Assembly (NCBI GenBank): GCA_025965735.1
Contig: JAOPWK010000076.1
Coordinates: 1 to 34,950 of the forward strand
Origin: Frankiales bacterium
GTDB taxonomy: Bacteria > Actinomycetota > Actinomycetes > Mycobacteriales > SCTD01
Length of the DNA stretch: 34,950 bases
Reading direction: 5' to 3'
Positions 1-34,950 of this stretch are shown one piece after another (position 1 is the first letter of the stretch; the number at the start of each line of letters is the position of its first letter). The notes beneath the pieces were generated by a model. It worked only from the letters and a program-made list of their open reading frames with translations. It made no database searches and was not told where the DNA came from. The translations under genes and the position numbers were made by a program.

Positions 1-1647
1 GGCTGCGGCCGGAGGTGCCGCCGGCCGGTCCGCGCGCGGCTCCGTCTGCGGCCCACCGGCGGAGAGCCGCTGTGTGCCGCGGACCACCTGCCACGTCGCG
101 TCCAGCCGCTGTCCCTCGGTCGGCTCCAGCACCGTGTCGACGAACAGCCACTCGGCCTGCACCCGCTCGGGGGTGACGTCGAGCAGCACCCAGCCGTTGC
201 TGTCGAGCTCGACGTACTTGGTGTTCGGGTTCTGCACGCGGATCGCCTGCTCGATGCCGATCGAGGTGGTGCGCGGCGGGACGCCGAAGCTCTCGTCGAA
301 GTTGGTGCTCGTGACCGACGGGGTCACGACCTCGACGGCGACCGGTGGGCGCTGCACGTCGTAGGGGTCCTCGCTGAGGTCGTTCGCGAGGGACGCGTGG
401 ATGTCTCCGGTGAGCACCACCACGTCCGGGACCGGCATGCTGCGCAGGAAGCCCAGCAGCCGGTCCCGCTCGGCGGTGTAGCCGTCCCAGATGTCGGCGG
501 CCAGCGCGACGCCCTCGGTGGGCAAGCCGCTCTGGCCGAGGGACGCCAGCGCTGCGCTCACGTCCTGAGGCAGGCCGACGGCGCGGAACTGGCTGATGAG
601 CACCTGGTTCAGCACCAGCTTCCACGTGGCGCGGGAGGCCTGCAGGCTCTGCTCGATCCAGGTGCGCTGGACGGGCGAGTACATCTGTCGCATGGGATCG
701 GAGACCGCGGGGTCGACCACGACCTGGTCGCCGTCGACGCCGGTGAGCTGCTCGCTACGACCCTCCAGCCGGGTGTCGATGACGACCACGTCGACCAGCG
801 CGCCGTACCCGATCCGGCGGTAGATGCGGGATGCGTCTCCGGGTACCGGCAGCCGCACCGGCATCCACTCGTCGTAGGCCTGCTGCGAGACCGCCTTGCG
901 CGTCGGCCACGGCCCCTCGGTCTCCGCGTCGTGGTTGCCCGCACCGTCGACCCAGCTGTCGTTGCTGGACTCGTGGTCGTCCCACGTCGCGACCATCGGG
1001 TGGGCGGCATGCATCCGCTGCAGGTCCGGGTCCGTCTTGTAGTGCGCGTGCCGCTGCCGGTACTCGGCCAGCGTGCGCACCTCCGTCTCCGGCGAGGTGA
1101 GGCGGCCCGGTGCAGCGTCGGCGTCCTGACCGCCCTCGTAGATGTAGTCGCCGCAGTGCAGCACCGCATCCACGTCCGCCTCGGCGATCCGCGCGTAGGC
1201 GTTGAAGTAGCCGCTGTCGTACTTCGCGCAGGTGGCCACCGCGAAGCGCAGCCGGTCCAGCTGCTGCCCGGGCGCCGGCGCCGTGCGGGTGCGGCCGACC
1301 GGCGAGCGGCGGCCCTGCGCCTCGAAGCCGTAGAAGTAGGTCGTGTACGGCGACAGCCCGCCGGCGTCGACCTTGACGGTCCGGTCGCGGGCGGCGACAG
1401 CACGCGTGCTCCCCCGTACGACGACCTGCTGCAGCTGCGGGTCCTTCGCGACCAGCCAGGTGACGGGGACGTCCCGGGTGCTCGTCACGCGCGTCCACAG
1501 CACGACGCGGTCCGGCAGCGGGTCGCCGCTAGCGACGCCGTGCAGGAACGCCACCGCGTCCTGCGCGGACGCCGGTGAGGGCAGCACCGCGCTGCCGGCG
1601 ACGGCGGCAGCAGCGCCGCCCAGGAAGGTGCGGCGGGCAAGGGTCAC
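1..1647 (-). CDS. phoD: PhoD-family alkaline phosphatase/phosphodiesterase, TAT-exported. The 3' end runs off the window, which is why it is absent from the ORF track.
   Basis: My translation of the minus frame from GTG at 1647 gives VTLARRTFLGGAAAAVAGSAVLPSPASAQD, a twin-arginine signal. Downstream are RFAVATCAKYDSGYFNAYARIAEADVDAVLHCGDYIYEG, PMVATWDDHESSNDSW and DVVVLTGDIH (around 397-430), which are typical PhoD metallophosphatase motifs. The frame is open to position 1. Confidence 0.85.
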   Translation of the reverse strand, partial: MTLARRTFLGGAAAAVAGSAVLPSPASAQDAVAFLHGVASGDPLPDRVVLWTRVTSTRDVPVTWLVAKDPQLQQVVVRGSTRAVAARDRTVKVDAGGLSPYTTYFYGFEAQGRRSPVGRTRTAPAPGQQLDRLRFAVATCAKYDSGYFNAYARIAEADVDAVLHCGDYIYEGGQDADAAPGRLTSPETEVRTLAEYRQRHAHYKTDPDLQRMHAAHPMVATWDDHESSNDSWVDGAGNHDAETEGPWPTRKAVSQQAYDEWMPVRLPVPGDASRIYRRIGYGALVDVVVIDTRLEGRSEQLTGVDGDQVVVDPAVSDPMRQMYSPVQRTWIEQSLQASRATWKLVLNQVLISQFRAVGLPQDVSAALASLGQSGLPTEGVALAADIWDGYTAERDRLLGFLRSMPVPDVVVLTGDIHASLANDLSEDPYDVQRPPVAVEVVTPSVTSTNFDESFGVPPRTTSIGIEQAIRVQNPNTKYVELDSNGWVLLDVTPERVQAEWLFVDTVLEPTEGQRLDATWQVVRGTQRLSAGGPQTEPRADRPAAPPAAA

Positions 1648-1693
1648 GGGCGCAGTGTCCGCCAGCGAGGCGTCTCGTGGGGGAGTCGAGCGA

Positions 1694-2695
1694 CTACAGG
1701 ATGGCGAGCCGGGTGACCTCGTAGAAGGCGGCCGCCACGAGCGCGGCGGCCGGGATCGTCAGCACCCAGGCGGTGACGATCGTGCGCGCGACGCCCCAGC
1801 GCACGGCCGACAGCCGCCGGGTCGCGCCGACGCCCATGATCGAGGACGTGATGGTGTGGGTCGTCGAGACCGGCACCTCGTACACGAAGGCGGTCGTGTA
1901 CAGCACGCCGGCCGCGGTGGTCTCGGCGGCGAACCCGCGCGGCGGGTCCAGCTCGATGATGCGGCGGCCGAGGGTGCGCATGATGCGCCAGCCGCCGGCG
2001 TAGGTGCCGGCGCTGATGGCGAGCGCAGCGGAGAGCTTCACCCAGAGCGGGACGTCGAAGTCGTCCTGCGAGCCGTAGGTGACCAGCGCCAGGACGATGA
2101 CGCCCATGGTCTTCTGCGCGTCCTGAAGGCCGTGCCCGAAAGCCATGGCCGCAGCAGACACGATCTGCGCCTTGCGGAAGCCGCGGTTCATCTTCGAGGG
2201 AGCGGCACGCCGGAAGCCCCACAGGATGGCCAGCATCAGCAGGTAGGCGATGCCGAAGCCGATCAGCGGCGACAGCACCATCGGGATCAGCACCTTGTCC
2301 ACCACGCCCATCCACTGGACGTCGCTGGAGGCTGCCAGCGCAGCCCCGACCAGGCCGCCGATGAGGGCGTGGCTGGAGGAGGACGGCAGGCCGAAGTACC
2401 AGGTGATGAGGTTCCAGGTGATGGCTCCGACGACCGCGCTGAACACCAGCACGAGCCCGACGCTGCCTTGCGGCGCCTCGATGATCCCGGAACCGACGGT
2501 CTTGGCCACGCCGGTCGCGACCAGGGCGCCGAGCAGGTTCGCCACCGCCGCCATGCCGAGCGCCGCGCGCGGCGTGAGCGCACGGGTGGAGATCGCCGTG
2601 GCGATGGCGTTCGCGGCGTCGTGGAAGCCGTTGGTGTAGTCGAAGGCGAGGGCGATCGCGACGATCGCGATCAGCCCGAGGAGCTCCGGGGACAC
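1694..2695 (-). CDS. pit: Inorganic phosphate transporter, PiT family
   Basis: 333-aa ORF with MSPELLGLIAIVAIALAFDYTNGFHDAANAIATAISTRAL..., the PiT signature (GFHDAANAIAT), and a polytopic profile. GTG start lies 4 nt after the DUF47 stop, with AAGGAG upstream. Confidence 0.93.
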   Translation of the reverse strand: MSPELLGLIAIVAIALAFDYTNGFHDAANAIATAISTRALTPRAALGMAAVANLLGALVATGVAKTVGSGIIEAPQGSVGLVLVFSAVVGAITWNLITWYFGLPSSSSHALIGGLVGAALAASSDVQWMGVVDKVLIPMVLSPLIGFGIAYLLMLAILWGFRRAAPSKMNRGFRKAQIVSAAAMAFGHGLQDAQKTMGVIVLALVTYGSQDDFDVPLWVKLSAALAISAGTYAGGWRIMRTLGRRIIELDPPRGFAAETTAAGVLYTTAFVYEVPVSTTHTITSSIMGVGATRRLSAVRWGVARTIVTAWVLTIPAAALVAAAFYEVTRLAIL

Positions 2696-2699
2696 AGCC

Positions 2700-3323
2700 C
2701 TAGGACTCCTTGAGCGCGATGGTCTCGACGGTGTCCGCCACGTCCTCGAGCGCGTCCGCCGCCGCCTCGACCTGGTCGGCGAGGTCCTTCAGCTTGATGG
2801 CCATGAGCGCGTCGTACTGGCCGTTGAACAGCTTCGCGACCGTGCGCCGGTAGAGCTGGTCGGCCTCGTTCTCCAGCCGGTTGACCTCGATCCAGTACTC
2901 CTCGAGGCCCTTCATCCCCTGCAGCCTCGGCATCGCGTCGGCGGTCGCGTGCGCGGCCTTGCAGAGCACCTGTACGACCTCGCGGGTGCTCTCCGGCAGC
3001 TCGTCCAGCTCGTACAGCAGCACCAGGTCGGCGGCGGCCTCCATGTAGTCGACGACGTCGTCGAGCTGCGCGGTCAGCCGGTAGATGTCCTCGCGGTCGA
3101 ACGGGGTCACGAAGGTGCTGTTGAGCTTGCGCATCACCTCGTGGGTGACCTCGTCGTTCGCGTGCTCGATGTCGCGCATCCGCTGGTTCAGCGCACCGCG
3201 CTCGGAGACCGAGCGGGTCTCCACGATCTGCGCGAGCACCTCGGCCGCGTCGACGATGTTGCGGGCGGAGGCGGCGAACTGGTCGTAGAACGACGTGTCG
3301 CGGGGGGTCAGGCGCAGGCGCAC
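2700..3323 (-). CDS. DUF47 / PhoU-like phosphate transport regulator, the usual Pit partner
   Basis: ...TPRDTSFYDQFAASARNIVDAAEVLAQIVE...FDREDIYRLTAQLDDVVDYMEAAADL... matches the DUF47 family. The ORF extends to 3431, but GTG at 3323 gives the family-typical 207 aa. Confidence 0.85.
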   Translation of the reverse strand: MRLRLTPRDTSFYDQFAASARNIVDAAEVLAQIVETRSVSERGALNQRMRDIEHANDEVTHEVMRKLNSTFVTPFDREDIYRLTAQLDDVVDYMEAAADLVLLYELDELPESTREVVQVLCKAAHATADAMPRLQGMKGLEEYWIEVNRLENEADQLYRRTVAKLFNGQYDALMAIKLKDLADQVEAAADALEDVADTVETIALKES

Positions 3324-3486
3324 GGGGACCTCGAGGTCGTCGGCGGATCGTCCAGGGCCGGCCGGGTGCGGCGGCAGGCCTGAGCGTAGGACCAGAGGTG
3401 ATCGACCCGCGCCCGGGGTGGCAGACGTCACGCTGCTGCGGCGACCTCCCGCCGTGACACTGGAAGCCCCTGCTCCCGGAGTCCTC

Positions 3487-5664
3487 GTGCGCGCGCTCGC
3501 CCTGTTCAGCTTCCGCCGCCGGCGGCTCGTCCTGGCGCTCTGGCTGCTGCTGCTGGCCGTGGTCGGCGGCGCACTCGGCGCGGTGGGCGCCGGCTACGAC
3601 GACTCGTTCACGCTGCCGGACACCGAGAGCGCGCGCGCCTTCGAGCTGCTCGAGCGGGTGAGCCCGGCGGCCAGCGGCGACACCCTCACCGCAGTCTTCG
3701 CCGCGCAGGACGGCCGGGTCACCGATCCGGGCGTCCGACCGGCGGTGGAGGCGGTGCTGCGCGAGCTCGACGGGCTCGAGCAGGTCGTTGCGGTCGGCTC
3801 CCCGTACGACGCACCGCAGCAGGTCTCGCAGGACGGGCGCATCGCCTTCGCGACGCTGACCCTCACCGGGCTGGTGCCGAACGACGTCAGCCACGCCCAG
3901 GTCGACGAGGTGCTCGAGATCGCCGCTGAGCCGCGCGAGGGCGTGCGCGTGGAGGTCACCGGGCAGGCCGCGACGGCGCCTCCGGAGCAGGGCAAGGAGG
4001 AGCTGATCGGGCTGACGGCGGCGGCCGTCGTGCTGTTCCTGGTGTTCGGCTCGCTCACTGCGATGTCGCTCCCGCTCATCACGGCCGTGCTGTCCATCGC
4101 CGTCTCCCTCGCCGGCGTCGGCCTGCTCGCGAACCTCATCACCATCGCCACCTTCGCGCCGACGCTCTCGGTCCTGCTCGGGCTCGGCGTCGGCATCGAC
4201 TACGCGCTGTTCATCGTGACGCGGTACCGGCAGGGTCTGCTCGAGGGCAGGACACCCGAGGAGGCGACCGCCATCGCGATCGACACCTCCGGCCGTGCGG
4301 TGCTCTTCGCCGGCATCACCGTCTGCATCGCGCTTCTCGGCCTGTTCGCGCTGGGGCTGTCCTTCCTGTACGGCGTGGCCGTCGCGGCCTCTCTCGCCGT
4401 CGCGACCACCGTTCTGGCGTCGCTGACGCTGCTGCCCGCGCTGCTCGGGTTCTTCGGCCGCAAGGTGCTGCCGCGCCGCAAGCGCGCGCTGGCGACGGGC
4501 TCGCCCGAGGACCTGCAGGAGGAGACCCGCGGCTGGCAGCGCTGGGCCGCCTTCGTCGACCGCCGCCCCCGGCTGGTCGCCCTGACGGCGCTCGGCCTCA
4601 TGGTGCTCATCGCGCTGCCGCTGGCCAGCCTGCGCCTCGGCCTGACCGACCAGGGCAGCAACCCCGAGGACACCACGACGCGGCAGGGCTACGACCTGCT
4701 GGCCGAGGGCTTCGGCGCGGGCTTCAACGGGCCGCTGCTCGTCGTTACCGACCTCGGCGACACGGCCGATCCCGCGCCCACGCAGCAGCTGGTGAAGGCG
4801 CTGCAGGCCGATGAGGACGTGGCCGCCGTGACGCCCACCGTGTACCTTGGCGGCCCGCAGCCCGGCGTCCCCGCCGAGGGCGGCGTCGGCATCACCACCG
4901 TCTACCCGGCCTCCGCGCCGCAGGACGAGGCGACCAGCGACCTGGTGGAACGGGTGCGGACGGACCTCGTGCCGGACGCGCGCGGCGACAGCGGGCAGGA
5001 GCTGCTGGTCGGCGGCTCGACGGCGGTGTTCAACGACTTCAGCCAGGTCATCGCCGACAAGCTGCCGCTGTTCGTCGGCGTCGTGGTGCTGCTCAGCTTC
5101 CTTCTGCTCACGATGGTCTTCCGCAGCCTGGTCGTGAGCACGGTGGCGGCGCTGATGAACCTGCTGTCGGCCGCCGCGGCCTTCGGCGTCATCGTGGCGG
5201 TCTTCCAGTGGGGCTACGGCCTCTCGCTGATCGGCGTCGACCGTACCGGCCCGATCCTGGCGTTCCTGCCGGTGATCCTGTTCGCCATCCTGTTCGGCCT
5301 GTCCATGGACTACGAGGTCTTCCTGCTGTCACGCATCCACGAGGAGTGGCTGCACCGCGGCGACAACCGGCAGGCGGTCCTGCACGGCCTGGCCGCCACG
5401 GGCCGCACGATCACGGCGGCCGCGGCCATCATGGTGATGCTCTTCCTGGCCTTCGTGGTCGGACCCGACCTCACCATCAAGCTGTTCGGGCTCGGGCTCG
5501 CGGTGGCCGTGTTCCTGGACGCGGTCGTCATCCGCAGCGTGCTCGTGCCCGCCGTGATGCTCGTGCTGGGCAAGGTGAACTGGTACCTGCCGGCCTGGAT
5601 GGACCGCGTCCTGCCGCAGGTCTCGGTCGAGGGCCCCGCCCCGGAGCCGGCGCTCGCGGACTAG
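3487..5664 (+). CDS. MMPL/RND-superfamily membrane transporter (paralog 1)
   Basis: VRALALFSFRRRRLVLALWLLLLAVVGG N-terminus, GIDYALFIVTRYRQ and FGLSMDYEVFLLSRIHE motifs, and two 6-TM bundles. GTG 3487 has GGAG 5 nt upstream. The track ORF starts at 3295 and overlaps the divergent DUF47 gene; an alternative GTG is at 3454. Confidence 0.85.
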   Translation: MRALALFSFRRRRLVLALWLLLLAVVGGALGAVGAGYDDSFTLPDTESARAFELLERVSPAASGDTLTAVFAAQDGRVTDPGVRPAVEAVLRELDGLEQVVAVGSPYDAPQQVSQDGRIAFATLTLTGLVPNDVSHAQVDEVLEIAAEPREGVRVEVTGQAATAPPEQGKEELIGLTAAAVVLFLVFGSLTAMSLPLITAVLSIAVSLAGVGLLANLITIATFAPTLSVLLGLGVGIDYALFIVTRYRQGLLEGRTPEEATAIAIDTSGRAVLFAGITVCIALLGLFALGLSFLYGVAVAASLAVATTVLASLTLLPALLGFFGRKVLPRRKRALATGSPEDLQEETRGWQRWAAFVDRRPRLVALTALGLMVLIALPLASLRLGLTDQGSNPEDTTTRQGYDLLAEGFGAGFNGPLLVVTDLGDTADPAPTQQLVKALQADEDVAAVTPTVYLGGPQPGVPAEGGVGITTVYPASAPQDEATSDLVERVRTDLVPDARGDSGQELLVGGSTAVFNDFSQVIADKLPLFVGVVVLLSFLLLTMVFRSLVVSTVAALMNLLSAAAAFGVIVAVFQWGYGLSLIGVDRTGPILAFLPVILFAILFGLSMDYEVFLLSRIHEEWLHRGDNRQAVLHGLAATGRTITAAAAIMVMLFLAFVVGPDLTIKLFGLGLAVAVFLDAVVIRSVLVPAVMLVLGKVNWYLPAWMDRVLPQVSVEGPAPEPALAD

Positions 5665-6380
5665 GCGGGAGCGCGCCGGGCGGTCAGGGCGAGGCGCGCC
5701 TCCTGCGGCACGTCGGTGATGACGGCCTGCACGCCCAGCAGCGCGCACCGGCGCAGGTCCTCCGGGCGGTTGACGGTCCACGGGATGACCGCGACACCGG
5801 CCTGCCGCGCGGCGGCCACCGTCTCCGGCTGCGCCATGAGGTCGCTGATGTGCGGGTGCACCTGGTCGTGCCCGCCGAGGAGCGCGCGGCGCAGCACCGC
5901 GGTGGCCAGGCAGCCGGTGTCGCCGAGCAGCGCCGTGCGCAGGCCCAGGTGCGCCGGCGTCAGCGTGCGGACAGCACGCACGAGCGCGGCGTCGAACGAG
6001 GAGACCGTCACGTCCAGCGGCAGACCGGCCGAGTGCAGGACGAGCAGCCGCTCCACCAGCAGCTGCGCGCTGCGGACGGGCGCGGTCTTGAGCTCGAGCA
6101 CGACGTGGCGGCCGGCCGCAGCGGCCAGCACCCACTCCACCCGCGCCAGACCGGGTGCGGCCGCGCGCAGCTCGTCCCAGCCGGTGGTGGACACCGGCAG
6201 CGGCTGCGTGCCGACGCGGCCGAGATCTGGGTCGTGGCAGACGGCGAGCACGCCGTCCGCGGTCATCCGCAGGTCGACCTCGACGCCGTCGGCGCCGGCG
6301 GCCAGGGCCCCGCTGATCGCGGGGATGGTGTTCTCGTTGGTGCCGGACGTGGGCGAGCCGCGGTGGGCCAGGATGCGCAC
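5661..6380 (-). CDS. Glycerophosphodiester phosphodiesterase (GDPD family)
   Basis: (V)RILAHRGSPTSGTNENTIPAISGALAAGADGVEVDLRMTADGVLAVCHDPDL carries the GDPD HRG...E.D...T.D...HD signature. GTG start. The stop overlaps the MMPL1 stop in CTAG. Confidence 0.88.
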   Translation of the reverse strand: MRILAHRGSPTSGTNENTIPAISGALAAGADGVEVDLRMTADGVLAVCHDPDLGRVGTQPLPVSTTGWDELRAAAPGLARVEWVLAAAAGRHVVLELKTAPVRSAQLLVERLLVLHSAGLPLDVTVSSFDAALVRAVRTLTPAHLGLRTALLGDTGCLATAVLRRALLGGHDQVHPHISDLMAQPETVAAARQAGVAVIPWTVNRPEDLRRCALLGVQAVITDVPQEARLALTARRAPA

Positions 6381-6530
6381 GCCCCGAGGCTGACGGCCGC
6401 AGGTGTCCGGATGCCCCGGCCCAGGTGTCCAGCAGGAGCAGAGCGGGCGACGGTCCGGTGCTGCTGCTGCTCCGCCTGCACCGGGCAGCCGCCGGCGAGC
6501 ATGCGCACCTGCCTCTTGCGTCGTCGGCTT

Positions 6531-6553
6531 AACATCGCTAACTTACCGCTGTT
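6531..6553. promoter_or_regulatory. 23-bp imperfect palindrome, candidate TetR-type operator in the GDPD/MMPL2 divergent intergenic region
   Basis: AACATCGCTAA-C-TTACCGCTGTT has 9 of 11 arm positions complementary. It sits in the only AT-richer patch of the 6381-6579 intergenic region, 27 nt upstream of the MMPL2 GTG. Confidence 0.45.
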
Positions 6554-6579
6554 CATCATCGAGAGCTGCTGGGGGAACC

Positions 6580-8820
6580 GTGCTGCTGACCCGCCTCGCC
6601 GGCCTGGCGGTTGCCCGCCGGCGGATCGTCCTCGTCACGACCGCGCTGTTCCTCGCACTGGCCGGGGTCCTGGGCGGCGGCGTCGCCGCGGAGCTGTCCG
6701 GGGGCGGTTTCGACGACCCCGACGCCGAGTCCGTCCGCGCGGCGCAGCTCCTGGAGGAGCAGTTCGGTAGCGGTGTCCCGAACCTGGTGCTGCTGGCCGA
6801 GGCCCGCGCCGGCGTGGACGACCCGGCGGCGGTCGCCGCCGGGGAGGCGCTCGTGAAGCGACTGTCCGCCGAGCCGGGGGTCGTGCAGGTCACCAGCTGG
6901 TGGACCTCCGGCCGACCCGACTCGCTCAAGGCCCAGGACGGCAGCAGCGCTGTGGTGCTGGCGCGGCTCACCGGCGGTGACGAGACTGCCGTCGACCGGG
7001 TCGAGGAGCTGGCGCCGTCGTACCGCGGGAACTTCCAGGGCCTGCAGGTCCAGGTCGGTGGCCAGGCGGAGGTGTTCTCCGAGGTCGGCCACACCATCGA
7101 GCGCGACATCCTGCGGGCCGAGGCGATCGCCATCCCGATCACGATGGTGCTGCTCGTGATCGTGTTCGGCAGCGCCGTCGCCGCCGCCCTGCCGCTGCTC
7201 ATCGGCGTGATGTCGATCCTGGGGACGTTCCTCGTCCTGCACCTGCTCGCCAAGACCACCGACGTGTCCGTCTACTCCGTCAACCTCGCCACCTCGCTCG
7301 GCCTGGGGCTCGGCATCGACTACGCGCTGTTCATGGTGACCCGGCACCGCGAGGAGCTGGCCCGCGGGCTGAGCGTTCCCGCCGCCGTCATCGCGACGGT
7401 GCGGACCGCCGGCCGCACCGTGCTGTTCAGCGCGTTGACCGTGCTGCTGAGCCTGTCCGCGCTGCTCGTCTTCCCGCTCTACTTCCTGCGCTCGTTCGCC
7501 TACGCGGGCATCGCGGCCGTGGTGTTCGCGGCGCTGGGAGCGGTGGTCGTGCTGCCCGCGGCACTGGCCGCCCTGGGGCACCGCGTGGACAGCCTCGACC
7601 TGCGGCGCCCGCTGCGGCGGCTGCTGGGCCTGCCGGCGCCGCGCCCCAAGGCGCTGGACGAGGGCTTCTGGAGTCGCATCGCGCACGGCGTCATGCGCCG
7701 GCCGCTGCCCGTCGCCACGTCCGTCGTCGCGCTGCTGCTGCTCGCGGCGGTGCCCTTCGGCAGCGTCGTCTTCGGCCTGCCCGACGATCGGGTGCTGCCC
7801 AAGGACGCCCCCGCCTTCCAGGTCGCGGAGACCCTGCGCGCGGAGTACCCGGGCCGGGAGTCGCAGGCGCTCAGCGTCGTCGCGCCCCGTGCCTCCGGTG
7901 ACCCCGCCTCGTACGCCAGGGCGCTGTCCGTGGTCGACGGCGTGGAGCGGGTCGACGCCGCCACCGGCAGCTGGGTCGGCGGCCGGCAGGTCACCGAGCA
8001 GGGCACACGGGGCATGGCCGCCGGCGGCGGCACCTTCCTGCGCGTCGTGCCGTCGGTGGAGTCGTACGGACCGGAGGGCGAGCAGCTGGTCCGCGACGTA
8101 CGCGCGGTCCCGTCGCCGATCGGCGAGGTGCTCGTCGAGGGCCAGGCGGCCAGCCTGGTCGACACCAAGTCCTCGCTGCGGGCCGACCTGCCGCTGGCGC
8201 TCGGGCTCATCTTCGGGACGACCTTCGTGCTGCTGTTCCTGTTCACCGGCAGCCTGCTGATCCCCGTGAAGGCACTGGTGCTCAACGTGCTGTCGCTGTG
8301 CGCGACGTTCGGCGCGATGGTCTGGGTGTTCCAGCAGGGCAACCTCATCGGACTGGTCGGCGACCCGGTGGTCACCGGAACGCTCGACACGACGATCCCG
8401 ATCCTCATGTTCTGCCTGCTGTTCGGGCTGTCGATGGACTACGAGGTCTTCCTGCTGTCGCGCATCAAGGAGGTGTGGGACCAGACCGGCGACAACACCC
8501 GTGCGGTGGCCGTCGGCCTGCAGCGGACCGGGAGGATCGTCACCGCCGCCGCGGGGCTGCTCGCGATCGTGTTCCTCGCCTTCATCAGCAGCGACATCAG
8601 CTTCATCAAGCTGCTCGGCCTCGGGACCGCGCTCGCGATCGTGGTGGACGCAACGTTGATCCGCGGCGCGCTGGTCCCGGCCTTCATGCGCCTGGCCGGC
8701 CGGGCGAACTGGTGGGCTCCCGCACCCCTGCGACGGCTGCACGACCGCTTCGGCCTGAGCGAGGCGGAGCCGGTGAGGGAGGATGTGGTCGTGCCCCCTC
8801 GCGTACCCGCCGGTGTCTGA
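6580..8820 (+). CDS. MMPL/RND-superfamily membrane transporter (paralog 2)
   Basis: VLLTRLAGLAVARRRIVLVTTALFLALAGVLGG N-terminus, GIDYALFMVTRHRE and FGLSMDYEVFLLSRIKE. GTG 6580 is in frame with the 6403 track ORF and is preceded by GGGGGA. Confidence 0.85.
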   Translation: MLLTRLAGLAVARRRIVLVTTALFLALAGVLGGGVAAELSGGGFDDPDAESVRAAQLLEEQFGSGVPNLVLLAEARAGVDDPAAVAAGEALVKRLSAEPGVVQVTSWWTSGRPDSLKAQDGSSAVVLARLTGGDETAVDRVEELAPSYRGNFQGLQVQVGGQAEVFSEVGHTIERDILRAEAIAIPITMVLLVIVFGSAVAAALPLLIGVMSILGTFLVLHLLAKTTDVSVYSVNLATSLGLGLGIDYALFMVTRHREELARGLSVPAAVIATVRTAGRTVLFSALTVLLSLSALLVFPLYFLRSFAYAGIAAVVFAALGAVVVLPAALAALGHRVDSLDLRRPLRRLLGLPAPRPKALDEGFWSRIAHGVMRRPLPVATSVVALLLLAAVPFGSVVFGLPDDRVLPKDAPAFQVAETLRAEYPGRESQALSVVAPRASGDPASYARALSVVDGVERVDAATGSWVGGRQVTEQGTRGMAAGGGTFLRVVPSVESYGPEGEQLVRDVRAVPSPIGEVLVEGQAASLVDTKSSLRADLPLALGLIFGTTFVLLFLFTGSLLIPVKALVLNVLSLCATFGAMVWVFQQGNLIGLVGDPVVTGTLDTTIPILMFCLLFGLSMDYEVFLLSRIKEVWDQTGDNTRAVAVGLQRTGRIVTAAAGLLAIVFLAFISSDISFIKLLGLGTALAIVVDATLIRGALVPAFMRLAGRANWWAPAPLRRLHDRFGLSEAEPVREDVVVPPRVPAGV

Positions 8821-9487
8821 AGCGACCGTCCGTCGACGTGCGCCGCGCGGTCGTGGCGCGGAGCTGCGCGGCGACGTGCTGCGCGCGGCGATGGAGCTGC
8901 TCACCGAGACCGGCGACGAGTCGGCCGTGTCCGTGCGCGCCGTGGCGCAGCGGGTCGGGGTCAGCGTGCCGAGCATCTACCTGCACTTCGCGGACAAGCG
9001 CGCGCTCATCGACGCCGTCTGCGGAGAGGTCTTCGAGGCGCTGCACCAGCGGCTGCGCGCCGCAGCCGAGCAGGCCGAGGACCCCTTCGCGGCGCTCCGG
9101 GCGCAGGGCAACGCGTACGTCCACTTCGCGCTGGAGAACCCCGAGCACTACCGCGTCGTGATGATGCAGGCGCACGAGCCGGCGCAGGAGTCCGTCGACA
9201 GCGTCGTGGCGAGCGGCGCGTTCGCCTACCTGGTGAGCACGGTGCAGGAGTGCGTCGACATCGGCGTGCTGGAGGGCGAGGCGGTGGAGCTGGCCCTTGG
9301 GCTCTGGGCCGCGGCGCACGGCGTGGCCGCGCTGCTGGTCGCCAAGCCGTACTTCCCGTGGCCGGAGGTCGACGCCTTCGTCGACCGGACCATCTGCATG
9401 GCCGGCCTGGGTCTGGCCGCCGCCGCGCGAGTGGACAGCTCGGCTCCGCTCGGCGACCTGCAGGAGCGGCTCGACCGGCTGCGCTGA
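8783..9487 (+). CDS. TetR/AcrR-family transcriptional regulator
   Basis: LRGDVLRAAMELLTETGDESAVSVRAVAQRVGVSVPSIYLHFADKRALIDAV is a TetR HTH. The start is either ATG 8783 or GTG 8813; the latter overlaps the MMPL2 stop as GTGTCTGA. Either way it overlaps the MMPL2 3' end, suggesting translational coupling. Confidence 0.85.
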   Translation: MWSCPLAYPPVSEATVRRRAPRGRGAELRGDVLRAAMELLTETGDESAVSVRAVAQRVGVSVPSIYLHFADKRALIDAVCGEVFEALHQRLRAAAEQAEDPFAALRAQGNAYVHFALENPEHYRVVMMQAHEPAQESVDSVVASGAFAYLVSTVQECVDIGVLEGEAVELALGLWAAAHGVAALLVAKPYFPWPEVDAFVDRTICMAGLGLAAAARVDSSAPLGDLQERLDRLR

Positions 9488-9498
9488 TGCGTGTCGAG

Positions 9499-9945
9499 CT
9501 AGGAGGCGTGCACCCGCGCCGCCTTGGCCGCCTTCTTCTTCGCGCGGCGCGAGACGCGGCCGGCGGCGTGCGGGATCGACTCGCGGCCGCCGGTGTCGGC
9601 GGCGGCCAGCAGCAGGCCGCCGACCATGCTGAGGTTCTTGAGGAACAGCGTCCGCTGCTCGGCCTTGCCCTCGCCGGCCGACCAGAACGGGTGGCGCACG
9701 TAGGTGCTCGGCACCATGACCGCCGTCAGGGACAGCGCGGACAGCCGCGGCAGCCGGCCGGTCGCGAGCGCGAGCCCGCCGAGCAGCTGCGTGGCGGCAC
9801 TGACCTGGACGAGCTTCTCCGGATCGCTCAGCCCTGCGGCGCGAGCCGCAGCGACGCGCTCCCCCGGCGACTTCAGCCCGGAAGCACCGTCGACGACGTA
9901 GGTCGCGGCCAGCAGCGGGCGTGCCAGGCTTCGGATCGGGCTCAC
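9499..9945 (-). CDS. DoxX-family membrane protein
   Basis: 148 aa with several TM segments, PLLAATYVVDGASGL...QLLGGLALATGRLPRLSALSLTAVMVPST..., and a basic C-terminal tail. Confidence 0.7.
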   Translation of the reverse strand: MSPIRSLARPLLAATYVVDGASGLKSPGERVAAARAAGLSDPEKLVQVSAATQLLGGLALATGRLPRLSALSLTAVMVPSTYVRHPFWSAGEGKAEQRTLFLKNLSMVGGLLLAAADTGGRESIPHAAGRVSRRAKKKAAKAARVHAS

Positions 9946-10010
9946 GTCGTCCTCCTCGTGGGTCGTGCGCAGGTACGGGCGTGCGTACCCCGCAGCGCCG
10001 CCCGCACCCT

Positions 10011-10883
10011 CTAGGAGGGAGTGGGTGCCGGCGTGGCTGCGGGCTGGCTCGGCCGAGCCGGAGCGGTCGGCTGGGGCAGCGCCTTGCGCAGGGCTGCGAG
10101 CAGCGGTGCGCCGTCGCGCTGATCGGCGCCAGGCGGTCCCTTGACCGCGACGGGGATGCCGAAGTCGAAGAGCTCCAGCGTCGTCGTGACGGTGAGCACC
10201 TGGCCGTCCGTCGGCACCTCGATGGTCTGCGTCAGGCGGCGGAGCCGGCCCTCGTCGTCGAGGAAGACGTCGTACGGCGCGCTCGTGACGCCGGTGGCGG
10301 CCGGCCCGAGCGCGCTGCGCAGCGCAGCCTGCTGCACGCCCTGGGCCCGTCGCAGCGCGCGGGCCACGTCGTAGGTGCCGCGGTAGTGGGTGGTCGCCTC
10401 CCCGCGCACCTCCTCCACACCGACGACCTCGGCCTCGGCGACGGCGGCCAGCGTGTGCAGCTGCGCCGTTGGGTCGACCATCCCGCCGACCGGGGACGCG
10501 GCGGCGTCCATGACCTTCAGCCTGAAGAAGATGGTCGGCTGCTGCGGCAGGTTGAGGTAGAGCGCGTCGCCCAGCAGGCGCTGCTGGACCTTCCCGACCG
10601 GAGTGTCGTAGGTGGTCTCACCGACGTCCTTGGACCAGTCGTAGACGCCCTCGCCGGCGAACACCACCTCCGCACCGTTGACGGTCGTGGCGGTGGTGAG
10701 CGTGTAGCGCGAGGTTCCCTGCGCATCGGTCTTGGCGGCGGCCGCCGCGATGACGCTGCTCGCCGGCGGGCCGGTCGGCGACGGCGCGGCGAGGGGCTCC
10801 TTCGTCCCGCTCGAGCAGCCTGCGAGGAGCGCGGCAGCAGCAGCCACGGCCACGAGGGCGGACGAGCGGCGGTGCAGGCGCAT
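10011..10883 (-). CDS. Secreted lipoprotein of unknown function; a LolA/LppX-like fold is possible
   Basis: MRLHRRSSALVAVAAAAALLAGCSS is a signal peptide plus lipobox (LAGC). Beta-rich body with an Ala/Pro-rich C-terminal tail. Confidence 0.7.
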   Translation of the reverse strand: MRLHRRSSALVAVAAAAALLAGCSSGTKEPLAAPSPTGPPASSVIAAAAAKTDAQGTSRYTLTTATTVNGAEVVFAGEGVYDWSKDVGETTYDTPVGKVQQRLLGDALYLNLPQQPTIFFRLKVMDAAASPVGGMVDPTAQLHTLAAVAEAEVVGVEEVRGEATTHYRGTYDVARALRRAQGVQQAALRSALGPAATGVTSAPYDVFLDDEGRLRRLTQTIEVPTDGQVLTVTTTLELFDFGIPVAVKGPPGADQRDGAPLLAALRKALPQPTAPARPSQPAATPAPTPS

Positions 10884-10900
10884 GCGGGCGGGACTCCGGC

Positions 10901-11261
10901 TCAGGTGCGGTGCGGGCGCTCCATTGTCCCACCGCTGCCCGTGAGCGCGATACGTCGAGCCTCGGCCGCCTGCAGCAGCGCTTCCCGGCGCAGCACCTCC
11001 GCGTCATGGCGCCACCAGACCAGCTGCTCCGCGGTACGTCGCCGGTGGCAGTTGGCGCAGCGGACGCTGCACTTCGCGACCTGGCCGCGATGCGTCCCAG
11101 GCGATGTTCATCGCGGCGAGCCGCGCCACGTCCGCGGCCCACGCGCGGTCGCGCCAGCACTCGCGGCAGCGGGCCTGCAGCCCGTCGCGGGCGGCGCGGC
11201 TGACCGCGAACGCCGACAGCGGCCTGCTCATAAGGCAGGTGCTGCAGCGCTTTTCAGGCAC
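10901..11261 (-). pseudogene. Decayed HNH-type (CxxC...CANCH) endonuclease-like gene, frameshifted and probably internally deleted
   Basis: Frame A reads VPEKRCSTCLMSRPLSAFAVSRAARDGLQARCRECWRDRAW... and stops at 11004. The next frame, from about 11105, reads HRGQVAKCSVRCANCHRRRTAEQLVWWRH...* with stop at 10901 and no start codon. The two halves only make sense as one gene. Confidence 0.5.
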
Positions 11262-11290
11262 GTGCCCAGGCTGACAGCGACCTCTGACAG

Positions 11291-11363
11291 TGGGCCGCCC
11301 GAGGATCGAACTCGGAACCCGCAACTTAAAAGGATGCTGCTCTGCCAGTTGAGCTAGCGGCCC
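11291..11363 (-). tRNA. tRNA-Lys (anticodon UUU)
   Basis: Hand-folded cloverleaf: GGGCCGC TA GCTC AACTGGCA GAGC A GCATC CTTTTAA GTTGC GGGTT CCGAG TTCGATC CTCGG GCGGCCC A. 73 nt, one U-U mismatch in the anticodon stem, CCA not encoded. Confidence 0.85.
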
Positions 11364-11388
11364 TGACGCCAGCGTAGGTCCGCAGCGG

Positions 11389-12177
11389 TCACCGCGTCCC
11401 CTTCGCCGGCCCGACCTCGATCCGGAAGCTCGTCCGGTCCGCCCGGTACCAGGCGGTGAAGTGCTCGAACGGCTGGCCGGTGGCGTCCACGTTCAGCGAC
11501 GTGAGCAGCAGCAGCGGCGACCCCGCCCGCACGTCCAGCAGCGAGGCGGTGCCACGGTCAGCAGCGGTCGCCTCGACGGTCCGCCACCCGGTGCGCGGCT
11601 CGACCGCGAACCGCCGCTGCAGCACCTCGTAGAGGCTGCTGCTCGACAGGTCCTCGTCCGCGAGCGCGGCGAAGCGCGGCAGTGGCAGCAAGGTCCTGGC
11701 CAGGCAGATCGGCTCGCCCTCCACCTTGCGGAGCCGGTCGAGCTGCAGGACCTGGCTGCCGGTCGGGATGCCCAGCAGCGCAGCCTCCTCGGCGGGCGCG
11801 ACTGTCGTCTCGAGCAGCAGCACGTCGGTGGAGACGGCCTGCCCCTGCTCGTCCATCTCGTCGAAGAAGCCGCGCACCTCCTGCACGACGAACTCCGAGC
11901 GACGTGGCCCCCGCACGAAGGATCCGCGCCCCTTCTCCTTGCGCACCAGACCTTCTGCCGACAGCTCGGCCAGCGCCTGTCGGACGGCGGTGCGGGACAG
12001 GCCGAAGAAGTCGCCGATGACGTGCTCCGACGGCAGCGGCCGGCCGGGGATCCACTCGCCGCTGACGATCGCCTCGCGGAACAGGTCGGCGAGCTGCGCG
12101 TAGTACGGGACGGCGCCGTTCTTGCGGATCGCCGTCCGTGGCAGCTCAGCGGTCGATGTCTCAGACACGGCTGACAT
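11389..12177 (-). CDS. GntR-family (HutC subfamily, UTRA effector domain) transcriptional regulator
   Basis: From ATG 12177: MSAVSETS...AVPYYAQLADLFREAIVSGEWIPGRPLPSEHVIGDFFGLSRTAVRQALAELSAEGLVRKEKGRGSFV is a GntR wHTH, followed by a UTRA-like C-terminus. The track ORF (to 12558) is over-extended through the divergent gene. Confidence 0.88.
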   Translation of the reverse strand: MSAVSETSTAELPRTAIRKNGAVPYYAQLADLFREAIVSGEWIPGRPLPSEHVIGDFFGLSRTAVRQALAELSAEGLVRKEKGRGSFVRGPRRSEFVVQEVRGFFDEMDEQGQAVSTDVLLLETTVAPAEEAALLGIPTGSQVLQLDRLRKVEGEPICLARTLLPLPRFAALADEDLSSSSLYEVLQRRFAVEPRTGWRTVEATAADRGTASLLDVRAGSPLLLLTSLNVDATGQPFEHFTAWYRADRTSFRIEVGPAKGTR

Positions 12178-12191
12178 CCTGTCATGACAGG
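12178..12191. promoter_or_regulatory. Perfect 14-bp palindrome, candidate GntR/HutC operator
   Basis: CCTGTCATGACAGG is its own reverse complement. It lies immediately next to the GntR start codon in the 61-nt divergent intergenic region and resembles HutC-type GT-N-TA-N-AC cores. Confidence 0.55.
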
Positions 12192-12238
12192 TGCCGCCTG
12201 AACGGCGCGCACAGCTGCTCCCGGCTAGCGTCCGGCAG

Positions 12239-13285
12239 GTGCACGTCCTCGTCACCGGCGGCGCCGGCTTCATCGGCTCGCACGTCGTCTCCGCGCTGCT
12301 CGACGCCGGACACGAGGTGCGCGTGCTCGACGCGCTGCTGCCCGAGGTGCACGGCAGCGGCTGGCCCAGCAGCCTGGACGAGCGGGCCCAGCGGGTGCAC
12401 GCGGACGTCCGCAGCCCGGATGCCGTCGAGCAAGCATTGGACGGCATCAACGCCGTCTGCCACCAGGCCGCGATGGTCGGCCTCGGCGTCGACCTGCAGG
12501 ACCTGCCGCTGTACGTCGGCCACAACGACCTCGGGACGGCAGTGCTGCTCGCCGCCATGGAGCGCGCCGGGATCGGCCGCCTGGTGCTGGCCAGCTCGAT
12601 GGTCGTCTACGGCGAGGGCCGCTACACCTGCACCGAGCACGGCCTCGTCCGCCCGGGTCCGCGGGACGAGAAGAGGCTGCGGGCAGGCGGTTTCGAGCCG
12701 CCGTGCCCCGTCTGCGACCGCCCGCTCGACCCCGGAACCGTGCCGGAGGACGCACCGCTGGACCCGCGCAACGTCTACGCGGCGAGCAAGACCGCGCAGG
12801 AGCACCTCGCCTCCAGCTGGGCCCGCGCGAGCGGGGGCACGGCCGTCGCGCTGAGGTACCACAACGTCTACGGCCCCCACATGCCCAAGGACACCCCGTA
12901 CGCGGGCGTGGCCAGCCTGTTCCGCAGCGCGCTGCAGCGGGGCGAGGCGCCGCGGGTCTTCGAGGACGGCGGTCAGCGGCGGGACTTCGTGCACGTGCGG
13001 GACGTCGCGCAGGCCAACCTGCTCGCGCACAGCGCCGGCACCCCGGGGACGCTCACGGCGTACAACGTGGCCAGCGGGACCCCGCACACCGTCGGCGACC
13101 TGGCCCGTGAGCTGGCCGCCGCGTGCCACGGCCCGGAGCCGGTCGTCACCGGTCAGTACCGCCTCGGCGACGTGCGGCACGTGGTGGCCAGTGCGGAGCG
13201 GGCGCGCGACGAGCTCGGCTTCACCGCGCAGATCAGCTTCCAGGACGGCGTCCGCGAGTTCGCCACCGCGCCACTGCGAGGCTGA
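12239..13285 (+). CDS. NAD-dependent epimerase/dehydratase (SDR family) with a Cys/His-rich insertion
   Basis: VHVLVTGGAGFIGSHVVSALLDAGHEVRVLD is a Rossmann GxxGxxG motif, and YAASKTAQE is the YxxxK catalytic motif. Insertion: YTCTEHGLVRPGPRDEKRLRAGGFEPPCPVCDRPL. GTG 12239 is preferred over ATG 12191. Confidence 0.85.
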   Translation: MHVLVTGGAGFIGSHVVSALLDAGHEVRVLDALLPEVHGSGWPSSLDERAQRVHADVRSPDAVEQALDGINAVCHQAAMVGLGVDLQDLPLYVGHNDLGTAVLLAAMERAGIGRLVLASSMVVYGEGRYTCTEHGLVRPGPRDEKRLRAGGFEPPCPVCDRPLDPGTVPEDAPLDPRNVYAASKTAQEHLASSWARASGGTAVALRYHNVYGPHMPKDTPYAGVASLFRSALQRGEAPRVFEDGGQRRDFVHVRDVAQANLLAHSAGTPGTLTAYNVASGTPHTVGDLARELAAACHGPEPVVTGQYRLGDVRHVVASAERARDELGFTAQISFQDGVREFATAPLRG

Positions 13286-13289
13286 GCGG

Positions 13290-13949
13290 GTGCCCGACGT
13301 CGTGCTGCCCTGCCTGGACGAGGCGGCCGCCCTGCCCTGGGTGCTCACGCGGATGCCGGAGGGCTACCGGCCGATCGTCGCCGACAACGACTCCACCGAC
13401 GGGTCCGCGCAGGTGGCCGAGCAGCACGGCGCGCGGGTCGTGCAGGCACGTCCTCGCGGCTTCGGCGCCGCCTGCCACGCCGGGCTGGCCGCTGCCGACC
13501 ACGAGGACGGCATCGTCTGCTTCCTCGACGCCGACGGCTCCTTCGACCCGCACCAGCTGCCCCGCGTCGTCGGACCGATCGCCGACGGCTCGGCCGACCT
13601 GGTGCTGGGGCGCCGCCGCACGGCGAGCTACAAGGACTGGCCGCTGCACGCCCGGCTCGGCAACCGGGAGGTCGCGCGTCAGCTCGGCCGGCGCACCGGG
13701 CTGCGCATCCACGACATCGGCCCCATGCGCGCCTGCCGCCGGGAGGCGCTGCGCGAGCTCGGCCTGCAGGACCGCCGCTTCGGCTACCCGCTGGAGATGG
13801 TGACGCGGGCTGTCGCGGCCGGCTGGCGCGTGGTGGAGGTCGACGTCGACTACCTCCCCCGTACCGGGAAGTCGAAAGTGACGGGAACGGTCGGCGGCAC
13901 GCTGAAGGCGGTGCGGGACATGTCGCGCGTGCTGCGGGCCATCGAGTGA
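13290..13949 (+). CDS. Family 2 glycosyltransferase (small, ~219 aa)
   Basis: VPDVVLPCLDEAAALPWVL...IVADNDSTDGSAQVAEQHGARVV...FLDADGSFDP carries the GT2 DxD signature. GTG 13290 lies 4 nt after the epimerase stop. The track ORF from 13107 is over-extended. Confidence 0.85.
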   Translation: MPDVVLPCLDEAAALPWVLTRMPEGYRPIVADNDSTDGSAQVAEQHGARVVQARPRGFGAACHAGLAAADHEDGIVCFLDADGSFDPHQLPRVVGPIADGSADLVLGRRRTASYKDWPLHARLGNREVARQLGRRTGLRIHDIGPMRACRREALRELGLQDRRFGYPLEMVTRAVAAGWRVVEVDVDYLPRTGKSKVTGTVGGTLKAVRDMSRVLRAIE

Positions 13950-14560
13950 CGGTGCAGCTGCTCGTGCTGGCCAAGCAGCCGGTGGCGGGGAGGGTCAAGA
14001 CCCGCCTGTGCCCGCCGCTGACGCCGGAGCAGGCCGCACAGGTCGCCGCCGCGGCGCTCGAGGACACGCTGGAGGTCCTCCGCCAGGTGCCGGCCTCCCG
14101 CCGGATCCTCGTCCTCGACGGCACGTACGAGGCAGCCGGCTTCGAGGTGCAGCCGCAGCGTGGCGGGCCGATGCCGGAACGGCTCGCGGCGGCGTTCGAC
14201 GACGTCGATCCGGCGCAGCCCGCGCTGCTCGTCGGGATGGACACCCCGCAGCTGACCGTGGCCCTGCTGCGCGAGGCGCTGGACCGGCTGGGCGAGCACG
14301 ACGCGGTCCTCGGCCTCGCGCCGGACGGCGGCTGGTGGGCGCTGGGCCTTCAGAGGCCGGACGGCGCCCTGCTGCGCGACGTGCCGACCAGCCAGGACGA
14401 CACCGGTGCGCTCCAGCTGGCCGCGTTGTGCGCCGGCGGCCGGTCGCCCCACCTGCTGCCGGAGCTGCGCGACGTCGACACCGCGGACGACGCCCGCGCG
14501 GTGGCGGCGCTGGCGCCGTACGGCCGGTTCGGTCGGCTGGTGGGCGAACTGCTGGGCTAG
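13946..14560 (+). CDS. DUF2064-family (nucleotidyl/glycosyl-transferase-like) protein
   Basis: (V)TVQLLVLAKQPVAGRVKTRLCPPLTPEQAAQVAAAALEDTL...GMDTPQL...LGLAPDGGWWALGL matches the DUF2064 pattern. The GTG start overlaps the GT2 stop (GTGA). Confidence 0.8.
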   Translation: MTVQLLVLAKQPVAGRVKTRLCPPLTPEQAAQVAAAALEDTLEVLRQVPASRRILVLDGTYEAAGFEVQPQRGGPMPERLAAAFDDVDPAQPALLVGMDTPQLTVALLREALDRLGEHDAVLGLAPDGGWWALGLQRPDGALLRDVPTSQDDTGALQLAALCAGGRSPHLLPELRDVDTADDARAVAALAPYGRFGRLVGELLG

Positions 14561-14651
14561 TCCGTCGGCGGGTCCGCTATGCTCCTACGGTCCCCGACGG
14601 CACGACGGCGGCGGTCCTGGCCCCTCCGGCAGCCATCCGGTGAGGCACTCG

Positions 14652-14724
14652 GTCCCCATCGTCTAGCGGCCCAGGACTCCACCCTTTCAAGGTGGCTACG
14701 CGGGTTCGAATCCCGTTGGGGGCA
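14652..14724 (+). tRNA. tRNA-Glu (anticodon UUC)
   Basis: GTCCCCA TC GTCT AGCGGCCCA GGAC T CCACC CTTTCAA GGTGG CTAC GCGGG TTCGAAT CCCGT TGGGGGC A; 73 nt. Confidence 0.9.
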
Positions 14725-14778
14725 CGGCAGTCCAGTACGGCACGGCACGGCACAGCACAAAGGCCCGGTTCCACACCA

Positions 14779-14852
14779 GGCCCCGTAGCGCAGTTGGTTA
14801 GCGCGCCGCCCTGTCACGGCGGAGGTCGCGGGTTCGAGTCCCGTCGGGGTCG
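14779..14852 (+). tRNA. tRNA-Asp (anticodon GUC)
   Basis: GGCCCCG TA GCGC AGTTGGTTA GCGC G CCGCC CTGTCAC GGCGG AGGTC GCGGG TTCGAGT CCCGT CGGGGTC G; 74 nt. Confidence 0.92.
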
Positions 14853-14865
14853 CAGCACCACACCT

Positions 14866-14938
14866 GGTCAGGTAGCTCAGCTGGTAGAGCACACGCCTGA
14901 AAAGCGTGGGGTCGGCGGTTCGACCCCGCCCCTGACCA
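14866..14938 (+). tRNA. tRNA-Phe (anticodon GAA)
   Basis: GGTCAGG TA GCTC AGCTGGTA GAGC A CACGC CTGAAAA GCGTG GGGTC GGCGG TTCGACC CCGCC CCTGACC A; 73 nt. Confidence 0.92.
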
Positions 14939-14980
14939 CCCCTCATCCCCGCCAGCGGTCGCCGGCCATGGAGGTGCTCC

Positions 14981-15580
14981 GTGAGCAGCCCTCTCGACGC
15001 GGTCGTCCCGCTCGCCGGCGCTGTGCCCGGCGTGGCCTCGGCCACCGCGGAGGCACCGCACGCCGTGCGCGTCCGGCTGCTGCCCGGTGCGGACGGCGCC
15101 GAGGTCGCGCTTGCCGTGGGTCGGCTGCTCGCCGGCACGGCAGCCGGCGCGGAGCGTCATGTCCTGACCGTCCCGCAGCAGCACCGCCCCGGCCGGGCCC
15201 GGATCGACCGGCTGGACCTGCACACCGACGGTGCGTCCTTCAGCGTCGGCATCGCGCTGTCGTGCGCCGGGCGCAGCGCGACCGCCAGCGCGCGCAGCGG
15301 TACGACGGGCGCGGGGACCCGCCGAGCCGTCGCCGACGCCACGCTCCAGGCGGTCACCGGGCTGCTCGCCCACCCGGTGCACCTCGAGGTCGACCACGTC
15401 GAGCGCAGCGACGCCGGCGCGGCCCCCGTCGTCCTGGTGCAGGTCAGCCTCGTGAGCGGCGAGGGCGTGCAGCGGCTGGCCGGCTCGGCCGTGGTGCAGG
15501 ACGGCGAGGGCGACGCCGTCGTCCGCGCGACCCTGGACGCCGTGAACCGGCGCGTGGAGGCTCTGCTCGCCCCGGCGTGA
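14981..15580 (+). CDS. Hypothetical protein, paralog A of the '...LDAVNRR' pair
   Basis: 199-aa ORF. The GTG start is preceded by GGAGG at 6-nt spacing. The C-terminal half aligns with the 20064-20717 product (RRAVADATLQAV / HRMAAEATLAAL; DAVVRATLDAVNRRV / DAVARAVLDAVNRRL). I recognise no known domain. Confidence 0.65.
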   Translation: MSSPLDAVVPLAGAVPGVASATAEAPHAVRVRLLPGADGAEVALAVGRLLAGTAAGAERHVLTVPQQHRPGRARIDRLDLHTDGASFSVGIALSCAGRSATASARSGTTGAGTRRAVADATLQAVTGLLAHPVHLEVDHVERSDAGAAPVVLVQVSLVSGEGVQRLAGSAVVQDGEGDAVVRATLDAVNRRVEALLAPA

Positions 15581-15640
15581 GCCCCGCGCAGGTGCTTGCT
15601 CGTGTGTACGGTGCCGCGCAACAGCGGAGCGAGGGACGAC

Positions 15641-16480
15641 ATGAGCCAGACGGCGCGTGCCGACAGGGCGGTCGAGGCCGCCCTGCCTGCTGTCGCGCCC
15701 TCGGGCCCGCAGCAGCTGCCGGAGACGCTGCACGCCCTGCTGCTGTCGGCCTGCCAGGCTGCTGGGCTGCTCACCCTGGAGCTCGAGGTGACCGGCTGCC
15801 CGGGGCTCGCCACCACCGTCCGGCGACCTGCGCAGGTGCCGGAGCTGGTGGTCTGGGCCTCGCACGTAGCGGCGTCCCGGTGGCACGGCGGCGTGGCCCT
15901 GCTCGCCTCCGCTCCCGACGCCGGGCCGGAGCGACGGGTGGTCGTGGAGCACGCCGCCAGGACGATCAGCGAACTCGTGGCCGCGGAGCTGCGCGCCACC
16001 CAGGCAGAGACGCTGGCCCAGCGCGCGCTCGAGCTGGCCGGCGTCGACGCGCTGACGCAGGTCGGCAACCGCCGGACCTGGGAGCGCGCGCTGGACGACG
16101 AGGCGCGGCGCGCACGGCGCTACCGGACGCCGACCGCGGTGTGCGTGCTCGACCTGGACGGCCTCAAGCGGATCAACGACGAGCACGGGCATGCCGCCGG
16201 CGACGCCTACCTCCGACGTGCCGCGCAGGCCGTGCGTGCGGTGGCCCGCAGCGTCGACGTCATCTGCCGGCTCGGCGGCGACGAGTTCGGGCTGCTGGCG
16301 CCGCAGACGGACGCGGACGGGGCCCACCGGCTGGCCGCACGGCTGCGGGAGGCGCTGGACGTGGGCGCGGTCTCCGCCAGCGTCGGCGTCGCCACCGCCG
16401 AGGACGGCGGGCTGGACGAGGCATGGCAGGCGGCCGACGCCGACATGTACGGCGACAAGCGGGCGCGCTCGGGCCGCTAG
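15641..16480 (+). CDS. Diguanylate cyclase (GGDEF) with an uncharacterised, possibly GAF-like, N-terminal region
   Basis: DALTQVGNRRTWERALDDE...VCVLDLDGLKRINDEHGHAAGDAYLRRAA...RSVDVICRLGGDEFGLL shows an intact GGDEF motif and an RxxD I-site 5 residues upstream. ATG 15641 has GGAGCGAGGGA upstream; an alternative ATG is at 15596. Confidence 0.85.
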   Translation: MSQTARADRAVEAALPAVAPSGPQQLPETLHALLLSACQAAGLLTLELEVTGCPGLATTVRRPAQVPELVVWASHVAASRWHGGVALLASAPDAGPERRVVVEHAARTISELVAAELRATQAETLAQRALELAGVDALTQVGNRRTWERALDDEARRARRYRTPTAVCVLDLDGLKRINDEHGHAAGDAYLRRAAQAVRAVARSVDVICRLGGDEFGLLAPQTDADGAHRLAARLREALDVGAVSASVGVATAEDGGLDEAWQAADADMYGDKRARSGR

Positions 16481-17694
16481 CCGGAGCGGGCGAGCAGCTC
16501 TCTCGCAGCAGCGGCCACGACGTCGCCCCGGTCGCTGACGATGACGTCGTAGCGGTCCGCGCCCGCAGGCGTCGCCACCATCACCTGCGACACCGCCGGC
16601 CCCAGCAGGACCGCCACGACGTCATCGCCGGACACGTCGCGCACGGGTACGAGGTGCCGGCCGGAACAGGCCGCCGGGGCGCCGTCACCCAGGACGACGA
16701 CGCTGAGCGCCGCCTCCCGCTGCAGCACGGGCAGGTCGCGCAGGAAGCCCTCGGGGGCCAGCGACGGGTCGGGCAGGTGCATGAGCAGCACGTTCATCCC
16801 GGCGTCCACCACCGCGGCCTGGGCGAAGCCGGCCAGGTGGTCACGGACCCAGAGCCGGTCCACGACGACCCGCGGCACGTCGGCGTCCAGCCGCCGGAGC
16901 ACGTCGTCGGGGCCACGGCGGCGCGAGGCGGTGCAGCCCGGGTCGCGCTCGACCCGCACGTCGCCGGCCGACAGCAGCCGCGGTCGCGCGAACAGGTACC
17001 CCTGCCCCCACTGCGCCCCCAGGGCGGCGGCGGCCGCGCGGTCCTGCTCGGTCTCGATGCCCTCTGCGACCAGGGTGGCGCCGCTGCGCTCGAGGTACCG
17101 CTCCACCGCCCGCAGGGTGGCCATGGGCATCGCGCCCCGGGCAGCGCGCAGCAGCGGCGCGTCCAGCTTCACCACGTCCGGCTCGATCAGCGGGAGCAGG
17201 GCGACGCTCGCCTCGTTCGCGCCGACGTCGTCCAGGGCGATCTCGCAGCCGAGGTGCCGCAGCTCGTCGACCGCGGCCAGCAGGCGGCGTGGCCCGTGCG
17301 AGAGCGCACGCTCGGTCACCTCGACGACCACGGAGACCTCGTCCGTGCCGTCGACCCAGTCCGCGAGCAGGTCCTCGGGGCAGCTGCTGCCCAGGACCTC
17401 GGGCTCGGTGTTGAGGAACAGCCGCCAAGCCGGCCGCCGCGGCGAGCAGGCGCGGACGTCGCGCAGTGCGGCCACCCGGCAGGCCCAGTCCATCTCGCGG
17501 AGCCGCCCCTCAAGGCGCGCCTGCGCGAACAGCTCCGGCGGCCGCTCCCACGGCGAGCCGAGCGGCCCGCGGGCCAGCGCCTCGTACCCGATGACCTCCT
17601 CGGTCTGCAGGTCCACGATCGGCTGGAAGAGCATGCTGAGGATCGCGGTCGCCGTCGAGCGCAGCAGCGGAAGCGGCTGCACCTCTGCGCTCAC
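16477..17694 (-). CDS. EAL-domain c-di-GMP phosphodiesterase with a ~150-aa C-terminal extra domain (possibly DICT-like)
   Basis: LFQPIVDLQTEEVIGYEALARGP, FLNTEP, EVTE, ALDDVG, KLD, LVAEGIETE and GQGYLF account for all canonical EAL catalytic motifs. The C-terminal region (...VVVLGDGAP...DDVVAVLLGPAVSQVMVA...YDVIVSDRGDVVAAAARELL) is unassigned. GTG start follows GAGGGGGA. Confidence 0.85.
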   Translation of the reverse strand: MSAEVQPLPLLRSTATAILSMLFQPIVDLQTEEVIGYEALARGPLGSPWERPPELFAQARLEGRLREMDWACRVAALRDVRACSPRRPAWRLFLNTEPEVLGSSCPEDLLADWVDGTDEVSVVVEVTERALSHGPRRLLAAVDELRHLGCEIALDDVGANEASVALLPLIEPDVVKLDAPLLRAARGAMPMATLRAVERYLERSGATLVAEGIETEQDRAAAAALGAQWGQGYLFARPRLLSAGDVRVERDPGCTASRRRGPDDVLRRLDADVPRVVVDRLWVRDHLAGFAQAAVVDAGMNVLLMHLPDPSLAPEGFLRDLPVLQREAALSVVVLGDGAPAACSGRHLVPVRDVSGDDVVAVLLGPAVSQVMVATPAGADRYDVIVSDRGDVVAAAARELLARSG

Positions 17695-17818
17695 GGGTCC
17701 CCCTCGGTCGGGCGGCGCGGAACGCCACCTCGGTCGCCATGGTCTCTGCGTCGGCGCGGCCCCACCTCACCCGCGCGCGGGATCTTGGGGCTCCCCGGAC
17801 GGGGGAGACGGGCGTTCA

Positions 17819-17847
17819 TGGACACCTCTGCGCAAGCCGCCCATACT
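17819..17847 (+). promoter_or_regulatory. Sigma70/HrdB-like promoter candidate for the peptide-HK-RR unit
   Basis: TGGACA (17819-17824), a 17-nt spacer, then CATACT (17842-17847). It lies about 88 nt upstream of the small-ORF ATG, in the 240-nt divergent region shared with the EAL gene. Confidence 0.4.
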
Positions 17848-17934
17848 GCGTGCGGCAGGACCAGCGGAGCGCAGGACGGAGATCACTGAACGAGCGGAGC
17901 GGAGCCTCAACCACCTACACAGGAGGCATTCGCG

Positions 17935-18033
17935 ATGAAGCAGATCATCCGGCTGGCGGTCGTGGCAGTCACGACCGTCGCAGCGATCGTCGGTTCGACC
18001 TCAGCAGCTGGCGCCACCGTCAACTGGGGCTGA
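17935..18033 (+). CDS. Unannotated 32-aa small ORF: Sec-type pre-peptide or small membrane peptide (MKQIIRLAVVAVTTVAAIVGSTSAAGATVNWG)
   Basis: ATG is preceded by AGGAGG at 8-9 nt spacing (acAGGAGGcattcgcgATG). About 80% GC3. It has a basic n-region (MKQIIR), a hydrophobic h-region and a small-residue c-region (STSAAG), leaving only a 6-7 residue C-terminal tail (G)ATVNWG. It is followed by a strong hairpin. It is not in the ORF track (too short) and is masked by the over-extended 17739 ORF in another frame. Confidence 0.6.
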   Translation: MKQIIRLAVVAVTTVAAIVGSTSAAGATVNWG

Positions 18034-18044
18034 CCGAGGACCGC

Positions 18045-18089
18045 GGCGTCCGGCGGGCACGGGCGAGCAGCCCGCCCCCGCCGGACGCC
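18045..18089 (+). terminator. Strong GC hairpin (attenuator or partial terminator) between the small ORF and the histidine kinase
   Basis: GGCGTCCGGCGGG (18045-18057) pairs perfectly with CCCGCCGGACGCC (18077-18089), a 13-bp stem. The loop has an inner GGGC/GCCC pairing. There is no U-tract, which is common in actinobacteria. Confidence 0.5.
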
Positions 18090-18125
18090 GTCACGTCCAC
18101 CCGCTTCCCGCTGTACGCCGGGTCC

Positions 18126-19424
18126 GTGCTGCTCGTGCTGCTCGCCCTGACGGTCATCGGCCTCGCGCAGGGGCAGTGGGCGGACGTCCCCTGGCAGGCG
18201 GCGCTGTTCTGGTGCGCCATCTGCGGCCTGGCCAACCTGCTCGCTGCGCCGGCAGCCGGGCACACCTACCTCAGCATGAGCGCCCCGGTGAACATCGCCA
18301 TCGCCGTGCTCTTCCCACCGGCGGTCGCCGCTGTCCTGGTCGCCGTCGGGTCGGTGTCGCAGCTGGAGGTCCAGCGCCTGACGACGCCGCTGCGCGCCGG
18401 GTTCAACCGGACGCAGATCGGGCTGTGCACGGCCGCTGCCTCCCTGGTCCTGTCGCTGCGACCGGACCCGGTGCTCTGGACGGTGCTCCTGGCCGTCGTC
18501 ACGTACCACCTCGTGAACTGGACGCTGGTCGCCGGCGCCGAGCGCTCCCTGCGCGGCACGCCGGTGGTGCGGGTGCTCGCCGGCTTCCTGCCGCGCGGCG
18601 TCGTCGCGACCGGCACGTACCTCTCGCTGGGCGCCATGGGCGTGGTGCTGGGACTCGTCTACGGGGACATCGGCCCCTGGGCCGTGGCCCTCCTGCTGCT
18701 GCCACTGGCCGGCGCCCGCCAGGCGGTGCGAGCGACCGAGGACATCCAGCGCGTCGAGCGCGAGCGGCGCGAGCTCGCCGACCGCCTGGTCGAGGAGCGC
18801 GAGGGCGAGCGCCTGCGCATCGCCAGCGACCTGCACGACACCGTGCTGCAGAACCTGGCCGCTGTGCAGGTGCAGGCGGACAACGTCAGCGCCGCCGTGC
18901 AGCGGGCGGATCCGCGCGGCGCCGAGCTGGCGGGTGCACTGCGGACCGGGGTCGACGGCACCATCTCCGACGTGCGGCGCGTCATCGCCAATCTCCGGCA
19001 CGCCGGCATCGACGGCGACGGGCTCATCCCGACCGTCAAGCGGTACGCCGACGCGTTCTCGCGGCACGCAGGCTGCGCCGTCGACGTCCGGATCAGCGGT
19101 CCGGTCGAGTCGCTGCCCACGCCGATCGCCCTGCTGCTGCTGGAGTCCTGCCAGGAGGCGCTCACCAACGTCGCCCGGCACGCCGACGCCGGCAGCGTGC
19201 TCGTCCACGTCGAGGTGCACACCGGCCAGGTGGAGCTGCGCGTGGAGGACGACGGCCGCGGGTTCGCCAGCGACGCGGAGCCGAACGGCTTCGGCCTGCG
19301 CCTCACCCGGGAGAAGCTGGCGCTGGTCGGCGGGGGCTGCTGGGTCTCCAGCGCCCCCGGTCGGGGCACCCAGGTCGTCGTGCGTGTCCCGCTGCTGCCG
19401 GGTGGAGGCGGCCATGGCGAGTAG
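18126..19424 (+). CDS. Sensor histidine kinase, HisKA_3/HATPase_c (NarL-partner class), with a ~7-TM N-terminal domain and no sizeable extracytoplasmic loop
   Basis: H-box ERLRIASDLHDTVLQNL, N-box QEALTNVARHA, G1 EDDGRGF, G2 GFGLRLTREKL. About 220 N-terminal residues form roughly 7 hydrophobic segments. The first canonical in-frame start after the small ORF and hairpin is GTG 18126. The track ORF from 17739 runs through the small ORF region and is over-extended. Confidence 0.8.
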   Translation: MLLVLLALTVIGLAQGQWADVPWQAALFWCAICGLANLLAAPAAGHTYLSMSAPVNIAIAVLFPPAVAAVLVAVGSVSQLEVQRLTTPLRAGFNRTQIGLCTAAASLVLSLRPDPVLWTVLLAVVTYHLVNWTLVAGAERSLRGTPVVRVLAGFLPRGVVATGTYLSLGAMGVVLGLVYGDIGPWAVALLLLPLAGARQAVRATEDIQRVERERRELADRLVEEREGERLRIASDLHDTVLQNLAAVQVQADNVSAAVQRADPRGAELAGALRTGVDGTISDVRRVIANLRHAGIDGDGLIPTVKRYADAFSRHAGCAVDVRISGPVESLPTPIALLLLESCQEALTNVARHADAGSVLVHVEVHTGQVELRVEDDGRGFASDAEPNGFGLRLTREKLALVGGGCWVSSAPGRGTQVVVRVPLLPGGGGHGE

Positions 19425-20067
19425 GCAGCAGCCCGTCCGCGTCGCCATCGCCGAGGACCACGCGCTCGTGGCGGAGGCGCTCGCGACGATGTTCTCGCTC
19501 GTGGACGGCTTCGAGGTGGTCGGCAGCGTGACCTCGGGCGACGACGCCGTCGCGCTGGCAGAGCGGCTGCGTCCGGACGTCTTCCTCATGGACGTCGCCC
19601 TCGTGGGCCTGAACGGCCTGGAGGCGACGCGGCAGATCACCGCCAAGGCCCCAGAGGTGCAGGTCCTGGTCCTGACCATGCACGACGACGCCGCCACCGT
19701 GGCCCGGGCCGTGGCGGCGGGAGCCGCCGGCTTCGTGCCGAAGAACGCCAAGCGGGAGGTGCTCTTCCGCGCCGTGGAGGCGCTGGCCGAGGGAGGGGGC
19801 TACCTCGACGAGCAGGTCATGCGGCCGTTCCTGTCGGCGGTGCAGCCGCTGGTGGACGACCTCATGTCCGGGGAGCGGCTGACCGAGCGGGAGCTGGACG
19901 TGCTGCGCCTGCTCAGCCACGGCCGCTCCACCCGCGACATCGCCCAGGCGCTCGTGGTGTCCGACGAGACCGTGAAGTCGCACCTGACGCACATCTACCA
20001 GAAGCTCGGTGTCGGCGACCGCACCTCCGCGGTGGCCCTCGCCCTGCGCCGGGGGCTGGTCTCCTAG
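19414..20067 (+). CDS. Response regulator, NarL/LuxR family (REC + LuxR HTH)
   Basis: MASRQQPVRVAIAEDHALVAEAL...DVFLMDVALVGLNGLEA...LTERELDVLRLLSHGRSTRDIAQALVVSDETVKSHLTHIYQKLGV. ATG follows GGAGG and overlaps the HK 3' end by 11 nt. Confidence 0.9.
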   Translation: MASRQQPVRVAIAEDHALVAEALATMFSLVDGFEVVGSVTSGDDAVALAERLRPDVFLMDVALVGLNGLEATRQITAKAPEVQVLVLTMHDDAATVARAVAAGAAGFVPKNAKREVLFRAVEALAEGGGYLDEQVMRPFLSAVQPLVDDLMSGERLTERELDVLRLLSHGRSTRDIAQALVVSDETVKSHLTHIYQKLGVGDRTSAVALALRRGLVS

Positions 20068-20717
20068 GTCCGCAGTCGGCGGTTGACGGCGTCGAGCACG
20101 GCCCGCGCCACCGCGTCCAGCTCACCGGCTGCGCGGACCGTCGCGGTGCCGATGAGGACGTCCTCCGCGCCCGACATGCGGTGCGCGAGGCTCACCAGCG
20201 CGACCCGGCGCACGCCGAGCGGCCGCACCTCCACGCCGTCGACGTCGCTGCTCGGCAGCCCCGGGTGCAGCTCCACCAGCGCGGCGAGCGTGGCCTCGGC
20301 AGCCATCCGGTGCAGGCCGACCGCGGTGCTCGAGCGGTGCGAACCGCCGGTCGCACGCCGCTGGTCGCGGCTCAGGACGACGCTGACCGACGAGGAGCCG
20401 TGCTGGCTCTGCAGGGTCATCCCGACCAGCAGCGTCCGTCCGTCAGGAGCGGGCTGCAGGTCCTGCGCCGGCGCCGACGCCGGAGTGCCCTCTTCCTCGA
20501 GCTGGACGACGGAGACGACGTTGCGGTCCACCTCGACGCCGAAGGCCGCACGGACCAGCGACTGCACGTCGCGGACCACCTGCTTGGGGTGCTTGCCGGG
20601 GGTGGCGACGATGTGCAGCTCGAGGACGGAGTCCCGCTCGTCCGGCACGACGTGGGCGCGGGTGACGTGCGGGATGCGGCACAGCGCCCGCTCCACGTCC
20701 GGCCAGTCGATGCTCAT
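20064..20717 (-). CDS. Hypothetical protein, paralog B of the '...LDAVNRR' pair
   Basis: 217-aa ORF, MSIDWPDVERALCRIPHVTRAHVVPDERDSVLELHIVATPGKHPKQVVRDVQ... The C-terminal half aligns with the 14981-15580 product and ends ...DAVARAVLDAVNRRLRT. The stop overlaps the RR stop in CTAG. No obvious SD. Confidence 0.65.
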   Translation of the reverse strand: MSIDWPDVERALCRIPHVTRAHVVPDERDSVLELHIVATPGKHPKQVVRDVQSLVRAAFGVEVDRNVVSVVQLEEEGTPASAPAQDLQPAPDGRTLLVGMTLQSQHGSSSVSVVLSRDQRRATGGSHRSSTAVGLHRMAAEATLAALVELHPGLPSSDVDGVEVRPLGVRRVALVSLAHRMSGAEDVLIGTATVRAAGELDAVARAVLDAVNRRLRT

Positions 20718-20762
20718 CGATGGAGCGTAGCGACCAGAAGGCCCGAAACCGCCTCCTGGGAC

Positions 20763-20808
20763 GCAGACAGCGCCGCACCCCCTCGCGGGAGTGCGGCGCT
20801 GCTGTCTG
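20763..20808 (-). terminator. Hairpin downstream of bldC
   Basis: GCAGACAGCGCCGCAC ... GTGCGGCGCTG(CTG)TCTG gives about 15 bp of stem with a 3-nt bulge, starting 12 nt after the bldC stop on the minus strand. Confidence 0.5.
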
Positions 20809-20819
20809 GGCTGGGGGTG

Positions 20820-21026
20820 CTAGGCCTGCGGGCGCGGCGCCGGGATGCCGGCGAGCAGCGCGCGGACCTCGGCCTCGCGGTAGCGGCGGTGGCCGCCGAG
20901 GGTGCGGATCGAGGTGAGCTTGCCGGACTTGGCCCAGCGGGTGACGGTCTTGGGGTCGACGCGGAACATGGTCGCGACCTCAGCCGGGGTGAGCAGGGCC
21001 TCGGAGTCAGGGGTGCGTGTGCTCAT
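20820..21026 (-). CDS. bldC: BldC, small MerR-like/excisionase-type DNA-binding developmental regulator
   Basis: MSTRTPDSEALLTPAEVATMFRVDPKTVTRWAKSGKLTSIRTLGGHRRYREAEVRALLAGIP is near-identical to my recollection of Streptomyces BldC. ATG 21026 gives 68 aa, and GAGAGGAC lies upstream. Confidence 0.9.
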   Translation of the reverse strand: MSTRTPDSEALLTPAEVATMFRVDPKTVTRWAKSGKLTSIRTLGGHRRYREAEVRALLAGIPAPRPQA

Positions 21027-21140
21027 GGCGGGTCGTCCTCTCAATTACGGGCGCTCTGCCCGCGTACGAACGATCGTGCGCGATGTCGCCTTTGAGCGGA
21101 ATGGCCCATGCGGGCCATCTTGCGACTAGTCACTCCGGGC

Positions 21141-22001
21141 TCAGCTGGAGGACTCCACCGCCTGCAGCGCTTTCATGCGTGCGGTGACGCGGGTGTACGC
21201 CGCCGCCGCGCGGTCGGTGTCGCCCTCCGCGAGCGCCGCCAGGGCCAGCGCCACGTCGCGGGCGGACTCGTCCTGGCTCAGCTCGGCGTCGTCCAGCAGG
21301 TGCACCAGTCCGCCGTAGTCGAGCTCGACCAGGGACCTCGGGTGGAACTCCTCCAGCCATCGGCCGAGGTCCTCCACATCCGCCGTCACCACGCCGTCCT
21401 CCACCGTGCGCCGCAGCACCGCCAGCGCCCGCGCCACACGGCGGCGGGCCCTCGACATGGGCGTCCGGTAGACCAGCGAGCGCCCGGTGCGCACTGCACC
21501 TTGTCCTGGTGACGGCCCGAGGTGCACCTCCCGCTCCCCGGCGTCCACGAGCACGAACCAGCGCAGCGGCACGTGCCAGGTGGAGGTCAGCTGCGGCACC
21601 CGCTCGTCGGGGTGGGCCAAACGGTGCGCGTCCAGCTCCTCGCCCACCGACGCGGCCAGCGGCGCCGGCACCCACGCCGAGACCAGCTCGCGCGGCACGT
21701 CGGACAGGAACTCCTCGAGCGCCTCCAGCGACCGCAGGCGGGTGCGCCAGGGGCAGAGCAGCGTCACGCCGTCGACCTCGGTGACGTACGCGTGCTCCGG
21801 CAGCTCGGGCAGCACCGCCGGGACCAGCCCGACCAGCGCCTGCAGCGCCGCCTCGTGCTCCAGAGCCGCGCCGGCGGACGTGCCGGGCGCCTCCTGCTCG
21901 GCCAGGTAGGCCTCCCAGCGCTGGCGCTCGGCGCCCTCGAACGCAGCCAGCGGCTCGTAGACCCGCAGGTAGGCCGTGTGGCCCGCCCGGTGCGCCGTCA
22001 T
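21141..22001 (-). CDS. Conserved actinobacterial hypothetical protein, the syntenic gene between bldC and vdh
   Basis: 286-aa ORF with good coding character ([33 protein letters not shown]...). Its position matches the hypothetical gene between bldC and vdh in Streptomyces. Confidence 0.7.
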
Positions 22002-22175
22002 CCCCGGATGCTCGCACGCAGCGCCCGCACGGGGCGACGAGGGCCGAGGCCCGGAGCCTGCTCGCTACCCTTGCTGCGGGGCACACCACCTCCGCACGAC
22101 GCTGCGCCTCACGAGGGCGTGGCGACCACCCGCCGACCGGCGACGCCGGCGGCCTTCTCTCGCAGGGAGCACGCC

Positions 22176-23270
22176 GTGGGCGTCTTCGACCGGACCGACC
22201 ACCTCAAGGACGCCGGGCACGAGCAGGTGGTGTTCTGCCAGGACCGGGCCAGCGGCCTGAAGGCGATCATCGCGGTCTACTCGACCGCCCTCGGGCCGGC
22301 GCTGGGCGGCACGCGCTTCTACCCGTACGCCAGCGAGGACGACGCCCTCGAGGACGTCCTCAAGCTCAGCAAGGCGATGGCCTACAAGGCGGCGTGCAGC
22401 GGCATCGACCTCGGCGGCGGCAAGGCCGTGATCATCGGTGACCCCACCCGCGACAAGACCGAGGCGCTGCTGCGGGCGTACGGCCGTTTCGTCCAGTCGC
22501 TGGGCGGCCGGTACTACACGGCCTGCGACGTCGGCACCTACGTCCAGGACATGGACGTCATCGCCAAGGAGACCGACTTCGCCACCGGCCGCTCGCCGGA
22601 GAACGGCGGCGCGGGCGACAGCGCCGTTCTCACGGCCTTCGGCGTCTTCCAGGCGATGCGCGCCGCCGCGGAGCACACCTGGGGCGGCCCGACGCTGCAC
22701 GGCAAGCGGGTCGCGGTCGAGGGCGTCGGCAAGGTCGGCCACCACCTCGTGGAGCACCTGGTCCAGGACGGCGCCACCGTCGTCGTCAGCGACGTGAGCG
22801 CAGCCGCCCTCGAGCGGGTGCGCGCGGCGTTCCCGCAGGTCGAGGTGCTCGACGTCGACGCGCTGCGCACGGCCGAGATGGACGTGTACGCCCCCTGCGC
22901 GCTGGGCGGCTCGGTGTCCGACGAGCTGGTGCCGGTGCTGCAGGCCAAGGTCGTCTGCGGCGCCGCCAACAACCAGCTCGAGCACCCCGGCATCGAGAAG
23001 TCGCTGGCCGACCGCGGTGTCCTCTACGCGCCGGACTACGTCGCCAACGCCGGCGGGCTGTGCCAGGTCGCGGACGAGGCGCTGCACGACCAGTTCTCGT
23101 TCGCCCGGGCCGAGGCCAAGGCCGCCACCATCTACGACACCACGCTGTCGATCTTCCGGCTGGCTGACAGCGAGGGCGTGCCGCCGGCCGTGGCCGCCGA
23201 CCGGCTCGGCGAGCGCCGGATGGCCGACGTCGGCCGCCTGCGCAGCGTCCTGGTGCCCGGCCGCAGCTGA
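22176..23270 (+). CDS. vdh: Valine/leucine dehydrogenase (Glu/Leu/Phe/Val dehydrogenase family)
   Basis: From GTG 22176, with AGGGAG 6 nt upstream: (V)[50 protein letters not shown]...[18 protein letters not shown]...GVGKVGHHL. The track ORF from 21522 is over-extended. Confidence 0.9.
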
Positions 23271-23304
23271 CCCGGCACCGGATCCCGGGCCGGGTGCGCG
23301 CGGC

Positions 23305-23868
23305 TCAGAGGGTGCAGTTGACCGGGTAGACGAGGCCGTCCACGTCGGCCGGGGCGGCCTTGGAGACGCCGTCCTTGGCCGGGAACGTCACGGTGCCCGT
23401 CACGTCCTCGTCCACCGAGCGGTAGAAGTCGGCGATCAGGGCGTAGGTCTTGCCCGCCTTGAGGGTGCCCTCCTTGATGAAGATCTTCTCGCTGGTGGTG
23501 CCGACACCGCCGCAGTGGGCGACCTCGGTGTTGTTGCCGTTCTTGCCGACCTGCGCGATGTAGAGGTCGAGGTCGGAGGCAGGGGAGGTCCAGGTGAGCG
23601 ACAGCATCGTCCCGCCCTTGACGCCCTTGGCCGGGGCGTAGACGAAGGGCAGGCTGGCGCAGCGCGGCGCCTTGCAGTCGACGCGGTCGCTCTCGCCGAG
23701 CAGGTCGTCGGCGTCCGCGTCGTGGTCCTGCACGCCGCCGTTGGCGTTCATGGTCAGGACCTTGGTCTTCTTGCCGTCCAGCGTCGCGGCCGGAGCGGCA
23801 CCGGCGCTGGGCAGGCAGGTGGCAAGGCCCGCGACGAGCAGGGCCGAGACGACGAGTCGGTTGCGCAC
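23305..23868 (-). CDS. Small secreted protein with a pre-peptidase-C-terminal (PPC)-like beta-sandwich signature
   Basis: From GTG 23868, with GGAGAA upstream: VRNRLVVSALLVAGLATCLPSAGAAPA is a signal peptide. ...LSLTWTSPASDLDLYIAQVGKNGN...KAGKTYALIADFYRSV... follows. Confidence 0.65.
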   Translation of the reverse strand: MRNRLVVSALLVAGLATCLPSAGAAPAATLDGKKTKVLTMNANGGVQDHDADADDLLGESDRVDCKAPRCASLPFVYAPAKGVKGGTMLSLTWTSPASDLDLYIAQVGKNGNNTEVAHCGGVGTTSEKIFIKEGTLKAGKTYALIADFYRSVDEDVTGTVTFPAKDGVSKAAPADVDGLVYPVNCTL

Positions 23869-24158
23869 AGGGTTCTCCGCTGCTCGTAGGACGACTGGGT
23901 GAACGGGTAGTTCGCCGCCTGGACGCGAGTTCCTGCTCGTCCGGGTGGCGAGGCGGCGTGCCGCCTGATCCGTCCCCTGCCGTCCTGGTACCGGACGCTC
24001 AGGGAAGGGGGTCGCGTGCCCAGCGCGTCTGATGCACGGGCACCCTGTACCGTGGGCCTCTGGCACGGATCCGACGAACGACACGGGGACGTGCCGTCGG
24101 TCATGATCGTTGCCACCCGCGGGGTCCACACGCCCCGCCGTCGCGAAGGGGTCGAGCC

Positions 24159-24347
24159 ATGGGGCGCGGCCGTGCAAAGGCAAAGCAGACCAAGGTCGCT
24201 CGCGAGCTGAAGTACAGCACCGGCAGCCTGGATCCCGACCGCCTCAAGGCGGAGCTGGCCGGCGCGCCCGTGACGTCCCCGGCGGCGGTGGAGGCCGACG
24301 AGGACGACTTCGACGACCCCTACGCGCCCGTGGACGACGAGCGCTAG
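24159..24347 (+). CDS. DUF3073-family small conserved actinobacterial protein
   Basis: MGRGRAKAKQTKVARELKYSTGSLDPDRLKAELAG... followed by an acidic tail. Conserved position next to purM. Confidence 0.8.
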   Translation: MGRGRAKAKQTKVARELKYSTGSLDPDRLKAELAGAPVTSPAAVEADEDDFDDPYAPVDDER

Positions 24348-24358
24348 ACCAGCACCAC

Positions 24359-24395
24359 CGACGAAGGGCGGCCCGCGACGGGCCGCCCTTCGTCG
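24359..24395. terminator. Bidirectional hairpin terminator between the convergent DUF3073 and purM genes
   Basis: CGACGAAGGGCGGCCC (24359-24374) pairs perfectly with GGGCCGCCCTTCGTCG (24380-24395): a 16-bp stem with a 5-nt loop. Confidence 0.7.
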
Positions 24396-24411
24396 TCTGC
24401 GAAAGTCGCCG

Positions 24412-25458
24412 TCAGCTGGAGTGGCTGCCCGTCAGCGTGACGCTGCCGTCGCCCGCGACGACGGTGCCGGCCACCCAGGACGGGACGTGCCGCGCGGTCA
24501 GCAGCGCCAGCGCACGATCGACGTCCTCCGGCGCGACGAGCGCCACCATGCCGACGCCCATGTTGAAGGTGCGCTCCATCTCGGCCTGCTCCACGCGGCC
24601 GCGCGCCTGGACGAGGTCGAAGACCGGCTGCGGCCGCCAGGTGCCGCGGTCGACGGTGGCCGACAGGTGCTGCGGCAGCACCCGGGCCAGGTTCGCCGCA
24701 AGGCCGCCGCCGGTGACGTGGCTGAAGCCGTGCACCTCGGTCTCGGCGATGAGCGACAGGCAGTCCAGCGCGTAGATGCGGGTCGGCGTGAGCAGGTGCT
24801 CGCCGAGCGGCTCACCGAGCTCGTCGACGATCGCGTCAAGGCGCATCCGGGCGCCCTGCAGCAGGACGTGCCGCACCAGCGAGAAGCCGTTGCTGTGCAG
24901 GCCGCTGCTGGCCATCGCGATGACCACGTCGCCCTCGCGCACGCGGTCCGGCCCGAGGACGAGGTCCTCCTCCACGACGCCGACGCCGGTGCCCGCGATG
25001 TCGTAGTGGTCAACCGGCATGAGGCCCGGGTGCTCGGCGGTCTCGCCGCCGACGAGGGCGCACCCGGCGAGCTCGCAGCCGTGCGCGATGCCGCCGACGA
25101 TCTCGGCGATGCGCTCCGGGACGACCTGGCCGCAGGCGATGTAGTCCTGCATGAACAGCGGCTCGGCGCCGCAGACCACGAGGTCGTCCACGACCATGCC
25201 GACGAGGTCGATCCCGACCGTGTCGTGCTTGTCCAGCGCCTGCGCGATGGCGAGTTTGGTGCCGACGCCGTCGGTGGAGCTGGCGATCAGCGGGTTCTTC
25301 CACTTGTTCGTGTCGAGGCGGAACAGCCCGGCGAAGCCGCCGAGCCCACCGACGACCTCGGGTCGCCCGGCGCGCGCGATGCGGCCCTTCATGAGCTCGA
25401 CCGCGCGGTCGCCGGCGTCGATGTCAACGCCGGCCGCGGCGTAGGAGGACTCGGTCAC
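24412..25458 (-). CDS. purM: Phosphoribosylformylglycinamidine cyclo-ligase (AIR synthetase)
   Basis: From GTG 25458: VTESSYAAAGVDIDAGDRAVELMKGRIARAGRPEVVGGLGGFAGLFRLD...DGVGTKL... The start overlaps the purF stop (GTGA). The track ORF to 25842 is over-extended. Confidence 0.93.
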   Translation of the reverse strand: MTESSYAAAGVDIDAGDRAVELMKGRIARAGRPEVVGGLGGFAGLFRLDTNKWKNPLIASSTDGVGTKLAIAQALDKHDTVGIDLVGMVVDDLVVCGAEPLFMQDYIACGQVVPERIAEIVGGIAHGCELAGCALVGGETAEHPGLMPVDHYDIAGTGVGVVEEDLVLGPDRVREGDVVIAMASSGLHSNGFSLVRHVLLQGARMRLDAIVDELGEPLGEHLLTPTRIYALDCLSLIAETEVHGFSHVTGGGLAANLARVLPQHLSATVDRGTWRPQPVFDLVQARGRVEQAEMERTFNMGVGMVALVAPEDVDRALALLTARHVPSWVAGTVVAGDGSVTLTGSHSS

Positions 25459-27047
25459 GGGCGCGTCAGGGCGTCGCCGCCACCCTGCCCGCCGAGCACG
25501 GCGTCGAAGGGGTCGGCCGGGCCGACGCCGTTGTGCACGACCACCTGCCCGTTCGCCGCGTGGTCGTGCTTCACGTCGTGGTCGAGCTGGGCACTCTTGG
25601 CCAACCCTTCGAGGACGTGCTTGCCGATGAGGTCGCGCTGCGGGATCTCGATCGGGTAGTTGCCGTCGAAGCAGGCCCGGCACAGCCGCTCCGCCGGCTG
25701 TGCGCTGGCGCTGGTCAGCCCCTGCAGGCTCACGTAGGCGAGGGAGTCGGCGCCGATGCTGGCGCGCACCTCCTCGACGCCGAGGCCGCTGGCGATGAGC
25801 TCGGCCCGCGTCGCGAAGTCGATGCCGTAGAAGCAGGGCCACATCAGCGGCGGGCTCGAGATCCTCACGTGCACCTCGGCAGCGCCGGCCTCGCGCAGCA
25901 TCCGCACCAGCGCGCGCTGGGTGTTGCCGCGGACGATGGAGTCGTCGACGACGACGAGCCGCTTGCCGCGGACGACGTCACGCAGCGGGTTGAGCTTCAG
26001 CCGGATGCCCAGCTGGCGGATCGTCTGGCTCGGCTGGATGAACGTGCGCCCGACGTAGGCGTTCTTCACCAGCCCCATGCCGTACGGGATGCCGCTCTGC
26101 TCGGCGAACCCGATCGCCCCCGGGGTGCCGGACTCGGGGACCGGGATCACCAGGTCGGCGTCCGCGGGCGCCTCCCAGGCCAGCGTGCGGCCGACCTGCA
26201 CGCGCGTGGTGTAGACGCTCTGCCCGGCGATCTGGGTGTCCGGGCGGGCGAGGTAGACGTACTCGAACAGGCAGCCCTTCGGGGTCGCCTCGGCGAAGCG
26301 CTTGCTGCGCACGCCGTGCTCGTCGATGGCCAGCAGCTCGCCCGGCTCGACCTCGCGCACGAAGCTCGCGCCGACGATGTCCAGCGCGGCGGTCTCGCTG
26401 GCGACGACCCAGCCGTTCTCGGAGCGGCCCAGCACGAGGGGCCGGACGCCGTGCGGGTCACGGGCGGCGTACAGCGTGTGCTCGTCCATGAAGGTGAGGC
26501 AGAAGGCGCCCTTGAGCAGGGGCAGCACCTGCATCGCCGCCTCGTCGAGGCTCAGGTCGGGCTGAGCGGCGAGCAGCGTGGTGATGAGGTCCGAGTCGGT
26601 CGTCGCGCCCATGGAGCCCGCCCGCGGGTCGAGCTTCGCGGCGCGCTCGGCCAGCTCGCTGGTGTTGGTGAGGTTGCCGTTGTGGCCGAGGGCGAGGCTG
26701 CCGCCGGTCGCCAGGTTGCGGAAGGAGGGCTGGGCGTTCTCCCACGTGCCGCCGCCGGTGGTGCTGTAGCGCGTGTGGCCGATCGCGAGGTGGCCGCTCA
26801 GGCTGGACAGCGTCGCCTCGTCGAAGACCTGCGCGACCAGGCCGAGCTCCTTGTAGACCACCACCGCGCTGCCGTCGCTGACGGCCATGCCGGCTGCCTC
26901 CTGCCCGCGGTGCTGCAGGGCGTAGAGGCCGTAGTAGGTCAGCTTGGCGACGTCCTCGCCGGGGGCCCAGACGCCGAAGACGCCGCACTCCTCGCCGATG
27001 GCTCGCTCGGGCTGCAACAGGTCGAGCTCGTCGGGTGCGGGAGGCAC
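25455..27047 (-). CDS. purF: Amidophosphoribosyltransferase
   Basis: ...EECGVFGVWAPGEDVAKLTYYGLYALQHRGQEAAGMAVSDG... contains the N-terminal nucleophile Cys after a propeptide, plus a PRTase motif (VVVDDSIVRGNT). GTG 27047 has AGGAG 8 nt upstream. The codons between ATG 27119 and 27047 start with poor GC3, so the shorter form is preferred. Confidence 0.9.
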   Translation of the reverse strand: MPPAPDELDLLQPERAIGEECGVFGVWAPGEDVAKLTYYGLYALQHRGQEAAGMAVSDGSAVVVYKELGLVAQVFDEATLSSLSGHLAIGHTRYSTTGGGTWENAQPSFRNLATGGSLALGHNGNLTNTSELAERAAKLDPRAGSMGATTDSDLITTLLAAQPDLSLDEAAMQVLPLLKGAFCLTFMDEHTLYAARDPHGVRPLVLGRSENGWVVASETAALDIVGASFVREVEPGELLAIDEHGVRSKRFAEATPKGCLFEYVYLARPDTQIAGQSVYTTRVQVGRTLAWEAPADADLVIPVPESGTPGAIGFAEQSGIPYGMGLVKNAYVGRTFIQPSQTIRQLGIRLKLNPLRDVVRGKRLVVVDDSIVRGNTQRALVRMLREAGAAEVHVRISSPPLMWPCFYGIDFATRAELIASGLGVEEVRASIGADSLAYVSLQGLTSASAQPAERLCRACFDGNYPIEIPQRDLIGKHVLEGLAKSAQLDHDVKHDHAANGQVVVHNGVGPADPFDAVLGGQGGGDALTRP

Positions 27048-27196
27048 GCGGGGGGCTCCTGAGGAGGCGGTGGAGGCGGGGAAGCCGGCAGCTCGAGTGT
27101 ACTGGCGTGCATCTGCCACGACGCCCAGCGGAAGCGGCGCGCCCCGTCCGAGCGGGCGGAGCGGGGCGCAGCGCTTGCGCCGGCGACCGGCACCGG

Positions 27197-28756
27197 CTAG
27201 TTCACGCCGCGCTCGCGGCCTTCCCAGTACGGCGCCCGCAGCTCGCGCTTGAGCACCTTCATCGCGCCGGACAGCGGCAGCGGCTCTTCCCGGAACGACA
27301 CCGACTTGGGCACCTTGTAGCCGGCGATCAGCCCTCGGCAGTGGTCGATCAGCTCGGCCTCGTCCGCCGCGTGCTCCGGCTTCAGGACGACCACGGCGTG
27401 CACGGCCTCGCCGTACACGTCGTGCGGGACGCCGATCACGGCCACCTGCGCGACGGCCGGGTGCGAGGCCACGGCCTGCTCGACCTCGGTGGAGTACACG
27501 TTCTCGCCGCCGGTGACGATCATGTCCTTGGTGCGGTCCACGAGGTAGACGAACCCCTCGTCGTCGACCCGGCCGGCGTCGCCGGAGTGGTACCAGCCGT
27601 CGCGGAACGCCTCCTCGGTCTCCTCCGGTCGCCGCCAGTACTCGCGCATGAACTGCCCGCCACGGATGCAGACCTCGCCCACCTGGCCGACCGGCACCGG
27701 GTCGCCGTGCTCGTCCTGGATCTGCACGACCGTCCCCTGCACCGGACGACCAGCGGACGCGAGCTTCTCGTCGCGCAGGTGGTCCTCCGGCATGAGGATG
27801 CTGACCAGAGCGGCGCTCTCGGTCATGCCGTAGCCCTGGTACAGCTCGAGCTGCGGCTGGTCCGCCCGCAGCCGGTCGAGCACCGGCCGGGGCATCGGGG
27901 AGGCGCCGTACGTCAGGCGCTGCAGCGAGCGCAGTCGCTCAGGGCGGTACTCCGGGTGCGCGAACGTCATCGCGAGCATCGTCGGGACCATGATCGTGTT
28001 GGTGCAGGCGTGCTCCTCACACGCCTTCATCACACCGCCGGCGTCGAAGACCGGCACCGTCACCAGCGACCCGCCGGTGGTCGGCATCGCCACGATCGCG
28101 GCCATCGACGCGGCGTGGAACATCGGCACCTGCACGAGGTAGACGTCGTCGCGCTCGATCCGCACGGCCATGCCGATGTGGTACGCCGTGAGCATCAGGT
28201 TCCGCTGCGTCAGCAGCACGCCCTTCGGCAGGCCGGTGGTGCCCCCGGTGTACATCAGCAGGCAGGCGTCCTCCTCCTCCGGCTCGGCCGGCACGACCTC
28301 CTCGCCTGCCGTGATGAGGTCCTCGTACCGGTGGTCGTGCGGCACGTCGCCAGCGCCCATGAGGACGACCTTCTGCACGCCCGCTGCCTCGCGCACGGAG
28401 TCGATGACGCCGGCGAACCACACGTCGACGAACACGACCTTGGTCGCCGAGTCGCTCAGCACGTGCGTCAGCTCGCGCGGCGCGAAGCGCAGGTTGAGCG
28501 GGTTGATGACCGCCGCTCCGAGCATCCCTGCGTGGTAGAGCTCCTCGAACTGCCGGCTGTTCAGCGACATCACCGCCACCCGGTCCCCGGGCTCGATGCC
28601 GAGCTCCTTGCGCATCGCGTTGGCCAGCCGCAGCACGCGCGACGCGTGCTCGCCGTACGACGTCGTCGTCCCGGCGCCCGTGTCGGTGAGGAAGGGCTGG
28701 GAGGCGTAGCGGTCGACGGCCGGCAGCAGCTGCCGGTGCCAGACGAGCTCCTTCAA
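27197..28756 (-). CDS. AMP-dependent acyl-CoA synthetase/ligase (FadD-like)
   Basis: LLMYTGGTTGLPKGVLLTQRNL is the AMP-binding motif, with WYHSGDAGRVDDEGFVYLVDRTKDMI and PLSGAMKVLKRELR. TTG start with AAGGAG 6 nt upstream. Confidence 0.88.
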   Translation of the reverse strand: MKELVWHRQLLPAVDRYASQPFLTDTGAGTTTSYGEHASRVLRLANAMRKELGIEPGDRVAVMSLNSRQFEELYHAGMLGAAVINPLNLRFAPRELTHVLSDSATKVVFVDVWFAGVIDSVREAAGVQKVVLMGAGDVPHDHRYEDLITAGEEVVPAEPEEEDACLLMYTGGTTGLPKGVLLTQRNLMLTAYHIGMAVRIERDDVYLVQVPMFHAASMAAIVAMPTTGGSLVTVPVFDAGGVMKACEEHACTNTIMVPTMLAMTFAHPEYRPERLRSLQRLTYGASPMPRPVLDRLRADQPQLELYQGYGMTESAALVSILMPEDHLRDEKLASAGRPVQGTVVQIQDEHGDPVPVGQVGEVCIRGGQFMREYWRRPEETEEAFRDGWYHSGDAGRVDDEGFVYLVDRTKDMIVTGGENVYSTEVEQAVASHPAVAQVAVIGVPHDVYGEAVHAVVVLKPEHAADEAELIDHCRGLIAGYKVPKSVSFREEPLPLSGAMKVLKRELRAPYWEGRERGVN

Positions 28757-28791
28757 GACGTGCTCCTTCGTGTGGCGGGCGTCACACGAAC

Positions 28792-29148
28792 CTAGGGGGC
28801 GAGCGGCAGCCAGGGCGAGAGATCAGCACGATCTCCCCACGTCTTCACCCGACCGTCACGTGCGGCGTCCGCCCAGGCCAGCCCCCCGGCGCACAGCTCG
28901 ACGAACGCGACGGGCTCCACCTCGACGACGTTCGGCGGAGTGCCCCGCGTGTGGCGCGGGCCCTCGACGCACTGCACGGCGGTGAAGGGCGGCACGCGCA
29001 CCTCCACGTGCCGGCCGGGCGCGACCGCGGCGAGCCGCTCGGCGAGGCCGCGCACGGCCAGCGCCAGGTCCGGCTTCTCGTACGACGCCGACAGCACGCG
29101 GTCGACCGCTTCCGCGACGAGGACCGGGTCGCGGTGCTTCGGGGGCAC
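28792..29148 (-). CDS. Sterol-carrier-family (SCP2-like) small protein
   Basis: From GTG 29148: VPPKHRDPVLVAEAVDRVLSASYEKPDLALAVRGLAERLAAVAPGRHVEVRVPPFTAVQCVEGPRHTRGTPPNVVE... resembles actinobacterial 'sterol carrier family protein'. It starts 8 nt after the purL stop. The start is uncertain. Confidence 0.55.
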   Translation of the reverse strand: MPPKHRDPVLVAEAVDRVLSASYEKPDLALAVRGLAERLAAVAPGRHVEVRVPPFTAVQCVEGPRHTRGTPPNVVEVEPVAFVELCAGGLAWADAARDGRVKTWGDRADLSPWLPLAP

Positions 29149-29156
29149 GCGAGCGG

Positions 29157-31508
29157 CTAGACGGCTCCGGTCGCGGGGGCGGTCGCGACCGGGTCGCTGG
29201 GCGCCGTGCCACCGGCGAGCGGGCCGAACAGCGCCGGGAGCGTCCGCTCGTGCGCCTCGCGCAGCTCCTCGAGCGGCAGCGACAGCACGTCCTGCACGTC
29301 CAGGGTGCTGCCGTCGGTGACGCCGATGCGGGTGCAGGGAAGGCCGCGGGCGTCGCACATCTCGGTGAAGCGCAGCTCCTCCGAGCGCGGCACCGTGACC
29401 ACCGCGCGACCGGCGGACTCGCTGAACAGCTGCACGAACGGGTCCATGTCGGCCGGCAGGACGATGCGGGCGCCGATGCCCTTCGCGAGCGCGGACTCCA
29501 CGAGCGACTGCGCGAGGCCGCCGTCGGCGAGGTCGTGCGCGGACGACAGCATCCCGTCGCGCGAGCCGCTGACCAGCACCTCCGCCAGCACGCGCTCGCG
29601 GTCGAGGTCGACCGCCGGCGGACGCCCGCCGAGGTGGCGGTGCTCGGCCCAGGCCCACTCCGAGCCGCCGAGCTCGTCGCGCGTCTCGCCCAGCAGCAGC
29701 ACCGACTCGCCCTCCTCGGCGAAGCCCATCGGCGTGCGGCGGGCGACGTCGTCGAGCAGCCCGAGCACGCCGATGACCGGCGTCGGGTTGATGGCGGTGC
29801 CGGCGGTGGAGTTGTAGAAGCTGACGTTGCCGCCTGTGACGGGAGTGGCCAGCGCGCGGCAGCCGTCAGCCAGGCCGCGGGTCGCCTCGGCGAACTGCCA
29901 CATCACGTCGGGGTCCTCGGGGCTGCCGAAGTTCAGGCAGTTGGTGACCGCGATCGGGACGGCGCCGGTGGCGGCGACGTTGCGGTAGGCCTCGGCCAGC
30001 GCGAGCTGCGCGCCGGCGTACGGGTCGAGCCGGGTGTAGCGGCCGTTCCCGTCCGTCGACAGCGCGATGCCGAGCCCCGACTCGGACAGGCGCACGACGC
30101 CGGCGTCCTCGGGCCAGGCCAGGACGGTGTCGCCGAGCACGATGCGGTCGTACTGCTCGACGACCCAGCGGCGGCTGCACAGGTTGGGCGAGGCCACCAT
30201 GCGCAGCAGCAGCTCCTGCAGCTCGTCGGTGCGCGGGTACGCCGGCAGGTCCGTGGACTGCAGCTCGTCCTGGTCGGCCGGACGCGAGTACGGCCGCTCG
30301 TAGACCGGGCCCTCGTCGGCGAGCGAGCCCGGCGGGACGTCCACCACGACCTCGCCGTGCCACTCGACGACAAGCCGGTCGCCCTCGACGACCTCACCGA
30401 TCGCGGTCGCGAGCACGCCCCACTTGTCCGCGATCGCCAGCACCGCAGGCAGGTTCTGCGGCGTGACGATCGCGAGCATGCGCTCCTGCGACTCGCTGGC
30501 CAGCACCTCGTGCGGCTCCATCGACGCCTCGCGCAGCGGCACGCGGTCCAGGTGCGCGCGCATGCCGCTCTTGCCGGCGGCGGCGGTCTCGGTGAGGGCG
30601 CACGTGAGGCCCGCGCCACCCAGGTCCTGGATGCCTTCGACGAGCTTCGCGTCGTACATCTCGAGGCAGGCCTCGATGAGCAGCTTCTCCATGAACGGGT
30701 CGCCGACCTGCACGCTCGGGCGCCGTGTAGGACCGTCGGCGTCGAACGTCGCGGAGGCCAGGACGGAGACGCCGCCGATGCCGTCACGGCCGGTCTTGGC
30801 ACCGAGCAGCACGACCACGTTGCCGACGCCGCGGGCTGCGGACAGCTGGATGCGGTCGACCGGCATGACGCCGAGGCAGAGCGCGTTGACCAGCGGGTTG
30901 CCCTGGTAGGTCGGGTCGAAGACGACCTCGCCGCCGATGTTGGGCAGCCCCAGGCAGTTCCCGTAGCCGCCGATGCCCGCGACGATGCCGGGCAGCACCC
31001 GCTGAGTGTCCGGGTGGTCGGCGTCGCCGAAGCGCAGCGGGTCCATCACGAGCACCGGACGGGCGCCCATCGTGAGGATGTCGCGCACGATGCCGCCGAT
31101 GCCGGTGGCCGCGCCCTGGTACGGCTCGACGTAGCTCGGGTGGTTGTGCGACTCCACCTTGAACGTCACGGCCAGGCCCTCACCGACGTCGACGACGCCG
31201 GCGTTCTCACCCATGCCGACGAGCATGCGGTCGCCCTTGGGCAGGTCGCCGAACTGGCGCAGGTGCACCTTGCTGCTCTTGTAGGAGCAGTGCTCGCTCC
31301 ACATGATCGAGTACATCGCCAATTCGGTCTGCGTCGGCCGGCGGCCGAGAACCTCGCGGATGGCGGTGTACTCGTCGTCCTTGAGGCCGAGCTCCAGGAA
31401 CGGCTGGTCGAGGTCGGGGGTCTCGACCGTGCGCGCGACGGTGTCGACGAAGGAGCGGCCGGACGGAAGCGGACCGGCGGAGTCGTTCGCCGCGTCGTAC
31501 TCGCTCAC
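29157..31508 (-). CDS. purL: Phosphoribosylformylglycinamidine synthase subunit II
   Basis: From GTG 31508: VSEYDAAND...[41 protein letters not shown]...ESHNHPS... The start overlaps the purQ stop (GTGA). The track ORF to 31907 is over-extended. Confidence 0.93.
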
Positions 31509-32185
31509 GCGTCCACCAGCGCCTTGAGCACCGAGGTGAAGAACACGAGGCCGTCGGTGCCAGCGGTGCCGATGAGGTCCTCCACCGCGTGCTCGGGGTG
31601 CGGCATGATCCCGACCACGTTGCCGCGCTCGTTGCGGATGCCGGCGATGTCGCGGGCGCTGCCGTTCGGGTTCGTGCCGAGGTAGCGGGCGATGACCCGG
31701 CCGCTGGCCTCGAGCTCGTCGAGCACCTCGGTGGAGGCGACGTAGTTGCCCTCGCCGTTCTTCACCGGCACGACGACCTCCTGGCCGCTCTCGTAGCCGT
31801 TGGTCCATGCGGAGTCGGTGCTCTCGATGCGCAGCCGCTGGTCGCGGTTGACGAAGTGCAGGTGCGCGTTGCGGGTGAGCGCGCCGGGCAGCAGACCGCT
31901 CTCGCACAGCACCTGGAAGCCGTTGCAGATGCCGAGCACCGGCAGCCCCCGTCTCGCCTGCTCGACCACGCTGGTCATGGCCGGCGCGAAGCGCGCGATG
32001 GCACCTGCACGCAGGTAGTCGCCGTAGGAGAAGCCACCCGGAAGGACGACCGCGTCGACGCCCTGCAGGTCGGCGTCGCCGTGCCAGAGCGCGACCGGCT
32101 CACCGCCTGCCAGCCGCACCGCGCGCTGGGCGTCCCGGTCGTCCAGGCTGCCGGGGAAGGTCACCACGCCGATGCGAGCCGTCAC
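31505..32185 (-). CDS. purQ: Phosphoribosylformylglycinamidine synthase subunit I (glutaminase)
   Basis: [35 protein letters not shown]...[14 protein letters not shown]...[12 protein letters not shown]...MPHPEH contains the Cys-His-Glu triad context. Confidence 0.93.
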
Positions 32186-32195
32186 CCGCCCGAGG

Positions 32196-32699
32196 CTACC
32201 GGGGCGCGGGAGCGTCCTGCATGCGCTCGTCGTCCGACCAGGGCCCGTGCTCGGTCCTCGGCTTGCCCTCGGTGAGCTTCTTGATGGGCGCGTCGTCGAG
32301 CCACTCGAGCTGCTTCTCGAGGTGGACGACCGTGCCGACCTGCGGACGGCTGGTGAAGGTCACCTTGTCGACCAGCGCGCGCATCAGCTGGATGCCGCGG
32401 CCGTCCTCGGCGCTCGGCTCGGCCTCCGCGTGGCCCTTGACGCTCCCGTCGAAGCCGGCCCCGCGGTCGATGACCTCGATGACGCAGACGGTGCCGTCGA
32501 TGCCGGCCGACACCTCGTACTCGTCGGTCTCGGCGGCGTGGTCCAGCACGTTCGTGCACGCCTCGGTGAGCGCGAGCTCGATCGCGTGCACGACCTCCTC
32601 GGTGACGCCGAGGACGGTCATGCCGTTCTTCAGGACGGCGCGGGCGATCGGGACGGAGTACTCGTCGCGCGGCAGCGCCAGCGTGAGCTTGTACTCCAC
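32196..32699 (-). CDS. RsbW/SpoIIAB-like anti-sigma-factor serine kinase (HATPase_c_2) inserted between purS and purQ
   Basis: (V)[31 protein letters not shown]...[15 protein letters not shown] (N-box)...VIDRGAGF (G1)...[12 protein letters not shown] (G2). GTG lies 9 nt after the purS stop, and its own stop lies 10 nt before the purQ ATG. Confidence 0.8.
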
Positions 32700-32708
32700 G
32701 CCGTCGGC

Positions 32709-32966
32709 CTATCCGCCGTGCCGGGGGCGCACGCGGAAGTCCTCGATGACCGGGTTGGCCAGCAGCGTCTCGGCCATCTTGGTCGCCAGCTCGAGCGCCG
32801 CCGTCTCGTCCTCGGCCTCGAGGGACAGCTCGACGTGCTTGCCGATCCGCAGGCTGCTCGCGGCCGGCAGGCCCAGCGAGGGCAGGGCGTTCAGGACCGC
32901 CTGCCCTGCCGGGTCGAGGATCTCGGGCTTGAGCATCACGTCGACGACGACCTCGTGCACTGCCAT
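32709..32966 (-). CDS. purS: Phosphoribosylformylglycinamidine synthase subunit PurS
   Basis: MAVHEVVVDVMLKPEILDPAGQAVLNALPSLGL...VELSLEAEDETAALELATKMAETLLANPVIEDFRV is the PurS signature. Confidence 0.92.
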   Translation of the reverse strand: MAVHEVVVDVMLKPEILDPAGQAVLNALPSLGLPAASSLRIGKHVELSLEAEDETAALELATKMAETLLANPVIEDFRVRPRHGG

Positions 32967-32978
32967 GCGTGCAGGCTA

Positions 32979-33004
32979 GCCCCCGGCCGCTGAGGGCCGG
33001 GGGC
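32979..33004 (-). terminator. Hairpin terminator downstream of the 33018-33527 gene and upstream of purS
   Basis: GCCCCCGGCC (32979-32988) and GGCCGGGGGC (32995-33004) form a perfect 10-bp stem with a 6-nt loop. Confidence 0.6.
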
Positions 33005-33017
33005 CTGCTCCGCGGTC

Positions 33018-33527
33018 CTAGCTGTAGGTGAAGACGAGCTTGCCGTCGGCGTTCGGGCCGCCGAGGAAGTTGCAGGCGCCGATGACGAGCGTCGTCGCCT
33101 TCTTCACCTTGATGACGGCCTTCTCCACGTTGTCCGTGCCGAGCGAGCCGTCGCTCCCGCTGACCTCGCCACCGGTGGTCGTGCCGCTGCCGATGCCGAG
33201 CACCTTGCCCTTGCCGTCCATGACGGTGATGTCCCAGTCGCCGGCGAAGCCGGTCAGGTCGACCTGGAGGGTGCCGGCGCCGGTGGTCTTGATGGTCTGG
33301 AACGTCGTGCTGATGCCCTCGAAGGCCGGGTCGGCGCAGCTGTTCGTCCCGTCCAGCGCCTCCTCGCCGACGAGCGGCAGCGGGATCGGCGCGTGCTGCA
33401 TCGACCACTCGACGACGATCGGCTTCGGCTTGGGCTTGGGCTTCGGCGGGGCGGCGACGGCGGGAGCGAGGGCGCCGGCCGCGACGACGAGCGTGAGAGC
33501 CGCAGGGAGCGCCTTGCGAACGGTCAT
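33018..33527 (-). CDS. Small secreted protein with a (PK)4 linker and a PPC-like beta-sandwich signature
   Basis: From ATG 33527, with GGAGG 8 nt upstream: MTVRKALPAALTLVVAAGALAPAVAAPPKPKPKPKP..., then ...LQVDLTGFAGDWDITVMDGKGKVLG...ATTLVIGACNFLGG... Confidence 0.65.
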   Translation of the reverse strand: MTVRKALPAALTLVVAAGALAPAVAAPPKPKPKPKPIVVEWSMQHAPIPLPLVGEEALDGTNSCADPAFEGISTTFQTIKTTGAGTLQVDLTGFAGDWDITVMDGKGKVLGIGSGTTTGGEVSGSDGSLGTDNVEKAVIKVKKATTLVIGACNFLGGPNADGKLVFTYS

Positions 33528-33645
33528 GGGGACTACCTCCGGGACGACTGCTGGGTGATCGAGTGCCGGAGGAGTTCGACGTCCCGCGTCCAGCACCTGC
33601 TTGCCGCTCGAGGGTCGATCGGTGCCGCCACGAGGACGACCGGCG

Positions 33646-34950
33646 TCAGCCCGCGGTGGTGAAGCGCAGGACCGGCCCCAGCGGCGCGCACAGTCCGGCG
33701 GCGTTGCAGGAGCGGGCAGCCCACTCGTACGTCGTCGCGGGACGCAGCCGGTCGCCGCCGATTCGGTAGGAGACCGACGTGCCGGACACGCCCTTGACGC
33801 CCGCACCGTTCAGGACGTCCCACGTCGTGGCACCGCGCGTGCGCACGTGGAAGCGCGTCTCGAGGACCCCTCCGACGCGGTCGCGCCCGAGCACGCTCAG
33901 CACCGGTGCGAGCGGGACCCCGTTCGCAGCGGGAGCCGGCGCGTGACGCGTGGCGGGCACGGGGGCGTTGACCGTCCGCTTGAGCGACAGCACGCGGCGG
34001 ACGCTGGCAGCCGCTGCGGCACGTGGGTACTCCCCGCGCGAGATCGCGGCGGCGACGGCGTCGACCACCGGCCGCGGACCCGGCCCGGGGTCGATCAAGA
34101 CGACGTCCGCGCCGGCCCGCAGAGCGCGCACCGCAGCCTTGGCCGGCGTCAGGCCCAGCCCCCGGATCGCGCCCATCGACAGGGAGTCGGTCATGAGCAC
34201 GCGGCTCCCGCCGGCCCGGGCGCGCAGGTAACGGTAGGCCGGCGCCGACAGCGTCGCTGGGGTGCCGGCTCCGGTCAGCCCCGGCACGGTCAGGTGCCCG
34301 ACCATGACCGGGACGCTGCCGGCGCGCAGCACCGCGTCGAACGGCTTGAGGTCGCGCCCCTCGAGCACGGCGAGCGGCGGCGTCACCGCCGCGCCGTCGT
34401 GCGTGTTGACCGCCTGCCCGTGACCGGGCCAGTGCTTGACGACAGGGACGACACGGGAGGAGCGGATGCCCGCTGACCAGGCCCCGGCGTAGGCGCCGGC
34501 TGCGGCCGGGTCAGCCGAGAAGGCGCGGTCGGTGCGCTGCAGGTAGTAGCCGCGGACGCGGAGGTCGGCCACCGGTCCCAGGTCGAGGTCGACGCCGAGC
34601 CGCCGCATGCCCTGGCCGTAGGCCGCCGCGATGCTGCGGACCTGCTCGGGGGTGCGACGCCGGCCGTGGTCGCCGGCGGACGGCAGCGGGCCGAGCACGG
34701 GGCGCAGCCGCTGCACCTGGCCACCCTCCTCGTCGGACGCGACGAACGGGACCGTGACGCCCGTGGCGCGCAGCCGCGCGATCCGCTGGGCGAGGTCCGC
34801 GGGCGGCCGGCCGAACAGGATGACGCCGCCGAGGCCCTCGCGCAGGTGCGGCAGCGCGCGGTCGGTGCGGTTCATGTCGTAGCCGGCGAGCACGAGCTGC
34901 GCCGCGAGCCGGCGCGGCGACCAGCCGGCGAGGTCGTCGGCCGGAGCGGC
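33646..34950 (-). CDS. Glycoside hydrolase family 3 (NagZ-like beta-N-acetylhexosaminidase) with a C-terminal beta-rich extension. The 5' end is outside the window.
   Basis: ...LAAQLVLAGYDM...GGVILFG...VASDEEGGQVQRL...DLGPVADL...RAFS...VKHWPGHG...VMVGH...LMTDSLSMGAI are GH3 N-domain motifs. The frame is open to 34950; the track start at 34893 is an internal GTG. Confidence 0.82.
   Translation of the reverse strand, partial: AAPADDLAGWSPRRLAAQLVLAGYDMNRTDRALPHLREGLGGVILFGRPPADLAQRIARLRATGVTVPFVASDEEGGQVQRLRPVLGPLPSAGDHGRRRTPEQVRSIAAAYGQGMRRLGVDLDLGPVADLRVRGYYLQRTDRAFSADPAAAGAYAGAWSAGIRSSRVVPVVKHWPGHGQAVNTHDGAAVTPPLAVLEGRDLKPFDAVLRAGSVPVMVGHLTVPGLTGAGTPATLSAPAYRYLRARAGGSRVLMTDSLSMGAIRGLGLTPAKAAVRALRAGADVVLIDPGPGPRPVVDAVAAAISRGEYPRAAAAASVRRVLSLKRTVNAPVPATRHAPAPAANGVPLAPVLSVLGRDRVGGVLETRFHVRTRGATTWDVLNGAGVKGVSGTSVSYRIGGDRLRPATTYEWAARSCNAAGLCAPLGPVLRFTTAG

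Follow-up and report, generated by a model that had tools for sequence, protein, structure and literature searches.

The seven genes that lie between a tRNA cluster and bldC in a Frankiales MAG (locus tags JWM62_723 and JWM62_729) are a real cassette, a vertically conserved c-di-GMP signalling unit of uncultured relatives, and the proteins encoded at its two borders, A and B, are good candidates for new parts of the second-messenger signalling machinery. The candidacy of A and B follows from the genomic company of their family, which repeatedly adjoins genes for membrane-bound second-messenger enzymes. The best reading of the locus, to which we give slightly better than even chances, is that of a self-contained local c-di-GMP module with A and B as two ligand-binding accessory proteins. 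Here, "the window" is the whole stretch of 34,950 nucleotides that was analysed.

Layout and recurrence of the cassette

An earlier note on this DNA had placed seven genes between tRNA-Phe and bldC, and all of them were found, with small corrections to their coordinates (Table 1). Paralog A starts 39 nt past tRNA-Phe and ends 60 nt short of the start codon of the GGDEF gene, whose length was taken from the gene call in an identical contig, the longest ORF beginning at 15596. The genes are tightly packed: GGDEF and EAL are convergent with a 4-nt overlap, as are the regulator gene and paralog B, and the start of the regulator gene overlaps the stop of the kinase gene by 11 nt. The hairpin that separates the bldC stop from the start of paralog B is probably the bldC terminator, on which the consensus terminator scan is silent because a T-tract is absent.

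Table 1. Features of the cassette and of its borders (positions in the window)
Feature	Position	Strand	Evidence and remarks
tRNA-Glu, tRNA-Asp, tRNA-Phe cluster	14652-14941	+	ARAGORN, Rfam; left border in this lineage only
Paralog A, 199 aa	14981-15580	+	no Pfam/NCBIfam match
GGDEF cyclase, 279 aa	15641-16480	+	PF00990 3.7e-31
EAL phosphodiesterase, 405 aa	16477-17694	-	PF00563 8.5e-38
Promoter-like site and 5' leader of mini-ORF	17819-17934	+	conserved
Mini-ORF, 32 codons	17935-18033	+	GGAGG ribosome-binding site upstream
Sensor histidine kinase, 432 aa	18126-19424	+	HisKA_3, HATPase_c
NarL/LuxR-type response regulator	19414-20067	+	REC and GerE
Paralog B, 217 aa	20064-20717	-	no Pfam/NCBIfam match
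GC-rich hairpin	20764-20808	-	inverted repeats; 15-bp stem at 20768-20801
bldC	20820-21026	-	NF033787 107 bits, cutoff 77; right neighbour in this lineage only

Five or more diverged metagenomic lineages carry the cassette, which occurs in three genomic contexts with the order B, response regulator, kinase, mini-ORF, EAL, GGDEF, A. In L005, where B is 81% identical to that of the window, all seven genes occur in the same order with the same flanks; in L007 (B 61% identical) all seven keep their order between unrelated flanks that hold neither bldC nor the tRNAs; L176 (B 59% identical) represents a third context, again without bldC and tRNAs, in which the order is the same and the stand-alone GGDEF gene is missing. 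Partial copies are present in L178 and L092. The proposal of the earlier note that the genes work as a set gains from the recurrence of their order in diverged contigs, two of them with different flanks; its suggested link to bldC does not hold, as bldC is absent beside the cassette in L007 and L176. Since two contexts lack both bldC and the tRNAs, it is the cassette that forms the unit, and the adjacency of bldC is lineage-specific. Both A and B are kept in all four copies for which both ends are available, despite relocation, and wherever a contig carries a cassette-type B, its gene and the regulator gene are convergent. A is the fastest-evolving gene of the cassette (36-40% identity versus 75-78% for the regulator).

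It is extremely improbable, in our judgement, that the cluster is a recent genomic island integrated at tRNA-Phe whose juxtaposition has no functional meaning. Its distance of 39 nt from the tRNA-Phe 3' end and the presence of the cassette at other chromosomal sites in relatives are what such an origin would leave; however, an integrase or recombinase is absent, and the 25 nt of the tRNA-Phe 3' end, searched with up to 3 mismatches, are found in the window only at the tRNA gene, so that there is no att-like repeat. Furthermore, the G+C content of the cluster is 0.73-0.77, versus 0.69-0.75 elsewhere in the window, the same insertion site is used in relatives diverged to 57-81% identity, and the internal gene order is conserved across all copies.

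Enzymes, membrane sensor and mini-ORF

The cyclase consists of a GGDEF domain and an N-terminal domain of about 135 aa without assignment; both the GGDEF motif and, five residues ahead of it, an I-site of RxxD type (RSVD) are intact, and no membrane segment is predicted for this cytosolic protein. The phosphodiesterase, also cytosolic, has the complete set of motifs (EAL, N, ExTE, DDVG, KLD, EGIE and QGY) and carries a C-terminal domain of about 165 aa without assignment. In the kinase, a hydrophobic N-terminal part of about 195 residues, with about 6-7 predicted membrane segments, accompanies an intact H-box (DLHD). With the catalytic and kinase motifs and the REC and GerE domains all intact, the enzymes of the cassette look active.

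The product of the mini-ORF is MKQIIRLAVVAVTTVAAIVGSTSAAGATVNWG. Ahead of it lie a conserved promoter-like element (TGGACA-17-CATACT) and a 5' leader in which two AGCGGAGCG repeats are invariant and a hairpin is predicted to mask the ribosome-binding site; an Rfam search gave no match for the leader. The mini-ORF is annotated as a gene in five copies of the cassette, among which its DNA differs mostly at third codon positions while the ribosome-binding site is kept, and its 13 C-terminal residues, GSTSAAGA(T/S)VNWG, are identical in four of the five, L007 having one conservative T-to-S change.

The membrane domain of the kinase gives a weak match to Pfam MASE9 and is homologous to the membrane domains of HD_5 proteins (hhalign probability 98%, E 2e-13). 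At more than 110 loci, similar mini-ORFs lie 5' of genes for membrane HD_5 proteins; 83 of 115 loci have one of 24-32 codons (MKKxxVRxA...LLLAGGA...) ahead of the HD_5 gene. This family conserves the hydrophobic core (LLLAGGA) and varies in a tail of 3-6 residues. The likeness between the window peptide and the HD_5-associated mini-ORFs is one of short hydrophobic sequences, and the profile used in the search had the window peptide itself among its seeds; both points count against the best explanation.

The likeness to the HD_5-type mini-ORFs, the same position and the homologous membrane domain of the kinase make it more likely that the product is a single-pass membrane mini-protein, a small membrane partner rather than a pheromone, and the "pre-peptide cue" of the earlier note probably needs correcting in this sense. 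Under the opposing view, the mini-ORF would encode a secreted peptide, Sec cleavage after AGA freeing TVNWG to be sensed by the kinase, in a form of quorum sensing like that of ComX/ComP/ComA. The succession of small ORF, polytopic HisKA_3 kinase and NarL-type regulator does reproduce the ComX-ComP-ComA order, and the signal-peptide-like N-terminus with its AxA-like site and the near-invariant C-terminus would suit a secreted peptide; we nevertheless hold this to be very unlikely, because a ComQ-like prenyltransferase and a peptide exporter are absent from the cassette, the family keeps its core and varies its tail, the opposite of what is expected of a ligand, and the same mini-ORF beside HD_5 enzymes with a homologous membrane domain fits a membrane-embedded subunit.

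Paralogs A and B and their family

The earlier note saw the same protein at each edge of the cluster. A and B are indeed homologous: they share 30% identity (BLASTP, E = 1e-9), a tblastn search with either one recovers the gene of the other, and one family profile matches both. They are not, however, a simple duplicated pair, A being about 40% identical to a separate subfamily versus 30% to B; on sequence grounds they are members of two subfamilies in one family and no recent duplicates. This family is large, unnamed and mostly found in Actinomycetota, with about 3,200 clusters at 50% identity, and scans of A and B against Pfam and NCBIfam, known c-di-GMP effector families included, returned zero family matches.

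AlphaFold2 models of the two proteins (pLDDT 89.5 for B and 86.6 for A) have a common topology, alpha-beta-beta-alpha-beta followed by two beta-beta-beta-alpha repeats. In B, a ferredoxin-like N-domain with a conserved KHPKQVVRD motif is joined by a disordered linker to a C-domain like the allosteric domain of LeuA; A combines a C-domain of the same kind with a degenerate ferredoxin-like N-domain, in which polar residues that are invariant in the B-type have been lost. The best Foldseek match of the B model is M. tuberculosis LeuA (1sr9_B, E 1.4e-5, prob 1.0), and those of the A model are Leu-bound M. tuberculosis LeuA (3fig_B, E 1.4e-4, prob 1.0) and the isoleucine-bound regulatory domain of LiCMS (3f6g_B, prob 1.0). 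PF08502 (LeuA_dimer) is matched by 14 of 32 relatives (E <= 1; best 7.7e-6). The C-domain residues common to all subfamilies are, in B numbering, R94, R137, R195, R205, D209, N212, R213 and R214, and the C-terminal helix, D-x-V-x-R-A-x-L-D-A-x-N-R-R, resembles the LeuA helix.

Outside the cassette, neighbours were counted at 159 unique loci. A membrane HD_5 gene is divergent from, and within 5 kb of, the B-type gene at 78 of 89 loci (about 88% of those examinable), a degenerate HD_5 paralog is present at 66 of 72 and DUF5317 at 67 of 72. These B-type genes adjoin operons of hdgA/hdgB architecture, with a membrane HD-GYP-like protein and a degenerate copy, preceded by a conserved hydrophobic mini-ORF of 24-32 residues. 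The HHE and GYP motifs are absent from the HD_5 proteins of these loci, so the link to c-di-GMP is one of family and not of demonstrated chemistry. A third arrangement, met in a subfamily that has Coriobacteriia/Anaerosomatales MAGs as its named members, is co-directional: hpf, family protein, mini-ORF, HD_5, degenerate HD and DUF5317. At eight Acidimicrobiales-type loci the HD_5 operon has an additional GGDEF gene, followed in six of the eight, those where it is detectable, by a divergent A-like member of the family (at L179, family profile E 7.8e-10). In their N-terminal domains, the cyclase of the window and that of the Acidimicrobiales operon show no detectable kinship (hhalign probability 1.3%), so the recurrence of cyclase plus A-like protein could be convergent or coincidental. 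At the one locus examined for the subfamily closest to A, Ku/LigD and an unknown protein of 462 aa are the neighbours, and c-di-GMP genes are absent up to 8 kb away; the family is therefore not always tied to such genes. On the whole, synteny with HD-GYP-like operons and the A-like member after a GGDEF gene in a distant lineage speak for border proteins that are components and not passengers, as had been suggested beforehand.

In most genomes the B-type genes are also co-directional with a GT1 glycosyltransferase gene, which follows them at 68 of 103 loci, and with the gene of a small 2-TM protein (88 of 103). Glycosyltransferases are classic targets of c-di-GMP control, and it is conceivable, though on the unlikely side, that A and B are themselves outputs, a new class of receptor for c-di-GMP or a related nucleotide acting downstream, e.g., on GT1. 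Besides GT1, the divergent HD-GYP-superfamily genes and the A-like members beside GGDEF genes in two lineages are in keeping with such receptors, and the conserved C-domain, rich in Arg, Asp and Asn, would accommodate an anionic ligand more readily than a hydrophobic amino acid. On the other hand, the classical c-di-GMP-binding signatures (PilZ, I-site and MshEN) are not evident in A and B on an unsystematic look, any Pfam/NCBIfam match is missing, the nearest fold binds leucine or isoleucine, and the GT1 gene is absent from the cassette.

With GT1 and the 2-TM protein as the commonest same-strand neighbours, one subfamily near Ku/LigD and A diverging fastest, the two proteins could also have an envelope or metabolic role outside signalling, e.g., as partners of GT1 and the 2-TM protein, their border position being accidental and the core being GGDEF, EAL and the two-component system. 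We regard this as unlikely, given that both are retained in new contexts, that B is always convergent with the regulator gene and that A-like members are again found beside a GGDEF gene in a distant lineage.

Proposed mechanism and known systems

In the favoured local module, sensing at the membrane would rely on the polytopic kinase, MASE9-like as in HdgA-like HD-GYP proteins and paired with the 32-residue single-pass mini-protein, whose gene lies immediately ahead of its own. The kinase would phosphorylate the LuxR-type regulator, which may act on the 240-bp divergent promoter region shared by the EAL gene and the regulator's own operon. The cytosolic cyclase, with its product-inhibition I-site, would make c-di-GMP and the cytosolic phosphodiesterase would break it. 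A and B are proposed to dimerise via the LeuA-like domain, to take up a small ligand in it and to modulate neighbouring proteins: A, probably co-transcribed with the cyclase, would act on this enzyme and B on the membrane-sensor branch.

Parts of this arrangement recall known systems. With the developmental c-di-GMP circuitry of Streptomyces (BldD, RsiG-WhiG, CdgA-F, RmdA/B) and BldC, the window has in common GGDEF and EAL enzymes and an adjoining bona fide BldC-family gene; however, A and B match no Pfam/NCBIfam family of c-di-GMP effectors, and two cassette contexts are without bldC. The small ORF, polytopic HisKA_3 kinase and NarL/LuxR-type regulator are reminiscent of Bacillus subtilis ComQXPA, but the cassette has no ComQ-like modifying enzyme, and mini-ORFs of this type conserve the core rather than the tail and occur also beside non-kinase proteins. 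Small membrane proteins that regulate sensor kinases, such as those of the pairs MgrB-PhoQ and SafA-PhoQ, offer a further parallel: the mini-ORF product has about 30 residues and a single predicted membrane helix, shares its locus with a membrane sensor and is proposed to act on this sensor inside the membrane. It differs from them in having no sequence kinship with them and in that its gene opens the operon of the sensor itself and is conserved in three classes of Actinomycetota with differing output domains. The allosteric domain of LeuA and citramalate synthase (PF08502) is resembled by the C-terminal 120 or so residues of A and B, predicted to form the two beta-beta-beta-alpha repeats; unlike those enzymes, A and B stand alone at about 200 aa, lacking the catalytic TIM barrel and carrying a fused ferredoxin-like N-domain in its place, and their family-specific conserved residues are mostly arginines.

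In Streptomyces venezuelae, hdgA and hdgB encode a 6TM/MASE9-HD-GYP protein and a 6TM degenerate HD-GYP protein (PMC6205966), MASE9 being described in bioRxiv 10.1101/2021.11.05.467447, and they have no known phenotype (PMC6205966; PMC13232838). The window differs from this architecture in having no HD-GYP gene, the membrane domain having a HisKA_3 kinase as its output and the phosphodiesterase being a soluble EAL protein, and the HD_5 proteins at B-family loci differ in their motifs; the likeness lies in the order of the operons beside B-type genes, a membrane HD_5 protein and then another membrane protein whose HD domain is degenerate, and in the homology of the kinase membrane domain to these HD_5 proteins.

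Organisation and distribution of the cassette

The seven genes that lie between tRNA-Phe and bldC in this Frankiales MAG (locus tags JWM62_723, JWM62_729; G+C of the window 0.69-0.77) are listed here with their flanking elements.

Coordinates of the cassette genes and of the adjoining elements in the window
Feature	Position	Strand	Product length	Remarks
tRNA cluster	14652-14941			directly before the cassette genes
paralog A	14981-15580	+	199 aa	
GGDEF	15641-16480	+	279 aa	
EAL	16477-17694	-	405 aa	
mini-ORF	17935-18033	+	32 codons	GGAGG site ahead
kinase	18126-19424	+		hydrophobic N-terminal ~195 residues, HisKA_3, HATPase_c
regulator	19414-20067	+		REC + GerE
paralog B	20064-20717	-	217 aa	
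hairpin	20764-20808			GC-rich
bldC	20820-21026	-		BldC family

The earlier note had taken these genes for a unit, and the neighbourhood comparison bears this out, as their order is kept in diverged copies on other contigs (L005, L007), including one with unrelated flanks. In L005, whose B is 81% identical to that of the window, all of the seven genes are present and the flanks are the same; in L007 all seven are again found in the same order, in an unrelated setting without bldC or tRNAs, with identities of 75% for the regulator, 71% for the kinase, 61% for both the EAL protein and B, 54% for the GGDEF protein and 40% for A. A third context is that of L176 (B 59% identical), in which B, the regulator, the kinase, the mini-ORF, the EAL gene and an A-like gene are kept; the stand-alone cyclase is absent there and the neighbour is a 745-aa GGDEF-EAL gene that may be a substitute cyclase partner. 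In this locus (L176:4815-7905) the A-like gene abuts EAL and is divergent from the GGDEF-EAL gene. Partial copies in a context of the window type are found in L178 and L092, and every contig carrying a B of the cassette type has a convergent regulator gene beside it. The cassette type itself is rare: a search of 185,579 species-representative genomes returned no close relative of B (best 45% identity), and a scan of JGI metagenomes gave only one. A genomic island at tRNA-Phe was considered and rejected: an integrase is lacking, the 3' end of tRNA-Phe is not repeated, and the G+C content (0.73-0.77) is close to that of the flanks (0.69-0.75).

Both the enzymes of the cassette and its two-component system belong, as ordinary members, to known families. 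The GGDEF protein matches PF00990 with 108.5 bits (cutoff 23.8) and TIGR00254 with 113 bits, and both its GGDEF motif and its RxxD I-site are intact (RSVD-VICRL-GGDEF, residues ~218-231 of the 294-aa ORF); the EAL protein reaches 130.5 bits with PF00563 (cutoff 31.3) and its catalytic motifs are complete (YEALAR, LFLN, EVTE, DDVG, KLD, EGIE and QGY). The kinase, with the H-box DLHD, is recognised by PF07730 (51.3 bits) and PF02518 (52.9 bits), and its gene overlaps by 11 nt that of the regulator, which scores 88 bits for REC and 63.9 bits for GerE and has an Asp, in the stretch VFLMDVAL, at the expected phospho-acceptor position. Neither the C-terminal domain of the EAL protein nor the N-terminal domain of the GGDEF protein has a match in Pfam or NCBIfam. 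A membrane-segment scan predicted no segment in A, B or the cyclase, and flagged a single weak hydrophobic stretch, in the C-terminal domain of the EAL protein (359-377).

From the layout we infer transcription units comprising A-GGDEF and mini-ORF-kinase-regulator on the forward strand, and EAL and B on the reverse strand, with bldC upstream of B past the hairpin. The GTG start of A lies just 39 nt past the 3' end of tRNA-Phe (14941-14981), a spacing equally tight in the relatives L005 and L178; since this leaves little space for a promoter, transcripts of A-GGDEF may arise by read-through of the tRNA operon or start at a promoter within the tRNA gene. In both convergent pairs the genes overlap by 4 nt at the stop codons (GGDEF/EAL, 16477-16480; regulator/B, 20064-20067, the latter overlap being present also in L001, L005 and L176), which suggests converging transcription with possible interference.

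The border proteins and their wider family

A and B share 30% identity (E 1e-9), and thus the homology that the earlier note had seen in the two border proteins holds. A local duplication does not: A is closer to a separate subfamily of 214 aa (about 40%) than to B, and A and B are therefore ancient paralogs. The polar residues that are invariant in B-type N-terminal domains (E33, H35, K42, Q46, R49 and D50, in the motif KHPKQVVRD) are absent from A. A member of the 214-aa subfamily follows Ku and LigD genes and precedes a gene for an uncharacterised 462-aa protein (L172:8001-10134), with no c-di-GMP genes within 8 kb; this setting of an A-related subfamily is evidence against a universal role in c-di-GMP signalling.

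No Pfam or NCBIfam model is matched by either protein, and the family to which they belong is large. A word-indexed search returned more than 950 relatives of B, and a 58-member profile, searched against 1.84 billion representatives, found 3,174 clusters (50% identity) at E <= 1e-3 and 1,901 at E <= 1e-10. Every named match is a MAG-derived "hypothetical protein", the MAGs being assigned to Acidimicrobiia, Coriobacteriia/Anaerosomatales, Frankiales and Segeticoccus.

AlphaFold2 models of A and B (pLDDT 86.6 and 89.5, respectively) consist of an alpha-beta-beta-alpha-beta N-terminal domain, a disordered linker and a C-terminal domain made of two beta-beta-beta-alpha repeats. Foldseek matched them with probability 1.0 to 1sr9_B, 3hps_B, 3fig_B and 3f6g_B, which have the allosteric/dimerisation-type fold of LeuA; for both proteins the best match among solved structures is LeuA of Mycobacterium tuberculosis, and A additionally matches the isoleucine-bound regulatory domain of Leptospira citramalate synthase (probability 1.0). 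The link to LeuA is visible in the fold comparison only, the family profile giving nothing significant against PDB sequences; PF08502 (LeuA_dimer) is matched by 14 of 32 aligned relatives at E <= 1 (best 7.7e-6) and by neither A nor B of the window. In isopropylmalate and citramalate synthases this domain, which binds Leu or Ile at the dimer interface, is joined to a catalytic domain; A and B each stand alone, at ~200 aa, with another N-terminal domain and no synthase catalytic domain attached. This N-terminal domain resembles ferredoxin-like modules, namely the AMP-binding C-subdomain, the C-terminal domains of cation-diffusion facilitators and HMA; a Foldseek search of viral structures returned just weak dsRBD-like matches and was uninformative.

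Outside the cassette, 159 unique loci, mostly from Acidimicrobiia, were retrieved by similarity to B. In the typical layout a DUF5317 gene (+) is followed by genes for a degenerate membrane HD protein (-) and for HD_5, a membrane HD-GYP-like protein (-), and by a mini-ORF (-), from which the family protein (+), a GT1 (+) and a small protein with two TM segments (+) diverge. The divergent HD_5 gene lies within 5 kb at 78 of 89 loci, the degenerate HD gene occurs at 66/72 and DUF5317 at 67/72; the corresponding counts are 83/115 for the mini-ORF, 68/103 for GT1 and 88/103 for the 2-TM protein. The best PDB relatives of the HD_5 proteins are the HD-GYP enzymes V-cGAP3, PmGH and PA4781. The motifs HD...GK and ADAxDAMTSxRxYR are kept, and in alignments to V-cGAP3 (5z7c) and PmGH (4mcw) HHE..GYP is replaced, for example by SSEHSRFRPV in L010.

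Variants of this layout were also found. In L174 and L175, whose subfamily has its named members in Coriobacteriia/Anaerosomatales MAGs, hpf, the family gene, the mini-ORF, HD_5, the degenerate HD gene and DUF5317 follow one another in this order on a single strand, upstream of secA. In an acidimicrobial locus (L008:8321-9241) an inserted gene for a MEDS + HATPase_c_2 protein, an anti-sigma-factor-like kinase, separates the HD_5 operon from the family gene. Eight loci of the Acidimicrobiales type have a 258-aa GGDEF gene inside the HD_5 operon, and in six of these a second, divergent, A-like member was detected, at the position following GGDEF in L179 (family profile E 7.8e-10 for the L179 copy). 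Thus, both a B-type protein beside a membrane sensor and an A-like protein beside a small cyclase recur outside the cassette. The cyclase is not the same one: only the GGDEF domains align (41%), and the N-terminal domains of the cassette and Acidimicrobiales cyclases are unrelated (hhalign probability 1.3%).

The adjacent bldC is a clear member of its family (NCBIfam NF033787, 107.1 bits, cutoff 77). The earlier note had attached weight to its proximity, which is not a property of the cassette; bldC as an obligatory partner was rejected on its absence from L007 and L176. Although bldC is outside the cassette, a BldC-type regulator recurs near the family/HD_5 system: a small BldC-like HTH gene (66 bits to NF033787, under the cutoff of 77) stands beside the family protein and upstream of the mini-ORF/HD_5 operon in six loci of other lineages (L082, L093, L096, L097, L158 and L164). 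The order DUF8083 gene, bldC, Glu/Leu/Phe/Val dehydrogenase (21141-23270) is kept in L001 and L005 and presumably resembles the bldC-vdh neighbourhood of Streptomyces.

The mini-ORF, its leader and the membrane domain

When the ORFs between HD_5 and the family gene were clustered, most proved to be out-of-frame noise, and the mini-ORF emerged. It is a conserved ORF of 24-32 codons ahead of HdgA-like HD_5 genes in three actinobacterial classes (loci L008-L171, L174 and L179; for example L010:2906-2995, L179:8255-8344 and L174:~8805-8879), with the plan MK(K/R)xxVRxA...(L/V)(L/V)LAGGA followed by 3-6 variable residues, frequently with W and a basic residue at the end. Where gene calls were inspected, it is called as a gene in L008 and L179 and in the copies of the cassette, and is uncalled in L009, L010, L174 and L175. 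The mini-ORF of the window shares this plan and likewise immediately precedes the sensor gene; the likeness is one between short hydrophobic sequences, and the window peptide was itself among the profile seeds. The mini-ORFs ahead of HD_5 look like an unannotated family of small proteins.

The earlier note had regarded the product as a pre-peptide cue. Across the family the hydrophobic core is conserved and the tail is not, and the mini-ORF tracks the membrane domain whatever the output, so that we read the product instead as a probable partner of the sensor, embedded in the membrane, and not as a secreted signal. Among the cassette copies the C-terminal 13 residues are identical in four of five, with one T-to-S change in L007, and the DNA differences fall mostly at third codon positions. 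In contrast with ComQXPA peptide quorum sensing, in which a ComQ-like prenyltransferase accompanies a modified, exported peptide, no gene for such an enzyme was found in any cassette copy.

The membrane domain itself is shared. The N-terminal domain of the kinase aligns over 101 columns with that of more than 70 HD_5 proteins (hhalign probability 98%, E 2e-13). Against MASE9 (PF20972) the kinase scores 20.9 bits, below the cutoff of 24.3 (E 3.8e-4; ORF residues 184-265), and since the HD_5 proteins themselves have no MASE9 match at E <= 0.01, the domain may be a relative of MASE9 rather than MASE9 proper.

The only match in the region to a sigma-70-like promoter lies upstream of the mini-ORF (17819-17847), and in the divergent promoter region between EAL and the mini-ORF the -35/-10 pair is conserved and AGCGGAGCG occurs as two invariant repeats. 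These direct repeats stand 30 nt apart in the mini-ORF leader (17848-17934), where the GGAGG ribosome-binding site is paired with an anti-SD sequence in a predicted hairpin (GCGGAGCCUC / GAGGCAUUCGC). Repeats and hairpin are conserved in five cassette copies, the hairpin without covariation, and could be regulator binding sites or elements of translational control; a known RNA element was looked for in the leader and Rfam gave no match.

A candidate c-di-GMP module and related systems

The chief second messenger of actinobacterial development is c-di-GMP. We rate the cassette as a local c-di-GMP signalling module plus an uncharacterised accessory family, and hold a module of this kind, with moderate confidence, to be the best explanation of the gene set. 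The soluble cyclase and the EAL enzyme, both predicted to be active, would set the c-di-GMP level, and the branch formed by the mini-protein, the kinase and the regulator would control transcription, probably at the divergent promoter region shared with EAL. A and B would be dimeric, ligand-binding accessory proteins, A acting with the cyclase and B with the sensor branch. Their LeuA fold suggests metabolite sensors, that is, inputs of the module; the arginine-rich conserved surface and the linkage to GT1 suggest nucleotide receptors, that is, outputs. If they bind either a metabolite or c-di-GMP, they would form a new class of inputs to, or outputs from, second-messenger signalling.

It is a bolder and rather doubtful proposal that the A/B family is an unrecognised, Actinomycetota-wide class of second-messenger receptors or regulators, complexed with the membrane mini-protein of ~30 residues and MASE9-like sensor domains. 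In the literature that could be searched, the A/B family, its hdgAB-type synteny, the conserved mini-ORF and the cassette architecture are undescribed; no papers on DUF5317, or on LeuA_dimer combined with c-di-GMP, were found. For specialists this is a useful, testable lead with defined small proteins, rather than a shock.

Among the closest known systems is the S. venezuelae operon hdgA/hdgB, whose architecture is that of the HD_5 and degenerate membrane HD pair (PMC6205966). This membrane HD-GYP pair has no known phenotype, signal or partner (PMC6205966, PMC13232838), and HdgA is the only MASE9 protein to have been studied (bioRxiv 10.1101/2021.11.05.467447). Three uncharacterised elements are tied to the HdgA/HdgB-type sensor in at least three actinobacterial classes, namely the allosteric-fold family of ~3,200 clusters (50% identity), the often-missed mini membrane ORF and DUF5317. 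Were the A/B family such a receptor class, it would offer the first functional handle on these phenotype-less HD-GYP systems. The cassette of the window shows a compact arrangement of the same elements, connected here to a kinase, a cyclase and an EAL phosphodiesterase. On the receptor-class reading it would be a variant whose sensor output was exchanged, an HD-GYP-like enzyme giving way to the kinase, with separate EAL and GGDEF enzymes.

Follow-up and report, generated by a model that had tools for sequence, protein, structure and literature searches.

Small standalone proteins with a divergent LeuA-type domain, encoded beside c-di-GMP and two-component genes in a Frankiales bacterium, are candidate regulatory subunits

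The regulatory domain of LeuA and CimA (PF08502; 1sr9, 3fig), which in LeuA carries the leucine site and forms the regulatory-domain dimer (PMC9860122), lies at the C-terminus of enzymes of about 550-640 aa and acts in cis on the enzyme's own TIM-barrel catalytic domain. It is the closest described relative of two small proteins, ORF-A and ORF-B, encoded in a stretch of DNA of 34,950 nt from a Frankiales bacterium (contig JAOPWK010000076.1), the whole of which is referred to here as the window. The likeness consists of two beta-beta-beta-alpha units, with LeuA heading the list of structural matches in each case, and of a C-terminal helix motif, D-A-x-x-x-A-x-x-x-A-x-N, that is common to the LeuA-type domain and to the family to which ORF-A and ORF-B belong; some members of this family, other than these two, pass the Pfam threshold. 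Unlike LeuA and CimA, however, ORF-A and ORF-B are standalone proteins of about 200 aa, carry an unrelated ferredoxin-like N-domain, and are encoded next to signalling genes.

Two further kinds of system invite comparison. The hdgA/hdgB genes of Streptomyces venezuelae specify a membrane HD-GYP protein and a degenerate HD-GYP paralogue (PMC6205966), and the MASE9 domain has been described by Galperin and Chou (bioRxiv 10.1101/2021.11.05.467447). A tandem pair of membrane HD_5 genes, one intact or nearly so and the other degenerate, likewise occurs beside most genes of the ORF-B type, but neither paper (PMC6205966; bioRxiv 10.1101/2021.11.05.467447) mentions a LeuA-domain protein, a DUF5317 protein or a micro-ORF as partner, and the MASE9-like domain of the window is fused to a HisKA_3 kinase rather than to HD-GYP. 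The N-domain, with its alpha-beta-beta-alpha-beta topology, recalls small ferredoxin-like domains (ZT_dimer/MamM, HMA, ACT/RAM type, NRPS A-sub). Partial Foldseek matches linked the N-domain of ORF-B to the C-terminal domains of ZnT8, ZnT3 and MamM and to NRPS A-sub domains, while weak Pfam matches of some family members to ZT_dimer, HMA and TM1266-like were all far below threshold. No description of the family, or of its linkage to c-di-GMP genes, was found in the searchable literature. The LeuA-type fold is already known; its standalone use in a signalling cassette has, as far as can be told, not been described.

The gene order of the window is GT2 glycosyltransferase, DUF2064 gene, tRNAs, ORF-A, GGDEF, EAL, a 32-aa ORF, kinase, regulator, ORF-B, BldC-like gene, DUF8083-like gene and ELFV dehydrogenase (Table 1). 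An earlier note on this DNA, made from the letters alone, had placed the two genes at the two ends of a cluster specifying GGDEF, EAL, histidine kinase and response regulator proteins, and this placement was correct, as were the positions and lengths it gave for both.

Table 1. Positions of ORF-A, ORF-B and neighbouring features in the window
Feature	Position	Strand	Description
tRNA-Glu, tRNA-Asp, tRNA-Phe	14652-14941		Precede ORF-A
ORF-A	14981..15580	+	199 aa; A-type family member; GC3 0.92; matches family HMMs
GGDEF diguanylate cyclase	15641..16480	+	279 aa; Pfam GGDEF E=3.7e-31
EAL phosphodiesterase	16477..17694	-	405 aa; Pfam EAL E=8.5e-38
32-aa micro-ORF	17935..18033	+	MKQIIRLAVVAVTTVAAIVGSTSAAGATVNWG; upstream of kinase
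Sensor histidine kinase	18126..19424	+	About 430 aa; MASE9-like membrane domain, then HisKA_3 and HATPase_c (Pfam)
Response regulator, REC + GerE/LuxR	19414..20067	+	Pfam Response_reg, GerE
ORF-B	20064..20717	-	217 aa; B-type family member; GC3 0.91
BldC-like HTH gene	20820-21026	-	
DUF8083-like gene		-	After BldC-like gene in window order
ELFV dehydrogenase		+	Last in listed window order

ORF-A and ORF-B are genuine genes, since their GC content by codon position, high at the third position (Table 1) and low at the second, is typical of a genome of about 73% G+C, the value found for the window. The start of ORF-A agrees with that of its counterpart in L084, the 81% relative in which the gene block of the window is kept. 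The two proteins are significant paralogues, with homology that spans both domains: BLASTP with compositional adjustment gave a 212-column alignment with 30% identity and E=1e-9, and ORF-A was recovered at E=2e-20 to 5e-22 by a profile built from relatives of ORF-B alone. The earlier note had recognised the homology, and the five pairs of motifs it quoted are all present in the translations, but it had confined the alignment to the C-terminal ~120 residues, whereas 212 aligned columns amount to nearly the whole length of both proteins.

AlphaFold2 predicted the same plan for both proteins. The model of ORF-B (mean pLDDT 88.3, from an alignment of 30 B-type sequences) begins with a helix-strand-strand-helix-strand arrangement (residues 1-72); residues 77-89 form a disordered linker, and residues 96-215 make up two beta-beta-beta-alpha units. 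Its alpha-beta-beta-alpha-beta N-domain carries the motifs KHPKQxVRDxQS and DRxVxSVVQ, and the LeuA-regulatory-domain-like C-domain occupies residues 94-215, with DAVARAVLDAVNRRL at its C-terminal end. In the model of ORF-A (pLDDT 88.9, from an alignment of 46 sequences) the N-domain is alpha-beta-beta-alpha and lacks the third, last strand of its ORF-B counterpart; a disordered linker follows at residues 56-67, and the C-domain extends over about 72-197. The N-terminal alpha/beta segment that had been suspected in both proteins is thus borne out by the models. A repeated pattern had also been proposed within them, and the predicted structures show it clearly as two beta-beta-beta-alpha units, but at the sequence level the repeat is marginal, reaching P=2.7e-4 and 42% probability by hhalign on a broad alignment and no significance on the B-type alignment.

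The best fold match in the PDB for both models was the regulatory domain of Mycobacterium tuberculosis LeuA, at a Foldseek probability of 1.00. For ORF-B the leading entries were 1sr9_B (E=3.5e-5) and 3hps_B, and for ORF-A they were 3fig_B, 1sr9, 3hpz and 3hps, the top seven all being M. tuberculosis LeuA structures; across the two proteins the LeuA matches ranged from E=3.5e-5 to 1e-3 over 129-184 aligned columns. Both predicted structures therefore combine two beta-beta-beta-alpha units with a match to the solved domain. Searching PDB sequences with either protein or with a profile of the family gave nothing meaningful, and in Pfam scans neither ORF-A nor ORF-B matched PF08502 (LeuA_dimer; profile length 131, gathering threshold 24.9 bits) even at E<=1, nor did any of 30 B-type members at E<=0.1. 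Among the relatives of ORF-A, 15 of 46 did match this profile: P0156, at 26.3 bits, and P0164, at 25.6, exceeded the gathering threshold, and the other 13 matched at E<=0.1, with scores of 21.3-24.8 bits in the six that were scanned singly. The matches span profile positions ~34-129, and the proteins concerned are 38-41% identical to ORF-A, which provides a transitive link in sequence to LeuA_dimer. Taken together, the Foldseek results and the PF08502 matches of the relatives establish that the C-domain of ORF-A and ORF-B is a divergent LeuA-type allosteric domain, and the resemblance to LeuA that the earlier note had offered at the level of motifs has proved sound. The HMGL-like TIM-barrel catalytic domain gave no Pfam match in either protein, the N-domain being an alpha/beta module of about 70 residues.

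Lower-ranked Foldseek matches included tandem dsRBDs, PUR repeats, Rv1738 and a hibernation factor, and a family gene lies directly 3' of hpf in three loci (L092, L175, L176), so it might be supposed that ORF-A and ORF-B are RNA- or ribosome-binding proteins whose alpha-beta-beta-beta-alpha halves are each like a dsRBD or a hibernation factor. This is highly improbable. The dsRBD structures rank under LeuA, and these fold matches are weaker than those to LeuA, most having E-values of 4e-3 or worse; dsrm gave no Pfam match in ORF-A, ORF-B or 76 relatives, and the support available at the sequence level goes to LeuA_dimer. The neighbourhood of hpf also has another explanation, as hpf and secA form an old syntenic pair, seen in the gene order of Bacillus and Mycobacterium, between which the cassette appears to have been inserted; in L176 it lies between these two genes.

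The family had been regarded as an unrecognised one, and this was upheld: neither protein matched Pfam-A or NCBIfam, the 950 relatives of ORF-B detectable by a word-indexed search were all unnamed or 'hypothetical', and there were no informative names among the sampled family clusters. With clustering at 50% identity, an exhaustive profile search gave the family 4,174 representatives at E<=1e-3 and 974 at E<=1e-30. Lengths of 205-360 aa account for almost the entire family, and nearly all of 150 listed representatives were 204-396 aa in length; from these short lengths the members must nearly all be standalone proteins. When the B-type N-domain was sought in fusion with other domains, nothing but short proteins (135 aa or less) came up, and those examined were gene fragments or frameshifted copies, such as a 101 + 111 aa split in Ruthenibacterium, so that no Rosetta-stone clue was obtained. 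Within 177 family loci there was no LeuA or CimA gene.

Conservation within the family is uneven. The C-terminal helix R-A-x-L-D-A-x-N-R-R is common to all types, and the alignment of 30 diverse B-type members has 37 invariant columns. In the B-type N-domain the elements E-x-H, PKQxVRDxxS, D-[RH]-R and SxxQ are invariant from Actinomycetota to Clostridia, the positions concerned being E33, H35, K45, Q46, R49, D50, S53, D64, S69 and Q72, and no known motif matching these residues was found. The A-type N-domain differs from this, being less conserved and without the conserved B-type residues. The Arg/Asp-rich positions that are invariant across phyla in B-type proteins, together with Arg residues of the C-domain that are conserved superfamily-wide, would suit receptors or effectors of c-di-GMP or pGpG, reading out the products of the cyclase and phosphodiesterases and not supplying these enzymes with a metabolic signal, and the recurrent linkage to GGDEF, EAL and HD-GYP genes described below would be expected of such proteins as well. 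Nevertheless, this explanation seems rather unlikely given that known c-di-GMP-binding domains such as PilZ gave no Pfam match in ORF-A, ORF-B or 76 relatives, that the A-type N-domain lacks the residues in question, that one A-type clade has no c-di-GMP genes as neighbours, and that the ligand of the nearest relative in structure is an amino acid, not a nucleotide.

The genes between ORF-A and ORF-B include those for c-di-GMP and two-component proteins. The GGDEF gene lies 60 nt 3' of ORF-A on the same strand, and its start was placed at the ATG at 15641 on the basis of a ribosome binding site and the length of homologues (278-279 aa), the first-start reading frame beginning at 15596. The product retains the GGDEF motif and the RxxD I-site, and its N-terminal ~130 aa had no Pfam match; the EAL protein has an intact EAL motif, and a C-terminal ~165 aa that likewise had no Pfam match. 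No HD-GYP gene is present in the window. The start of the kinase gene was taken from homologue lengths of 422-431 aa, as the first-start reading frame, from 17739, is too long. The kinase N-terminus matched Pfam MASE9 (PF20972) weakly and below threshold (20.9 bits where 24.3 are required; E=3.8e-4), one HD_5 neighbour having an unmarked precomputed match to the same domain, but the membrane domain matched a profile of the HD_5 neighbours of family genes at E=2.6e-16, and BLASTP aligned the kinase with the HD_5 protein of locus L092 (L092_HD5) at E=2.6e-9. Judged by these comparisons, the membrane domain of the kinase is homologous to that of the HD_5 partner proteins. Read directly, the junction of the response regulator gene and ORF-B is one of convergent stop codons that overlap in a CCTAGG palindrome.

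The arrangement is not peculiar to the window. A block consisting of B, response regulator, histidine kinase, 32-aa ORF, EAL, GGDEF and an A-like gene is kept in relatives whose ORF-B is 59-81% identical (L081, L084, L088), with the EAL gene at the same position in all three; in L088 the separate GGDEF gene is replaced by a nearby gene for a GGDEF-EAL protein, and in L081 the same block stands between entirely different flanks. The linkage to c-di-GMP and two-component genes therefore recurs in relatives, one of them with other flanks, as well as in other phyla. A functional link to the bldC and valine dehydrogenase genes near ORF-B was weighed but discarded, as the L081 block has neither.

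Beyond these close relatives, B-type genes at about 42% identity to ORF-B occur in 588 species genomes, the best 80 loci being almost all from Acidimicrobiia. In the 61 of these 80 loci whose upstream sequence extends to 4 kb or more, a membrane HD_5 gene of MASE9 type lies upstream of the B-type gene on the opposite strand in 54, immediately adjoining it in 39 of the 54 and usually as a tandem pair, and a DUF5317 gene is additionally present in 50 of the 61. A Segeticoccus MAG has the same neighbourhood. Elsewhere the order is co-directional, comprising the family gene, HD_5, an optional second HD_5 copy and DUF5317 (L092, L175, L163/L166, L093/L094, L176, L177); spoIVB and spo0A are neighbours of this cassette in a Clostridia genome (L093/L094), and a frameshift has probably split the family gene of Ruthenibacterium lactatiformans (L177). 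Genes for MASE9-type HD-GYP proteins and DUF5317 thus accompany B-type members in the Acidimicrobiia, the Actinomycetes and the Clostridia. The HD_5 partners carry a MASE9-type membrane domain, and their HD...HHE...GYP motifs are intact in Firmicute copies and partly degenerate in Actinomycetota, while the second copy is degenerate everywhere. The output domain of the partner sensor is an HD-GYP phosphodiesterase in most lineages and a HisKA_3 kinase in the lineage of the window, so the B-type protein is coupled across phyla to the MASE9 sensor regardless of output.

A-like genes have a partner of another kind. Inside the HD_5/DUF5317 module of six loci (L086, L005, L013, L043, L048, L057), a GGDEF gene is followed by a third, A'-like member of the family (about 192 aa) that overlaps it by 4 nt. 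A-like copies thus show translational coupling to the gene for a GGDEF cyclase, in two distant lineages. The association is accordingly more specific than one with the cluster as a whole, and can be refined: B-type proteins pair with the MASE9-type membrane sensor, A-type proteins with the GGDEF cyclase. The proposition that all A-type proteins pair with GGDEF genes was rejected, as the main A-type clade is found in a Ku/LigD/MoeZ region. Members of this largest clade, of about 214 aa and 38-41% identical to ORF-A, are encoded in a region with TetR, DUF3107, LigD, Ku, the family gene, a coiled-coil protein and a MoeZ-like protein, and no c-di-GMP gene was found in its conserved region; dedication to c-di-GMP is therefore not a property of the entire family.

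The location of that clade in an unrelated core region raises the question of whether the linkage is simply inherited gene order without functional coupling, the family serving general metabolite sensing or housekeeping and its neighbours in the window being incidental. In Acidimicrobiia the whole neighbourhood of the B-type gene is syntenic, so the linkage in that class could, by itself, reflect inherited order. Such an explanation is also consistent with ORF-B not being co-transcribed with the two-component operon; in Actinomycetota a B-type gene was never clearly co-transcribed with the sensor gene, since the two diverge there and in the window they converge, their stop codons overlapping. 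Set against these points, the triad of family gene, HD_5 and DUF5317 survives between Actinomycetota and Clostridia while all other surroundings differ, blocks of the window type keep both A and B despite changed flanks, the GGDEF/A' overlap of 4 nt is found in six loci, and the sensor domain of the partner stays constant while its output domain switches from HD-GYP to kinase. Inherited order alone is thus an unlikely explanation.

The reading preferred here, in which about even confidence is placed, is that ORF-A and ORF-B are small cytoplasmic LeuA-fold proteins that act in trans as dimeric, ligand-binding regulatory subunits, tying c-di-GMP turnover to a cytoplasmic metabolite. The three alternatives weighed above are less well supported. 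Dimerisation, ligand binding and a regulatory role in trans are what we infer for the two proteins, as is the role of ligand-binding adaptor that the earlier note had suggested. By analogy with LeuA, each protein would dimerise through its LeuA-like domain, bind a small molecule there, and then act in trans as a regulatory subunit. ORF-B might act on the cytoplasmic output of the MASE9 sensor, which in the window would be kinase activity directed at the LuxR-type regulator, and ORF-A might modulate the neighbouring GGDEF cyclase, so that the two together would link both the synthesis and the breakdown of c-di-GMP to a cytoplasmic metabolite. For the ligand, LeuA and CimA suggest a branched-chain amino acid, and a guanine nucleotide is the other obvious candidate; an ORF-A/ORF-B heterodimer is conceivable.

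The block in the window has the look of an older cassette (micro-ORF, MASE9 sensor, DUF5317 and B) that has been rewired, presumably by exchange of HD-GYP for a kinase and regulator, and by the addition of separate EAL and GGDEF genes and an A-type paralogue. It may tentatively be proposed that there is an ancient cassette of Actinomycetota and Firmicutes, comprising a micro-peptide, a MASE9 sensor (with HD-GYP or kinase output), DUF5317 and a standalone LeuA-domain protein that couples c-di-GMP turnover to a metabolite in trans, and that in the lineage of the window the LeuA-domain protein was duplicated and the cassette rewired, one paralogue then serving the two-component system and the other the diguanylate cyclase. 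If correct, this would be the first LeuA-type allosteric domain to serve as a standalone signalling module, and a domain so far known only as a built-in feedback sensor of leucine/isoleucine biosynthetic enzymes would be found to work in trans. Several thousand 'hypothetical proteins' would also acquire a name, and with it a hypothesis. Next to nothing is known about what controls membrane HD-GYP proteins, and conserved partner genes have now been identified for sensors of this kind, namely those for the LeuA-domain protein, DUF5317 and the micro-ORF; members of the family are good candidates for the missing regulatory part of c-di-GMP systems.

The product of the micro-ORF itself resembles a signal peptide or else a lone transmembrane helix, and identities of 81-84% are seen among its counterparts in L081, L084 and L088. 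Related ORFs of 28-32 aa lie ahead of the MASE9-HD_5 gene in 29 or more of the 61 genome loci. A promoter-like site was also noted in the window, at 17819-17847.

The block that runs from ORF-B through the response regulator, kinase, micro-ORF, EAL and GGDEF genes to ORF-A is bounded in the window by a tRNA cluster and by bldC (see the table), and has other flanks in L081, one of the relatives that keep this arrangement, so that it may have moved as one unit. The BldC-like, DUF8083-type and dehydrogenase genes also lie beside the block in L084, a second such relative, and are absent as a flank in L081. Across the block, no composition anomaly was seen, with GC of 0.73-0.77.

Features of the window and of related loci.
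Feature	Positions	Strand	Remarks
tRNA-Glu, tRNA-Asp, tRNA-Phe cluster	14652-14941		ends 40 nt before ORF-A
GGDEF protein	15641-16480	+	
EAL protein	16477-17694	-	
Kinase first-start ORF	17739-19424		561 aa
Sigma-70-like site	17819-17847		5' of micro-ORF
Micro-ORF, window	17935-18033	+	reads MKQIIRLAVVAVTTVAAIVGSTSAAGATVNWG
Stop-codon overlap	20064-20067		response regulator (+), ORF-B (-)
BldC-like HTH_17/MerR gene	20820-21026	-	68 aa; just upstream of ORF-B, same strand
DUF8083-type gene	21141-22001	-	precedes BldC-like gene; identified via L084 annotation
ELFV (Val/Leu-type) dehydrogenase	22140-23270	+	divergent from BldC-like and DUF8083-type genes
Micro-ORF, L081	10690-10788		
Micro-ORF, L084	10682-10780		
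Micro-ORF, L088	3204-3302		
Micro-ORF, L086	7601-7690		
Split family gene, L177	5001-5626		Ruthenibacterium lactatiformans MAG
Two-match frame, L158	5212-6384		

At the ORF-B end, the response regulator gene and ORF-B have stop codons that overlap within a CCTAGG palindrome, and the same 4-nt overlap between the response regulator and the ORF-B counterpart is found in L084 and in L088, where the block is likewise retained. The two convergent transcripts must therefore overlap; no terminator-like sites were found across window positions 14500-22200. The C-terminal ~165 aa of the EAL protein and the N-terminal ~130 aa of the GGDEF protein gave no Pfam match, and these regions may act in sensing or docking. 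For the kinase, the first-start ORF is about 130 codons too long; its homologues are 422-431 aa in length and their alignment begins at residue ~141. The start codon is likely to be the GTG at 18126 or 18135. A single sigma-70-like site was detected in the kinase region.

A conserved micro-ORF of 28-32 aa lies directly 5' of the MASE9-type sensor gene, both where this gene encodes a kinase and where it encodes an HD-GYP protein. Besides the tabulated examples, it occurs in about 29 loci of the set L001-L080, and outside the window its consensus is MKKxYVRxAxLxxSxAALLLAGGA...W[KR]. The product resembles either a signal peptide that carries a ~5-residue tail or a single-pass membrane micro-protein, and could serve as a pro-peptide signal or as a small partner of the sensor.

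In three lineages (L092, L175 and L176), the cassette of family gene, membrane HD-GYP gene (HD_5) and optional second copy lies immediately 3' of hpf, which suggests an insertion site of long standing, passed on by vertical descent. In L092 and L176, DUF5317 is annotated in the cassette and secA lies downstream. Genes of the A-type clade, the main group of ORF-A relatives (L090, L101-L155; proteins of ~214 aa), are followed 54-142 nt on by a co-directional gene for an alanine-rich, acidic, probably coiled-coil protein of ~460-480 aa; the pair has Ku/LigD on one side and a MoeZ-like gene on the other, and TetR and DUF3107 are found in the same region.

The L177 family gene was called as two overlapping ORFs (101 and 111 aa), indicating a frameshift or assembly error, and many of the ~100-aa 'N-domain only' database proteins may be artefacts of this kind. 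The single open frame in L158 carries two separate C-domain profile matches, partial at residues 110-191 and full at 264-387, and may represent a family member with a duplicated LeuA-like domain.

Follow-up and report, generated by a model that had tools for sequence, protein, structure and literature searches.

An orphan RsbW/SpoIIAB-type kinase gene ahead of purQ in many Actinomycetes and its candidate role as a trans-acting partner-switching kinase

A switch-kinase gene between purS and purQ

The window, meaning the whole stretch of DNA that was analysed (34,950 nt), comes from a 3.17-Mb metagenome-assembled genome (MAG), 89% complete, of an uncultured family (f1) in the GTDB order Mycobacteriales. 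It contains a co-directional cluster on the minus strand, in which a GH3 hydrolase gene and a small gene are followed by purS, an orphan kinase gene, purQ, purL, an SCP_3 gene, an AMP-binding (FadD-like) gene, purF and purM (Table 1). The three subunits of FGAM synthase are assigned securely, as PurS, PurQ and PurL each score above the curated Pfam or NCBIfam cutoff of their family. The small gene upstream of purS (ORF 33018..33806) has no Pfam match. The SCP_3 (bacterial sterol-carrier-like) and FadD-like genes occupy positions 27197-29160 of the minus strand, between purL and purF, in a cluster that is otherwise purine-only.

Table 1. Features of the purS-kinase-purQ-purL region and of the kinase protein, in window coordinates
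Feature	Position	Strand	Basis
purS (FGAM synthase PurS subunit, 85 aa)	32709..32966	-	Pfam PF02700, 91.4 bits; NCBIfam NF004630, 87.5 bits (cutoff 75)
purS-kinase intergenic gap, 9 nt	32700..32708	-	read from sequence; no promoter- or terminator-like site found
RsbW/SpoIIAB-like serine kinase gene, orphan, HATPase_c_2, 167 aa, GTG start	32196..32699	-	Pfam PF13581, 73.5 bits, 2e-20
N-box, aa 42-56 (E46, N50, H54)	32532..32576	-	invariant in alignments A1 and A2; aligns with SpoIIAB SEAVTNAIIHG
G1 box DRGAGF, aa 78-83 (D78, G80, G82)	32451..32468	-	invariant in both alignments
G2 box GRGIQL, aa 100-105 (G100, G102)	32385..32402	-	invariant in both alignments
C-terminal tail, aa 132-167 (36 aa)	32199..32306	-	AlphaFold2: helix 138-143; pLDDT <50 at 150-152 and 155-167
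HGPWS motif in tail, aa 151-155	32235..32249	-	instance of the G[PG]W motif
kinase-purQ intergenic gap, 10 nt	32186..32195	-	read from sequence
purQ (FGAM synthase glutaminase subunit, 226 aa)	31505..32185	-	NCBIfam NF002957, 318 bits (cutoff 212)
purL, ~783 aa, start overlapping purQ stop	~29157..31508	-	Pfam FGAR-AT_linker and two AIRS/AIRS_C pairs; ORF coordinates

Is the kinase gene a true member of the pur operon? Judged by its composition (GC3 0.99, GC2 0.42), its dN/dS of 0.13-0.43 against close relatives, its HATPase_c_2 match and its N-box, G1 and G2 motifs, the ORF is a genuine gene. The ORF coordinates bear out the preliminary description, made from the sequence of the window, which had placed this gene between purS and purQ with gaps of 9 nt and 10 nt and had concluded that it must be co-transcribed with its neighbours. 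A sequence scan found no promoter or terminator belonging to the kinase gene, but such a scan is weak for high-GC actinobacteria, and the length of the gaps is the stronger argument: they leave a promoter or terminator no room, so that co-transcription with purS, purQ and purL appears close to unavoidable in the source genome. The claim of co-transcription is supported to that extent. Upstream of purS, an Rfam search for a riboswitch or other RNA element gave tRNAs only.

What kind of protein does this gene encode? The Pfam HATPase_c_2 model (PF13581, cutoff 27.4 bits) matches residues 14-128, and E46, N50, H54, D78, G80, G82, G100 and G102 are invariant in alignments of 18 and 43 sequences. 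R20 is invariant among relatives as well and is aligned with an Arg of RsbW in the profile-versus-PDB alignment; the 26:26 register of the alignment suggests that it coincides with R20 of SpoIIAB, the partner-docking Arg. When the family profile was compared with the PDB, RsbW (4.8e-13) and SpoIIAB (~6e-12) were recovered, and their N, G1 and G2 boxes lined up with those of the profile. An AlphaFold2 model, built with a 43-sequence alignment, predicts the core (residues 1-130) confidently, with block-mean pLDDT mostly 81-96; the exception is the ATP lid (residues 81-100), which is floppy. The best Foldseek matches of the model are RsbW (6m36; TM 0.92 on target, rmsd 1.6), SpoIIAB (1til, 1l0o) and UsfX of Mycobacterium tuberculosis (8ih8, 8jzt). 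The top 21 rows are RsbW, SpoIIAB and UsfX, bar one Leptospira entry (9qih), and histidine kinases rank lower, with an rmsd of ~10. The predicted fold is a stand-alone Bergerat ATP-binding domain that lacks a DHp/HisKA domain. By motifs, profile and modelled fold, the protein is thus an RsbW/SpoIIAB-type switch kinase, as the preliminary description had read from the N-box, DRGAGF and GRGIQL motifs, and it would be expected to be catalytically competent.

The likeness is one of type and not of orthology. The kinase shares with Bacillus subtilis RsbW (6m36/6m37) and SpoIIAB (1til, 1l0o, 1th8), which are stand-alone GHKL proteins of ~130 aa, the fold (TM 0.77-0.92 on target), the N, G1 and G2 boxes, and an Arg at the docking position. 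However, the identity is just 22-24%, with 33-42 bits against NCBIfam equivalog cutoffs of 135-155, and the present kinase differs in having no adjacent STAS or sigma gene, in lying inside a purine operon, and in carrying an extra tail of ~36 aa. Across the RsbW, SpoIIAB and RsbA equivalog and subfamily models (TIGR01924, NF003144, TIGR01925, NF041045), scores of 32.9-50.7 bits fall far under the cutoffs of 135-210, which rules out an orthologue proper of any of the three. A mitochondrial GHKL kinase of the PDK/BCKDK type was likewise rejected: the protein of 167 aa has its GHKL core from residue 3 and no N-terminal four-helix bundle, and no PDK/BCKDK-type chain is found among the 50 listed Foldseek matches. 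M. tuberculosis UsfX (8ih8, 8jzt) and the RsbW domain of Rv1364c (3ke6) have the same fold and belong to the same phylum, but UsfX is a non-kinase anti-SigF factor encoded beside sigF and Rv1364c is a fused multidomain protein, unlike the present kinase.

RsbW-like kinases with an output other than an adjacent sigma factor are known from the IcfG/Slr1861 system of Synechocystis and from BtrW of Bordetella. In systems of this kind STAS and PP2C genes cluster with the kinase gene, whereas the present kinase stands alone in a biosynthetic operon. Neither a STAS match nor a SigB/F-type sigma match was found on the window's contig, so the remark in the preliminary description that no such gene lies nearby was correct, and the kinase is not encoded beside a STAS antagonist or sigma factor of its own.

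The preliminary description had also pointed to a C-terminal tail of about 35 residues, and this is present (aa 132-167). It is predicted by AlphaFold2 to form a short helix followed by disorder. Among relatives, tails have a median length of 33 aa (range 14-49, n=59) in the members linked to pur genes and 12 aa (range 1-20, n=21) in the members that are not, and 22 of 59 pur-linked tails (from f1, f24, f53 and Frankia) contain a G[PG]W motif, against none of 22 other tails; in both counts the members are related by descent and so are not phylogenetically independent. The motif is missing in many pur-linked lineages, including Streptosporangiaceae, f46 and f52.

Gene order and gene loss across Actinomycetota

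Is the interrupted purS-purQ order a peculiarity of the source genome? Within its family, an orthologue of the kinase is found in 25 of 35 sampled genomes, at 51-93% identity, and at all checked loci its place is either between purS and purQ or immediately ahead of purQ-purL. A profile search finds the kinase family in 119 of 401 genomes of the class Actinomycetes. The order purS-kinase-purQ-purL or kinase-purQ-purL occurs in at least 15 GTDB families of this class, at 31-60% protein identity: f1, f16, f21, f24, f32, f33, f35, f40, f42, f45, f46, f52, f53, f58 and f66, where the families beyond f1 and f16 come from the inspection of 49 loci in other genomes. All seven checked loci of Streptosporangiaceae are pur-linked; in this family (f21, whose cluster includes Streptosporangium roseum) the order is purS, 171 nt, kinase, 226 nt, purQ, purL. 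In Frankia (genus g165 of f58; F. casuarinae CcI3, Q2J4N1, and F. alni, CAJ65346) the order is kinase-purQ-purL and purS was not found directly upstream, and the gene of Acidothermaceae strain B102 (f24) is pur-linked too. The intergenic gaps vary between families from ~10 nt to ~250 nt.

Several families of the class keep the gene elsewhere. In Streptomyces (f43) it follows copper-chaperone genes and precedes pepP, with a gene for a PP2C-type phosphatase two genes away; a Streptomyces family member from S. ficellus (WP_156693428, ~38% identity) is near copper-chaperone genes and a PP2C gene. It lies beside a PP2C gene in f36. In Geodermatophilaceae (f18) it is divergent from a STAS gene and a bacteriophytochrome-PP2C gene, and in a "Frankiaceae bacterium" MAG (f37) it is beside prcA, prcB and pup. 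No homologue was found in the sampled Mycobacteriaceae-like families (0/35 in f5; 0/34 and 0/22 in f12). Other classes of the phylum have homologues of 41-54% identity, which are ubiquitous in f73 (21/21) and f78 (17/17), and none of the 29 loci checked in these classes is pur-linked.

Some of these other settings deserve a description of their own, with gene names read from the sequences in f73, f78 and f37. In f73 (loci L192, L194, L200 and L205; 42-54% identity) the order is pfk, a threonine-aldolase-like gene, kinase, thiO and thiS. An orphan kinase thus again stands ahead of a biosynthetic operon, here for thiamine, and AIR is a precursor common to thiamine and purine synthesis. The neighbour of the f78 homologue is a GlpC-like Fe-S gene. 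In f37 (L177:2927-6930) the orthologue lies between a gene resembling GAF/ANTAR regulators and prcA/prcB/pup, and its long tail has been lost. In Blastococcus-type genomes of f18 (L031:1342-4420 and L035:1345-4417) a fusion of a bacteriophytochrome N-terminus with a PP2C (SpoIIE-type) domain, 741-771 aa long, is followed by a STAS gene; divergent from this module is the closest homologue of the kinase that is not pur-linked. The module looks like a light-controlled partner-switching system.

How old is the linkage? A phylogenetic tree places 52 pur-linked genes in one supported clade (95/87). The genes of f37 are nested within this clade, which indicates a secondary move away from the pur locus to the proteasome genes, and the tail in this branch is just 15-17 aa long. 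The pur-linked genes of Streptosporangiaceae, the genes of f18 and f36 and those of Streptomyces branch outside the clade, and the backbone is without resolution. From the spread over many families and from the tree it follows that the linkage is old in the class Actinomycetes and not peculiar to the window; it is probably ancestral for the class.

A local or recent insertion is therefore ruled out, since the order is common to most of f1 and to many other families. The preliminary description had presented the gene as an unusual local insertion, and this did not hold up: the order is the norm in many families, including Streptosporangiaceae and Frankia. It had allowed that such an order might prove to be widespread and to have an assigned role already; the order is indeed widespread, but no assigned role was found in the literature, as literature searches that combined purS or purQ with anti-sigma factors or RsbW, or partner switching with purine synthesis, returned nothing on the arrangement. 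As to its question of whether the gene always sits between purS and purQ, it does not: purS is inverted in some genomes (g2, g23) and was not found directly upstream in others (Frankia). For much of the Actinomycetes such an arrangement is ordinary, and public Frankia and Streptosporangium genomes contain it without remark.

Five genomes of f1 (G003, G090, G103, G141 and G250; 91-100% complete) have no kinase gene in the operon, and purS is directly beside purQ. No homologue was found anywhere in these five genomes at E<=1e-8. The gene has therefore been lost cleanly several times, with purS, purQ and purL left intact; at least 4-5 losses have occurred within f1, all by clean deletion. Thus, the kinase gene is dispensable, and an obligatory extra subunit of FGAM synthase is ruled out. 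The contiguity of purS, purQ and purL, which the preliminary description called canonical, is seen as purS-purQ adjacency in these five genomes, but the interrupted order is very common in Actinomycetes. The FGAM synthase subunits bear no mark of the loss: no alignment column separates the two groups in PurS and PurQ (17 genomes with the kinase against 5 without) or in PurL (5 against 5), and the one near-discriminating column, in PurQ, is a conservative I/L/F position.

The position of purS has also changed within the family. In genera g2 and g23 it is inverted and the kinase-purQ-purL order is kept. At six loci of these genera (L043, L044, L045, L018, L038 and L039) purS is divergent from purQ-purL, with or without the kinase gene, so that the three FGAM synthase genes do not form one operon there. 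In a further genome, G010 (MAG MFD02840; L021, L023 and L030), kinase, purQ and purL, which lie on a single contig, each appear broken up into several frames. As purQ and purL are broken in the same way as the kinase gene, the frame breaks are most likely assembly indel errors and not signs of a pseudogene.

Candidate partners in the source genome

Which protein could be the partner of the kinase? The source genome has seven STAS matches, ~23 HATPase_c_2 matches above cutoff and a dozen PP2C-type matches. It has one true SigB/F-type sigma factor (contig C277), which adjoins a UshX/UsfX-like anti-sigma factor that lacks the N-box Asn. On contig C256 (3447-4294, plus strand) a BldG-type STAS gene (3447-3788) is followed by a gene for an ApgA-like HATPase_c_2 protein without the N-box Asn and the G2 box, and by its motifs this neighbour is likely to be a pseudokinase. 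Since neither the neighbour of the BldG-type STAS nor the anti-sigma factor beside the sigma gene has the full motifs, an intact BldG kinase would have to be encoded elsewhere. The pur-linked kinase is not the sole possible one, as other small HATPase_c_2 proteins of the genome have intact motifs. On contig C252 (8737-10166, minus strand), PP2C, HATPase_c_2 and STAS domains are found head to tail in one frame of 704-840 aa, so that phosphatase, kinase and antagonist are fused in one protein, as in M. tuberculosis Rv1364c.

In Streptomyces coelicolor, BldG is a STAS protein shared by the RsbW homologues UshX/PrsH, RsfA and SCO7328, which act on it in trans (PMC8346170), and cross-talk in partner switching is regarded as common (PMC4255298). 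The source genome has a BldG-type STAS as well, and the pur-linked kinase is, like the S. coelicolor kinases, an actinobacterial RsbW homologue. Across the class, BldG-type STAS sequences agree at 85-95% identity; 278 of 401 genomes carry one, among them all 118 kinase-positive genomes of the class sample, and in f12 both proteins are absent (0/22). This nested distribution is compatible with a BldG partnership, though as weak evidence, since related genomes do not count as independent and the kinase is far less widespread than the BldG type. Within f1, a comparison of five genomes with the kinase and five without it found no STAS family that tracks its presence, and the BldG-type STAS is present in all five kinase-less genomes too. 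In G019, a 100% complete, kinase-positive genome, the single canonical stand-alone STAS is of the BldG type.

Why is a switch kinase kept in a purine operon?

The best explanation, for which the chances seem to us about even, is that the gene encodes a partner-switching serine kinase that acts in trans, with a dose tied to transcription of the pur operon and the BldG-type STAS as its first candidate target. The kinase belongs to an old orthologous group across Actinomycetota whose usual and probably ancestral home in Actinomycetes is directly upstream of purQ. A transcript shared with purS, purQ and purL would make the amount of kinase in the cell follow the expression of the pur operon. It would bind and serine-phosphorylate a STAS antagonist encoded elsewhere, for which the nearly invariant BldG-type STAS is the best candidate, and through phosphorylation of the STAS protein or through direct binding it may feed into a partner-switching network to which the single SigB/F-type sigma factor and about twelve PP2C phosphatases belong. 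This explanation is favoured by the relatives outside the pur locus, which adjoin STAS and/or PP2C genes in Geodermatophilaceae, Streptomyces and f36. Against it, no STAS, PP2C or sigma gene is near the pur-linked loci, and the long tail with its GPW motif, limited to pur-linked members, is left without an explanation if the role is purely in trans. The fold and motifs, the tight operon, the wide conservation of the gene order, the dispensability of the gene and the nested distribution are observed, while kinase activity, the identity of the target and a regulatory meaning of the coupling to purine genes are inferred. The preliminary description had suggested that purine or ATP status might be coupled to partner switching, which is plausible as a hypothesis.

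Does the position of the gene have any regulatory meaning? An ordinary partner-switching kinase might have landed in the pur operon of an early actinomycete and stayed because rearrangements within an essential operon are selected against, so that co-transcription would carry no regulatory message. We regard such a frozen accident as possible but rather unlikely. It would fit the repeated losses within a single family and the varied settings of the homologues, which range from STAS and phytochrome-PP2C genes and proteasome genes to positions upstream of thiO-thiS and beside the glpC-like gene, and the variation of the gaps between families suggests that tight coupling is not required. On the other hand, chance alone accounts poorly for a position kept over at least 15 families at 31-60% protein identity, for a kinase-purQ link that outlasts the rearrangements displacing purS, or for a tail extension specific to the pur context.

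The kinase might instead act directly on FGAM synthase or another purine enzyme, with the GPW tail docking on PurQ, PurL or PurS and with phosphorylation, or binding dependent on ATP/ADP, tuning the flux; the preliminary description, too, had suggested a moonlighting role towards the FGAM synthase complex. The place directly upstream of purQ is conserved even where purS is inverted (g2, g23) or is not directly upstream (Frankia), long tails and the G[PG]W motif are found in pur-linked members only, and the f37 branch, nested in the pur-linked clade, has a short tail after its relocation. Direct action is nevertheless distinctly improbable, given that the gene was lost cleanly from five genomes of the same family with purS-purQ-purL intact, that no column of PurS, PurQ or PurL tracks the kinase, and that the motif is missing in many pur-linked lineages. 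The wide gaps in Streptosporangium, the lack of pur linkage among close homologues in other classes, and the absence from PurS, as read from its sequence, of a DSxG-type phosphorylation motif also speak against it. The bolder proposal that the pur-linked branch is a dedicated post-translational regulator of FGAM synthase, whose tail docks on PurQ/PurL and whose kinase domain phosphorylates or clamps the complex according to the ATP/ADP ratio, is to be considered a long shot.

A different question is whether phosphate is transferred at all. RsbW and SpoIIAB bind their partners differently according to the bound nucleotide, and the non-phosphorylating UsfX is among the fold matches; the protein might therefore be a nucleotide-sensing binding protein that sequesters its partner according to the ATP/ADP ratio and is not a kinase. 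However, no member of the family deviates in the N-box Glu or Asn or in either G box, while the non-kinase relatives in the source genome have lost such motifs, and this possibility is very improbable.

Actinobacteria encode many RsbW-like kinases, most of them orphans, and little is known of how they are wired. The pur-linked kinase defines a single, easily recognised orthologous group that is conserved across the phylum and that, in at least 15 Actinomycetes families, has a fixed place in the operon of one purine-synthesis enzyme. Carriers that can be cultivated include Streptosporangium, Frankia and a strain of Acidothermaceae, and a few purified proteins would suffice to test the question directly. 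A connection between nucleotide pools and actinomycete differentiation has long been drawn. If the dose of the kinase does follow pur transcription and its target is a BldG-type protein that it phosphorylates, purine supply would be tied to the sigma network for stress and development. If, instead, it acts on FGAM synthase, purine synthesis would be controlled in a new way, with direct nucleotide feedback in actinomycetes, and the kinase would be the first RsbW-type switch kinase to act on a biosynthetic enzyme of its own operon.
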